From Patescibacteria group bacterium (GTDB lineage Bacteria; Patescibacteriota; Patescibacteriia; Patescibacteriales; UBA12465): 64,000 nucleotides of DNA. Position numbers and translations under genes: made by a program. Location of the stretch: the NCBI GenBank assembly GCA_041651355.1, contig JBAZJK010000001.1, positions 229,883 to 293,882 of the forward strand, read 5' to 3'. The notes beneath the pieces were generated by a model. The model was not told the origin of the DNA. It saw only the letters and a program-made list of their open reading frames with translations, and did no database searches. Of this stretch, positions 1-64,000 are shown piece after piece; the first letter of the stretch is position 1; every line of letters starts with the position of its first letter.

Positions 1-315
1 TAGGTTATGGCTAATGGCTAGATCAGGTTTTTCTTTTTTGAGGATTTTTTTGATTTGATAGTATTTATGGAGATTAAATAAGTTTATCATTTGCCAAAAT
101 AGGCGAAAGGCATAGCTATATTTGTGCAGTTCAGGAAAAAGGGAATTAAGCTCGTAGATGCTATATCGAATATTTATGGCTTTTTCTTGGCCCTTAGCTT
201 TCGTGGCCACAAAAAAAACCTCGTGGCCCTGATCAGTCAGGTCTTGGGCCATTTTTTGGGCGACTTTTTCCGCGCCGCCGCGCTGATAGAGGCTATTTAA
301 AATGGCGATTTTCAT
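1..315 (-). CDS. Glycosyltransferase family 4, N-terminal part (truncated by window edge)
   Basis: Reverse-complement from ATG at 315-313 reads MKIAILNSLYQRGGAEKVAQKMAQDLTDQGHEVFFVATK... with no stop to the window edge. This is a typical GT4 N-terminal Rossmann start. It is not in the ORF track because it is open-ended. Confidence 0.6.
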   Translation of the reverse strand, partial: MKIAILNSLYQRGGAEKVAQKMAQDLTDQGHEVFFVATKAKGQEKAINIRYSIYELNSLFPELHKYSYAFRLFWQMINLFNLHKYYQIKKILKKEKPDLAISHNL

Positions 316-322
316 AAATATA

Positions 323-1450
323 TTAATCAAACAACCCAAGTATCTGGTTGGCCATTAATCTAAGGTCATACTTATTCTCGGCTAATTTCCGAGCGGCTCG
401 GCTCATATTTTCCCTTTGTTTTTCATCACTTAAGATCATCTGAATTTTATTTTGTAAATCAGAAATATCCCCTGGTTCTATCAGATAGCCTTCTTGCTTA
501 TCAGAGAAGACGCTCCTTACGCCCGGCAGATTAGAAGCAATAACTGGCGTGCCACAGGCTAGAGCTTCGATTAGGACCAAGCCGAAGGCTTCGTTTCTGT
601 TAATCGAAGGCAGGACTAAAACCGCCGCGCCTTGGAAGGCTTTGATCAAATCATGTCCTCCCAGTTTGCCCAAGAACTTAACCTTATCTCTGATTCCTAA
701 TTCTGAAGCTAATTGTTCATATTGGGGCCGCAGTTCGCCCTCACCGCAGATTTTAAGGATGAATCTGTCATCTTTGAGACGGCTGAAAGCGGTAATCAGC
801 TTATCCACCCCTTTGAAATAATGGGCTCGATCTAAGCCGCCAACGAAGAGGACGCTGAGCTGATGATGGTTGATAAAATTATCACTGACGAATTTGATGA
901 TATTCCGGCTGGCGGCGATCAGTGGGTTTTCCGGTTCGCTTTTTAGGATATCGGGCTTGAATTTTTCCAGATCAACGCCGAAAGGGATTTCTCGGAATTT
1001 TTCTGGATACTTCTGATATATATCTTTTATCGAACTGTTTTTCAGGTAATCAAAACTGGAGCAGATTATCTTATCCGCTTTTTTAAACAGGGAAGAGCGC
1101 AGGAGCTTAGCCGGCCCGGCCGCTATTTTAAGGAGGGGCGAGTCGAAATCAACGTCCATGTGATAGTGGATTATCAGTTTAGTTTTTTTGTTGAAAATCT
1201 TAAAGAGCCAGACCAATTCGCTGGCACCGAAGAAAGGATAGTGCAGATAGATATAATCAAAACGCCCCAGTTGGCTAAGGAGCTGGGGTGAAAAAGCGCT
1301 ATGGCCGTAACGGAGCCAGGGTTTTAGATTGTCGGGATAGAAATTGGCTAGCTCGTACCGGCTGGAAATAATTTGTCCGATTTGGAAAGCGCTATTGCCG
1401 ATGCCGCCAGCATATGGCGGCCAAGCGCAGACCAACTGGGCGATTTTCAT
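323..1450 (-). CDS. Glycosyltransferase family 4 (GT-B fold)
   Basis: 375-aa ORF with an ATG start. The C-terminal half carries the GT4 signature (PSINRNEAFGLVLIEALACGTPVIAS...). Its start overlaps the upstream stop as ATGA at 1447-1450. Confidence 0.85.
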   Translation of the reverse strand: MKIAQLVCAWPPYAGGIGNSAFQIGQIISSRYELANFYPDNLKPWLRYGHSAFSPQLLSQLGRFDYIYLHYPFFGASELVWLFKIFNKKTKLIIHYHMDVDFDSPLLKIAAGPAKLLRSSLFKKADKIICSSFDYLKNSSIKDIYQKYPEKFREIPFGVDLEKFKPDILKSEPENPLIAASRNIIKFVSDNFINHHQLSVLFVGGLDRAHYFKGVDKLITAFSRLKDDRFILKICGEGELRPQYEQLASELGIRDKVKFLGKLGGHDLIKAFQGAAVLVLPSINRNEAFGLVLIEALACGTPVIASNLPGVRSVFSDKQEGYLIEPGDISDLQNKIQMILSDEKQRENMSRAARKLAENKYDLRLMANQILGLFD

Positions 1451-1773
1451 AGTTTATTATCCTGAGCTTTTTCCCGGACCAAGGTCGCCAGGTTGTTTTC
1501 TAGCTTGGCAAGCTTGAGACGGAGGCGGAAAAGCAGGTAGAAGAGGGTAATGACTGCCAGGTAGATTAAGAAGTTAATGCCTGAGCCGGAAAATCCTAGA
1601 TTATTAACCAAGCGGTCGATCGGCTTGATGAAAACGATGGCCAGACCGGCGATAATCCAAAAAATAAGCCAGAGAGCCAATTCATTCTTAGAGATACTAT
1701 CTTGCCGCCTTTGTTTGAGCAGGCGGCCGATGAAGAAAACAATGATTACTAAGGCGAGTATTTGTTGCCACAT
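1447..1773 (-). CDS. DUF2304-like small membrane protein
   Basis: 108 aa with 3-4 TM helices and a C-terminal amphipathic tail. It sits in the usual position between a GT2 and a GT4 gene and is translationally coupled on both sides. Confidence 0.65.
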   Translation of the reverse strand: MWQQILALVIIVFFIGRLLKQRRQDSISKNELALWLIFWIIAGLAIVFIKPIDRLVNNLGFSGSGINFLIYLAVITLFYLLFRLRLKLAKLENNLATLVREKAQDNKL

Positions 1774-1777
1774 ATTT

Positions 1778-2437
1778 TTATTTGATGATTTTTTGGATAA
1801 TCAGGTCTTTGATGATTCGTAATCCGCCGGAAAAATTTTGCCCGAATTCATGATAGGTGACGGTAATCGGCACTTCCTTGACTCTCAGCTTATGGCGGAA
1901 GGTCTCGACGATATATTCGCTACAATGAGCTTTGCCGTTTTGCCTGATCTTTATAGTCTGTGCCGCTTGGCGGCTCAAAGCCCGGAAACCGCTTTGCGGG
2001 TCGCTGAGGTTTACGCCTAAGAGCCGGTTGACGAAGCGGGCGAGCGGGATGATGATATTTTTTTTAACGAAAGGCAGATTGGATTTCTTACCCAAGAAGC
2101 GGGAGCCGAAGACCACATCCGCTTCATTGTTAATGATGGGAGCGATTACTTCCGGGATTTCAGATGCGGCGAACTGGTCGTCGGCATCAAAGTGGACGAT
2201 AATATCGGCCCCTAATTTCAGGGCATAGCTGGTGCCGGTCTGCAGGGCGCCGCCTTGGTCGAGGTTGACGCTATGGCGCAAGACTTTAACTCCGCTGCTT
2301 TTGGCGATATTATAGGTTTGATCTTTAGAACAATCGTCAACGATGACAATGTCGTCTACCAAGGGCTTGACCTTGTCTATGACCCTAAGGATCCGTTCGG
2401 CTTCATTATAGGCCGGAATGACGCAGATTACTTTCAT
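1778..2437 (-). CDS. Glycosyltransferase family 2 (polyprenol-phosphate sugar transferase-like)
   Basis: From the internal ATG (2437) the protein reads MKVICVIPAYNEAERI...VDDCSKD...FDADDQ, with the GT2 DxD-type motifs. The 50 codons upstream of that ATG in the track ORF overlap the preceding gene and are probably not translated. Confidence 0.85.
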   Translation of the reverse strand: MKVICVIPAYNEAERILRVIDKVKPLVDDIVIVDDCSKDQTYNIAKSSGVKVLRHSVNLDQGGALQTGTSYALKLGADIIVHFDADDQFAASEIPEVIAPIINNEADVVFGSRFLGKKSNLPFVKKNIIIPLARFVNRLLGVNLSDPQSGFRALSRQAAQTIKIRQNGKAHCSEYIVETFRHKLRVKEVPITVTYHEFGQNFSGGLRIIKDLIIQKIIK

Positions 2438-2439
2438 AG

Positions 2440-3516
2440 CTATAGTTTTAGCATTTCTTCCACTGATATTAATCCGTTTTTCAATTTTAGTAAAGCGTCT
2501 GCCAGCAGGGATTTTTTGTAATCCGGGCCGACCAGCTCGAACAGGGCGACCCTTAAGTCGTTGTCTGGATTTTGGCAGTGGCGGCAACCGCGGGTCTCAT
2601 AGACGAACTTCGGCAGGTGGGGACCGATCTGTTTATATTTATGGCTTAATAAGCTGATATCAGAGGCGTTAAGACTTCGCTTGTATAAGCATTTAGGGCA
2701 ATTCCTTTTGACCAGTCTTTGGCTGATGATCAGTTTTAAGTTTTCCTTAATTAGGCGGGCTGAACCGTGTTCTTTAAGCTCTTTAGCGACGTTAGCCGCT
2801 CTTTCCGCCTTCAGGCCGGCGAGGACTAAGCGGCCGCTGTGAGCCGCCTGGAGGGCTAGCGGCCAGATTTCCGGCTGGGATACTTCCATCAGGGCGATTA
2901 CCTCAGAATCGTGGCGCAATAGGCGTTCCAGGGTTTTTTGGTAGTTCGCCTTATTGGCTTGCTTGATCAGCATCTGGTTGATTCCTTTGATCTTTAACTC
3001 CAAAAAATTTTCTAAAGTATAAATATTCAAGTGTTCAGCATTTAAGTGGTTGAGCAGGGAGTATAGGCTTTGGGATAAGCCCTGGTTGAAGGGAGCACTG
3101 ACGATAATCAGGCCGGAGCGAGCTTTGAGGGTTTTTTTAATGAAGTTCAGGTCGGCCTTTTCTAAACCTAGACCGGTCAAGGGGCGGAGCTGCGGTTTCT
3201 TGTTGATGAAGTTGATGATTATTCTTTGGTTCTCGCCCTCCTTGATGGCGGTGATATAGAAAGTCCATTCCTTATCTCGATGCCTGATCTTATAGTATTT
3301 ATTAATCCCCAGGGTCTTGCCAGACAGGCTCATGATTTCTTGGAGGTCGGCTAAAAGGGCGGCTTGCCGTTTAGGCGATAAGCGCCACTCGTGCTTGTTC
3401 AAACCGAGCTCGTCTCCGGAGATGATAGTCCCATCCGGTCCGGATTCAATTATCAGATTCTTCAATCCCTGCCAATTAGCATAATGACAGAGATGCTTGA
3501 TAATTTTCGCCTGCAT
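2440..3516 (-). CDS. PilB/GspE-family secretion ATPase homolog with degenerate catalytic motifs
   Basis: It aligns along the whole GspE core, including the C-terminal CPKC...CRHC tetracysteine. Walker A is APFNQGLS instead of GPTGSGKT, Walker B is LMEVSQ, and both His-box histidines are lost (SGRLVLAGLKA). The start is set at ATG 3516; the track start at 3546 is a TTG. Confidence 0.7.
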   Translation of the reverse strand: MQAKIIKHLCHYANWQGLKNLIIESGPDGTIISGDELGLNKHEWRLSPKRQAALLADLQEIMSLSGKTLGINKYYKIRHRDKEWTFYITAIKEGENQRIIINFINKKPQLRPLTGLGLEKADLNFIKKTLKARSGLIIVSAPFNQGLSQSLYSLLNHLNAEHLNIYTLENFLELKIKGINQMLIKQANKANYQKTLERLLRHDSEVIALMEVSQPEIWPLALQAAHSGRLVLAGLKAERAANVAKELKEHGSARLIKENLKLIISQRLVKRNCPKCLYKRSLNASDISLLSHKYKQIGPHLPKFVYETRGCRHCQNPDNDLRVALFELVGPDYKKSLLADALLKLKNGLISVEEMLKL

Positions 3517-3664
3517 GTTCTTGGGTTCAAGCCGGTCTAAACGCAAAATAGGCCCTTAAACCTGGCTTGAGAATTTTTTTATATATTAGTCAATCTATCT
3601 TGATTATAGCATTATTTTATATTATGTTGAAATGTGTTAGAATTAAGGAGTAAAGAATAATTTT

Positions 3665-4081
3665 ATGTTATATTTTTCTAAAGTCTATAATTATCTGGCT
3701 GATTTTAGGGTTAATTTCAAGAAGTCTTTCAAGCTGGTTTTCGCTCCGAAGATCTTCAAGCTTTATCTGATCTTAACTCTGGTTTGGCAGATACTAGCTT
3801 GGTATATTTCCGTCTATGTCTACCGTAACCTGAGCGGCCGTTTATTAATCCTCCATTATAACGTCGACTTCGGCACCGACCTGATTGGCGCTCCGATTCG
3901 CGTTTTTGGCGGGCCCTTGTTTGCTTTATTGATATTTCTAGTTAACGCCGTCTTCGCTCTGAGCTTAAATCGTCGCCAGGCGGCTTCGTTTCTAAACCAT
4001 CTACTAATCGCCGGGGCCATGGTTTTAAATCTTTTTGTCCTAATCGCCCTCTTTACTATCTATCTAAGTAATTTCCGCTAA
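3665..4081 (+). CDS. Hypothetical membrane protein (3-4 TM)
   Basis: 138-aa ORF with an ATG start and hydrophobic segments. It lies directly upstream of mraY on the same strand. Confidence 0.5.
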   Translation: MLYFSKVYNYLADFRVNFKKSFKLVFAPKIFKLYLILTLVWQILAWYISVYVYRNLSGRLLILHYNVDFGTDLIGAPIRVFGGPLFALLIFLVNAVFALSLNRRQAASFLNHLLIAGAMVLNLFVLIALFTIYLSNFR

Positions 4082-4094
4082 CCGATTATCTTTT

Positions 4095-5144
4095 ATGTTG
4101 GAATTTAATCTGATAAAAATCCTTTTATTATCTACGGTGGCCTTTATCTTCGCTATGCTGGTGACGCCTATTCTGGCTCATTTTTTATATAAGTATAAAT
4201 TGGGCAAGAAGATCAGGAATAATGGCTCGACTCCGATATTTTCCAAGCTTCATGCCCATAAGACCGGCACGCCGACTATGGGCGGAGTCTTGATCTGGGG
4301 GACGGTCCTGATCTTTGCTTTGTTATTTTCCTTCTTGCCCAAGATAATCCCTGGCGATTTTTTCCAGCATCTTAACTTTCTTTCCCGAGCGGAGACCCTC
4401 CTGCCTTTAGGGGCTTTGGTAATCAGCGCCTTAATCGGTTTGTTCGACGATTGGCTTGATGTCAGAGGTAAAGGGGTTTTGGGCGGCGGCGGCTTAAAAT
4501 TAAGACATCGGCTCTTGATTTATACTCTGATTGCCATCGCGGGCGCTCTTTGGTTTTATTTCAAATTAGATTGGACGGTTTTCCATGTGCCGTTTTTAGG
4601 GAACTTCGAAATCGGTGCTTGGTATATCCCGATTTTCATTTTTATCATTGTGGCTACCTCTTTTTCCGTTAATGAGACGGACGGCTTGGACGGTTTAGCC
4701 GGCGGTACCTTGCTTTTGGCCTTTGCCGCTTATGGCATCATCGCTTTTTCCTTGGGCCGTTATGATTTAGCCACTTTCTGCGGCGTCATTATCGGCGCCC
4801 TTTTAGCCTTCTTATGGTTCAATATCCCGCCCGCCCGTTTTTATATGGGGGATACCGGAGCGATGAGTCTGGGGGTCACCCTAGGCATAATCGCGATGCT
4901 CACCAATAATGCTTTGCTCCTGGTCTTTATCGGCGCCATCTTCTTGGTTGAATCCGCTTCGGTGATTATCCAGACCCTGTCTAAGCGTTTGCGCCACAAG
5001 AAAGTTTTCCTATCGTCGCCTATCCATCATCATTTTCAAGCCATGGGTTGGCCAGAATCCAAGATTGTCATGCGTTTTTGGGTCCTGTCCGGATTAGGCG
5101 TGGCTTTAGCTTTGATTATATTTTTATTGGATAAGCAGTTTTAA
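4095..5144 (+). CDS. mraY: Phospho-N-acetylmuramoyl-pentapeptide transferase
   Basis: 349-aa polytopic protein with MraY motifs (NETDGLDGLAGG, FYMGDTGAMSLG, SSPIHHHF). Confidence 0.95.
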   Translation: MLEFNLIKILLLSTVAFIFAMLVTPILAHFLYKYKLGKKIRNNGSTPIFSKLHAHKTGTPTMGGVLIWGTVLIFALLFSFLPKIIPGDFFQHLNFLSRAETLLPLGALVISALIGLFDDWLDVRGKGVLGGGGLKLRHRLLIYTLIAIAGALWFYFKLDWTVFHVPFLGNFEIGAWYIPIFIFIIVATSFSVNETDGLDGLAGGTLLLAFAAYGIIAFSLGRYDLATFCGVIIGALLAFLWFNIPPARFYMGDTGAMSLGVTLGIIAMLTNNALLLVFIGAIFLVESASVIIQTLSKRLRHKKVFLSSPIHHHFQAMGWPESKIVMRFWVLSGLGVALALIIFLLDKQF

Positions 5145-5147
5145 ATA

Positions 5148-6278
5148 ATGTTTAAGAAACTTAGAAAGCAATTTTCCACCAAAGGCCGCCGTGAAGTCGA
5201 CAAAAACTTAATGGTCGCCGTTTTTATTTTGCTGATTTTTGGCCTAGTCATGCTATCAAGCGTGTCTTCAGTCGCCTCTTACGCCAAGTATGGCAATGCC
5301 TATCATTTTTTGTTCAAGCAGGTCATAGCCGTCCTGATCGGTCTCGGCCTCTTTTTTATTTTTTCCCGTTTGGATTACCATATCTGGCGCAAATATGCCG
5401 TGATGGCTCTCTTGGCTTCTTTATTTCTTCTTCTGCTGGTTTTTATCCCCGGTATCCGTTCAGAGAGCGGTACGGCTCGGAGCTGGATTAACATTTTCGG
5501 CTTTTCTTTCCAGCCGGCTGAGTTAGTGAAGCTGACTTTTTTAGTCTATCTAGCGACTTGGCTAGAAGCTAAAAAGGGACAGCTGAGCAGTTTTGAGGGC
5601 GGTTTTTTCCCCTTTATCGTTATTATGGGGGTTATCAGCGTTTTAATGATGGCTCAGCCTGATTTCGGCACCTTGTTTATTATCGCCTTTACTTCGATGG
5701 TCGTCTTTTTTGTGGGCGGAGCCAAGTTCAGCCATATTGTTATCATTCTGCTCTTGGCGGCGCTAATGATATTTTTAATGTTGAGCCTCAAATCTTCCTA
5801 TCGCGATGACCGTTTCAAATGCCTTAAGGATCCTGGTTATAGCCCGCAGGATAAATGCTATCAAATCAACCAATCTTTGATTGCCGTCGGTTCGGGTGGC
5901 TGGTTAGGCCGAGGTTTGGGCCAGAGCCGGCAGAAATTTCTCTACCTGCCGGAGGTTTGGAGCGATGCTATCTTTCCGATCATTGCCGAGGAGATCGGTT
6001 TCATCTTCTGTGTTCTCTTAATCCTGTTATTCTTCTTTATCTTCTATCGCGGCCTCATGATTGCGCGCGGAGCACCGGATGCTTTCGGTCGTTTACTGGC
6101 AACCGGTGTCGTGTCCTGGCTAGCGGTTCAGACTTTTTTAAATATCGGCGGCATGATTAATCTGATACCTATGACCGGCGTGCCTTTGCCTTTCATTTCG
6201 GCCGGCGGCACGGCCGTCTTATCAGCTTTAATCGGCATTGGCCTGCTTGCTAGCATCAGTCGCCAGGCTAAGCTTTAG
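5148..6278 (+). CDS. ftsW: SEDS-family peptidoglycan glycosyltransferase FtsW/RodA
   Basis: 376-aa, roughly 10-TM protein with SEDS motifs (QPAELVKL, QPDFGT, SDAIFPIIAEEIGF, PLPFISAGGT). It sits in the dcw block. Confidence 0.9.
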   Translation: MFKKLRKQFSTKGRREVDKNLMVAVFILLIFGLVMLSSVSSVASYAKYGNAYHFLFKQVIAVLIGLGLFFIFSRLDYHIWRKYAVMALLASLFLLLLVFIPGIRSESGTARSWINIFGFSFQPAELVKLTFLVYLATWLEAKKGQLSSFEGGFFPFIVIMGVISVLMMAQPDFGTLFIIAFTSMVVFFVGGAKFSHIVIILLLAALMIFLMLSLKSSYRDDRFKCLKDPGYSPQDKCYQINQSLIAVGSGGWLGRGLGQSRQKFLYLPEVWSDAIFPIIAEEIGFIFCVLLILLFFFIFYRGLMIARGAPDAFGRLLATGVVSWLAVQTFLNIGGMINLIPMTGVPLPFISAGGTAVLSALIGIGLLASISRQAKL

Positions 6279-6281
6279 TCT

Positions 6282-7370
6282 ATGTCTTTAAATGCAATAA
6301 AACCAAAGATAATCCTCTCGGGTGGCGGCACCATGGGTTCGGTTACGCCGCTTCTGATCCTGGCTGATGACCTTAAAGAGCGTTATGACTTTATTTTTGT
6401 CGGCACGACCAGCGGGGTGGAAAGGGAAATAGTCTCCAAGATAGCCTATCTGAAATACCAGCCGATCTTGAGCGGGAAGTGGCGGCGCTATTTTTCTTTT
6501 GCCAATCTTTGGGATCTTTTCAAGGTCATATTAGCTTTCTGTCAGTCGCTTTTTATCTTGTTCAAACTCAAACCAGCTTTGGTTATAAGCGCCGGTGCCT
6601 ATGTCTCCGTGCCTTTGGCTTGGGCGGCCTATTTCTTGAAGATTCCGGTTTTGATCCATCAGCAAGATGTCCGGCCCGGCTTAGCTAACCGCTTGATGGC
6701 GCGGACTGCCCGGGTGATTACCACGGTTTTTGAAAAGTCGGTTCAGGATTATGGCACGAAAGCGGTCTGGGTGGGCAACCCGATTCGAAACTTGGATTTG
6801 GAAAGCGCCCAGCAGGTCATCAAAGCCTTCCAGATTAAAGATAACCGCCCCCTGCTCTTGGCTTTAGGCGGCGGCACCGGTTCCCAGTCCTTGAACCAAT
6901 TGCTTGCAAACAGTTTAGAGGAGCTTACCTCATTCTGTCAGGTCATCCACATTACCGGGGCTAACAAGCAGCTAGTCCAATCGCTGTCTGATAATTATCA
7001 GTCATATGAATTCTTGCCTCACGAGAAGCTTTTAGCTTTGTTGTCTCGGGCTGATTTAGTTTTGTCTCGAGCCGGTTTAGGGGTACTGACGGAATTATCC
7101 AGTTTAGGCAAGCCGACCTTGCTCATGCCGATGCCTGCTTCCCATCAGGACGATAATGCTGATTATTTCGCTGAGCGCCAGGCCGCCCTGGTGTTAAGAG
7201 GTGAAGATTTGCGGCCGGAGCATCTGGTGGATAAAGTCAGACAGCTTCTATCTAACCATGAGCTCAGGGAGAACTTGAGCTATAATATCAAACGCGTTTT
7301 GCCGTCCGGAGCCAATGAGTCTTTGCGGCTCATCATTATCGGCTTGGCGGAAAATTCTCAGGGTAAATAA
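6282..7370 (+). CDS. murG: UDP-GlcNAc:lipid I N-acetylglucosaminyltransferase
   Basis: 362 aa with an N-terminal GGGTMGSVTP glycine loop and a C-terminal GT28 domain, placed between ftsW and murC. Confidence 0.9.
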   Translation: MSLNAIKPKIILSGGGTMGSVTPLLILADDLKERYDFIFVGTTSGVEREIVSKIAYLKYQPILSGKWRRYFSFANLWDLFKVILAFCQSLFILFKLKPALVISAGAYVSVPLAWAAYFLKIPVLIHQQDVRPGLANRLMARTARVITTVFEKSVQDYGTKAVWVGNPIRNLDLESAQQVIKAFQIKDNRPLLLALGGGTGSQSLNQLLANSLEELTSFCQVIHITGANKQLVQSLSDNYQSYEFLPHEKLLALLSRADLVLSRAGLGVLTELSSLGKPTLLMPMPASHQDDNADYFAERQAALVLRGEDLRPEHLVDKVRQLLSNHELRENLSYNIKRVLPSGANESLRLIIIGLAENSQGK

Positions 7371-7371
7371 G

Positions 7372-8763
7372 ATGATTAGGAAACAGAAAAAAAATAAATA
7401 TTATTTCATCGGCATCAAGGGCGTGGGCATGACTATGTTAGCCCAGTTTTTGCATCAGTCCGGCCAAGAAATTATCGGTTCGGATGTAGCCGAGACTTTT
7501 TTGACCGATCGGGTGTTGAAAAAAGAAAAAATTAAAGTATTCAGCCCCTTTAATATTAAGAATATTCCGGCCGCCCCAGATGTCATTGTCCATTCTTCCG
7601 CTTTTACGCCTAAGAATAATCCAGAATTGGCATTCATTGCGCAAAATCGGGAGCGATTTAAGTCCTCTAGGCTCTTGAGCTATGCTGAAGCCCTGGGAGA
7701 AATATTCAGCCAGCATCGCGGCTTGGCGGTCTGCGGCAGCCATGGCAAGACGACGACTTCGGCTTGGTTGGGCTATGTCTTATGGCGTTCTGGTTTGGGC
7801 CCCAAGGTTTTAGTCGGTTCTCGGGTGCCGCAATTTCATGATAGCAGCGCCCTCTTCGGCGCTAGTCGTTATTTTGTTGCCGAGGTCGATGAGTATCAGA
7901 ATAAGCTCCAGTATTTTTTTCCTTATGGCGTGATTTTGAATAATATTGAATATGATCATCCGGATTTTTTTAAGACGGAAGCCGACTATGTCCGAGTTTT
8001 TGCTGATTTTATCAAGAAGATTCCTAAACCGGGATTCTTGGTGGCCAATGAGGATGATAAGCAGATCAGGAAGATTAAGACTAAGAATCCTGGCCGCTAT
8101 TTCCCCTATCGCTTGAAAGAGGTGAAGGATGTCCGCTATCAGCGCGGTCTGACCAGTTTCAAGTTCCGGTCTTGGGGTGAATTTAGGATCCGTCTCCAGG
8201 GTGAACATAACATCTCTAACGCCTTAGCGGTTATTTTAAGCGCGCGGGTCTTGGGCGTGCCTTTGGTTAAGATTAAAAAATATCTGCTCGAGTTTAAAGG
8301 GACGGCGCGACGAGCCGAAGTCCTAGGGAAATATAGGGGGGCTTTGATTATTGATGATTATGCCCATCACCCGACAGAGATTAAAGCGACTTTAAAAGCT
8401 TTGAGGAATGCCTATCCTCGTCAAAATATCATCACCCTTTTTCATCCCCACACCTATACCCGGACCAAGGCTCTGTTTCGAGATTTTGCCGAGAGTTTCC
8501 GGGATAGCGATGAACTCTTTATTTTAGACATCTATGGTTCAGCGCGGGAGAAGCAGGGAGGAGTTTCTAGCCAGCAGTTAGCGCGAGCGGTCAGGTCTTT
8601 CAATCGCCAGAACGGTATTGAGCAAAAAGTTGGGAATATTCCCCAACTCGAAGAAGCGATTAGTTATTTTAAGAACCAGCTCGGATCGGGCGACCTCTTA
8701 GTCCTAATGGGCGCCGGTGATGTCTTCCGGGTGGGGGAGGGTTTGATAAAAGCTAAAGTTTAG
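7372..8763 (+). CDS. murC: UDP-N-acetylmuramate--L-alanine ligase
   Basis: From ATG 7372 it reads MIRKQKKNKYYFIGIKGVGMTMLA... with the Mur ligase P-loop GSHGKTTTS and DDYAHHPTE. The earlier track start at 7315 overlaps the murG end. Confidence 0.9.
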   Translation: MIRKQKKNKYYFIGIKGVGMTMLAQFLHQSGQEIIGSDVAETFLTDRVLKKEKIKVFSPFNIKNIPAAPDVIVHSSAFTPKNNPELAFIAQNRERFKSSRLLSYAEALGEIFSQHRGLAVCGSHGKTTTSAWLGYVLWRSGLGPKVLVGSRVPQFHDSSALFGASRYFVAEVDEYQNKLQYFFPYGVILNNIEYDHPDFFKTEADYVRVFADFIKKIPKPGFLVANEDDKQIRKIKTKNPGRYFPYRLKEVKDVRYQRGLTSFKFRSWGEFRIRLQGEHNISNALAVILSARVLGVPLVKIKKYLLEFKGTARRAEVLGKYRGALIIDDYAHHPTEIKATLKALRNAYPRQNIITLFHPHTYTRTKALFRDFAESFRDSDELFILDIYGSAREKQGGVSSQQLARAVRSFNRQNGIEQKVGNIPQLEEAISYFKNQLGSGDLLVLMGAGDVFRVGEGLIKAKV

Positions 8764-8867
8764 CATCTCGTTTTTCTTATTTTAATAGGCCATCTTTTGG
8801 CTTTTTTGATTATTTTATTTTTTTTGTAACGTTTAATAATTTTGTTCGTATACTATAGTGTCTTGAT

Positions 8868-17485: not shown

Positions 17486-17512
17486 TATTATAGCTCGAGC
17501 CCCTTAAAATCA
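17486..17512 (-). promoter_or_regulatory. Putative promoter of tRNA-like RNA 1
   Basis: Minus sense has a perfect TATAAT (17491-17486) 8 nt upstream of G1, and TTGATT (17512-17507) at 15-nt spacing. Confidence 0.4.
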
Positions 17513-17548
17513 ATCTAAAAGATTAATAAACTAATAAGCATTAAACAT

Positions 17549-17983
17549 ATGGCGTTAAATTATACTAAAAAGACCATCGATCATTTCCGGCATCCCAAGA
17601 ATATCGGTTCTATCAAGAATCCTGACGGCCAGGGGGAAGTGGGGAATATGGTCTGTGGCGACCAGCTGTCCTTTTTCTTGAAAGTGGAAAAAGGCAAGAT
17701 AAAAGACGTGAAGTTCCTGTCTTTCGGTTGCGCTTCCAATATCGCGACCGCTTCGATCATGACGGAACGGGTCAAGGGCCTGACCGTCGAAGAGGCGAAG
17801 AAATTCAAATGGGCAGAGATCGTGGATGATCTTGGCGGCTTGCCGCAGCAAAAGATCCATTGCTCAGTGATGGCGGTCGAGGGCTTGAAAAAGGCGATCG
17901 CGGATTATGAGGCTCGCCAAGCGGCCGCTCCGAAAGCAGCTGTTAAGAAAAAGAGTCCGGCTAAAGCTAAAAAGAAAAAATAA
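17549..17983 (+). CDS. nifU: NifU/IscU-type Fe-S scaffold with lysine/alanine-rich C-terminal tail
   Basis: 144 aa with the three scaffold cysteines (VCGD, GCASN, HCS). The tail is AAAPKAAVKKKSPAKAKKKK. Confidence 0.9.
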   Translation: MALNYTKKTIDHFRHPKNIGSIKNPDGQGEVGNMVCGDQLSFFLKVEKGKIKDVKFLSFGCASNIATASIMTERVKGLTVEEAKKFKWAEIVDDLGGLPQQKIHCSVMAVEGLKKAIADYEARQAAAPKAAVKKKSPAKAKKKK

Positions 17984-17984
17984 C

Positions 17985-18014
17985 AAAAAGACCCGCGGTG
18001 AGCGGATCTTTTTT
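17985..18014. terminator. Bidirectional intrinsic terminator between nifU and the RRM gene
   Basis: GACCCGC-ggtga-GCGGATC stem flanked by an A-tract and a T-tract. Confidence 0.6.
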
Positions 18015-18038
18015 AGTAGACTATGTGAGATTGATTTA

Positions 18039-18296
18039 TTAGAATCTTTTTTCCATCGGTCTAGCTTCATTGACGATGACTTTGCGACCAGCGATTTCCT
18101 GGTTGTTGAACATGTTAACCGCTTTAGCAGCTTCTTCGTCAGAGGACATTTCGACGAAGCCGAAACCCTTGGCACGGCCAGTCATTCTATCTTTAACGAT
18201 AAAGACAGATTCGACGACGCCGGCAGGAGCGAAAGCTTCCTTTAATTCATCCTCAGTGATTTGATAAGGCAGATTGCCTACAAATAATTTTTTCAT
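18039..18296 (-). CDS. RRM-type RNA-binding protein
   Basis: 85 aa with RNP-2 LFVGNL and RNP-1 KGFGFVEM. Confidence 0.9.
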   Translation of the reverse strand: MKKLFVGNLPYQITEDELKEAFAPAGVVESVFIVKDRMTGRAKGFGFVEMSSDEEAAKAVNMFNNQEIAGRKVIVNEARPMEKRF

Positions 18297-18473
18297 TTTT
18301 TCACACTGACTTATTTATTCTTTAAGCCTTTGGCCAGAGAATAAATAAACTTTTATTAAACGTAAGACGACCTTTGGACTTTTAATTTCTTAAAAGCAGC
18401 TGGCTAATACTTTCTCAGATTGGGAGCAAGTATTGGCCAGCCGCTTTTTTACTCATAAAATACTTACTTTCTG

Positions 18474-18502
18474 ACTATAGACTATTTTAAGTTAAATGTC
18501 AA
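18474..18502 (-). promoter_or_regulatory. Sigma70-type promoter of the RRM gene
   Basis: Minus sense has TTGACA (18502-18497), a 17-nt spacer, then TATAGT (18479-18474). This implies a 5' leader of about 170 nt. Confidence 0.6.
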
Positions 18503-18611
18503 GAGGCGAGCGTATATTATTAGATTTTGGTTTTTGGTGTGATATAATTATATTAATAAACTCATGTTCCCGTTTTTTCTAAAAATGTTTTAAAAAGTTA
18601 AGCTTAAGTCT

Positions 18612-19514
18612 ATGTTTTTAAGTTTTGAGAAACCTAAACCTTTGACTGACGATAAAAAAGAATCACACGAACAAGAAACTTCCATTCCGGACAAGGTTGT
18701 AAATCATGAAACCCCCAGGCATTTAAGGATGTATGGTGATAAAACGATCGATTTATTTTGTAGTCAGTTTTCCGTTACCGGCCTTGATGACTTTAAAAAA
18801 TTTAGAACCGAGCATCCAGATGAGAAATTTATCATCTCATCATCCCATTTGCATAATCTGGATGTTCCGGCCGCTTTAAGGACCCTGGGTCCAGAAGCCA
18901 ATATCCAAATTACTGGCGAATCTGTTTTGTTAGAAAAAATGAAGTATCTGGGGCATAAGTTGATGATTAATTTGGCGGGGCGTAGCAATTTTACCCCTTT
19001 AGATTATAAGGAAAATAAAGTCGGAAAGTCTGGTGTTTTTAATCCAGATAATTTTGATGAGTTAGAGGAAAAAATGGCTGAGGGCAAGACTCCTTGGATC
19101 GCTGCCCATCCCTTTGCTTTAGATGGTAAAATGAAGAGGGCAAGTATTGGCCCGGTTTATTTAGCGGCTAAGACTGGAGCCTCAGTCCTGCCTACGGCCT
19201 TAGAAGTTTCTGGCGGCTCGGTTAATTTAGAAGGAATAAAAGAAAGCGCTAAAAATCTAATCCATCGCTCGGAAGCGACTTATCACATCGGCCAGCCAAT
19301 CAAGTTTCCGCCCCTCGATGTTTCCATCATAGGGAAGGTATTAGCAGCTAGGGAAAAAGGTGATGAGGTGAGTCCTGAGGATCTAGCCGACTTTAAAGCT
19401 GTCCATCAAGAATTGAAGTCTAGGGCTGATATTCTAGCCCAAGCTATCAGTAATCTGTTGCCAGAAGAAAAAAGAGGTTATTATTCTCAACTAGAGCAAC
19501 CAGGCGAAGAGTAA
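18612..19514 (+). CDS. PlsC-like (lysophospholipid/glycerolipid) acyltransferase family protein
   Basis: 300 aa with an HX4D-type motif (SSHLHNLD) and a downstream acyltransferase-like block (IAAHPFALDGK...GPVYLAAKTGASVLP). Confidence 0.5.
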   Translation: MFLSFEKPKPLTDDKKESHEQETSIPDKVVNHETPRHLRMYGDKTIDLFCSQFSVTGLDDFKKFRTEHPDEKFIISSSHLHNLDVPAALRTLGPEANIQITGESVLLEKMKYLGHKLMINLAGRSNFTPLDYKENKVGKSGVFNPDNFDELEEKMAEGKTPWIAAHPFALDGKMKRASIGPVYLAAKTGASVLPTALEVSGGSVNLEGIKESAKNLIHRSEATYHIGQPIKFPPLDVSIIGKVLAAREKGDEVSPEDLADFKAVHQELKSRADILAQAISNLLPEEKRGYYSQLEQPGEE

Positions 19515-19542
19515 TTTTTGCTTTTGATAAAAAAGGGATGGT

Positions 19543-20142
19543 TTAAAACCATCCCTGCCAGAATTTTCTTTTTGGCTCTTTTTTTTGAGTCGCCTGATGT
19601 TTAGTCTCGACATATTTAAGAGCGTGTTGAAATTGTCGTTCCGAAAGATAACCGAGTCGGGCGGGTCCTTTGTAAGCTTCAGCAATTGCCGGTCCGAAAC
19701 CAAAAACAAAAAGACATAAATCAGTCGCCAGTTCGCTTTCTCTTAGTTCGTGTTTTAGGGAAAAAAGTAGCAGATGTGATAGTTCATGGACTGCGACGAC
19801 GATAAACTGGGGGTAGTTGCGTAGATACTCTTCCTTGATATCAATCACAAATATCACTTTTTTATATTCTGGACTAGCGATGAAAGGCAGATCTTTGGGA
19901 AAATTTATCCGGCCTGAATTTTTTCCGTGAGGCCAAAGTTTTTCCGGAAATACCCTTAATTTGATGTGTGCGTCTATATTCATTATCCTTTTTAATTCTT
20001 GGATACATTCAGCATAAAGCCGGTGTTGATGTTGGATCCTTAAAGCTTTATCAGGACGTCTCAATACAAGGCCGAAGGTAGAGATCAATTTATCTAGATA
20101 TTTTTCTAAATCACGATTAGAGAGGACTTCTGTTTGTTCCAT
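19543..20142 (-). CDS. Hypothetical protein with HExxH zinc-metallopeptidase motif
   Basis: 199 aa with VAVHELSHLL. A TTGACA-17-TATTAT promoter lies upstream (minus sense, about 20166-20216). Confidence 0.5.
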   Translation of the reverse strand: MEQTEVLSNRDLEKYLDKLISTFGLVLRRPDKALRIQHQHRLYAECIQELKRIMNIDAHIKLRVFPEKLWPHGKNSGRINFPKDLPFIASPEYKKVIFVIDIKEEYLRNYPQFIVVAVHELSHLLLFSLKHELRESELATDLCLFVFGFGPAIAEAYKGPARLGYLSERQFQHALKYVETKHQATQKKEPKRKFWQGWF

Positions 20143-20215
20143 TTTTTATCTTTTGTTTAAAGAACGATTTTAATTTTTATCCCTTATAATATTATTTAAA
20201 TTTATTTTTGTCAAT

Positions 20216-20244
20216 AAAAAACAGAGCCTTGCGGCTCTGCTTTT
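20216..20244 (-). terminator. Intrinsic terminator after rplA
   Basis: CAGAGCC-ttgc-GGCTCTG stem followed by TTTTTT in the minus sense. Confidence 0.75.
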
Positions 20245-20267
20245 ATTAGTATCGTAAAAATTATTGT

Positions 20268-20993
20268 TTAAGCGGCTACCACCTTAACAGCTGGGCTCAT
20301 AGAAGCACAGATAGCGACGTTCTTCAGATATGTTCCTTTAGCGCTGGCTGGCTTGGATTTCTTGATGGTTTCAATCAAGGATTGGTAATTCTCGGCTAGT
20401 TTATTAGTATCGAAGCTAACTTTGCCGATAACAGCGTGCAGGTTGCCGGTGTCATCATTCTTGAAGCTGATCTTACCCTTTTTTAACTCTTCGACCGCCT
20501 TAGCCGGATTAGTGGTGACGGTATCGTTCTTAGGTGATGGCATTAAGCCGCGGGTACCCAATATCTTAGCGATGACGGCTAGGTTTTTCATCATCGCTGG
20601 TTCAGCGACGGCTACCTGGAAGTCGGTTTTTTCGCTCTTTTTGATTTCAGCGATCAGTTCATCGCCGCCGACATAATCGGCGCCGGCAGCTTTAACTGCT
20701 TTTTCGTTTTCCGCTGAGACGAAAGCCGCTACCTTGACGCTTTTGCCAGTACCATGTGGCAGGCTCACGGCGCCACGGACTTGCTGGTCGCCTTTCTTGG
20801 GGTTGATGCCTAAGCGGACATGGACTTCTACTGAGGCGTCGAATTTGCTACGGCTGATCTTCTTGATGATTTCTAAGGCCTCGCTGATCGAGTAGCTATT
20901 GCGGCGGTCGTAGATGGCGCTGAAATCAGTCTTAGTCTTAACAGTTTTGACTTTTTTTAGCTCCTTAGTTTTTTTGCTTGTTTTCTTTTCCAT
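20268..20993 (-). CDS. rplA: 50S ribosomal protein L1 (with Lys-rich N-terminal extension)
   Basis: 241 aa with a conserved L1 core (…[20 protein letters not shown]…). It is preceded by about 20 extra residues, [19 protein letters not shown]. Confidence 0.95.
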
Positions 20994-21042
20994 ATGTTTG
21001 TTTAGTGGTCGAACGTCTTTTAGACTCCCACTTTAATTATAA

Positions 21043-21465
21043 TTATTTTATTTCTACCCCCATTTGGCGGGCGGTGCCGGCAATGATTTTCATAGCCGCT
21101 TCGATATCCCTGGCGTTTAGATCAGACATTTTGATCTGGGCGATCTCTTTGAGTTGGTCCTGGGTGATGGAACCGACCTTATCGGTCAGGGGTTTGCCCG
21201 AGCCCTTAGAGATCTTAGCCATTTTTTTGATTAGTTCAGAAGCCGGAGCAGTTTTAAGGATGAAGTCATAGCTGCGATCTTCGTAGACGGTGATTTCCAC
21301 CGGGACGACTTCGCCCATCTTGTCTTTGGTCCGATCATTGAACTGTTTGCAGAATTCGGCGATGTTTAAGCCATGTTGGCCTAAAGCCGGGCCGACTGGT
21401 GGCGCCGGGTTAGCCTGGCCACCGCTGATTTGTAGTTTTATTTTAGTTTTTATTTTTTTAGCCAT
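21043..21465 (-). CDS. rplK: 50S ribosomal protein L11
   Basis: 140 aa with [25 protein letters not shown]. Confidence 0.95.
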
Positions 21466-21500
21466 ATAGTTTCCCGGACGAAGAAGCGTCGTCCATTTTT

Positions 21501-22046
21501 TTATATTTTCTTAATTTGCAAGAAATCTAATTCAACGGGCGTTTCCCGGCCGAACATGGAGACTGAAACTTTAACTTTACCCTTAGCTTCATCGATATTA
21601 GTGACCTTGCCTTCCATATTTTTGAAAGGCCCTTCGTTGATTCTGACCGGAGTGCCAACGCTAACGTCGATCTTGAATTTCGGGTCTTCGACACCCATCC
21701 GTTTCTGCAGGGCCTTAACCTCTTCTTCGCTGATCGGAGTCGGGATAGTTCCGGTACCGATAAAGCCGGTGACATTAGGGGTGTTTCTCACGATATACCA
21801 GGATTCATCAGTGACGATCATTTCTACCAGGATGTAGCCGGGGAAGATCTTCTCTTCGACGACTTTACGTTTACCGTTCTTGATCTTGATCTTTTTTTCC
21901 GTCGGAATCAGAATATTGAAGATCTTGTCTTCCATATCTAAGGATTCCACCCTCTGTTTCAGGTTCTGAGCGACATTTTCTTCGTAGCCGGAATAGGTAT
22001 GCAGGACATACCAGCGGCGGCCTAAGTTTAGTATTTGTTTAGCCAT
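21501..22046 (-). CDS. nusG: Transcription termination/antitermination factor NusG
   Basis: 181 aa with an NGN domain ([11 protein letters not shown]) and a KOW motif ([10 protein letters not shown]). Confidence 0.95.
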
Positions 22047-22108
22047 ATAAGACTAAGCGAGCTGATCTGTTCCTCCTTGCTTAAGTTAAGCAGGTCCAGA
22101 CAGCCTAA

Positions 22109-22294
22109 TTATTTAGTAATGATAAATTGTAATCCCCAACCGAAAATCAGGTCTAAAAGTCCTAAGAAAACTGCCACGCCCAAGCTTAGCCCGATGACTA
22201 AGAGAGTGTAGTTATAGGTTTCTTTTTTGGTCGGCCAAGAAACTTTTTTCATTTCAGCGACCGCGCTTTTTAGATATTGGCTTATTTTATTCAT
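22109..22294 (-). CDS. secE: Preprotein translocase subunit SecE
   Basis: 61 aa with a single TM helix and EMKKVSWPTKKE, upstream of nusG. Confidence 0.85.
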   Translation of the reverse strand: MNKISQYLKSAVAEMKKVSWPTKKETYNYTLLVIGLSLGVAVFLGLLDLIFGWGLQFIITK

Positions 22295-22460
22295 ATTAGT
22301 GTTTTAAAAAACAGCCCCCTGAGGCCACTTTTATCTATTAATAATATAGACAATTTAAGATTAGCTGTCAAGTAATTTCCGGCTTTTAGAGATTGGGGCT
22401 TTAGTTTGCCTTTTTTGGCCAAAAAAGATACAATAAAATAAAGCCAATATAATTAAAATT

Positions 22461-24158
22461 ATGGTGAGTCCCAATCTTATCAAGCGGCTGGAAGACGATG
22501 GCGGGGCAGAGGTCAATAGCGACGCCAAGAAGCTTTTCCAGGTCATTTTTAATGCCAAAAACAAGCAGACTGAGGAAGATGACGAGGCTCCGAAGATCCA
22601 CGTCTCCTCTTTGATTTCCCGCTTGTCTTTTTTCTATGAAAAAGTGCGCAACGCGGTTGATTATGACGAAGAGCATCTGCTTAGGAAGAACGCGATTAAA
22701 AGGATATTGAAGCGCCAGGTCGTTATCGAAGGCGTGCTTAAGGCTGCGAAGATAGAAGAGATTTCCTCGCACCTCTTAGTGGAATTGATCAGGGGTAGTT
22801 ATCTGCCTAATGATAAGGTGCCGGAAGCCAAGCTGGGCGAGGTGTCTGCGATCATCGGCAAATACATCGGCCTGAAGAACCAGTGCGTCTTAAAGATCAA
22901 TTCTGAGCTTAGCTTGAAAACCGATTGGAATAAGGCCCGCGGCCTATTCAGGGAGAAGAATAATCTGATCAAAAGACTCTTGGCTTTGGCGGCTTGCGAG
23001 ATCGAAGAGAATCTGGGTACGGACCGGGTCAAGCAAGTCATGGTTTCTAATATGTTTAATATTCTATCTAAGAATATTAAACTGCCACCAGATCAACCTT
23101 ATGAGAAAGATTTGGAAATCCAGATTTATTTGGCTATCAGCCGGACATTCTCCAAGTTCGATACGGACATGCTGAGCCTAGTGCTTTTTAAATATTATGT
23201 CGACAGCAAATTGCTGGAACCATCGAAATCGAAGAAGTTGGTGGATAATATCCAGTCCATTTTTGCTACTATCGATTACCAACTCAACCATCCTCTAGCT
23301 AGGCAGCTGGATAAGGTCGTGAAAGAATACGGCTTATATTTCAATGTCTTAGCGGAAACGGTCGAGCCGGATCCGGCTAAGATCTTCAGCGAAATCAAGA
23401 AGAATTCCAAGACTTTTATCAATCTGGTCAAAAAGACCTGTAATCAAAAGTATAAGAAAGCCAAGGGGCGCTTATGGCGGGCAGCGGTTCGCAGTATCAT
23501 CTATATTTTCCTCACTAAGTCCATTTTCGTGTTTTTGATCGAAATTCCGGCTATCCGCTGGTTCGGCGAGCAGATAAATTATAGCGCCCTCTTCATTAAT
23601 GTTAGTTTTCCGGCCATCTTGCTGTTTTTTATCGTTTTCCTAACCCAGACGCCGGGCGAGAAGAATACAGCCAAGATAGTCGAAGGGGTGAAAGAGATTT
23701 CTTTCGTGGGCGAAGAGCGTCGCCAACCCCTGGTCTTGCGCCGGCCGGGCCGACGGGGTTTCTTCATGAATGCTATCTTCAATATTATTTATACGGCCGC
23801 TTTCTTAGCCTCTCTGTTTTTCATTATCTGGGTCTTGACTAAGGTCGGTTTCAACTGGGTCAGCATCACCATCTTCCTCTTCTTCTTAGCTTTTGTCAGT
23901 TTCTTCAGCATCATTACCACTAAGGGCGTCAAAGATTTAATAATTATCGACCGCAAAGACAATCTGTTGAATTTCTTAGTCGATCTTTTCTATATGCCGA
24001 TCATTTCGGCCGGACGCTGGTTATCCGGAAACGTTTCTAAGATCAATATCTTCATTTTCATCTTTGATTTCATAATTGAGGCGCCTTTCAAGGTTTTAGT
24101 CGAAATCGCGGAAGACTGGACCCGCTATATCAAGGAAAGAAAAGAAAGGATGACTTAA
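22461..24158 (+). CDS. Large conserved hypothetical membrane protein
   Basis: 565 aa. The N-terminal roughly 330 aa are soluble and helical, followed by about 6 TM helices. It ends 1 nt before rsmI. Confidence 0.6.
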   Translation: MVSPNLIKRLEDDGGAEVNSDAKKLFQVIFNAKNKQTEEDDEAPKIHVSSLISRLSFFYEKVRNAVDYDEEHLLRKNAIKRILKRQVVIEGVLKAAKIEEISSHLLVELIRGSYLPNDKVPEAKLGEVSAIIGKYIGLKNQCVLKINSELSLKTDWNKARGLFREKNNLIKRLLALAACEIEENLGTDRVKQVMVSNMFNILSKNIKLPPDQPYEKDLEIQIYLAISRTFSKFDTDMLSLVLFKYYVDSKLLEPSKSKKLVDNIQSIFATIDYQLNHPLARQLDKVVKEYGLYFNVLAETVEPDPAKIFSEIKKNSKTFINLVKKTCNQKYKKAKGRLWRAAVRSIIYIFLTKSIFVFLIEIPAIRWFGEQINYSALFINVSFPAILLFFIVFLTQTPGEKNTAKIVEGVKEISFVGEERRQPLVLRRPGRRGFFMNAIFNIIYTAAFLASLFFIIWVLTKVGFNWVSITIFLFFLAFVSFFSIITTKGVKDLIIIDRKDNLLNFLVDLFYMPIISAGRWLSGNVSKINIFIFIFDFIIEAPFKVLVEIAEDWTRYIKERKERMT

Positions 24159-24159
24159 T

Positions 24160-24831
24160 ATGCCTACTCTTTATCTAGTCGCTACCCCGATTGGCAACCT
24201 GGAAGACCTGAGCTTCCGGGCTTTGCGTATTTTAAAAGAAGTTGATTATATCCTGAGCGAAGATACGCGGGTCAGCCAAAAGCTGTTATCGCATTATTCA
24301 GTTAAGACGCCCCTTATCTCCTATCATCATCATTCTGATCAAGCTAAGTTAGACAAGATTTTCAAGCTATTTACTACCGGCAAAGATTTAGCCTTAGTGA
24401 CCGATGCCGGCACCCCCGGTATCGCTGACCCGGGTGGGCAGCTGGTTAAGGCAGTGAGGGAGCAGTTTGGCGAAGAAATAAAGATTATCCCTATTCCTGG
24501 CGCTTCCGCTCTGACCGCTTTATTGTCAGTCGCTGGCATCGCCGCTGATAAATTTTGGTTCTTCGGTTTCCTGCCTCATAAGAAGGGGCGGCAGAGCGCC
24601 CTTAGAGCAATTGCCGCGAGCGAATATCCGGTCGTCATCTATGAATCCAAACATCGCATCCTGAAACTTTTAGCCGAGCTTGATCCTCAATCTAAGGTCG
24701 TTCTGGGTAGGGAACTGAGCAAATTGCATGAGTCTTTCTATTTTGGTTCGCCTTTAGAGATTAGCGAGCAGTTAGGTCGGCAGCCAGCGGCGCTTAAGGG
24801 CGAATTCGCTTTAGTAATTTATCGAGATTAA
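24160..24831 (+). CDS. rsmI: 16S rRNA (cytidine1402-2'-O)-methyltransferase
   Basis: 223 aa with LYLVATPIGNLEDLSFRAL...EDTR...DAGTPGIADPG. Confidence 0.9.
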   Translation: MPTLYLVATPIGNLEDLSFRALRILKEVDYILSEDTRVSQKLLSHYSVKTPLISYHHHSDQAKLDKIFKLFTTGKDLALVTDAGTPGIADPGGQLVKAVREQFGEEIKIIPIPGASALTALLSVAGIAADKFWFFGFLPHKKGRQSALRAIAASEYPVVIYESKHRILKLLAELDPQSKVVLGRELSKLHESFYFGSPLEISEQLGRQPAALKGEFALVIYRD

Positions 24832-24832
24832 T

Positions 24833-25348
24833 ATGTCTTGGTTTGATATCATCGTCATAGTCATTTGGGCCTCCTTCGTCTTTTTCGGTTTTTCTAAAGG
24901 CCTGATTAAGCTGTTTGGCCACATCGTAGCCTTGATTCTAGGGGCTTATGTGGCTAGCCATTTCTATCTGCAGTTTTTCACTTGGGGTCAGAGCCTATTT
25001 AGGGGCCATGATAATCTAGGTAAAGTAATCTGCTTCATTGTCCTCTTGGTTTTAGTTATTCGGCTGACCGACCTTTTGTTTACTATCATTGAAAAGATAT
25101 TCAAGCTGATTTCCATTATTCCTCTGACTCAGCTCATCAACCGTCTTCTAGGGGCAGCTCTTGGCTTCATCGAAGGCGGATTATTCTTAGGTTTAATCGT
25201 CTTCGTTGCTTCCCGCTATGCCATCATCGGTAGCTTATTTGGCGGCCAGCTAGCCGCGTCTAAGGTTGCGCCCTTGCTTTTGAAGATCGTGAAGATAATC
25301 ATGCCGGTTTTACCCCAGGCTCTTAAAGCCCTGAAATCCATTATCTAG
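24833..25348 (+). CDS. CvpA-family membrane protein
   Basis: 171 aa with 4 TM helices and a CvpA-like N-terminus (DIIVIVIWASFVFFGFSKGLIK). Confidence 0.7.
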   Translation: MSWFDIIVIVIWASFVFFGFSKGLIKLFGHIVALILGAYVASHFYLQFFTWGQSLFRGHDNLGKVICFIVLLVLVIRLTDLLFTIIEKIFKLISIIPLTQLINRLLGAALGFIEGGLFLGLIVFVASRYAIIGSLFGGQLAASKVAPLLLKIVKIIMPVLPQALKALKSII

Positions 25349-25354
25349 AATTGC

Positions 25355-25939
25355 ATGAGAAGCTTGAAGATAAGATTAAAGCAGTTAACACCTTCGCAAT
25401 CGACGCTCATCGTCGATTGTTTAAATCGTGGCCAAGTACTGGCTCTGCCCACCGACACCATCTACGGCTTATCCTGCCGGGCGGATGATGCCCGAGCGGT
25501 CAATCGGATCAAAGCCATGAAGGGTGGCGCTAAAGACAAACCCTTGTCGGTCCTGATGTTTAGTGAGGAACAGTTGAAAAAGTATTGCTATCTTAGCCAG
25601 AGACGCTTAGATTTTATTAGGACTGTCAGAGCTGGTCGCCGGCCGGTGACCTTCATCTTGCCCTATAGAGGCGGTTTATCGCGAGCAGTGGTTGGCAATA
25701 GCCGCGGCTTGGGAGTGCGTTTGCCTAAAAGCCGTTTTTTGCGTAAAATATTAAGAGCTTCAGCTGTGCCTCTTGTTTCAACTAGTTTGAATCAGAGCGG
25801 CCAGGCGAATTTTAGCGTACCTCGGCGCTTACCGCCGAATCTGCAACCCGACCTAGTAGTAGATGCCGGGGAGCAGATAAGACCGGCGTCTCTAATTTGG
25901 GATCTCCGGGGCCGAGAGTTTAGAATTTTAAGAAAATAA
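25355..25939 (+). CDS. tsaC: L-threonylcarbamoyladenylate synthase (YrdC/TsaC type)
   Basis: 194 aa with LPTDTIYGL and SLNQSG motifs. Confidence 0.8.
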   Translation: MRSLKIRLKQLTPSQSTLIVDCLNRGQVLALPTDTIYGLSCRADDARAVNRIKAMKGGAKDKPLSVLMFSEEQLKKYCYLSQRRLDFIRTVRAGRRPVTFILPYRGGLSRAVVGNSRGLGVRLPKSRFLRKILRASAVPLVSTSLNQSGQANFSVPRRLPPNLQPDLVVDAGEQIRPASLIWDLRGREFRILRK

Positions 25940-25940
25940 T

Positions 25941-27188
25941 ATGTCAAAGAGAATTAAAATAATCTGGTCAACCCTTATCGTCTTAGTTATCATCGCCTTG
26001 TCTTTTGGCGGCGGCTTCTATTTCGGGCAGAAACGGCAATCGAGCGCTTTCAGCCGTCTTTTGAGCCGGCCTTTGGCCTATTCGGAAAGCTTAACTGGCA
26101 GAGGCGCTAAAAATGCCAGCTTATCTGGCGAGGTTGACTTTGATCTCTATTGGGAAGTTTGGCAGAATCTTAAGGTTAATTTCGTAGATAAGAATAAGAT
26201 TAAGGATAAGGAGATGTTCTATGGCTCTTTACAGGGCCTAGCGGCTTCTTTAGGCGACCCCTATACCCTATTCATGGATCCTAAGACTTTTAAAGAATTC
26301 AATGACGATTTAGCCGGTACTTTTGAAGGCATTGGCGCTGAAGTCGGCATGCGTAATGAAATGGTGACGATTATCGCGCCGCTGGAAGGCTTGCCAGCCG
26401 CTAAAGCTGGTTTGCGCGCTGGAGACAAAGTGTTAGCCATCGACGGCCAAACCGCTTTAGGACTAAGCGTCGACGAGGCGGTAAAGAAGATTCGCGGCCC
26501 CAAAGGAACCAAGGTGACTTTGACGATTTTGCGAGGGAAGAGCGATAAGTCGCAAGATATCGTGGTTACCCGGGATGTCATAGTCGTGAAGAGCGTTAAG
26601 ACGGGAATGAGGAAGGATGGAATTTATGTTATCAAGATAAGTAATTTTAATAACGATACCGAAGGCTTATTCGAGGCGGCTGTCCAAGATGTCCTCCTCA
26701 AGAACCCGAAAGGGATAATCTTGGATTTGCGCAATAACCCCGGTGGCTACCTGGAAACCTCTATCAAGATTGCGAGCGAGTGGATCAAGGAAGGGGTGGT
26801 CGTGGCTGAACAATTCAATGATAATCGGCGCAATGAGAGTTTCGCGGATGGCCAGGCTCGCTTGGCTAATTTCCCGACTGTCGTCTTGGTTAATGGCGGC
26901 AGTGCTTCTGCCTCAGAAATCGTGGCCGGGGCTTTGCGTGACTACAAGAAAGCTACTATCGTGGGAGAAAACACTTTTGGTAAGGGCTCGGTTCAGACGC
27001 TAAAAGACCTAAGCGATGGCTCAGCTTTGAAGGTAACGATCGCTAAATGGCTGACTCCGGCTGGGGATGCAATCGATGAGAAGGGAATCAAACCGAATGT
27101 CGAGGTCAAGATTAGCCAGGAGAATATAGATAAGAATATCGACTTGCAGATGGATAAGGCGCTGCAGATCCTGAAAGCGAAAAAATAA
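25941..27188 (+). CDS. ctpA: S41 carboxy-terminal processing protease with PDZ domain
   Basis: 415 aa with an N-terminal TM helix, a PDZ domain (GLRAGDKVLAIDG) and S41 motifs (DLRNNPGG, GGSASASEI). Confidence 0.9.
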   Translation: MSKRIKIIWSTLIVLVIIALSFGGGFYFGQKRQSSAFSRLLSRPLAYSESLTGRGAKNASLSGEVDFDLYWEVWQNLKVNFVDKNKIKDKEMFYGSLQGLAASLGDPYTLFMDPKTFKEFNDDLAGTFEGIGAEVGMRNEMVTIIAPLEGLPAAKAGLRAGDKVLAIDGQTALGLSVDEAVKKIRGPKGTKVTLTILRGKSDKSQDIVVTRDVIVVKSVKTGMRKDGIYVIKISNFNNDTEGLFEAAVQDVLLKNPKGIILDLRNNPGGYLETSIKIASEWIKEGVVVAEQFNDNRRNESFADGQARLANFPTVVLVNGGSASASEIVAGALRDYKKATIVGENTFGKGSVQTLKDLSDGSALKVTIAKWLTPAGDAIDEKGIKPNVEVKISQENIDKNIDLQMDKALQILKAKK

Positions 27189-27244
27189 AAAAGCAGCTCC
27201 TGGGTAGAGAAGCCGCTCTTTATGGCTGTTTCTTTTGGGGGATT

Positions 27245-27520
27245 TTAATAGTATTCGTTGAGGAAATTTTCCCTCATCGCCTCCTCGGTGGGAGAATCGT
27301 GAACCTGATGGATCTTTATTTGCTCATGTATCTCCTTAATATCGAAAGGTGATACGTCGATGAGAATGTCATTATGACCAAGGATCCTTTCCGCCCAGTC
27401 ATATTCATCGGCATTAAAGAGGTCATCAGCGAATTCTTCGCTGCCTTGGCCGGATGCGACCAAGTCCCCGTCGTCATTAAATAGGCAGATAATTCCGCCG
27501 TCATTTACTAATCGAGCCAT
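27245..27520 (-). CDS. Small acidic hypothetical protein
   Basis: 91-aa ORF with an ATG start. It is Asp/Glu-rich and has no recognised family. Confidence 0.45.
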   Translation of the reverse strand: MARLVNDGGIICLFNDDGDLVASGQGSEEFADDLFNADEYDWAERILGHNDILIDVSPFDIKEIHEQIKIHQVHDSPTEEAMRENFLNEYY

Positions 27521-27610
27521 GTTTACATTGTTTTAAATGGTTAGTAAGAACTATTATAATTTTTTTGATAATAAATTTATAACATACTATTATTCTTAAG
27601 TCAAGGGAAT

Positions 27611-29278
<1,668 letters not shown>

Positions 29279-29292
29279 TTTAAGAAAAAAAG

Positions 29293-29320
29293 AAGGCCGT
29301 CTTAATTAGACGGCCTTTTA
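29293..29320. terminator. Bidirectional intrinsic terminator
   Basis: GGCCGTCT-taatt-AGACGGCC stem with A and T tracts on both sides. Confidence 0.75.
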
Positions 29321-29325
29321 TTTTT

Positions 29326-30192
29326 TTATCCCCGAAAATGCTTGATCATTTTTTTCCTTAATTTATTCAAGGATATCCTAATAGCGAAGCTCAGGGCGTG
29401 CAGACCGACGAAGGCGATCAGATAGCCCGAAAGATAATGCTTGCCTCTGATATTTTCTGGATTTTCCATGATGTAGGTCATAAACCAGGAGGCGGTAATG
29501 CCGGCCATGAGCAGGAATTGGTAGAAATGATATGCTGGCCAAACCGTCCTTTCGCGATTATAGATCAGATCCGAGAACTTATAGATAATAAATAACATTA
29601 CGATGGATAAGATCATCCAGAGAAATACAGAGGGCGGTTGGGCGATCAGGGCTATTATCCCAGCAGTGGTCATTATAGCTAAATTAAATAGGTAGGCGAT
29701 AATAAAATCTTTATTCTTTTTGTCTAGGCCGATAAATCCATATAGCAGAATAACTGCGGCCGGAATTATAATCCCTAAGATAGTCCAGAACCAGCAAGCG
29801 CTTTCCTCACCCAGCTGGGATGATTTTTTAGCCGATATTATGTTTGACTGAGTTTGGTGCTCAGTGCTGTTTATAATATAAGCTTTTCTGACTGGCAGGA
29901 TGGAGGTAATGATGGTCTTAGAGCTGGTGTCTTGTTTAATCACGCTTTTTCCTTGGAGAAGCTGTTTATAATCTTCCAGGTTAAGCGGCCGGCAGTCGTT
30001 AGCGATTTGCCATTTGGCCAGAAGCTGTTCGGTGGTGATTGTTAAGGAATCATGATTTTTTAATTCCTGGGTCCTACGGAAGAGGAAAACTTCTTCTCCC
30101 TGTTTTCTGAAGTTGGTGTCAGTCTGGCCAAAAAGCGGCAGACCGGCGCTGAGCATCAAGATGCCAAGCAGGATTGAGGCGATTTTTTTCAT
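29326..30192 (-). CDS. Hypothetical membrane protein with signal peptide
   Basis: From ATG 30192 it reads MKKIASILLGILMLSAGLPLFGQ, then a soluble domain, then about 5 TM helices. The track start at 30270 is a TTG. Confidence 0.55.
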   Translation of the reverse strand: MKKIASILLGILMLSAGLPLFGQTDTNFRKQGEEVFLFRRTQELKNHDSLTITTEQLLAKWQIANDCRPLNLEDYKQLLQGKSVIKQDTSSKTIITSILPVRKAYIINSTEHQTQSNIISAKKSSQLGEESACWFWTILGIIIPAAVILLYGFIGLDKKNKDFIIAYLFNLAIMTTAGIIALIAQPPSVFLWMILSIVMLFIIYKFSDLIYNRERTVWPAYHFYQFLLMAGITASWFMTYIMENPENIRGKHYLSGYLIAFVGLHALSFAIRISLNKLRKKMIKHFRG

Positions 30193-30328
30193 GAGGAATA
30201 TTAATTTGGGGTTGTGAAAAGGACGATTAGTTTGATTATCTACCTTATTATTTATTTGATTATTTGTCAAGTAACAAAAAACCTCTTAAATCAGAGGTTT
30301 TTAGCTTATTTTTTGAAAATCAAAAGCC

Positions 30329-30610
30329 TTATTTAGCTGGGATTATGCTCACCACCTTGCAGCTTTTAGTAGAGCCGTCGTATTTAGTAAACTTCTTGGT
30401 ACTGAATTTAACTATGCCGCTCTTTAAGGCGAACAAGGTGTCATCGCCGCCGCGTTTCACATTCAAACCGACCCGGTATTTAGTACCGCGCTGGCGGATG
30501 ATGATCATCCCGGTCTTGATAGCTTGGCCGTCAGTGATTTTAACGCCGAGGCGCTTACTTTCTGATTCTCGGCCGAGCGAGGTGGAGCCGGCCGCCTTCT
30601 TATGTGCCAT
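30329..30610 (-). CDS. rpmA: 50S ribosomal protein L27
   Basis: 93 aa starting [31 protein letters not shown]-17-TATATT promoter lies upstream in the minus sense. Confidence 0.95.
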
Positions 30611-30811
30611 ATTGGTTATAACTTAAAATGCCAGCCGGAAAGCTGCATTCTGAAGTCTGTAAATAATTTTTATATCTTTTGCTAATATAACAAAAGCTCG
30701 GTTTAATGTCAAGATTTGGCTGAGAAAAGCACTTTTTTCATTGCTTATTTGGATACTTTATACTAAGATTAAACAGGAAGGATTTTAAATAATTTGGTTT
30801 GATTTAATAAT

Positions 30812-32464
30812 ATGTCAAAGAAGATTTTAGTGGCCGCCGCCTGGCCTTATGCTAACGGTTCCTTGCATCTAGGGCATGTGGCCGGCCTGATCGGGGCGGA
30901 TATCTTGGCACGCTACTGGCGCTTAGCTGGAGTGGAGGTCCTTTATGTCTCCGGATCCGATTGCCATGGGACTCCAATCAGCGTCGAAGCCGAGAAACAA
31001 GGCTTAGCGCCCAAAGCGATTGCAGAAAAGTATCATCAAGAATTTGTCGCGACCTTGGTCAAAGGCCTTAATTTTTCCTATGACAACTATACTAACACTT
31101 TGACCGACACCCATCAGAGGGTGGTACAGGATCTCTTTCTTCAGCTCTATGAAAAGGGCTTGATTTATAAAAAAAGCCAGAGTTTGCCATATTGCGTGTC
31201 TTGCAATCGTTTTCTACCTGATCGTTATCTGGAAGGCCTTTGTCCGCACTGTAATTTTGATCCGGCTCGAGGCGATCAATGTGATAATTGCGGCAAGATT
31301 TTAGATGCCAAAGAACTTATTAAGCCGCGTTGCAAGATTTGTGGCAGTACGCCGGAGTGGCGGGAGTCTGAACATTTTTTTCTTAAATTATCCGCTTTAG
31401 AAAAGGATTTAGAGAAATGGTTAAATACTAAATCTGGCTGGCGGGGTAATGCTTTGAATTTTTCCAAGAATCTCTTGAGTGGCGGCTTGCCAGATCGGGC
31501 GATTACCCGGGATCTAGATTGGGGAATTGAGCTGCCTTTGCCGGGTTATGAAGGCAAGAGGATCTATGTCTGGTTCGAAGCCGTCTGTGGGTATTTATCT
31601 GCCTCGCATGAATGGGCAGAGAAATCTGACCATCCTGAGGCTTGGAAAGATTTTTGGCAGGCAGAAGATGTTTTCCATTATTATGTCCATGGCAAAGACA
31701 ATATCCCTTTTCATACCATTATCTGGCCGGCCATCCTTTTAGGCCAAGGACAGCTCCACTTGCCCGACATGATTGTCTCTTCGGAATATTTGACTTTAGC
31801 CCATAGACAATTCTCTAAGAGCCGCCATTGGGCGGTCTGGCTACCGGTTTTTTTGAAAAGCTATGACGCCGACACCCTGCGTTATTATTTAGTTATCGCT
31901 GGTCCGGAAACTTCCGATGCGGATTTTTCCTGGCCGGAATTTATGCTGAAGACTAACAATGAGCTTATCAGCACCTTCGGCAATTTCGTGAACCGGGTTT
32001 TGTCTTTAAGCGCGAAGAATTTTCCTGATGGTTTGAATTGGCCGAAATCGCCTAGTCTTTCAGCTCAAGCCCTCTTGGATTTGGCCGATAGAACCAGGGT
32101 GGCCGCTGGCCAGGCGATTGAAAAAGCTAATTTCCGAGAAGGGCTGAAATTGATTTTCCACCTGGTCGATGAGGCTAACGCTTACGTTAATCAAAGTTCG
32201 CCTTGGGTAAGTGTTAAGACTGATCCAGCTCAAGCTGAAGCGGATCTAGCTGTTTTACTCCAAATAGTTAAAGAATTAGCCATTCTCTTGTCCCCGTATC
32301 TGCCGTCAACCGCCCTGAAAATAGCAGCGAGCTTGGGTATATCCCTTAAAGCCTGGGAGAGACCGGAGTTCGCCTTTACCAAAGTCGGTGATTTCGCGCC
32401 TCTTTTCCGTAAGTTGAGCGAGGAAGAAATCGAAGCGGAAGCTGCTAAATTGGGTAATAAATAA
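30812..32464 (+). CDS. metG: Methionyl-tRNA synthetase
   Basis: 550 aa with a HIGH-type motif (ANGSLHLGH), a Zn knuckle (CPHC...CDNCG...CKICG) and the KMSKS variant QFSKS. Confidence 0.95.
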   Translation: MSKKILVAAAWPYANGSLHLGHVAGLIGADILARYWRLAGVEVLYVSGSDCHGTPISVEAEKQGLAPKAIAEKYHQEFVATLVKGLNFSYDNYTNTLTDTHQRVVQDLFLQLYEKGLIYKKSQSLPYCVSCNRFLPDRYLEGLCPHCNFDPARGDQCDNCGKILDAKELIKPRCKICGSTPEWRESEHFFLKLSALEKDLEKWLNTKSGWRGNALNFSKNLLSGGLPDRAITRDLDWGIELPLPGYEGKRIYVWFEAVCGYLSASHEWAEKSDHPEAWKDFWQAEDVFHYYVHGKDNIPFHTIIWPAILLGQGQLHLPDMIVSSEYLTLAHRQFSKSRHWAVWLPVFLKSYDADTLRYYLVIAGPETSDADFSWPEFMLKTNNELISTFGNFVNRVLSLSAKNFPDGLNWPKSPSLSAQALLDLADRTRVAAGQAIEKANFREGLKLIFHLVDEANAYVNQSSPWVSVKTDPAQAEADLAVLLQIVKELAILLSPYLPSTALKIAASLGISLKAWERPEFAFTKVGDFAPLFRKLSEEEIEAEAAKLGNK

Positions 32465-32474
32465 TCATAAAAAT

Positions 32475-33161
32475 ATGGTTTCACGCTTATCTAAGATGAA
32501 GAATCACAAGTCTTTCCGGCCGCTCCTGATCTTTTTCTTGCTTCTAGTTATCATCGTGTTAGCCATCTGGCTTAGAGCTAGGACTAATAGTTCTCAACCT
32601 TTGGATTTAAATTATCAGCCCAAGGCCCTGGAAACCAAAGCTGATTATGTCGCTAAAGATATCAAGGAAGAGAAAGTATATGCCTTACCCTCTGGCCATG
32701 ACAGTTTCAATGACCTTTTCTTCTTTACTAGCCCGGACGGACAGAAGATCGCCTATGCTATTAGCAAGGATCAGGGTTGGGCGGTAGTTGTTAACGGCCA
32801 GGTTGGCGAAGCTTATGATTCCTTATCGCCAGTAGTCTTTTCTCCTGATAGCGAGCACTTCGCCTATACGGCTAAAAAGAACAATCAGGAAGTCATCGTA
32901 GTTGATAATCAAGCTGGCCCCAGTTTTGATTGGACCTTTGAACCCAAGATGTTTACCCCGGACAGTCGCTTTTTTATCTATAGGGCCAAGAAGGACGGCA
33001 AAGATCTGATAATGGTCAATAATTGGGCGAGCCGTTTATATGATGAGATCTATAAAGTTAATGTTTCGCCTGACGGCGGACAGCTATTTTTCTTTGCCCG
33101 CCAAGATAAGGAGCTGTGGCGGATTAGTATCGATTTGGATAAGAGCAAGGAGTTAAAATAG
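32475..33161 (+). CDS. Membrane-anchored protein with PD40/TolB-like beta-propeller repeats
   Basis: 228 aa with an N-terminal TM helix. A repeated (F/V)(S/T)PD(G/S)xx(F/I)xY motif occurs four times. Confidence 0.55.
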   Translation: MVSRLSKMKNHKSFRPLLIFFLLLVIIVLAIWLRARTNSSQPLDLNYQPKALETKADYVAKDIKEEKVYALPSGHDSFNDLFFFTSPDGQKIAYAISKDQGWAVVVNGQVGEAYDSLSPVVFSPDSEHFAYTAKKNNQEVIVVDNQAGPSFDWTFEPKMFTPDSRFFIYRAKKDGKDLIMVNNWASRLYDEIYKVNVSPDGGQLFFFARQDKELWRISIDLDKSKELK

Positions 33162-33165
33162 AGCT

Positions 33166-33885
33166 ATGTCTCAGCGTTTAGATTTACTAAAAAAGAAAGC
33201 TAGAGCCGCGGTTCTGCCCGCTAAGACCCAGATCTTGCAGCGTTTTTTTAAGACCGCTCCGGGCGAATACGGGGCTGGAGATAAGTTTTTGGGCCTTATG
33301 GTGCCAGCTGCTCGGAAGATCGCTAAAGAATTTAAAGATTTACCCCTTAAGGATATCAGCCGTTTGATTAAGGACCCCTATCATGAATTAAGACTGATTG
33401 CTCTCTTGATCCTCGTGGAAAACTACCAAACAGCTAAGGACCAGCTCAGCCGGAAGCAGATCCTTGATTTCTATTTGCAAAATACTAGATATATTAACAA
33501 CTGGGATTTAGTCGATTTGTCGGTCTATAAGATTTTGGGTGATTATCTACTCCTTTATCCCCGAGAAAAAAAGCTTTTAGTGAAATTAGCCAACTCGAGG
33601 AGTCTGTGGGAAAAACGGATGGCTATGGTTGCCACCCTTGCTTTTATAAAAGCTGGTTTTAGCCAGGAAACGCTTAAGATCGCTAAGATCTTAGTTTATG
33701 ACCAGCATGACCTGATCCAGAAGGCTGTCGGCTGGATGCTTAGAGAGATGGGTAAACGCTTGGGAGAAAGGGAATTGAAGGCTTTTTTGGATCATTATTA
33801 CAGAACGATGCCAAGGACCGCTTTGCGTTATGCGATCGAGAGATTGAAGCCGGCAGAACGCGAGCACTATCTCTATGCCGCTTAG
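33166..33885 (+). CDS. DNA alkylation repair protein (AlkD/AlkC-like HEAT-repeat glycosylase family)
   Basis: 239 aa with FFKTAPGEYGAGDKFLGLMVP...WDLVD...WEKRMA, characteristic of the DNA_alkylation family. Confidence 0.75.
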   Translation: MSQRLDLLKKKARAAVLPAKTQILQRFFKTAPGEYGAGDKFLGLMVPAARKIAKEFKDLPLKDISRLIKDPYHELRLIALLILVENYQTAKDQLSRKQILDFYLQNTRYINNWDLVDLSVYKILGDYLLLYPREKKLLVKLANSRSLWEKRMAMVATLAFIKAGFSQETLKIAKILVYDQHDLIQKAVGWMLREMGKRLGERELKAFLDHYYRTMPRTALRYAIERLKPAEREHYLYAA

Positions 33886-33996
33886 CTTTGACATCAGGGA
33901 AAAATAGGGATAAAAGATAAAGAAGGATAATTTTAATAATATATAGATCTTTAACAATTCATTTTAGTATTAACCATATAAAAAAGGAGGCAAAAA

Positions 33997-35490
33997 ATGG
34001 AGCCAGCACCCGTAACCGGACGAAATCTAACTATGCCGGACACTAACATCCTTTTGCACGACCCCAATGCCATTGATTTCTTGCGCGAAGGCGGCAATGT
34101 TGTCGTCTTAGCCCTAGAAACCATTGTCGAGCTGGACAATTTGAAGCGTAAGCCGGATATCGGCATCGATGCCCGCGAGGCAATCAAGAAAATCGAGAAG
34201 CTCCGCCACAGCGGCGACCCTTCTCTGATCATTGAGTACAACCCTAAGTTCGGGAACTTAAAGATTCCTGATCATGACAAGCCGGACCATAAGATCCTAG
34301 CTACCTTCAACAAGGTGGTGGATAATTTCACTGCCGGCCGCTACCGCAAGGAATACGGCAATTTTGACAAGATCAAATTCATCTCTAATGATGTCACTCT
34401 GCGCCTTTTGGTCCATGAATTAATCGGTGTTAGCCGTCCGAGCTACATCGCGGTCGAAGAGTATCGGCGCGATAAGATCAAAGTAGAAATTAAGCCTGAC
34501 GTCGTCAAAAGGCTCCGAGTCAGTCATTCTGATGTTGCTTCCGACGGCCGAACCTTCTCTTTCCGGGCTAAAGCGAAAAAGGAGATAGCTGATGAGATTT
34601 TGGAAAACGAAGGCGTCGTCTGTCTGAGCAACCATAATCCCTATACCAAACAAGCCGAAGCTGAGTATAAGGAACGTTTTGTAGCCATTAAGAAAGGGGA
34701 TTATTTCCAGATCGTCCATCCCAAGATTGCCGCTAGCGGTATCAGCTCCTTGTCCAATAATGGCAATGGCCCGAATTGGCAGCAGCAGATCGCTTTGGGC
34801 CAGCTGCTGGATCCGACCATTACCTGTAGTTTCTTGCAGGGAGGCGCCGGTACCGGTAAGACTCTTCTGGCCATCGCAGCCGCTTTGGAACAGAGGAAAA
34901 ATTTTCGCCAGATCCTGATTTCCCGGCCGATGGTTTCCTTGGAAGATGAAGATAAGATGGGCTTTTTACCGGGTGGGATCAATAATAAGATGTCGCCCTG
35001 GATGGTCCCGATTATCCAGAATTTGGAGCTGATCGAACTGGTTAATCACCTGAATAAGTCCGCCGTCGTCTCAGCTGAGCCAAATGGTGGCAAGAATGGC
35101 AAAAAGAAGCGGAGTAATAGGGCTAATAACGGCAACAACGAAGAGGATAATAAGCCGCCAGAGGATATTTTTGTCCGTAACAAGATCATCAATGTCCCTC
35201 TGGATTATATCCGTGGCGCCACTTGGTTGGATCGTTTTGTGATTATTGATGAAGCCCAGAATCTGACTACCCACCAAGTCAAGACCATTATTACCCGGGT
35301 AGGGCAGAATTCTAAGATCGTCTTTACCGGCGACCTCGGTCAGATCGACCGCAAGAAGATTCCGGATTTCCGTTCTTCCGGTTTGGCCTATGCCTCACAG
35401 AAGATGAAGGGCAATCCCATGATTTCGGTTGTCAATTTTTCCGAAACGGTCCGTTCCGCCCTCGCTGCTTTCGCCGAGCAAGTTCTTTGA
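33997..35490 (+). CDS. PhoH-family ATPase with N-terminal PIN domain (YlaK-like)
   Basis: 497 aa with a PIN-like N-terminus (DTNILLHDP...), Walker A GGAGTGKT and Walker B VIIDEAQN. An AAGGAGG Shine-Dalgarno sequence lies upstream. Confidence 0.85.
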   Translation: MEPAPVTGRNLTMPDTNILLHDPNAIDFLREGGNVVVLALETIVELDNLKRKPDIGIDAREAIKKIEKLRHSGDPSLIIEYNPKFGNLKIPDHDKPDHKILATFNKVVDNFTAGRYRKEYGNFDKIKFISNDVTLRLLVHELIGVSRPSYIAVEEYRRDKIKVEIKPDVVKRLRVSHSDVASDGRTFSFRAKAKKEIADEILENEGVVCLSNHNPYTKQAEAEYKERFVAIKKGDYFQIVHPKIAASGISSLSNNGNGPNWQQQIALGQLLDPTITCSFLQGGAGTGKTLLAIAAALEQRKNFRQILISRPMVSLEDEDKMGFLPGGINNKMSPWMVPIIQNLELIELVNHLNKSAVVSAEPNGGKNGKKKRSNRANNGNNEEDNKPPEDIFVRNKIINVPLDYIRGATWLDRFVIIDEAQNLTTHQVKTIITRVGQNSKIVFTGDLGQIDRKKIPDFRSSGLAYASQKMKGNPMISVVNFSETVRSALAAFAEQVL

Positions 35491-35625
35491 TTCAAATATG
35501 CCAAGCGCGTTTATAAAAACGCGCTTGTTTTATTAGGGATAATCGATTAAAATAGTATTGCGATTTTCAAAAAGGTGTTATAATATAGGCAAATTTAAAA
35601 GACTAATTTATCTAATTTTATCAAT

Positions 35626-36435
35626 ATGACAGAAGAACACAAACATGCTTGTTGCGGCCATGAATCGGACGGCGGCTCAGGCCAATGCTGTTCCGGACGC
35701 CGCGGCCCTAAATTTTTCATCTTAGCCTTAGCAATCATCTGCTTGGCTGGGATCGTAGTAGTTTCAATTTTGCGCGATCGGATCGTTAGTCAGCAATATC
35801 GCCAGGTGACCGTCACCGGCCAAGGGCGTTTGAGCTATCAGCCCGATATCGCCATCGTGACCTTAGGCGTGCAGATCGACAAAGCCCCTTTAGCCGAAGA
35901 AGCCCTAAATCAGTTAAATGCTAAGGTAAACAGCATCAGTTCGGCTCTTAAGGCCTTAGGCGTCAGTGCGGAGAATATCCAGACGCAGAATTATTCCGTC
36001 ATGCCCCAGTATGACTACAAGGATAATGTCAGCGTTGTCGGCGGCTATAATGCCAACCAGCAGCTGACCGTCAAGATTACTGATTATGACAAGAACCCAG
36101 GCAGCTTGAACCAAGTGATTGCCGCGGCCTCTAAAGCCGGAGCTAATCAGATCCTCAACCTGAGCTTTGATGCTTCCAATCTGAGCGATTTGAAACAACA
36201 GGCCAGGGTTAAGGCGATTGCCGACGCCCGAGAGAAAAGTGGCGCTTTAGCGGCGGCAGCCGGGGTCGAGCTCAAGAATATCGCTAATTGGTGGGAGAAT
36301 TTGATCCAGCCGGTGCCTAGCTACAACTATGGCGGTATGGGCGCGGGTGGCGTCGGTGGGGGCGGCATGCCTCAAGTGCCGAGCGGCTCACGGGAGATTA
36401 TCATCGAGATCGGTGTCACCTATAATATAAAATAA
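35626..36435 (+). CDS. SIMPL/DUF541-family periplasmic protein with Cys/His-rich N-terminus
   Basis: 269 aa with HKHACCGHESDGGSGQCCSG, then a TM helix, then a SIMPL-like domain (VTVTGQGRLSYQPDIA...). The C-terminal region is Gly-rich. Confidence 0.7.
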   Translation: MTEEHKHACCGHESDGGSGQCCSGRRGPKFFILALAIICLAGIVVVSILRDRIVSQQYRQVTVTGQGRLSYQPDIAIVTLGVQIDKAPLAEEALNQLNAKVNSISSALKALGVSAENIQTQNYSVMPQYDYKDNVSVVGGYNANQQLTVKITDYDKNPGSLNQVIAAASKAGANQILNLSFDASNLSDLKQQARVKAIADAREKSGALAAAAGVELKNIANWWENLIQPVPSYNYGGMGAGGVGGGGMPQVPSGSREIIIEIGVTYNIK

Positions 36436-36445
36436 AAAATTTTTT

Positions 36446-36477
36446 AAACTGGCGGGTTTTTAGACGCGCCAGTTTTT
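36446..36477 (+). terminator. Intrinsic terminator
   Basis: ACTGGCG-12nt-CGCCAGT stem followed by TTTTT. Confidence 0.65.
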
Positions 36478-36484
36478 GTCAGTT

Positions 36485-43802: not shown

Positions 43803-46800
43803 ATGACTAAATTACGCAAATTCTTAACTATCGGCGTAATGGTAATGACAATTATTGCCATGAGTGGTGCTTTCATCACTCCAGCTAAAGCTGCCGCATC
43901 TGCTGGCGACTTAATTAAAATGGCTGGCAATTCTTCTGTCTATTACTTAGGTTCCGATAGCAAGAGATATGTCTTCCCTAATGAAGCTACTTATTTCTCT
44001 TGGTACAAAGATTTCAGCGGTGTGATTACTATCCCCGCTACTGAACTGCAGAGCTACATGCTTGGCGGTAATGTCACCATGAGACCAGGTACTAAATTAG
44101 TGAAGATCGTTACTGATCCTTCTGTATACGCTGTTGAACCAAACGGTGTATTAAGAAAGATCGCCAGTGAAGCTGATGCAATCGCTTTATACGGCTCTAC
44201 TTGGGCAACCAGGGTAGTCGATGTAGCTGATTCTTTCTTCACTAACTACACTGTTGGCTCTCCTTTAACTTCTAACACTTATCCTAAGGGTTCTTTGTTA
44301 AAGAATGCTTCCAGTGCTAACATCTATTACTACGATGGTACTAACTATCGTTTGATTGCTAGCGACGCTGCTTTTACTGCTAACCGCTTTAATAATGCTT
44401 ACGTCGTTACCACTTCCATGACCTTAACCGCTGGTGGTACTTCCATCACCGCCGCTGAAACCGGTATTACTAATACCGCTCAAGCTGGTGGCACTGGTCC
44501 AATCATCACTGGTTCTGGTTTAACCGTGGCTTTAGCTGCTGATCAGCCGGTTTCTGCTACTTATGTTAGAGATACTGGTGCTATCGTCTCACAAGCTGTT
44601 GCCCCTTTCTTGAAATTAAATTTTACAGCGGCCTCAGACGGACCCGTTACTGTTAATACCTTACGTTTAACAAGAAGCGGAATCTCTGCTGATTCTGATT
44701 TAGGTACTGTATATATTTATGATGGCGAAACAATGTTAGCAGAGCACACTTCTTTGTCTAACCGAGTAATCACCTTCAATAATAGTAATGGTTTATTTGT
44801 TGTGCCAGCTGGTACTACAAAGACTATTACTGTTAAGGCCGATATCGCTGCTGTTAATGCCACTGTTTCTGGTATAGTATTAGGTGTTAATGCTGCATCT
44901 GATATCACCTCTACCGGAGCCACTGTTTCTGGTTCTTTCCCGATTAATGGTAATTCTATGGCTGTTGGCACTGTTACAGACTTGGGTTATGTTAACGTAA
45001 CCGGGTTTACAACCTGCCCAGCCACTATTGATCCAGGAAAAACCAATGAAGAAATTTGGAGATTCTCTGCTACTGCTAACGATCAGAACATGTCCATTAA
45101 ATACTTAAAAATGACTGTTGTTGGCACTGTTGCGGTGAATGATTTAGCCAATTTTAAGTTAGAAGTGGGCGGCGTTCAGGTTGGCTCTACTGTAGCTAGT
45201 ATGAATGCTAGTAAAGAAGTAATCTTTGACTTATCCGCAGCTCCTTATCAGATTACAAGCGGACAAACCAAGGTCTTCACTCTTAAGGCTGATGTCTTAA
45301 ACGGTTCTAGCCGAGCCTTTAAGGTTACTATTAGGAAAGTTGGTGACTTTATTACCACCGATAATAATTATGGCGTACAAGTTAAGCCTCTAAAGAGTGG
45401 TGCTGCTTTCGCCTTAATTGAACCAACCACTGGCGCTGGTACTACTATTAATTCCGGCACCTTGACCGTTTCTGTTGCCTCTGACTCTCCAACTGGTAAT
45501 ATTCCAGCAGGCTCTAACGATGTTTCTTTAGCTAAGTTCACATACAAAGCTAATGGTGAAGATATTAAAGTAACATCCATTAACGTCTCAGTTAATGAAG
45601 AAAATGGAGATAAGGCTCTTAAAAATGGTAAATTGTATTGGAATGGTTCTCAGGTCGGTAGCACTGATACCAGTGTTGCTGATGAGACAACCGTTGTTTA
45701 CACTTTAAGCCAGGTTATCCCAGCTGGTCAGACTGCCACTATTGAGTACAAGGCTGACACCATTGATGACACAAATACCAATCTTGTGTCAGGTCAAACT
45801 ATCGTTGTGAGTCTAGTCGCCGGCACAACTGATGCTACTGGACAGTCATCTTTGAATTCTGTTTCTACGGCAGCTGCAACTGCAAGGACTTTAACCGTTG
45901 CTTCAGGTTTGGTAGTAGCTAGCGAGAATTTATCAATGGCTAATTACTCAGCGACCACTCCTACTGGAGTTGTCGGAGCGACTAACGTTAAAGTAGCTTC
46001 TGTTATCTTAACTGCTGGTTCTGGCGAAGGTGTAACCGTAAACCAGATCGTAGTTGGCGATGATGGTGATGACACTACTGAAGATTTTGGTGACAATTTC
46101 CAAAATCTAGTTCCAAAAAATTCTGCTGGTACCGCTTTAGCCACAGTTCAAGGCACTTTAGCGGCTACCGCTGGGGCTGATTATACTTTCACCCTATCTC
46201 CAGCCGTTGTTATCCCAGCTGGTCAACAGTATGTAGTTGACTTTTATGCTGATATTTTGACTGGCGCAACTGGTTTCGGTGGTGCCAGACCAGGCTTGGA
46301 GTTCGTGAACTTATCAGCTACTGGCAATACTACTAGTTCCGATGCCTATCCTAGTGCTAGCGTCGCTGACTTGCAGGATCTATACATAGCAGCTAATGGT
46401 TCGTTAACAGTTACAGCTGATGCTGACACTCCAACTGGCGCTCAGATAGTATTAGGTCAAACAGATGTTGAATTAGCTAAGTTAAAATTCACCGCTGGTG
46501 CTTCAGAAAATGTTAATATTAACAGGATTGCTTTAACTGATACCAGTTCAGCCGCTAATAGTTTAACTAACGTTAGATTATATGATGGCACGAATATGGT
46601 CGGTTCCTCAGTCGCTGCGTTTAATGCTGCAACTAATGGCGTAGCTACTTGGAATTTAGTAACTCCTTTAGTAATAACTAAGAATACTTCTAAGACTTTG
46701 ACCGTTAAAGCTGATATAAATGCTTATCCTAATGGAACCTCTGCTAGCACTCATGTTATCAATTTAGCTTCTAATGCTAATATTGATTCTATTGGTGCAT

Positions 46801-47360
46801 CTTCAGGCGCTCCTATTACCGAAACCGTTACTTCGGCTACCGGTAATACAATGACTGCCTATAGAACCAAAGTTTCTGTTAGTAAAGACGCAACTTCACC
46901 TTCTGGCGCGCCTACAGCTACTACCGATCAAACCGTCTTAGTATTCAACGTTACAAATACTAGTAATGTAGATAACCAGGATGCCACTGTTAAAGATTTA
47001 GCTTTAAATTTATCTACCTCTGGCACATGGTTGACTGCTACAACTAGAAATATTAAGGTTTACAAGAATACCATTACTGCTGGCAATTTAGTCGGCACGA
47101 AGGCTTTCGCCCCGGCCGCTGCTTTAGCCAGTGTGGCTTTCGATGGTTGGGATACCACTACATCATTAACCGATGTTAGTGTTGCCAATGGTAGCTCTGT
47201 AAAGTTTATTGTAACCGTTGATACTAACGAAGCTCCAACTGATGGTCGTTTGACTGTTAGTATTCCGAGCTCGAATGGTATTAAGTGGACTGATGGCGTT
47301 ACCGCAAATATTGTGGTGGTTGATTCTTTACCACTTAACGGTGGGACTCTAACTTACTAA
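43803..47360 (+). CDS. Giant secreted Thr/Ala/Ser/Val-rich surface (S-layer-like) protein with tandem Ig-like repeats
   Basis: About 1185 aa from ATG 43803; the track TTG is at 43797. It has a signal peptide ending PAKAAAS, and repeated beta-rich modules of about 100 aa (…LAKFTYKANGEDIKVTSI…, …LAKLKFTAGASENVNINRI…). There is a strong bias toward T-ending codons and a strong terminator. Confidence 0.8.
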   Translation: MTKLRKFLTIGVMVMTIIAMSGAFITPAKAAASAGDLIKMAGNSSVYYLGSDSKRYVFPNEATYFSWYKDFSGVITIPATELQSYMLGGNVTMRPGTKLVKIVTDPSVYAVEPNGVLRKIASEADAIALYGSTWATRVVDVADSFFTNYTVGSPLTSNTYPKGSLLKNASSANIYYYDGTNYRLIASDAAFTANRFNNAYVVTTSMTLTAGGTSITAAETGITNTAQAGGTGPIITGSGLTVALAADQPVSATYVRDTGAIVSQAVAPFLKLNFTAASDGPVTVNTLRLTRSGISADSDLGTVYIYDGETMLAEHTSLSNRVITFNNSNGLFVVPAGTTKTITVKADIAAVNATVSGIVLGVNAASDITSTGATVSGSFPINGNSMAVGTVTDLGYVNVTGFTTCPATIDPGKTNEEIWRFSATANDQNMSIKYLKMTVVGTVAVNDLANFKLEVGGVQVGSTVASMNASKEVIFDLSAAPYQITSGQTKVFTLKADVLNGSSRAFKVTIRKVGDFITTDNNYGVQVKPLKSGAAFALIEPTTGAGTTINSGTLTVSVASDSPTGNIPAGSNDVSLAKFTYKANGEDIKVTSINVSVNEENGDKALKNGKLYWNGSQVGSTDTSVADETTVVYTLSQVIPAGQTATIEYKADTIDDTNTNLVSGQTIVVSLVAGTTDATGQSSLNSVSTAAATARTLTVASGLVVASENLSMANYSATTPTGVVGATNVKVASVILTAGSGEGVTVNQIVVGDDGDDTTEDFGDNFQNLVPKNSAGTALATVQGTLAATAGADYTFTLSPAVVIPAGQQYVVDFYADILTGATGFGGARPGLEFVNLSATGNTTSSDAYPSASVADLQDLYIAANGSLTVTADADTPTGAQIVLGQTDVELAKLKFTAGASENVNINRIALTDTSSAANSLTNVRLYDGTNMVGSSVAAFNAATNGVATWNLVTPLVITKNTSKTLTVKADINAYPNGTSASTHVINLASNANIDSIGASSGAPITETVTSATGNTMTAYRTKVSVSKDATSPSGAPTATTDQTVLVFNVTNTSNVDNQDATVKDLALNLSTSGTWLTATTRNIKVYKNTITAGNLVGTKAFAPAAALASVAFDGWDTTTSLTDVSVANGSSVKFIVTVDTNEAPTDGRLTVSIPSSNGIKWTDGVTANIVVVDSLPLNGGTLTY

Positions 47361-47380
47361 TCTAAATTAGTTTGTTACAA

Positions 47381-47410
47381 CAAAAGCACCCCTTATGGGG
47401 TGCTTTTGTT
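47381..47410 (+). terminator. Strong intrinsic terminator after surface-protein gene
   Basis: CAAAAGCACCCC-ttat-GGGGTGCTTTTG stem followed by a T-rich tail. Confidence 0.85.
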
Positions 47411-47473
47411 ATTGATTTTTGGATATTTTTGCGGTATTATAAGAATTATTCATTAATTTTTTATTCATAATTT

Positions 47474-48193
47474 ATGAAAAGTAGTAAATATATTAGAATA
47501 GGTTATTTAATTTTTTTACTTTTGTTTTTAAGTTTAGGATTGGTCGGTTTTTTATATTTTAAGAATTCTTTCACTAAAGTCGAACTTCCATTAAGTAATG
47601 AATCGGATGAGATAAATGAAAATAATGAAACTTTAGAACAGAGCGGTATCATTAAAGTTGATGAAGTTAAAAAAAATAATGTTGATCAACAAGTGGTTGG
47701 TTCCTATAATAATTATCTAGTAGAAGGTCTAAAATATAAAGCCAGTGGTGATGCTGGTAATAAGGACGACTATTATCAGGCTATAAATAGTTTTCAGAAG
47801 GCAGTTGATTTAACTAATGGACAATATTGGGTTCCAGTTGTGAATATTGCTAATATATACAAAACATTGGGCGAATATGGTAAGTCCGAGGTTTATTATA
47901 ATAATGCTTTAAAAATATCTAATTATAGTGAAAGCTCTATTTATATTTCAAAAATTGATCTATATAAGAATTACCTTAAAAAAGACAATAATTCTATTAT
48001 CTCTCTATACGATGAGGCTGTTGATAATGTTGTTATTGATCAGATGGTCGTTATTGCGGATTATGCCAGCTTCCTTAAGAGTATAAGTAAATATAGAGAG
48101 TCTCTAGATTATTATCGAATTTTGTCTAAAAGTTATCCTAATAATAGTCGTTATCGCGATGAAGTGGTTTTATTAGAGAGTTTAGTGAAATAA
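47474..48193 (+). CDS. Membrane-anchored TPR-like repeat protein (AT-rich gene)
   Basis: 239 aa with an N-terminal TM helix and TPR-like helical pairs (YYQAINSFQKAVDL..., GKSEVYYNNALKI...). It is visibly AT-richer than its neighbours. Confidence 0.6.
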   Translation: MKSSKYIRIGYLIFLLLFLSLGLVGFLYFKNSFTKVELPLSNESDEINENNETLEQSGIIKVDEVKKNNVDQQVVGSYNNYLVEGLKYKASGDAGNKDDYYQAINSFQKAVDLTNGQYWVPVVNIANIYKTLGEYGKSEVYYNNALKISNYSESSIYISKIDLYKNYLKKDNNSIISLYDEAVDNVVIDQMVVIADYASFLKSISKYRESLDYYRILSKSYPNNSRYRDEVVLLESLVK

Positions 48194-48293
48194 GTCTAAA
48201 ATATATAAATCAAGCCGCCCAGATTGCCCATTTTCTGGGTTTTTTGCTATAATAATCAGCATAAGCCATTAATTCATTTTTTGTTTCAAATCT

Positions 48294-50399
48294 ATGAAGC
48301 CTAAAGTTTATCTACTCATTTTGCGTCTGGGGGTTTTCTTGTCCTTGCTTACCGTCTTTTTGGTTTTTAGGAACCTTCTGTTTCCTTATATCACCTCTAA
48401 GCAGCTGGTCTTAAATATCCTGATGGAATTCCTTTTGGCGATCACCTTGGTCTTCTGGTGGAAGTTTCCTAGCTACCGGCCGAAGAAGTCTTGGATTACT
48501 TGGGGGCTTATTTCTTATTTTATAGCTATTATTGCTTCCTTATTCGTCACAATCGACTTCAATCTTAGTTTCTGGGGTGATGCGGAAAGGATGCTGGGCT
48601 TATTCCATCTCTTCCATTTCTTGATCCTGTATTTCATCATCATTACGGCTTTCCGGGAAAAGAAGGATTGGAAACTGCTATTTCTCGCCTCCATTCTGGT
48701 GGCGGTGGTGGAAAGCTATTTCTGCCTCAAGGGGCAGCTCGCCTATGGCACTATCGGTAATACGGCTTATGTTAGCGGCTACTTGATCTTTAATCTTTTC
48801 TTCGCCGCCATTCTGTTTCTAAAATCCAAATCAAAGCTCTGGCGTTGGTTATATTTAATCCCGGTGGTGATTATGCTTTTTGCCTTCCGCCGGGCCAATA
48901 CTTCCGGGGCGATCATCGGTTTGGGCATTAGCGTTCTCTTATTCTTATTCTTATTCGGTTTCTTCCAGCGAAACAAAAAACTAAAATATTGGACTTTGGG
49001 AATAGCTTCAGTTTTGGTGTTAGGGGTGATTTTCGTCTTTTCCCAATCGCAATCCGATTGGTTCCAGTCAAGCACCCGTCTGCGTAATCTAACTTCCCAG
49101 AAGAGCACCTTCCAGACCCGCTTGGTTTCCTGGCGGGGTGCGGCGGCTGATTTCAAATTCCATCCGATCCTCGGGGTGGGTTATGGCAACTACGCTTCAG
49201 TTTTTGACCGTCAGTTCGATCCCAAGTTCTATAATTACAGCCGGACGGAAACCTATTTCGACCGGGCGCATAATAACCTGATCGATATCGTTACCACCAC
49301 CGGCCTCTTGGGTCTCCTGGCTTATCTCAGCATCTTCGTCGCCCTCTTCTATTATCTATTCCTCTACTTCAAGCCCATTCTCCGCGATTATCGTGGTGGC
49401 GAAGAGGGAAGCAGCCGCCAGTTAGCTGAAGTCTTCTTGATTGTGTCGCTGGTTGTTGCTTATTTTATCCAGAACCTAGCGGTCTTCGATTCTCTGGTGA
49501 CCTATATGGGGCTAATGATTATCTTGGCCTATGTATATTATCTGGTCCAAATTAAGCCCGAAGACGGGGAAGAAGAGGCTAGACCGGCGATCAAATCTAA
49601 GACGGAATATATCGCTCTGGGTTCTGTCATAATAGTCGCCTTGGTTTTTATCTATACTTTTAATGTCAGGCCCTGGCGTATGTTTGTAAATACGATAAAT
49701 AGTTATTCCCAGACTTTATCCGGGGACGTGGTTAATGGCCTTAACAGCTATCGTGAGGCTCTAGACAGTAATACCGGTCTGGAGCGGGACGCTCGTTTTT
49801 CCTTTATTGGCCTGATCTCGACTAATCCGGCCGTCCTTTCCTATCTGACTCCGGCTGAAGCCCAGGATACTCTCGCCTATACGGTTAGCCTAGCCCAGAA
49901 GAACTTGAGCTATAATGAAGAGGATAGCTTGGGGCAATTACAGCTAGCGCAAATCGCTGATCTGGGCGCTCGGGTGAATTATCAAGACCAGGTCCTGTTT
50001 GAGAGGTATTCTACTCTCTCTTTGAACGCGATCGACGCGGCGATAAAAGCTAGCCCGCGCCGGCCAACCCTATATTTCGCTAAGGCCCAATTGCTTTTAG
50101 CGCGGGGTGATAAAGAGGGGACGATTGAAAGTATGAAATATGGTATTAGTTTGAACCCGGAATATCCGGATGGGCATTGCCAGCTGGCCCTTATCTATAT
50201 CTTGTTAGACGATGACGAGGCTAGTTATCCTTATGTGACGAGTTGTTTGGATAATAAGGGACAATTCGCTTTCCCGGAGAAAGCTTTGACAATCTGGGCT
50301 AAGCACTATACCGCGCTTAAGGATACGGCTCATTTAGAGCAGATTAACGCCCAGCTGGAAGCTTACAAAGCTGATTCGCTGGCGCCAATACAACCCTAA
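48294..50399 (+). CDS. O-antigen ligase/Wzy_C-domain polytopic membrane protein with C-terminal TPR domain
   Basis: 701 aa with about 12 TM helices. It has the O-antigen-ligase-like loop (RRANTSGAIIGLGISVLLF ... GVGYGNY ... AHNNLID) and C-terminal TPR-like repeats. Confidence 0.75.
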   Translation: MKPKVYLLILRLGVFLSLLTVFLVFRNLLFPYITSKQLVLNILMEFLLAITLVFWWKFPSYRPKKSWITWGLISYFIAIIASLFVTIDFNLSFWGDAERMLGLFHLFHFLILYFIIITAFREKKDWKLLFLASILVAVVESYFCLKGQLAYGTIGNTAYVSGYLIFNLFFAAILFLKSKSKLWRWLYLIPVVIMLFAFRRANTSGAIIGLGISVLLFLFLFGFFQRNKKLKYWTLGIASVLVLGVIFVFSQSQSDWFQSSTRLRNLTSQKSTFQTRLVSWRGAAADFKFHPILGVGYGNYASVFDRQFDPKFYNYSRTETYFDRAHNNLIDIVTTTGLLGLLAYLSIFVALFYYLFLYFKPILRDYRGGEEGSSRQLAEVFLIVSLVVAYFIQNLAVFDSLVTYMGLMIILAYVYYLVQIKPEDGEEEARPAIKSKTEYIALGSVIIVALVFIYTFNVRPWRMFVNTINSYSQTLSGDVVNGLNSYREALDSNTGLERDARFSFIGLISTNPAVLSYLTPAEAQDTLAYTVSLAQKNLSYNEEDSLGQLQLAQIADLGARVNYQDQVLFERYSTLSLNAIDAAIKASPRRPTLYFAKAQLLLARGDKEGTIESMKYGISLNPEYPDGHCQLALIYILLDDDEASYPYVTSCLDNKGQFAFPEKALTIWAKHYTALKDTAHLEQINAQLEAYKADSLAPIQP

Positions 50400-50425
50400 A
50401 ATCACTGATAATATAAAAGATCGAC

Positions 50426-50450
50426 AAAACCAGCCTCCGGGCTGGTTTTT
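50426..50450 (+). terminator. Intrinsic terminator
   Basis: AAAACCAGCC-tccg-GGCTGGTTTTT. Confidence 0.8.
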
Positions 50451-50556
50451 GTTAATGTTTTGCAGTCTTTGGCTTTTATCTTGATTTCAGGAAATCTTGG
50501 GCTTTCGATGAAGCCTGATGTGCTAGCCTGGAAGAGTAATATTTTCAATAAAAAAT

Positions 50557-50907
50557 ATGACTCTAAAAAAATTTTGCTTAAAGCATAGACGCACACTTCT
50601 AATCTCAGGCGGAATCATCCTGGCCTTATTGGTCCTAATGTTTATAAGCGCCCGTCCCTGGCGTTTAGCCGCCTCTTTGCGCGACCTGGAAGAATTATCT
50701 GCTTCTTTCAGGCGGGCCTATCCTTGCCATGAAGATTGTTTGATAAAGCGCTTGGGACTGGAAAACAAGCTGGCGGCGGCTTTAGAAGAAAAACAACCCG
50801 GTTTAGCAGAAATAATGGCCGCAAAAATTAAGGATGATTCCCAGGATGCGTCGTTTCGGCGCTCCTTGGATCGGATAATTAAATCCAGCGCTTATGAAAA
50901 TGATTAA
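50557..50907 (+). CDS. Small membrane-anchored hypothetical protein
   Basis: 116 aa with one TM helix. It overlaps the next gene by 14 nt, which suggests translational coupling. Confidence 0.5.
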   Translation: MTLKKFCLKHRRTLLISGGIILALLVLMFISARPWRLAASLRDLEELSASFRRAYPCHEDCLIKRLGLENKLAAALEEKQPGLAEIMAAKIKDDSQDASFRRSLDRIIKSSAYEND

Positions 50908-53900
50908 ATTAGTTTCAAGTATCTGTTTTCTCTTGGCATCTCTCGTTTGTGGGCTAGAAGTTAAGGCGATGCCGATCGGTACCCTGTTGTATCGAACTTC
51001 TAACCAGGGTCTGATGTACGGCTATAACAGCCCGGAGCTGATCGTGAGCGAGAAAGGAGTGATTAAGCACATATATTCCGGCCATGTGGGAATCTATGTC
51101 GGTTTGGAAAATGGCGTGCCTTATGTGGTAGAGGCTTTGGGCGATGGCGTAGTTAAAACCCCGGCTCAGTATTTTGTAAATGAAAGCGCGGGGGAAAAAT
51201 TTCTAGGCGCCAAATTCCCCAAGCAGGCGAACTCAGCCCAAGCCCAGCAAGCCGTGGCCATCGCCAAGAAGATAGCGGCTGATAATTTAGCCTATGACCT
51301 GGATTTCAGGCAACAGAAAGGTCCGGGCGATGGCGATTGGACTTGCGTCGGTTTAGTGGAAAAAGTTTACGAAAGCGCCAATATCTCTAATCCAGATAAC
51401 CTAGGTGCTTTAGAGTATAATCAGCCCTATTATGCTGTCGATATTACGCCCGACGGTTTTGATAATACCAGCTTATATAATTCAGGGGGTGATTGCTTTT
51501 CTCGGAAGCGGGAATTCTCTAAAATTAGTCGCCAGGATGATCTTCTTGTCCCTCTGCCAGAATTGATCGGTTTTGCGGCCGGTTTAGAGTATAAAAATGA
51601 ACGCTATATCTTTTTGCCTTATACTCAGTTCCTTCAAGAGAGTCTGCGGGAAGTAGCGGTAGATATTAAAATCAGCTCGTCCTTTCCGGAAGAGGAGATT
51701 AGGGGCTCAGTCTCGGTCTGGCCGGTAGTTTTAAAATGGAGCCTCATCAATAACCCGATTTCTTCTTTAAAGAAAGTCGTGCGCCTGATTTTTCCTAAGA
51801 CCGATGATCTCGATGATATCCCCCTAGATAAAGCTGTACCGACCTTACTTAACCCCCTATCTGTAATTAATGAGGATGAGACGGATAAAGATGGTGAAGA
51901 TGAAAGTTTGATAGAAAAGGTAGTACCGGAGGATTTGCTCGAGATAATTCCTCCAGTAGTGAAAGAGAAGGCCGAAAAAATCTTAGCTTCTTCAACAACG
52001 CTTAGCACTAGTCCGAAAAAGACGGCCGTGAAAGCGAGCTCTAGTCCAGCGGTCAAGCCTAAAACGGCCAGCTCTTCGCCTCCGGTACAAAATCAAGCCG
52101 CTCCATCTCCGCCCAAAGTCAAAGCGGCGGCGGAGACAAAGATCATCGCGCCGATCAGCACGAGCACTAATACCAGCACTCAAGCTTATGTGCGGCCGGT
52201 GAACACTTATGTCGCTACGACTTCGCCTGCGGCTAGTTCCTCAACTTCGACTCTGGATAATTTAGATCCGGCTTCGATCTTAGCCCCTGGTCATATTGTT
52301 ATCAGCCGAGTCGGAGAAGCGGGCGAAGATGATTGGGTCGAGCTATTTAACCCCTTTCCTGTGGCCTTTGATTTAGCGGCTAATGATTATCGTTTGGAAA
52401 GGTCTAAGACTGCCGTAGATCCTTCAATCATACTACGTTTCAATGATCCTGAGGACGGAGTTTTCAAGACGACAGTCATCGCTCCTTATGGTCGTTATTT
52501 AATTACCAGGGCGGAAGCTAGCCCGGCTCTACGTAACCAAGCGCAGGCGATTTCTCTGCGGGATGAATTCTCCTGGCCTCTAGGGGGCTATACCTTGTAT
52601 TTAGCCAAAGATGCGGTCAGCTCTAACCTTGATCCGGATATTATTGATTATCTTGGTTTCGGTGAAGCCGCCTATTATGAGGGGAGTGCTCCGGCGCCGG
52701 CCTTCACGGCTAATTATTATCTGAGCCGTAAAGCCCTGGCGTCTTCAACGCCGGTCACGATGCTAGAAGGCGGGGAGCACTACTCGCTTAACTTAGTCTA
52801 TGATAGTAACAATAATTCCTTTGATTGGATATTATTACCGATATCCGGCAGTCTAGAGCTAGCGAGTTCTTCTGAGCCTTATGATGACACTGATTACGGC
52901 CTGGATTCTCCTGGCATAGTTTATCTTAATCATTTCGATGAATGTTATCAGCCCGGGCAGAAATTTATCGTCGGCCTCTTTGCTTGCGCCCGCATCTTTG
53001 ATTTCAAAGAAACGATTGAAAGCGCCGATTTTTCTCCGTCTTTGGGGAACGGGAACTTTTCGCTTAGCTTTTTCTATAAGCCGCAAGGGGTTTTTCCCCG
53101 CTTCTTCTTCCGTCTGAGTAACGGTAATGGCAATGAAAATTTAGAAATCAGTTTAGAGTCTGGCATGAGCGAGATTGCCGGTTTGCCGGGCATCGCTTGG
53201 CGCAACTACGATCATAATTTTTGGCCGGATGAGGATTGGCATCTGTTTACCTTAGTGTCTAATAGCGCTGACGGCTATTGGGCGATTTATCAAGACGGAG
53301 AAGAAATCTATCGTCGAGACGTTTCGGGTTCTTTGCCTAGTTTTAATCATTTAGAATTTGGCGGTACTAACGGCTTCTTGGCTGTTGACGAATTTAGCGT
53401 TTGGAACCGGGCTTTAGGAGCAGGAGAGATTAGTCTGATCAGCCAAGCCAGACTGCCTTTCTATCCTTCGCCGCCGCTTAGTCCCTATGTTCCGGCAGTG
53501 CTGACTAATTTCTATAGTTTTGATGAAAATTTGGGTGACACGGCTCATGACGCGGTCGGCACTAACCATCTGTCTCTGGCCCATAATTTTTGGTATAGCA
53601 ATGGCAAAGTCGGAGGCTATATCTTCCAAGACCAGAGGCAAACGCTTATCACTTCGCCTTTGGCAGATATCACTGGTTCGGATTTATCTTTAACTTTCTG
53701 GTGGCGCAATCGCTCGCACCCCAACGAGGGCAGGGTGAAGCTAGCTCTTAACCATGATGATAAGGCGATGTTCGGGATAGTGGCCGGTTATTATCGTCCT
53801 GCTTATATATTTAATGGAGAATACGGAATCATTAGCGAAGGCGAAGATAAGACTATTCCCTATGACGATAATTGGCATCACTTAGCTTTAACTTATAGCG

Positions 53901-54097
53901 CCCGTGATTACGCTTTGAATTTCTATGTCGATGGCCGCCTCAAATTTTCCCGCCCTTATATCTGGATTGCTCCGGGTGAGGAAATCAATAAATTGGAGAT
54001 AGTTTTAGAAAACTATGAGGTCGATCTGGATGAGTTGGGCGTTTGGCGGGGAACCTTGAGCGCGGAGGAAGTGAAGAATATCTTTGAATCAGAGTAA
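50894..54097 (+). CDS. Secreted multidomain protein: permuted NlpC/P60-like (YiiX-type) domain, Ser/Pro/Ala linker, lamin-tail domain, two LamG-like domains
   Basis: 1067 aa with a signal peptide. The His-then-Cys order (GHVGIYVG...DWTCVGLVEKVYE) fits a permuted papain-like fold. The lamin-tail motif is DDWVELFNP. The two LamG endings are DEFSVWNRALGAGEI and DELGVWRGTLSAEEV. Confidence 0.7.
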   Translation: MKMIKLVSSICFLLASLVCGLEVKAMPIGTLLYRTSNQGLMYGYNSPELIVSEKGVIKHIYSGHVGIYVGLENGVPYVVEALGDGVVKTPAQYFVNESAGEKFLGAKFPKQANSAQAQQAVAIAKKIAADNLAYDLDFRQQKGPGDGDWTCVGLVEKVYESANISNPDNLGALEYNQPYYAVDITPDGFDNTSLYNSGGDCFSRKREFSKISRQDDLLVPLPELIGFAAGLEYKNERYIFLPYTQFLQESLREVAVDIKISSSFPEEEIRGSVSVWPVVLKWSLINNPISSLKKVVRLIFPKTDDLDDIPLDKAVPTLLNPLSVINEDETDKDGEDESLIEKVVPEDLLEIIPPVVKEKAEKILASSTTLSTSPKKTAVKASSSPAVKPKTASSSPPVQNQAAPSPPKVKAAAETKIIAPISTSTNTSTQAYVRPVNTYVATTSPAASSSTSTLDNLDPASILAPGHIVISRVGEAGEDDWVELFNPFPVAFDLAANDYRLERSKTAVDPSIILRFNDPEDGVFKTTVIAPYGRYLITRAEASPALRNQAQAISLRDEFSWPLGGYTLYLAKDAVSSNLDPDIIDYLGFGEAAYYEGSAPAPAFTANYYLSRKALASSTPVTMLEGGEHYSLNLVYDSNNNSFDWILLPISGSLELASSSEPYDDTDYGLDSPGIVYLNHFDECYQPGQKFIVGLFACARIFDFKETIESADFSPSLGNGNFSLSFFYKPQGVFPRFFFRLSNGNGNENLEISLESGMSEIAGLPGIAWRNYDHNFWPDEDWHLFTLVSNSADGYWAIYQDGEEIYRRDVSGSLPSFNHLEFGGTNGFLAVDEFSVWNRALGAGEISLISQARLPFYPSPPLSPYVPAVLTNFYSFDENLGDTAHDAVGTNHLSLAHNFWYSNGKVGGYIFQDQRQTLITSPLADITGSDLSLTFWWRNRSHPNEGRVKLALNHDDKAMFGIVAGYYRPAYIFNGEYGIISEGEDKTIPYDDNWHHLALTYSARDYALNFYVDGRLKFSRPYIWIAPGEEINKLEIVLENYEVDLDELGVWRGTLSAEEVKNIFESE

Positions 54098-54118
54098 ACT
54101 TTATAAAGCTTAGCCATA

Positions 54119-54147
54119 TTGACAAGTCTTATAAAGTTTGCCATAAT
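54119..54147 (+). promoter_or_regulatory. Sigma70-type promoter of the Fic gene
   Basis: TTGACA, a 17-nt spacer, then CATAAT, flanked by the repeats CTTTATAAAG and CTTATAAAGTTT. Confidence 0.55.
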
Positions 54148-54167
54148 GTCATTGTTGTGGTATTTAT

Positions 54168-55091
54168 ATGAATTTACGAGAAAAATTACAAATTATCCAA
54201 AATATTTCCAGTCTCACCCAGACAGCTTTAGCCGCCAGGTTAGAGGTTTCTTTTGCCACCTTCAATAGCTGGTGGACAGGGAAATCCCAACCGCGCCCCA
54301 AAAAGCTAGAACTGATAGACGGCCTGTATCGGGAGTTAAGCGGACAGAAGCTGATTCCCGACGATGTTTTAGTAGCCAAAAAGATGCTGGTTGCTAAGGA
54401 AGCGAAAAAATATCCTGATATCTTAAAATTAATCAGTGATAATCCGGATATCTATGACCAATTCCTTTTATCCTTGACCTATCACTCTAACAAGATCGAA
54501 GGTTCGACCCTTTCCGAAGATGAAACGGCCGATATCTTATTCAATAACCAGGCTCTCTCCAATAAAAGCCTGATCGAGCATCTGGAAGTAAAGAATCACC
54601 AGGCGGCCCTGAATTATCTTTTCACTTATCTGAAATCTAAAGTCAGGATCAGCGAGGAGTTGATCTTGAAATTGCACTCTATCTTGCTTAACGGCATCAG
54701 GGATGACGCCGGCTGTTTCCGCCAGCATGCCGTTCGGATCGTCGGCTCTTATGTGCCGACAGCCAATTATTTGAAAGTACCGGAATTGATAAAAGCTTTA
54801 GTCAAAGACATCAATGAAGCAGATAAAGATATTATCGCGACCACTAGCCGTATCCATGCCGAGTTTGAGAAGGTCCACCCCTTCGCTGATGGCAACGGAC
54901 GGATTGGGCGCTTGATTATGGCGGCCCAGCTGGTTAGAGCTAATTTGCCGCCAGCCGTCATTGAGCAGGGGGTAAAGAGGCGATATTACAGCTCTTTGAA
55001 CCGAGCACAGTTAAAGGGTGAATATCCGCCCCTGGAAGATTTTATTTGCGAGGCTGTCTTAAAAGGTTGCAAGATCGTAGATCGGAAATAA
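54168..55091 (+). CDS. Fic-domain protein with N-terminal XRE-type HTH
   Basis: 307 aa with the HTH LTQTALAARLEVSFATFNSWW, the inhibitory-type motif SNKIEG (S-x-x-x-E-G) and the Fic motif HPFADGNGRIGR. Confidence 0.85.
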   Translation: MNLREKLQIIQNISSLTQTALAARLEVSFATFNSWWTGKSQPRPKKLELIDGLYRELSGQKLIPDDVLVAKKMLVAKEAKKYPDILKLISDNPDIYDQFLLSLTYHSNKIEGSTLSEDETADILFNNQALSNKSLIEHLEVKNHQAALNYLFTYLKSKVRISEELILKLHSILLNGIRDDAGCFRQHAVRIVGSYVPTANYLKVPELIKALVKDINEADKDIIATTSRIHAEFEKVHPFADGNGRIGRLIMAAQLVRANLPPAVIEQGVKRRYYSSLNRAQLKGEYPPLEDFICEAVLKGCKIVDRK

Positions 55092-55147
55092 AAGTTTTGC
55101 TGTATCTATTGAAAAAGCCTGGACTTGTTAGTTCAGGCTTTTGTTTC

Positions 55148-55768
55148 TTATTCGGCGATCTGGCCGATGACATCTTCTTTGATTTTCCAATCGAAGGGAA
55201 GGGTAAGGCTATAGGAATTCGGGCTGGTCATTAAGTTGCCGTTCCCGAAATGATAGTAGTCCGTCTGGAGGCCGGGCTCTTCAATGTCCTGGTAGACGAC
55301 TTCAACGCAAAGGAGAAAATGCCGCGCGTAGACGGTTTGCCAGTCGCGCTGGCCGCTAAGCATGCTTATCTTAAACCGTTGGCAACCGCCGCTGCGCCAC
55401 AGGGCAACCTTCTTGACGCTGAGGACATGTTTATCGATGTAGTAATCCTCGTAGGTTTCATTCAGGATTTTTAAGATATCCTGGCTGGTCTTATGATGGA
55501 AGCCTTTGAATCCGCCGGGGATAAGCGCCGGGGCTCGATCCGGGTTGAAGTGATAGTAGATGATGAGCCACTTAGCCGTCCGGTAGATTTGGTATAAGGC
55601 GAGGACCGCCATGATCATAATGATCTTGAATTCTAATTTCTGTCCGATAGGCGTCGAAGAGTTGTCCGCTTCGCTGACCCGCCATATGAAAATGACGGCC
55701 AAGGCTAATAAAGCTAGGGCAGTGATCTGCATGGCTAGCTTCAGCCAGTGTTTGTTTCTTTCTTTCAT
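55148..55768 (-). CDS. Hypothetical membrane protein (2 TM plus soluble C-domain)
   Basis: 206-aa ORF with an ATG start and no recognised family. Confidence 0.5.
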   Translation of the reverse strand: MKERNKHWLKLAMQITALALLALAVIFIWRVSEADNSSTPIGQKLEFKIIMIMAVLALYQIYRTAKWLIIYYHFNPDRAPALIPGGFKGFHHKTSQDILKILNETYEDYYIDKHVLSVKKVALWRSGGCQRFKISMLSGQRDWQTVYARHFLLCVEVVYQDIEEPGLQTDYYHFGNGNLMTSPNSYSLTLPFDWKIKEDVIGQIAE

Positions 55769-56007
55769 GGATAAGGATTTGGTTTATAATGATTTTAAAA
55801 AGAGCGATTTTTAGTATCTGTCTATCTTATAATATTTATCTTTATTTGTCAATTATGTATTTATATATCTAATATTAGCTAATATTTATGAGTTACCAGC
55901 CTATTTTTCTGGTTCTTATTTTGCTTTTTATTCCTATAAATTTGGCTAATTCAGCGGGTCGGCCCTTGATTTTTTCGGCTTTTCCTTGTACTATGAAAAC
56001 GTTATTA

Positions 56008-56336
56008 GGGCAGGCAGGTGGTCGCTCTGTTTTTTCAAACAGGGAGGAAAGTCCGGACTTCGTAACGGTAGTGGGTAACACCCACCGGGAGTAATCCTAG
56101 GGCCAGTGCCACAGAGACAATACTAGCCTTCCTTCGGGCAGGCGAAAGGTGAAAAGTTACCGAGGCGCAAGCTATCGGTTTCGGCCGGCGGTGACGCCGT
56201 GTCCGCGGTAAACCCTACCGGAAGCAAGAGCAAACTGGGATTCGTCCCAAGACAAGTGGCTCGCTTGACCGGCCCAGTGATGGGTCGGCTAGATAAATGA
56301 CCATCCAACGACAGAATCCGGCTTATCGCTTGCCCT
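56008..56336 (+). ncRNA. rnpB: RNase P RNA, bacterial type A
   Basis: It has the universally conserved P4 strands GAGGAAAGTCCGG (about 56044) and ACAGAATCCGGCTTA (about 56311). P1 pairs GGGCAGGC (56008) with GCTTGCCC (56328-56335). GGTAAACCC and AGATAAATGACC elements are also present. Confidence 0.9.
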
Positions 56337-56363
56337 GGTAACCAGTTATCAATTAATTAATAT

Positions 56364-57779
56364 ATGAAAAAAATTGAATTGTTTTTTTCCTTTCTCTTCA
56401 TCCCCGTTGATCTTATCATGATCATATTGGGCGGGCTTTCTGCCTACTATCTGCGTTTTTCTAATTTTTCTACCGGCATCCGTCCGGTTATCTTCGATTT
56501 GCCTTTAGCAGAGTATTTTCCTTCTTTGTTGGTTATCGCTTTCATTTGGACTCTAGTCTTTATCTTTTCCGGTTTGTACCGGATCAAGAGCGCGCGCAAG
56601 CTCGCTCAAGAGCTGGCCAGGATATTCATGGCCGTCTCTACTGGTTTAGCCCTAGTGGCGATTTTGATATTCTTCCGCCGCGAATTATTTGATTCTCGTT
56701 TTATAGTGTTAGCGACCTGGTTCTTTACGATCATCTATGTCAGCTTGGCCCATATCTTTATCCGCTGGTTGCAGCGCAAGCTCTTCGCTTTAGGGGTCGG
56801 AGTCCATAAGGTGGTAATTGTCGGCAATTCCAAGACGGCTGACAACCTTATCTCGGAGTTCTCCAGCAATAAGCGGGCGGGCTATGAAGTGGTGAAAAGG
56901 GTACGCGATTTTTCTTTGGAGACCGCCCAAGAATTAGCTGAGTTCATCAAGACTAAAGAAGTCGATGAGATTATCCAAAGCGATCCCAACCTGACTAAGG
57001 TGGAAACCCTGCGTTTATATGACTTCGCGACCGATAATCATATTATTTTTAAATATGTCGCTGATCTATTGGAGGTGAAAGTACTGCGCACCGAAGTGGC
57101 CGAAGTTTTTGGCGTACCGATTGTCGAGGTTAAGAGGACGACGCTCGATGGTTGGGGTCATATTTCTAAGCGTTTCATGGATCTTATCTTGTCTGGACTT
57201 TTAATCATTATCTTTTCCCCGATATTGCTATTGATTGCTTTAGCAATCAAAGTTTCTTCACGCGGCCCGGTTTTTTTCTCCCGGCGCGATGACGGTTCTT
57301 ATCTGACCCGGATCGGAGCCGGCGGGGTGCCTTTTAAATATTTTAAGTTCCGTTCCATGATTCCTAACTCGGATAGCATGCGCTATAATGAGCTAGCAGA
57401 CAGGAATATCCGAACTGACGGTCCGATGGTTAAGATAAAAGACGATCCCCGGGTGACTAAGATCGGCCGTTTTATCCGGCGCTGGAGCTTGGATGAACTG
57501 CCGGAATTATTCTTAGTCTTTATCGGCCGCATGAGCTTGGTCGGTCCTCGTCCTCATTTGCCGGAAGAAGTAGCTAAATATGAGAATAACCACAAGAAGA
57601 CTTTGACGATCAAGCCCGGCATTACCGGCTTGGCCCAGATTTCTGGCCGCAGCGACCTCTTGTTTGAAGAAGAAGTCAAATTAGATGTCTATTATATTGA
57701 AAATTGGAGCTTGATGCTCGATATCTCTATTCTCCTAAAGACGCCTTTAGCTGTCTTGAAAAGACGCCAGGCGGAATAA
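56364..57779 (+). CDS. Polyprenyl-phosphate glycosyl-phosphotransferase (WbaP/bacterial sugar transferase family)
   Basis: 471 aa with N-terminal TM helices and a C-terminal sugar-transferase domain (GPVFF...KFRSM...DELPELF...MSLVGPRP). Confidence 0.85.
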   Translation: MKKIELFFSFLFIPVDLIMIILGGLSAYYLRFSNFSTGIRPVIFDLPLAEYFPSLLVIAFIWTLVFIFSGLYRIKSARKLAQELARIFMAVSTGLALVAILIFFRRELFDSRFIVLATWFFTIIYVSLAHIFIRWLQRKLFALGVGVHKVVIVGNSKTADNLISEFSSNKRAGYEVVKRVRDFSLETAQELAEFIKTKEVDEIIQSDPNLTKVETLRLYDFATDNHIIFKYVADLLEVKVLRTEVAEVFGVPIVEVKRTTLDGWGHISKRFMDLILSGLLIIIFSPILLLIALAIKVSSRGPVFFSRRDDGSYLTRIGAGGVPFKYFKFRSMIPNSDSMRYNELADRNIRTDGPMVKIKDDPRVTKIGRFIRRWSLDELPELFLVFIGRMSLVGPRPHLPEEVAKYENNHKKTLTIKPGITGLAQISGRSDLLFEEEVKLDVYYIENWSLMLDISILLKTPLAVLKRRQAE

Positions 57780-57786
57780 ATAATCT

Positions 57787-58905
57787 ATGCGAACTGCCTT
57801 GATCCATGACCATTTAGCCCAGGCCGGCGGCGCTGAAAAAGTGTTGCAGGTTTTTGCCGAGATGTTTCCCGCCGCCCCGATCTTCACCCTGCTTTATGAG
57901 AAGGATAATGTGGATAAGAATTTTTCTGGGCGGCAAATAGAAACATCGGTTATCCAAAAACTTCCGGGCGGAGTCAAGCATTACCAATGGTATTTATATT
58001 TCATGCCGATGGCGGTGGAATTTTTTGATCTCCGCTCCTATGACCTGGTCATTTCCGATACTAGCTCTTTTGCTAAGGGGGTAGTGACCATGCCTGATAC
58101 TTTGCATATCTGCTATTGCCATACGCCTACCCGCTACCTGTGGAGTGATACCCATCAGTATATCAATGAATTGAAATACGGCAGATGGCTGAAGAAGATC
58201 ATCTCTTTAGTTTTAAATAGTCTGCGGATCTGGGATTATAATGCGGCGCAACGGGTGGATTTATTTATTGCCAATTCTAAAACCGTCCAAGCGCGGATCA
58301 AGAAGTATTATCGCCGCGACAGCGTAGTCATCTATCCTCCGGTCGAGACTGATAAGTTCTATATTTCTGACTTAAGCCAGCAAACTACAGGCGAAAAGTA
58401 TTTTTTGATCGGCTGTCGCTTGGCGCCTTATAAGCGGGTGGATATCGTTATTGAAGCTTTTAAGAAACTAGGCCCGGACTATCGCCTGAAGATTTTCGGC
58501 GATGGCGTCGATATGAAGCGTTTGAAAAAGATTGCCGGCGAAGCGGCTAATATTGAATTTCTCGGCCGGGTCAACGAGACGGATAAGGCCAAGCTCTATA
58601 GCCAGGCCCAAGCTTTCATTAACCCTCAAGAAGAAGATTTCGGCATCACGCCGGTAGAATCGATGGCCTCCGGCCGGCCAGTTATCGCCTATCAGAAGGG
58701 CGGGGCGACAGAAACCATCATCGAAGGGAAGACCGGTTTATTCTTCCAGGAACAAAGCGCTACTGATATCATTAAAAACATCCAAGCCTTTTCCGGCTAT
58801 AATTGGGATAGCCAGGCAATCAGGGAGCATGCTCAACAGTTCTCCGTAGCTAATTTTAAGGAGCAGATAAATAATTTTATTGCCAGTCACAAGACGAATG
58901 CTTAA
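57787..58905 (+). CDS. Glycosyltransferase family 4
   Basis: 372 aa. It has an N-terminal GGAEKV motif, and the C-terminal half carries the GT4 signature (EEDFGITPVESMASGRPVIA). Confidence 0.85.
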   Translation: MRTALIHDHLAQAGGAEKVLQVFAEMFPAAPIFTLLYEKDNVDKNFSGRQIETSVIQKLPGGVKHYQWYLYFMPMAVEFFDLRSYDLVISDTSSFAKGVVTMPDTLHICYCHTPTRYLWSDTHQYINELKYGRWLKKIISLVLNSLRIWDYNAAQRVDLFIANSKTVQARIKKYYRRDSVVIYPPVETDKFYISDLSQQTTGEKYFLIGCRLAPYKRVDIVIEAFKKLGPDYRLKIFGDGVDMKRLKKIAGEAANIEFLGRVNETDKAKLYSQAQAFINPQEEDFGITPVESMASGRPVIAYQKGGATETIIEGKTGLFFQEQSATDIIKNIQAFSGYNWDSQAIREHAQQFSVANFKEQINNFIASHKTNA

Positions 58906-59968
58906 AGCTAAGAAAAAGATAAAAGTCTTAGTCGCTATGTCCGGCGGAGTCGACTCCTCGGTGGCGGCGCAGTTATTAAAAAACCAGGGCTATCAGGTCA
59001 CCGGTATTTTTTTAAATTTCTGGAAGGAACAGGGGATGAGTGGGGACAATAAGTGTTGTTCTTTAGAAGCCTTGCTTGATGCCCGGGCGGTCGCTCAGAA
59101 AATCGGGATCGAATTATTCACTTTTGATTTTAAAGACCGCTTCAAGCTGAAGGTGGTTGATAATTTCCTGTCTGAATATCAAAAAGGCCGGACGCCTAAT
59201 CCCTGCGTAATCTGTAATCGTGAGGTGAAGATTGGCGGTTTGCTAAAATATGCCAGAGGCTTGGGCTTTGATTACGTGGCTACCGGGCATTATTTAAGAC
59301 TTAAAAAAGTCGGTCGGACTTATCGCTTATATAAAGCTAAGGATAAGAATAAGGACCAATCTTATTTCCTATATACTTTTAATCAGGAGCAATTAGCCCA
59401 TTTGCTTTTTCCCTTAGGAAACTATAATAAGCCGCGGGTCAGGGAACTGGCGAAGAAATATGCTTTGCCGACAGCGGAGAAGAAAGAGAGCCAAGAAATC
59501 TGCTTTATTCCCGGCAAGCATCATAATGATTTCTTAAAAAGGCATTTAAGATTGGCGCCGGGTGAGATTAAAATTTTAGGTACTGATAAAGTTATCGGTC
59601 AACACGAAGGCCTGGCTCTATATACCATCGGCCAGCGCCGTGGCTTGATTGGCGGCACCGGGCCATATTACGCCGCTAAGTTTGATGTTAAGACCAACAC
59701 TTTGTATGTAGTTAAGGATTTTAACGACCCTGTCATCTATGGGGACAGCTTAAAGGCCAAGAATGTTAATTGGTTAGGCCGGCCGAAATTTCCTCTAAAT
59801 TGTGAGGCCGTTATTCGCTATCGCCATCCAGCGGTCAAATGCCAAGTGCGCTTAGTGGGCAAGGATTATCTGGTTAGTTTCAAGAAACCCCAACGAGCCG
59901 TAACTCCTGGCCAGAGCATCGTGTTCTATCAGGGGCTAGAGGTTTTAGGGGGAGGGATAATCTGCTAG
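58898..59968 (+). CDS. mnmA: tRNA-specific 2-thiouridylase
   Basis: From ATG 58898 it reads MLKAKKKIKVLVAMSGGVDSS (PP-loop), with later NPCVICN. It overlaps the previous stop by 8 nt. Confidence 0.9.
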   Translation: MLKAKKKIKVLVAMSGGVDSSVAAQLLKNQGYQVTGIFLNFWKEQGMSGDNKCCSLEALLDARAVAQKIGIELFTFDFKDRFKLKVVDNFLSEYQKGRTPNPCVICNREVKIGGLLKYARGLGFDYVATGHYLRLKKVGRTYRLYKAKDKNKDQSYFLYTFNQEQLAHLLFPLGNYNKPRVRELAKKYALPTAEKKESQEICFIPGKHHNDFLKRHLRLAPGEIKILGTDKVIGQHEGLALYTIGQRRGLIGGTGPYYAAKFDVKTNTLYVVKDFNDPVIYGDSLKAKNVNWLGRPKFPLNCEAVIRYRHPAVKCQVRLVGKDYLVSFKKPQRAVTPGQSIVFYQGLEVLGGGIIC

Positions 59969-59970
59969 GC

Positions 59971-60005
59971 TTGACTTATGGTTTGACTTAAGGTAAACTT
60001 AAGTT
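59971..60005 (+). promoter_or_regulatory. Promoter and palindromic operator of the toxin-antitoxin pair
   Basis: TTGACT (59971), a 17-nt spacer, then TAAACT (59994). It overlaps the perfect 10-bp palindrome AACTTAAGTT (59996-60005), and there is a second TTGACTTAAGG upstream. Confidence 0.5.
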
Positions 60006-60029
60006 AAACTACATAATCATTGAAAATAT

Positions 60030-60242
60030 ATGGAAAACTTAGTGGCTTTAAAAGATTTACGTCTTAATATGGATACTTATATTCGCAAATTAAATACGGG
60101 CCAATCTTTTATAGTTTTAAAGAAAAATAAACCGATTTTTAAATTAGAACCGGTTAATGAAGGTTATTGGGAAGAAGTGATTGATTTTACTAAGATTAGA
60201 AAAGGCGGTGTTAGTATAGACGAAATTCTCAAGAGACTTTAA
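60030..60242 (+). CDS. Type II antitoxin (Phd/YefM-like)
   Basis: 70 aa, placed 1 nt upstream of a RelE-like ORF. The N-terminus resembles the YefM-type pattern (…LRLNMDTYIRKL..GQSFIVLKKNKPIFKL). Confidence 0.6.
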   Translation: MENLVALKDLRLNMDTYIRKLNTGQSFIVLKKNKPIFKLEPVNEGYWEEVIDFTKIRKGGVSIDEILKRL

Positions 60243-60243
60243 T

Positions 60244-60489
60244 ATGGATAAGATTGCCAAGGTTTTAAATAAGCTTATTGATAATGAGAGAAAATCTTTA
60301 GAAATTGTCTTATTAAAAATAAAAAATAATTCCTTGGTCGGCTTAGATGTTAAAAAGTTAAAGGGTAGAGAAGATATTTTTAGAGTTCGTAAGGGAAAAA
60401 TAAGGGTAATTTTTCAGGAGAACTATGACGGTATAGTTAAGATTATTTCTGTGGAACGCCGTTCCGATAAAACATACAAGAATTTTTAG
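60244..60489 (+). CDS. Type II toxin, RelE/ParE superfamily
   Basis: 81 aa. LKGREDIFRVRKGKIRVIFQENYDGIVKIISVERRSDKTY matches the RelE/StbE core pattern (LKG...R.R.G..R.I........I.I..V..R...Y). Confidence 0.7.
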   Translation: MDKIAKVLNKLIDNERKSLEIVLLKIKNNSLVGLDVKKLKGREDIFRVRKGKIRVIFQENYDGIVKIISVERRSDKTYKNF

Positions 60490-60571
60490 TTTTGAGTATA
60501 AATACAGCCAAGAATATGGCTGTATTTTTATTTTATGCTATAATATTTTTTTAAACTAATTTTTTAAGCCT

Positions 60572-60928
60572 ATGCCCGCTTCTTTGCCCGATGTTTTTAA
60601 ACGAATCCAAGACTACAAGAAAGAACAGCGCGACCTGAAAGCCATGTATCGCGATGCGCTCTCAACTAACGCTGAATATCAGAGCGTGAAGGAAGAGCTT
60701 GAAGCTTTGAAGTTAAGGAAGAAAAAGATCGAGATGTCCGTTCAGACTGCCTTTAAAGAGGAGTTTGATAAATTAGAAGGTCTAAAGCTTAATATCGCCG
60801 GCGATAATCAGTTGATGAGCGACTTAGCTCTGAATCAGATCATGGCGGGGGAGAGCATCCGCTTGGTGGATGAAAATAAGGTAGAGTATGATCCGGTGTT
60901 TACAGTTCGCTTCAAGAAGGTGAAATAG
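60572..60928 (+). CDS. Hypothetical coiled-coil protein
   Basis: 118-aa ORF with an ATG start, its own promoter-like TATAAT upstream, and a terminator downstream. Confidence 0.5.
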   Translation: MPASLPDVFKRIQDYKKEQRDLKAMYRDALSTNAEYQSVKEELEALKLRKKKIEMSVQTAFKEEFDKLEGLKLNIAGDNQLMSDLALNQIMAGESIRLVDENKVEYDPVFTVRFKKVK

Positions 60929-60956
60929 GGAAGGAGATTTTTATATTAAGGATTTT

Positions 60957-60984
60957 AAAAACCACTGTTTAGGCAGTGGTTTTT
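60957..60984. terminator. Bidirectional intrinsic terminator
   Basis: AAAAACCACTG-tttagg-CAGTGGTTTTT. Confidence 0.8.
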
Positions 60985-61008
60985 AAAAGATCGGAAGAGT
61001 TATTTTAA

Positions 61009-61395
61009 TCATATCTTTGCCATTTCTTGTTTTTCAGCTTCAACTATAGTTAGTTTTTTCTTTCTTATTTTACTAATCCAATAGGTGATTGCAAAAGACA
61101 GGAGCCCGCTGCAAAAATTTATAAGCAATGTGCGGTAGGCCATAGTGAGGGAGATACTCAAAATAAAGAGGGCGGACACAAGAGTCGCGCCGATTAAAAA
61201 TGAGGCCAGGAAGGGCCAAAGGATGTTAATTGGACCCTTCGGTCGGCTAGACATCTTAATGTAAGTTTTAGCCGCCAAGAAGCCATAGGATCCTGGACCA
61301 ATCAGAGGCGCTAAACAAGCAACAAATGAGATGATTGAATATAAAACGGTTGTCGTAAAATAAATTGTTCCTTTTTCGTTAGAGTTTTTTTCCAT
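61009..61395 (-). CDS. Hypothetical 4-TM membrane protein
   Basis: 128-aa ORF. A TTGACA-17-TATTAT promoter lies upstream in the minus sense (about 61443-61471). Confidence 0.5.
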   Translation of the reverse strand: MEKNSNEKGTIYFTTTVLYSIISFVACLAPLIGPGSYGFLAAKTYIKMSSRPKGPINILWPFLASFLIGATLVSALFILSISLTMAYRTLLINFCSGLLSFAITYWISKIRKKKLTIVEAEKQEMAKI

Positions 61396-61486
61396 GGCAT
61401 TTGTTTTATTGATTGATTTATGAATGTTCTAATTAACTTCTATAATATCATTATTGTTGGTAATTGTCAAGTATATTTGCTTATTT

Positions 61487-61515
61487 AAAAAACTCTCTTA
61501 TTCAGAGAGTTTTTT
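61487..61515 (-). terminator. Intrinsic terminator after tRNA-Leu
   Basis: ACTCTC-ttattca-GAGAGT stem with A and T tracts on both sides. Confidence 0.7.
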
Positions 61516-61516
61516 G

Positions 61517-61600
<84 letters not shown>

Positions 61601-61618
61601 TTGTGAATTACAAAAACC

Positions 61619-61647
61619 AGTATAATAAATCACAGCTAAATTGTCAA
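61619..61647 (-). promoter_or_regulatory. Promoter of tRNA-Leu
   Basis: Minus sense has TTGACA (61647-61642), a 17-nt spacer, then TATACT (61624-61619), 18 nt upstream of the mature 5' end. Confidence 0.6.
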
Positions 61648-61669
61648 AGGATTTATTTTAGGTTATAAT
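61641..61669 (+). promoter_or_regulatory. Promoter of parA, with its -35 overlapping the divergent tRNA-Leu -35
   Basis: TTGTCA (61641-61646), a 17-nt spacer, then TATAAT (61664-61669). Confidence 0.55.
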
Positions 61670-61683
61670 AAATTTAGATTTTT

Positions 61684-64000: not shown

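Follow-up and report, generated by a model that had tools for sequence, protein, structure and literature searches.

The closest described relatives of the protein considered here are the assembly ATPases PilB, GspE and PilF (PF00437), with which it shares homology, the N2D+CTD fold, the LG linker and a tetracysteine zinc knuckle. It differs from them in having no N1/MshEN domain, in having its catalytic motifs replaced or degraded, and in scoring far below the equivalog cut-offs of these families. It also differs in its surroundings, being packed against a glycosyltransferase gene with no pilus or secretion genes nearby. In size and in its N2D+CTD-only architecture it resembles ComGA, a short competence-pilus ATPase without N1. 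Unlike the protein described here, ComGA keeps its catalytic motifs and is encoded in a pilus operon.

Work with Myxococcus xanthus PilB has shown that a member of this family can affect polysaccharide production without hydrolyzing ATP: the protein free of nucleotide, proposed to be the signalling form, signals for exopolysaccharide production in a manner that does not depend on pilus assembly (PMC5544727). That protein differs from the present one in being a functional, moonlighting motor, in signalling via the Dif pathway and in not being encoded with glycosyltransferases.

On the glycosyltransferase side, GacI/GacJ of Streptococcus pyogenes and PpgS/Rv3632 of Mycobacterium tuberculosis have the same pairing and adjacency of GT2 and DUF2304 domains as the window (the whole 64-kb stretch of DNA analysed), with GacJ and Rv3632 each acting as a stimulator of its GT2 (bioRxiv 10.1101/180810). 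Both pairs are described there without an ATPase-like partner, whereas the pair in the window adjoins the pseudo-ATPase.

A PilB-derived pseudo-ATPase

The open reading frame of the gene spans 2440-3546 on the minus strand, and the ATG at 3516 agrees with the start in all orthologs (MPxKII...). The original prediction, made from the sequence alone, had placed the product among the type II/IV secretion ATPases, and both the profile search and the predicted structure agree with that placement. The protein matches Pfam T2SSE (PF00437) with 124.7 bits (E=4.5e-36; family cut-off 24.9 bits), and the top match in a PDB sequence search is M. xanthus PilB (3jc8, E=2.9e-25). Its AF2 model (pLDDT 83.2, pTM 0.73) has the two-domain N2D + CTD fold of an assembly ATPase, and Foldseek aligned the model with PilF, PilB and EpsE at E=1e-26 to 1e-27 and TM 0.73-0.82, the highest value being that to PilF 5oiu_C. 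The N2D-CTD architecture and the LG linker of assembly ATPases are retained, but full-length PilB has an N1/MshEN domain that this protein lacks. Scores against the NCBIfam models are well short of equivalog level: 122-134 bits for PilB (TIGR02538) and GspE (TIGR02533/NF007755), where the cut-offs are 617-676, and 88 bits for ComGA (NF041000), where the cut-off is 300. Clearly, the gene (Table 1) encodes a PilB-derived pseudo-ATPase, which consists of the N2D+CTD core of an ATPase for type IV pilus or type II secretion assembly.

Residue-by-residue alignments bear out each of the substitutions that had been listed for Walker A, the Asp box, Walker B and the His box. They also dispose of the objection that these motifs might have been misplaced and a functional P-loop exist, as the P-loop is APFNQGLS and its Lys is lost. 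Relative to the Walker A consensus G/AxxxxGK[ST], Lys has become Leu and Thr has become Ser. In the Asp box (consensus EDPxE), Asp is replaced by Asn and Pro by Phe, and both glutamates, Glu169 and Glu173, are retained. Walker B (ALMEVSQ against hhhhGEIRD) has lost its Gly, Arg and Asp and keeps only Glu211, and the two His of the His box (TGHLVxSTLHT) have given way to Arg and Lys. The zinc-binding motif CPKC...CRHC, which had been called intact, is seen complete in the alignments. Several features add to the earlier account, namely the retention of the Asp-box Glu pair and the Walker B Glu, and the loss of the arginine fingers (RxRxDG), of the PQDGR motif (GINKYY here) and of N1/MshEN. As read from these alignments, the residues that PilB-type ATPases need for ATP binding and hydrolysis have been replaced. 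Single substitutions at such catalytic positions reportedly abolish the activity of PilB, PilT and GspE; the established work on these ATPases includes that of Chiang et al. (2008), which is cited in PMC11656802.

Table 1. Coordinates of the pseudo-ATPase, its motifs and the neighbouring features in the window
Feature	Positions	Strand	Residues	Motif in PilB	Basis or remark
Second GT4 glycosyltransferase, N-terminal part only	1..315	-			Runs off window; matches N-terminus of second GT4 of locus L001
First GT4 glycosyltransferase	323..1450	-			Pfam Glycos_transf_1, E=2.5e-43; ATGA overlap with DUF2304
DUF2304 small membrane protein (GacJ/Rv3632 family)	1447..1773	-			Pfam PF10066, E=4.6e-18
GT2 glycosyltransferase, GacI/PpgS-like (polyprenyl-phosphate sugar synthase type)	1778..2437	-			Pfam Glycos_transf_2 PF00535, E=1.5e-26
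Pseudo-ATPase gene	2440..3516	-	358 aa		PilB/GspE core: N2D + CTD + Zn knuckle
C-terminal segment ADALLKLKNGLISVEE	2455..2502	-			Top-conserved stretch of subclade
Tetracysteine second half, CRHC	2575..2586	-	311-314		
Tetracysteine first half, CPKC	2689..2700	-	273-276		
His box, SGRLVLAGLKA	2806..2838	-	227-237	TGHLVLSTLHT	
Walker B, MEVSQ	2875..2889	-	210-214	GEIRD	
Asp box, ENFLE	2998..3012	-	169-173	EDPVE	
Degenerate P-loop, APFNQGLS	3073..3096	-	141-148	GPTGSGKT	
Former N2D arginine-finger motif, IISGDELG	3403..3426	-	31-38	RxRxDG	Alignments, site counts
Near-invariant intergenic block, overlapping divergent promoter-like sites	3572..3644	.			Five orthologous regions aligned, promoter scan
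138-aa three-TM protein, divergently transcribed	3665..4081	+			Always directly upstream of mraY
mraY-ftsW-murG-murC	4095..8763	+			ORFs; same genes Pfam-labelled in all related loci

Together with its homologues in Falkowbacteria-like Patescibacteria, the pseudo-ATPase makes up a family that counts 56 or more diverse clusters. One member carries the label of a Planctomycetes MAG, which is doubtful because its MraY is 70% identical to that of the window. Conserved across the whole family are the motifs GRLV, INQRL, the P-loop Gly and KxKxGLI, and the first His of the His box is Arg in 50 of the 56 members. The four cysteines remain in 21/56; many lineages later lost the zinc knuckle and the C-terminal part, the last 45 aa being gone in some. 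A homologue search with a 48-sequence family profile was dominated by canonical PilBs, and its top matches included proteins of ~1000 aa that proved to be an unrelated lead, each being two fully canonical PilBs fused in tandem. A scan of genome contigs recovered only the Falkowbacteria MAG locus L008. Current annotations ("ATPase, T2SS/T4P/T4SS family" for P0002, PilB-like or TadA for others) imply a catalytic role in pili or secretion, and the motif losses argue against that role.

Among six close orthologs, the position of the P-loop Lys is Leu in every case, and SAPFNQGLS (residues 140-148, including Ser140) ranks among the top two segments in conservation; this former P-loop and the C-terminus are the best-conserved parts of the protein in the subclade. 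Such conservation, along with the three acidic residues retained at Glu169, Glu173 and Glu211, could be taken to mark a different ligand site, so that the protein would be a non-canonical NTPase or a nucleotide sensor. The wider family lends this some weight, the second P-loop Gly being invariant (56/56) and GK[ST] being retained in 37 of the 56 members. Against it stands the state of the subclade itself, which has Leu for the P-loop Lys and has lost the arginine fingers, both His and the context of Walker B, and we regard a site of this kind as very improbable. To go by the retained motifs, many members of the family may still bind nucleotides, but not those of the subclade to which the window belongs.

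In-place origin at a conserved locus

The pseudo-ATPase heads a minus-strand operon whose tight packing had been predicted and is seen in full: GT2 begins 2 nt past its stop, DUF2304 follows GT2 directly after a 4-nt gap, the first GT4 overlaps DUF2304 by an ATGA, and the second GT4 starts 7 nt after the first. The top NCBIfam match of the GT2 is PpgS, at 155.3 bits against a cut-off of 370. The enzyme is therefore a relative rather than an ortholog of known specificity.

On the other side of the gene lies a near-invariant intergenic block, in which a promoter scan found a promoter-like site directed towards the pseudo-ATPase (TCAACA-16-TGCTATAAT); the core motif of the block is also present in distant loci. 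Beyond it, and divergently transcribed, are the gene for a 138-aa three-TM protein and the mraY-ftsW-murG-murC genes of the lipid II pathway, which draws on the same polyprenyl-phosphate carrier. The 138-aa protein matched nothing in Pfam or NCBIfam, is present in all 43 loci that have enough flank, and carries a conserved motif, LHYNVDFGxD. In a mirror-tree analysis the pseudo-ATPase had a partial r of 0.73 with GT2 and 0.70 with the 138-aa membrane protein, correlations that are non-independent and weak.

A survey of the glycosyltransferase neighbourhood among orthologs, which the original prediction had proposed, showed that this order (138-aa membrane protein-mraY-ftsW-murG-murC, divergent from pseudo-ATPase-GT2-DUF2304-GT4-GT4) is fixed in 12/12 diverse members and kept in ~50/56 further loci. 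DUF2304 is downstream in 60 of 60 loci. The gap between the pseudo-ATPase and GT2 has a median of 2 nt, and the two genes overlap by 4 nt in 25 of 71 loci.

The same slot has also been found in two other states. In a sister lineage (L072, L081, L084 and L085) it is filled by a canonical PilB of 578-587 aa, with a T2SSE score of 452.7 bits, an MshEN domain and all motifs intact, and this gene lies 113-808 nt from GT2. Among 118 canonical PilBs, the in-slot PilB is the top scorer against the family HMM. A 368-aa ORF beside it in L081 encodes an unrelated secreted protein. In another lineage, the glycosyltransferase operon and the dcw cluster are present and the slot is empty. A neighbor-joining (NJ) tree of MraY, GT2 and DUF2304 resolved the canonical-PilB, empty-slot and pseudo-ATPase states as one clan each, with bootstrap values of 98, 100 and 90, respectively. 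In an NJ tree of the proteins, the in-slot PilB did not come out as sister of the pseudo-ATPase family; the case for an origin in place is instead built on the host-gene tree, on synteny and on the score against the family HMM.

Since a real PilB occupies the slot in the sister lineage and the slot is empty in another, the pseudo-ATPase clearly arose once, in place, from a full-length pilB situated between the dcw cluster and the GacI/GacJ-type operon. In the course of this descent the gene shed the part that encodes N1/MshEN, its catalytic motifs degenerated, and it came to lie packed against the downstream GT2, with overlaps of 4 nt or spacings of a few nt. A single locus thus offers three states, canonical pilB, dead conserved core and empty slot, that form a natural series from enzyme to pseudo-enzyme.

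The canonical PilB of the sister lineage also means that the neighbourhood is older than the loss of catalysis, so synteny alone could be historical. It is conceivable, then, as the main alternative, that the dead PilB kept a residual role in pili, docking on PilC/PilM or co-assembling with a catalytic PilB encoded elsewhere as an inhibitor, placeholder or regulatory subunit, and that its place in the glycosyltransferase operon was merely inherited from the ancestral pilB locus. Consistent with this, the protein keeps the LG linker and the N2D-CTD architecture and, in the subclade of the window, also the zinc knuckle; type IV pili, moreover, are reported to be well conserved in Patescibacteria (bioRxiv 10.1101/2024.11.25.624915). 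The genomic surroundings point the other way. The prediction that no pilin or secretion platform genes lie nearby holds for the whole 64-kb window, where there is no second T2SSE-like ORF, where a Pfam survey of ORFs of at least 120 aa turned up no domain of PilC, PilM, a pilin or a prepilin peptidase, and where the pseudo-ATPase is accompanied by no gene for a platform component (PilC/GspF, PilM), a pilin or a secretin. Neither was a second T2SSE ORF or paralog, or a pilus gene, found within 6-10 kb in 99 related loci. The shrinkage of the gap to GT2 after degeneration, from 113-808 nt to a median of 2 nt, suggests recruitment into the glycosyltransferase operon, and the later loss of the zinc knuckle and C-terminal part in many lineages also speaks against a pilus role, which we consider possible but rather unlikely.

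Selection and proposed function

The pseudo-ATPase had been called a maintained pseudo-enzyme rather than a decaying gene, and this claim has stood up well. Its dN/dS is 0.04-0.15, compared with 0.03-0.09 for GT2; these values come from unsaturated pairs on one alignment, saturated pairs having given uninformative ratios. Because of this low dN/dS, selection must act on the amino-acid sequence and not merely on an open frame. The ORFs are intact at pS 0.71-0.93, where synonymous sites are saturated, and the clan of the pseudo-ATPase comprises 47 loci, none of them without the gene. A survey of orthologs also showed that the degenerate motifs are themselves conserved, the former P-loop included. 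Clearly, the core fold has been kept under strong purifying selection throughout this Falkowbacteria-like clade of ultra-small CPR bacteria.

The opposite reading is that of a decaying relic, in which the ORF would stay open only for translational coupling to GT2 and the protein itself would be functionless. It could draw on the stepwise erosion of the protein (N1 domain, catalytic motifs, the four cysteines, the C-terminal 45 aa), on the one clan without the gene, and on the rate of change, the pseudo-ATPase being the fastest-evolving gene of the cluster, with 25-37% identity where MraY has 70-81%. The motifs conserved family-wide, the lack of any loss in the 47-locus clan and the count of a single candidate frameshift among 71 loci speak against this reading, and the dN/dS values already largely refute it; we would hardly credit it at all.

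The residues that burn ATP have been lost, yet the gene has been kept intact and packed ahead of a glycosyltransferase operon, so the protein has probably taken on a new, non-enzymatic job. Our best guess from the sequence data would be that of a scaffold or regulator for the glycosyltransferases. As an overall explanation, a dead core that derives in place from pilB and now serves as such a non-catalytic scaffold or regulator accounts best for the observations, and we lend it about as much belief as doubt. The pseudo-ATPase would be locked in a nucleotide-free-like state and would serve the co-transcribed, membrane-associated GT2, DUF2304 activator and two GT4 enzymes, either as a ring or scaffold without catalysis of its own or in a regulatory capacity. 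By analogy with M. xanthus PilB, it would sit permanently in a state like the nucleotide-free form of that motor. In doing so it could tune the output of an envelope glycoconjugate that would share its polyprenyl-phosphate carrier with lipid II, and one overlapping divergent promoter region would drive both operons. The protein is dispensable for the glycosyltransferase operon and the dcw enzymes, since one lineage has both with an empty slot, and its part would be accessory rather than essential.

A more specific form of the scaffold reading makes the dead ring a dedicated structural or regulatory subunit of a GacI/GacJ-type polyprenyl-phosphate sugar synthase complex. It would couple the making of envelope glycan to that of lipid II, for instance by gating access to the shared carrier. 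We put this forward tentatively, as a proposal that is doubtful as it stands. For comparisons that bear on it, nature supplies both an ancestral state, the canonical PilB, and a null state, the empty slot.

Motor-ATPase-derived pseudo-enzymes are known in other families. A literature search found no earlier description of a pseudo-enzyme derived from PilB/GspE, nor of one in a glycosyltransferase operon, and the protein is possibly the first pseudo-enzyme of the PilB/GspE superfamily. If the proposed role is true, it would also be the first secretion or pilus motor ATPase to have been co-opted, as a pseudo-enzyme, by a glycosylation machine, and the finding bears on the cell envelope of CPR bacteria, about which almost nothing is known.

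Fold and catalytic motifs of the pseudo-ATPase

The pseudo-ATPase gene lies on the minus strand and ends at window position 2440, with possible starts at a TTG (3546) or an ATG (3516). Because all orthologs start at the ATG position (MPxKII...), the product is taken to be 358 aa long. Its proposed PilB/GspE membership was borne out by a T2SSE match in Pfam (PF00437; 124.7 bits, E=4.5e-36), and sequence comparison with solved structures gave M. xanthus PilB (3jc8, E=2.9e-25) as the best match, with V. cholerae EpsE/GspE next and then Geobacter PilB. No NCBIfam model matched at its cut-off, and family proteins are named at source "ATPase, T2SS/T4P/T4SS family", "PilB-like" or "TadA". An AlphaFold2 model (pLDDT 83.2, pTM 0.73) agrees with PilB-type ATPases as a predicted N2D+CTD core, with a TM of up to 0.82 on PilF, PilB and EpsE; the N1/MshEN domain is absent.

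The original prediction held that every catalytic element had been substituted around an intact tetracysteine. Residue-level alignments recovered the intact cysteines and each listed substitution in all four motifs (Table), but three glutamates survive, both of those in the Asp box and that of Walker B. The N2D arginine-finger motif RxRxDG (here IISGDELG) and PQDGR (here GINKYY) are likewise lost. Judged by alignment, the pseudo-ATPase is clearly a PilB core that would lack the means of canonical ATP binding or hydrolysis.

A profile search of 1.84 billion database representatives returned about 55 clusters (50% identity) of 270–390-aa proteins matching end to end, and an NJ tree that included four canonical PilBs recovered the family as a single clade. 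This family is large and fast-evolving, with identities across loci of 70–90% for MraY and down to 25–37% for the pseudo-ATPase, while the host clade is narrow, the named relatives of the window MraY being Falkowbacteria or "Patescibacteria group" MAGs. Among 56 members, the second His of the His box is lost in all and the first is Arg in 50; the arginine fingers and PQDGR are lost in most, with Arg still at a given position in 4–9. Cys4 is kept in 21, with a single loss on the family tree. The Walker A Lys is kept in 37, Arg in 8 and non-basic in 11, a change to non-basic that occurred at least two or three times on that tree. All six members of the window subclade (the window protein and five close orthologs) are among the 11 with a non-basic residue, and some residual, non-canonical nucleotide binding is unlikely there, but it may persist in the 37 members keeping GK[ST].

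Proteins of ~1000 aa with two tandem PilB cores (P0075, P0076, P0078, P0079, P0082–P0086, P0091, P0094–P0096, P0113) were considered as relatives and rejected as unrelated. Natural fusion of one PilB to another seems to account for them, and all catalytic motifs were intact in both halves of the four inspected (P0075, P0076, P0078, P0079).

Conservation at the protein level

The five orthologs, at 48–74% identity and including one from a Candidatus Falkowbacteria MAG, carry the same degenerate motifs, and the two most conserved segments in the subclade are the former P-loop, SAPFNQGLS, and the C-terminal ADALLKLKNGLISVEE. Synonymous sites in these orthologs are saturated (pS 0.71–0.93; pN 0.17–0.38). 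In 14 less diverged pairs, taken from subclades other than the window's, dN/dS was 0.04–0.15 versus 0.03–0.09 for the adjoining GT2. The pseudo-ATPase is clearly conserved as a protein, in keeping with the suggestion of a maintained pseudo-enzyme; that it is a decaying relic is less likely, and is contradicted by dN/dS.

The sole candidate frameshift or pseudogene in 71 loci is in L062, a related locus where the gene appears as two overlapping ORFs (210- and 96-aa products in the database), possibly through an assembly error.

Table. Features of the window and of related loci (L numbers)
Feature	Position	Strand	Observation
Walker A	residues 141–148, nt 3073–3096	-	PilB GPTGSGKT -> APFNQGLS
Asp box	residues 169–173	-	PilB EDPVE -> ENFLE
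Walker B	residues 210–214	-	PilB GEIRD -> MEVSQ
His box	residues 227–237	-	PilB TGHLVLSTLHT -> SGRLVLAGLKA
Cys4	residues 273–276, 311–314	-	PilB CxxC...CxxC -> CPKC...CRHC, intact
Pseudo-ATPase to GT2		-	2-nt gap
GT2 to DUF2304		-	4-nt gap
DUF2304/first GT4		-	ATGA overlap
First to second GT4		-	7-nt gap; second GT4 extends beyond window
Intergenic block	3572–3644		~75 nt
Promoter-like site	within 3572–3644	-	TCAACA-16-TGCTATAAT
Promoter-like site	within 3572–3644	+	TTTATA-16-TAGAAT
Three-TM protein gene	3665–4081	+	138 aa
ABC exporter	8868–10637	+	ABC_membrane + ABC_tran
Double ATP-grasp protein	36476–38938	+	820 aa
Second envelope-glycan set	48294–50399, 56364–58905	+
RNase P RNA, bacterial class A	56006–56341	+	223.7 bits
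tRNA	61517–61600	-	one
GT2/DUF2304 insert gene	L009 9989–10417, L013 11799–12242, L019 11824–12249	opposite	141–147 aa
Split pseudo-ATPase	L062 61–1121
N_methyl-like protein	L018 3838–5661	-	607 aa

Neighbourhood and possible role

One arrangement recurred in 12/12 diverse family members looked up, confirming that orthologs keep the glycosyltransferase neighbourhood: pseudo-ATPase-GT2-(DUF2304)-GT4-GT4 on one side and, divergent from it, [137–153-aa membrane protein]-mraY-ftsW-murG-murC(-ABC exporter-murB-alaS). Often found farther out are an epimerase, an S8 peptidase, another GT4, MreB and a response regulator. In 80 more loci, from a metagenome scan seeded with GT2 and surveyed by HMMs from in-house alignments, DUF2304 was present in 60/60 and the first GT4 in 44/44 surveyed loci, and the small membrane protein and MraY in all 43 with enough flank. 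The tight minus-strand packing originally described also held (Table).

The distance from pseudo-ATPase stop to GT2 start has a median of 2 nt (n=71), with a 4-nt overlap in 25 loci and a gap of 0–20 nt in 38. Canonical PilBs in the same slot, between the dcw cluster and the glycosyltransferase operon, lie 113–117, 535 or 808 nt from GT2, and this shrinkage indicates that the gene was drawn into the glycosyltransferase transcription/translation unit, to which it is clearly tightly coupled. The intergenic block between pseudo-ATPase and dcw operon, with overlapping promoter-like sites in both directions, hardly varies even between orthologs with saturated synonymous sites, and its core, ACACATTTTAA...TG(n)TATAAT, is also present in distant loci.

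The GT2 is nearest to PpgS, the mycobacterial polyprenyl-phospho-GalNAc synthase, at 155 bits (under the 370-bit NCBIfam cut-off), and the DUF2304 protein shares its family with GacJ and Rv3632, small membrane proteins that bind the GT2 enzymes GacI and PpgS and strongly stimulate them. With GacJ, the Km for undecaprenyl phosphate falls from 18.7 to 1.1 uM (bioRxiv 10.1101/180810). The most likely output of the operon is thus a sugar linked to polyprenyl phosphate, along with further glycosylated envelope products, and the adjoining lipid II genes would use the same carrier lipid. On the likeliest reading, the pseudo-ATPase would be held in a nucleotide-free-like conformation and would scaffold or regulate the glycosyltransferases expressed with it. 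M. xanthus PilB offers a precedent: it affects polysaccharide production without hydrolysis, and its nucleotide-free form has been proposed as the signalling state (PMC5544727).

The main rival is that the protein still serves a pilus machine, where it would hold a place or regulate a PilB paralog, its location being only inherited. Against this, no paralog occurs within 6–10 kb in 99 related loci. As first described, pilin and secretion platform genes are missing nearby: in the 64-kb window, ORFs of at least 120 aa gave no Pfam match to PilC, PilM, a pilin or a prepilin peptidase, and there is no further T2SSE-like ORF.

Several other genes deserve mention. In 43/43 related loci mraY is immediately preceded by the gene for the three-TM protein, which has no match in Pfam or NCBIfam, conserves the motifs LHYNVDFG(I/T)D and, at the C-terminus, YLINFR, and evolves at about the pace of the pseudo-ATPase (28–37% identity where MraY has 70–81%). 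The ABC exporter between murC and murB, in the same order in L005, L012, L013 and L017, may transport a lipid-linked glycan or lipid II. One sublineage has an opposite-strand gene of unassigned family between GT2 and DUF2304. In L018 (GCA_025453315.1, labelled a Planctomycetes MAG, yet with MraY 70% identical to the window's), a protein with a weak pilin-type N_methyl match lies between murG and murC. Elsewhere in the window, an 820-aa protein carries a double ATP-grasp ligase, the first module being ATP-grasp_4 + LAL_C2 and the second a D-Ala-D-Ala ligase C-terminal domain, and a second envelope-glycan set comprises a TPR-repeat Wzy_C (O-antigen ligase-like) protein together with a GT4 preceded by a Bac_transf phosphoglycosyl transferase.

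Three states of one slot

Among 56 loci with enough upstream sequence, the slot holds a short degenerate protein in about 46, a full-length PilB of 578–587 aa in four (L072, L081, L084, L085; also the fragments L080 and L092), and nothing in five (L023, L045, L050, L053, L096), where 30–46 nt separate the membrane-protein gene from GT2; the context differs in one locus. The in-slot PilBs have an MshEN domain, a T2SSE score of 452.7 bits and intact motifs (GPTGSGKT, EDPVE/EDPIE, GEIRD, TGHLVLSTLHT, Cys4), and align with the window protein at 26% identity (query residues 3–358, PilB 178–575). They score 261 with the family HMM versus 249 for the best of 114 other canonical PilBs, themselves already picked as best matches, but are not placed as the family's sister on the NJ protein tree.

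On an NJ tree of concatenated MraY+GT2+DUF2304 (55 loci, 669 columns), each state forms a clan (bootstrap 98 for PilB, 100 for empty, 90 for pseudo-ATPase), and the 47-locus pseudo-ATPase clan contains no losses. The direction is taken to run from canonical to degenerate, since it is implausible that an N1 domain and all the catalytic motifs were regained. From these unrooted or midpoint-rooted trees we conclude that the pseudo-ATPase probably arose once, in place, and that the slot gene was probably lost in one event. The empty-slot clan shows that the pseudo-ATPase is accessory.

We found no description in the full-text literature of a comparable degenerate PilB/GspE paralog, or of its link to a glycosyltransferase operon or dcw cluster in CPR bacteria, and we rate it as a pseudo-enzyme offshoot of the secretion/pilus ATPase superfamily. 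An unusual asset is the natural series at a single locus, where ancestral, derived and null states all occur.
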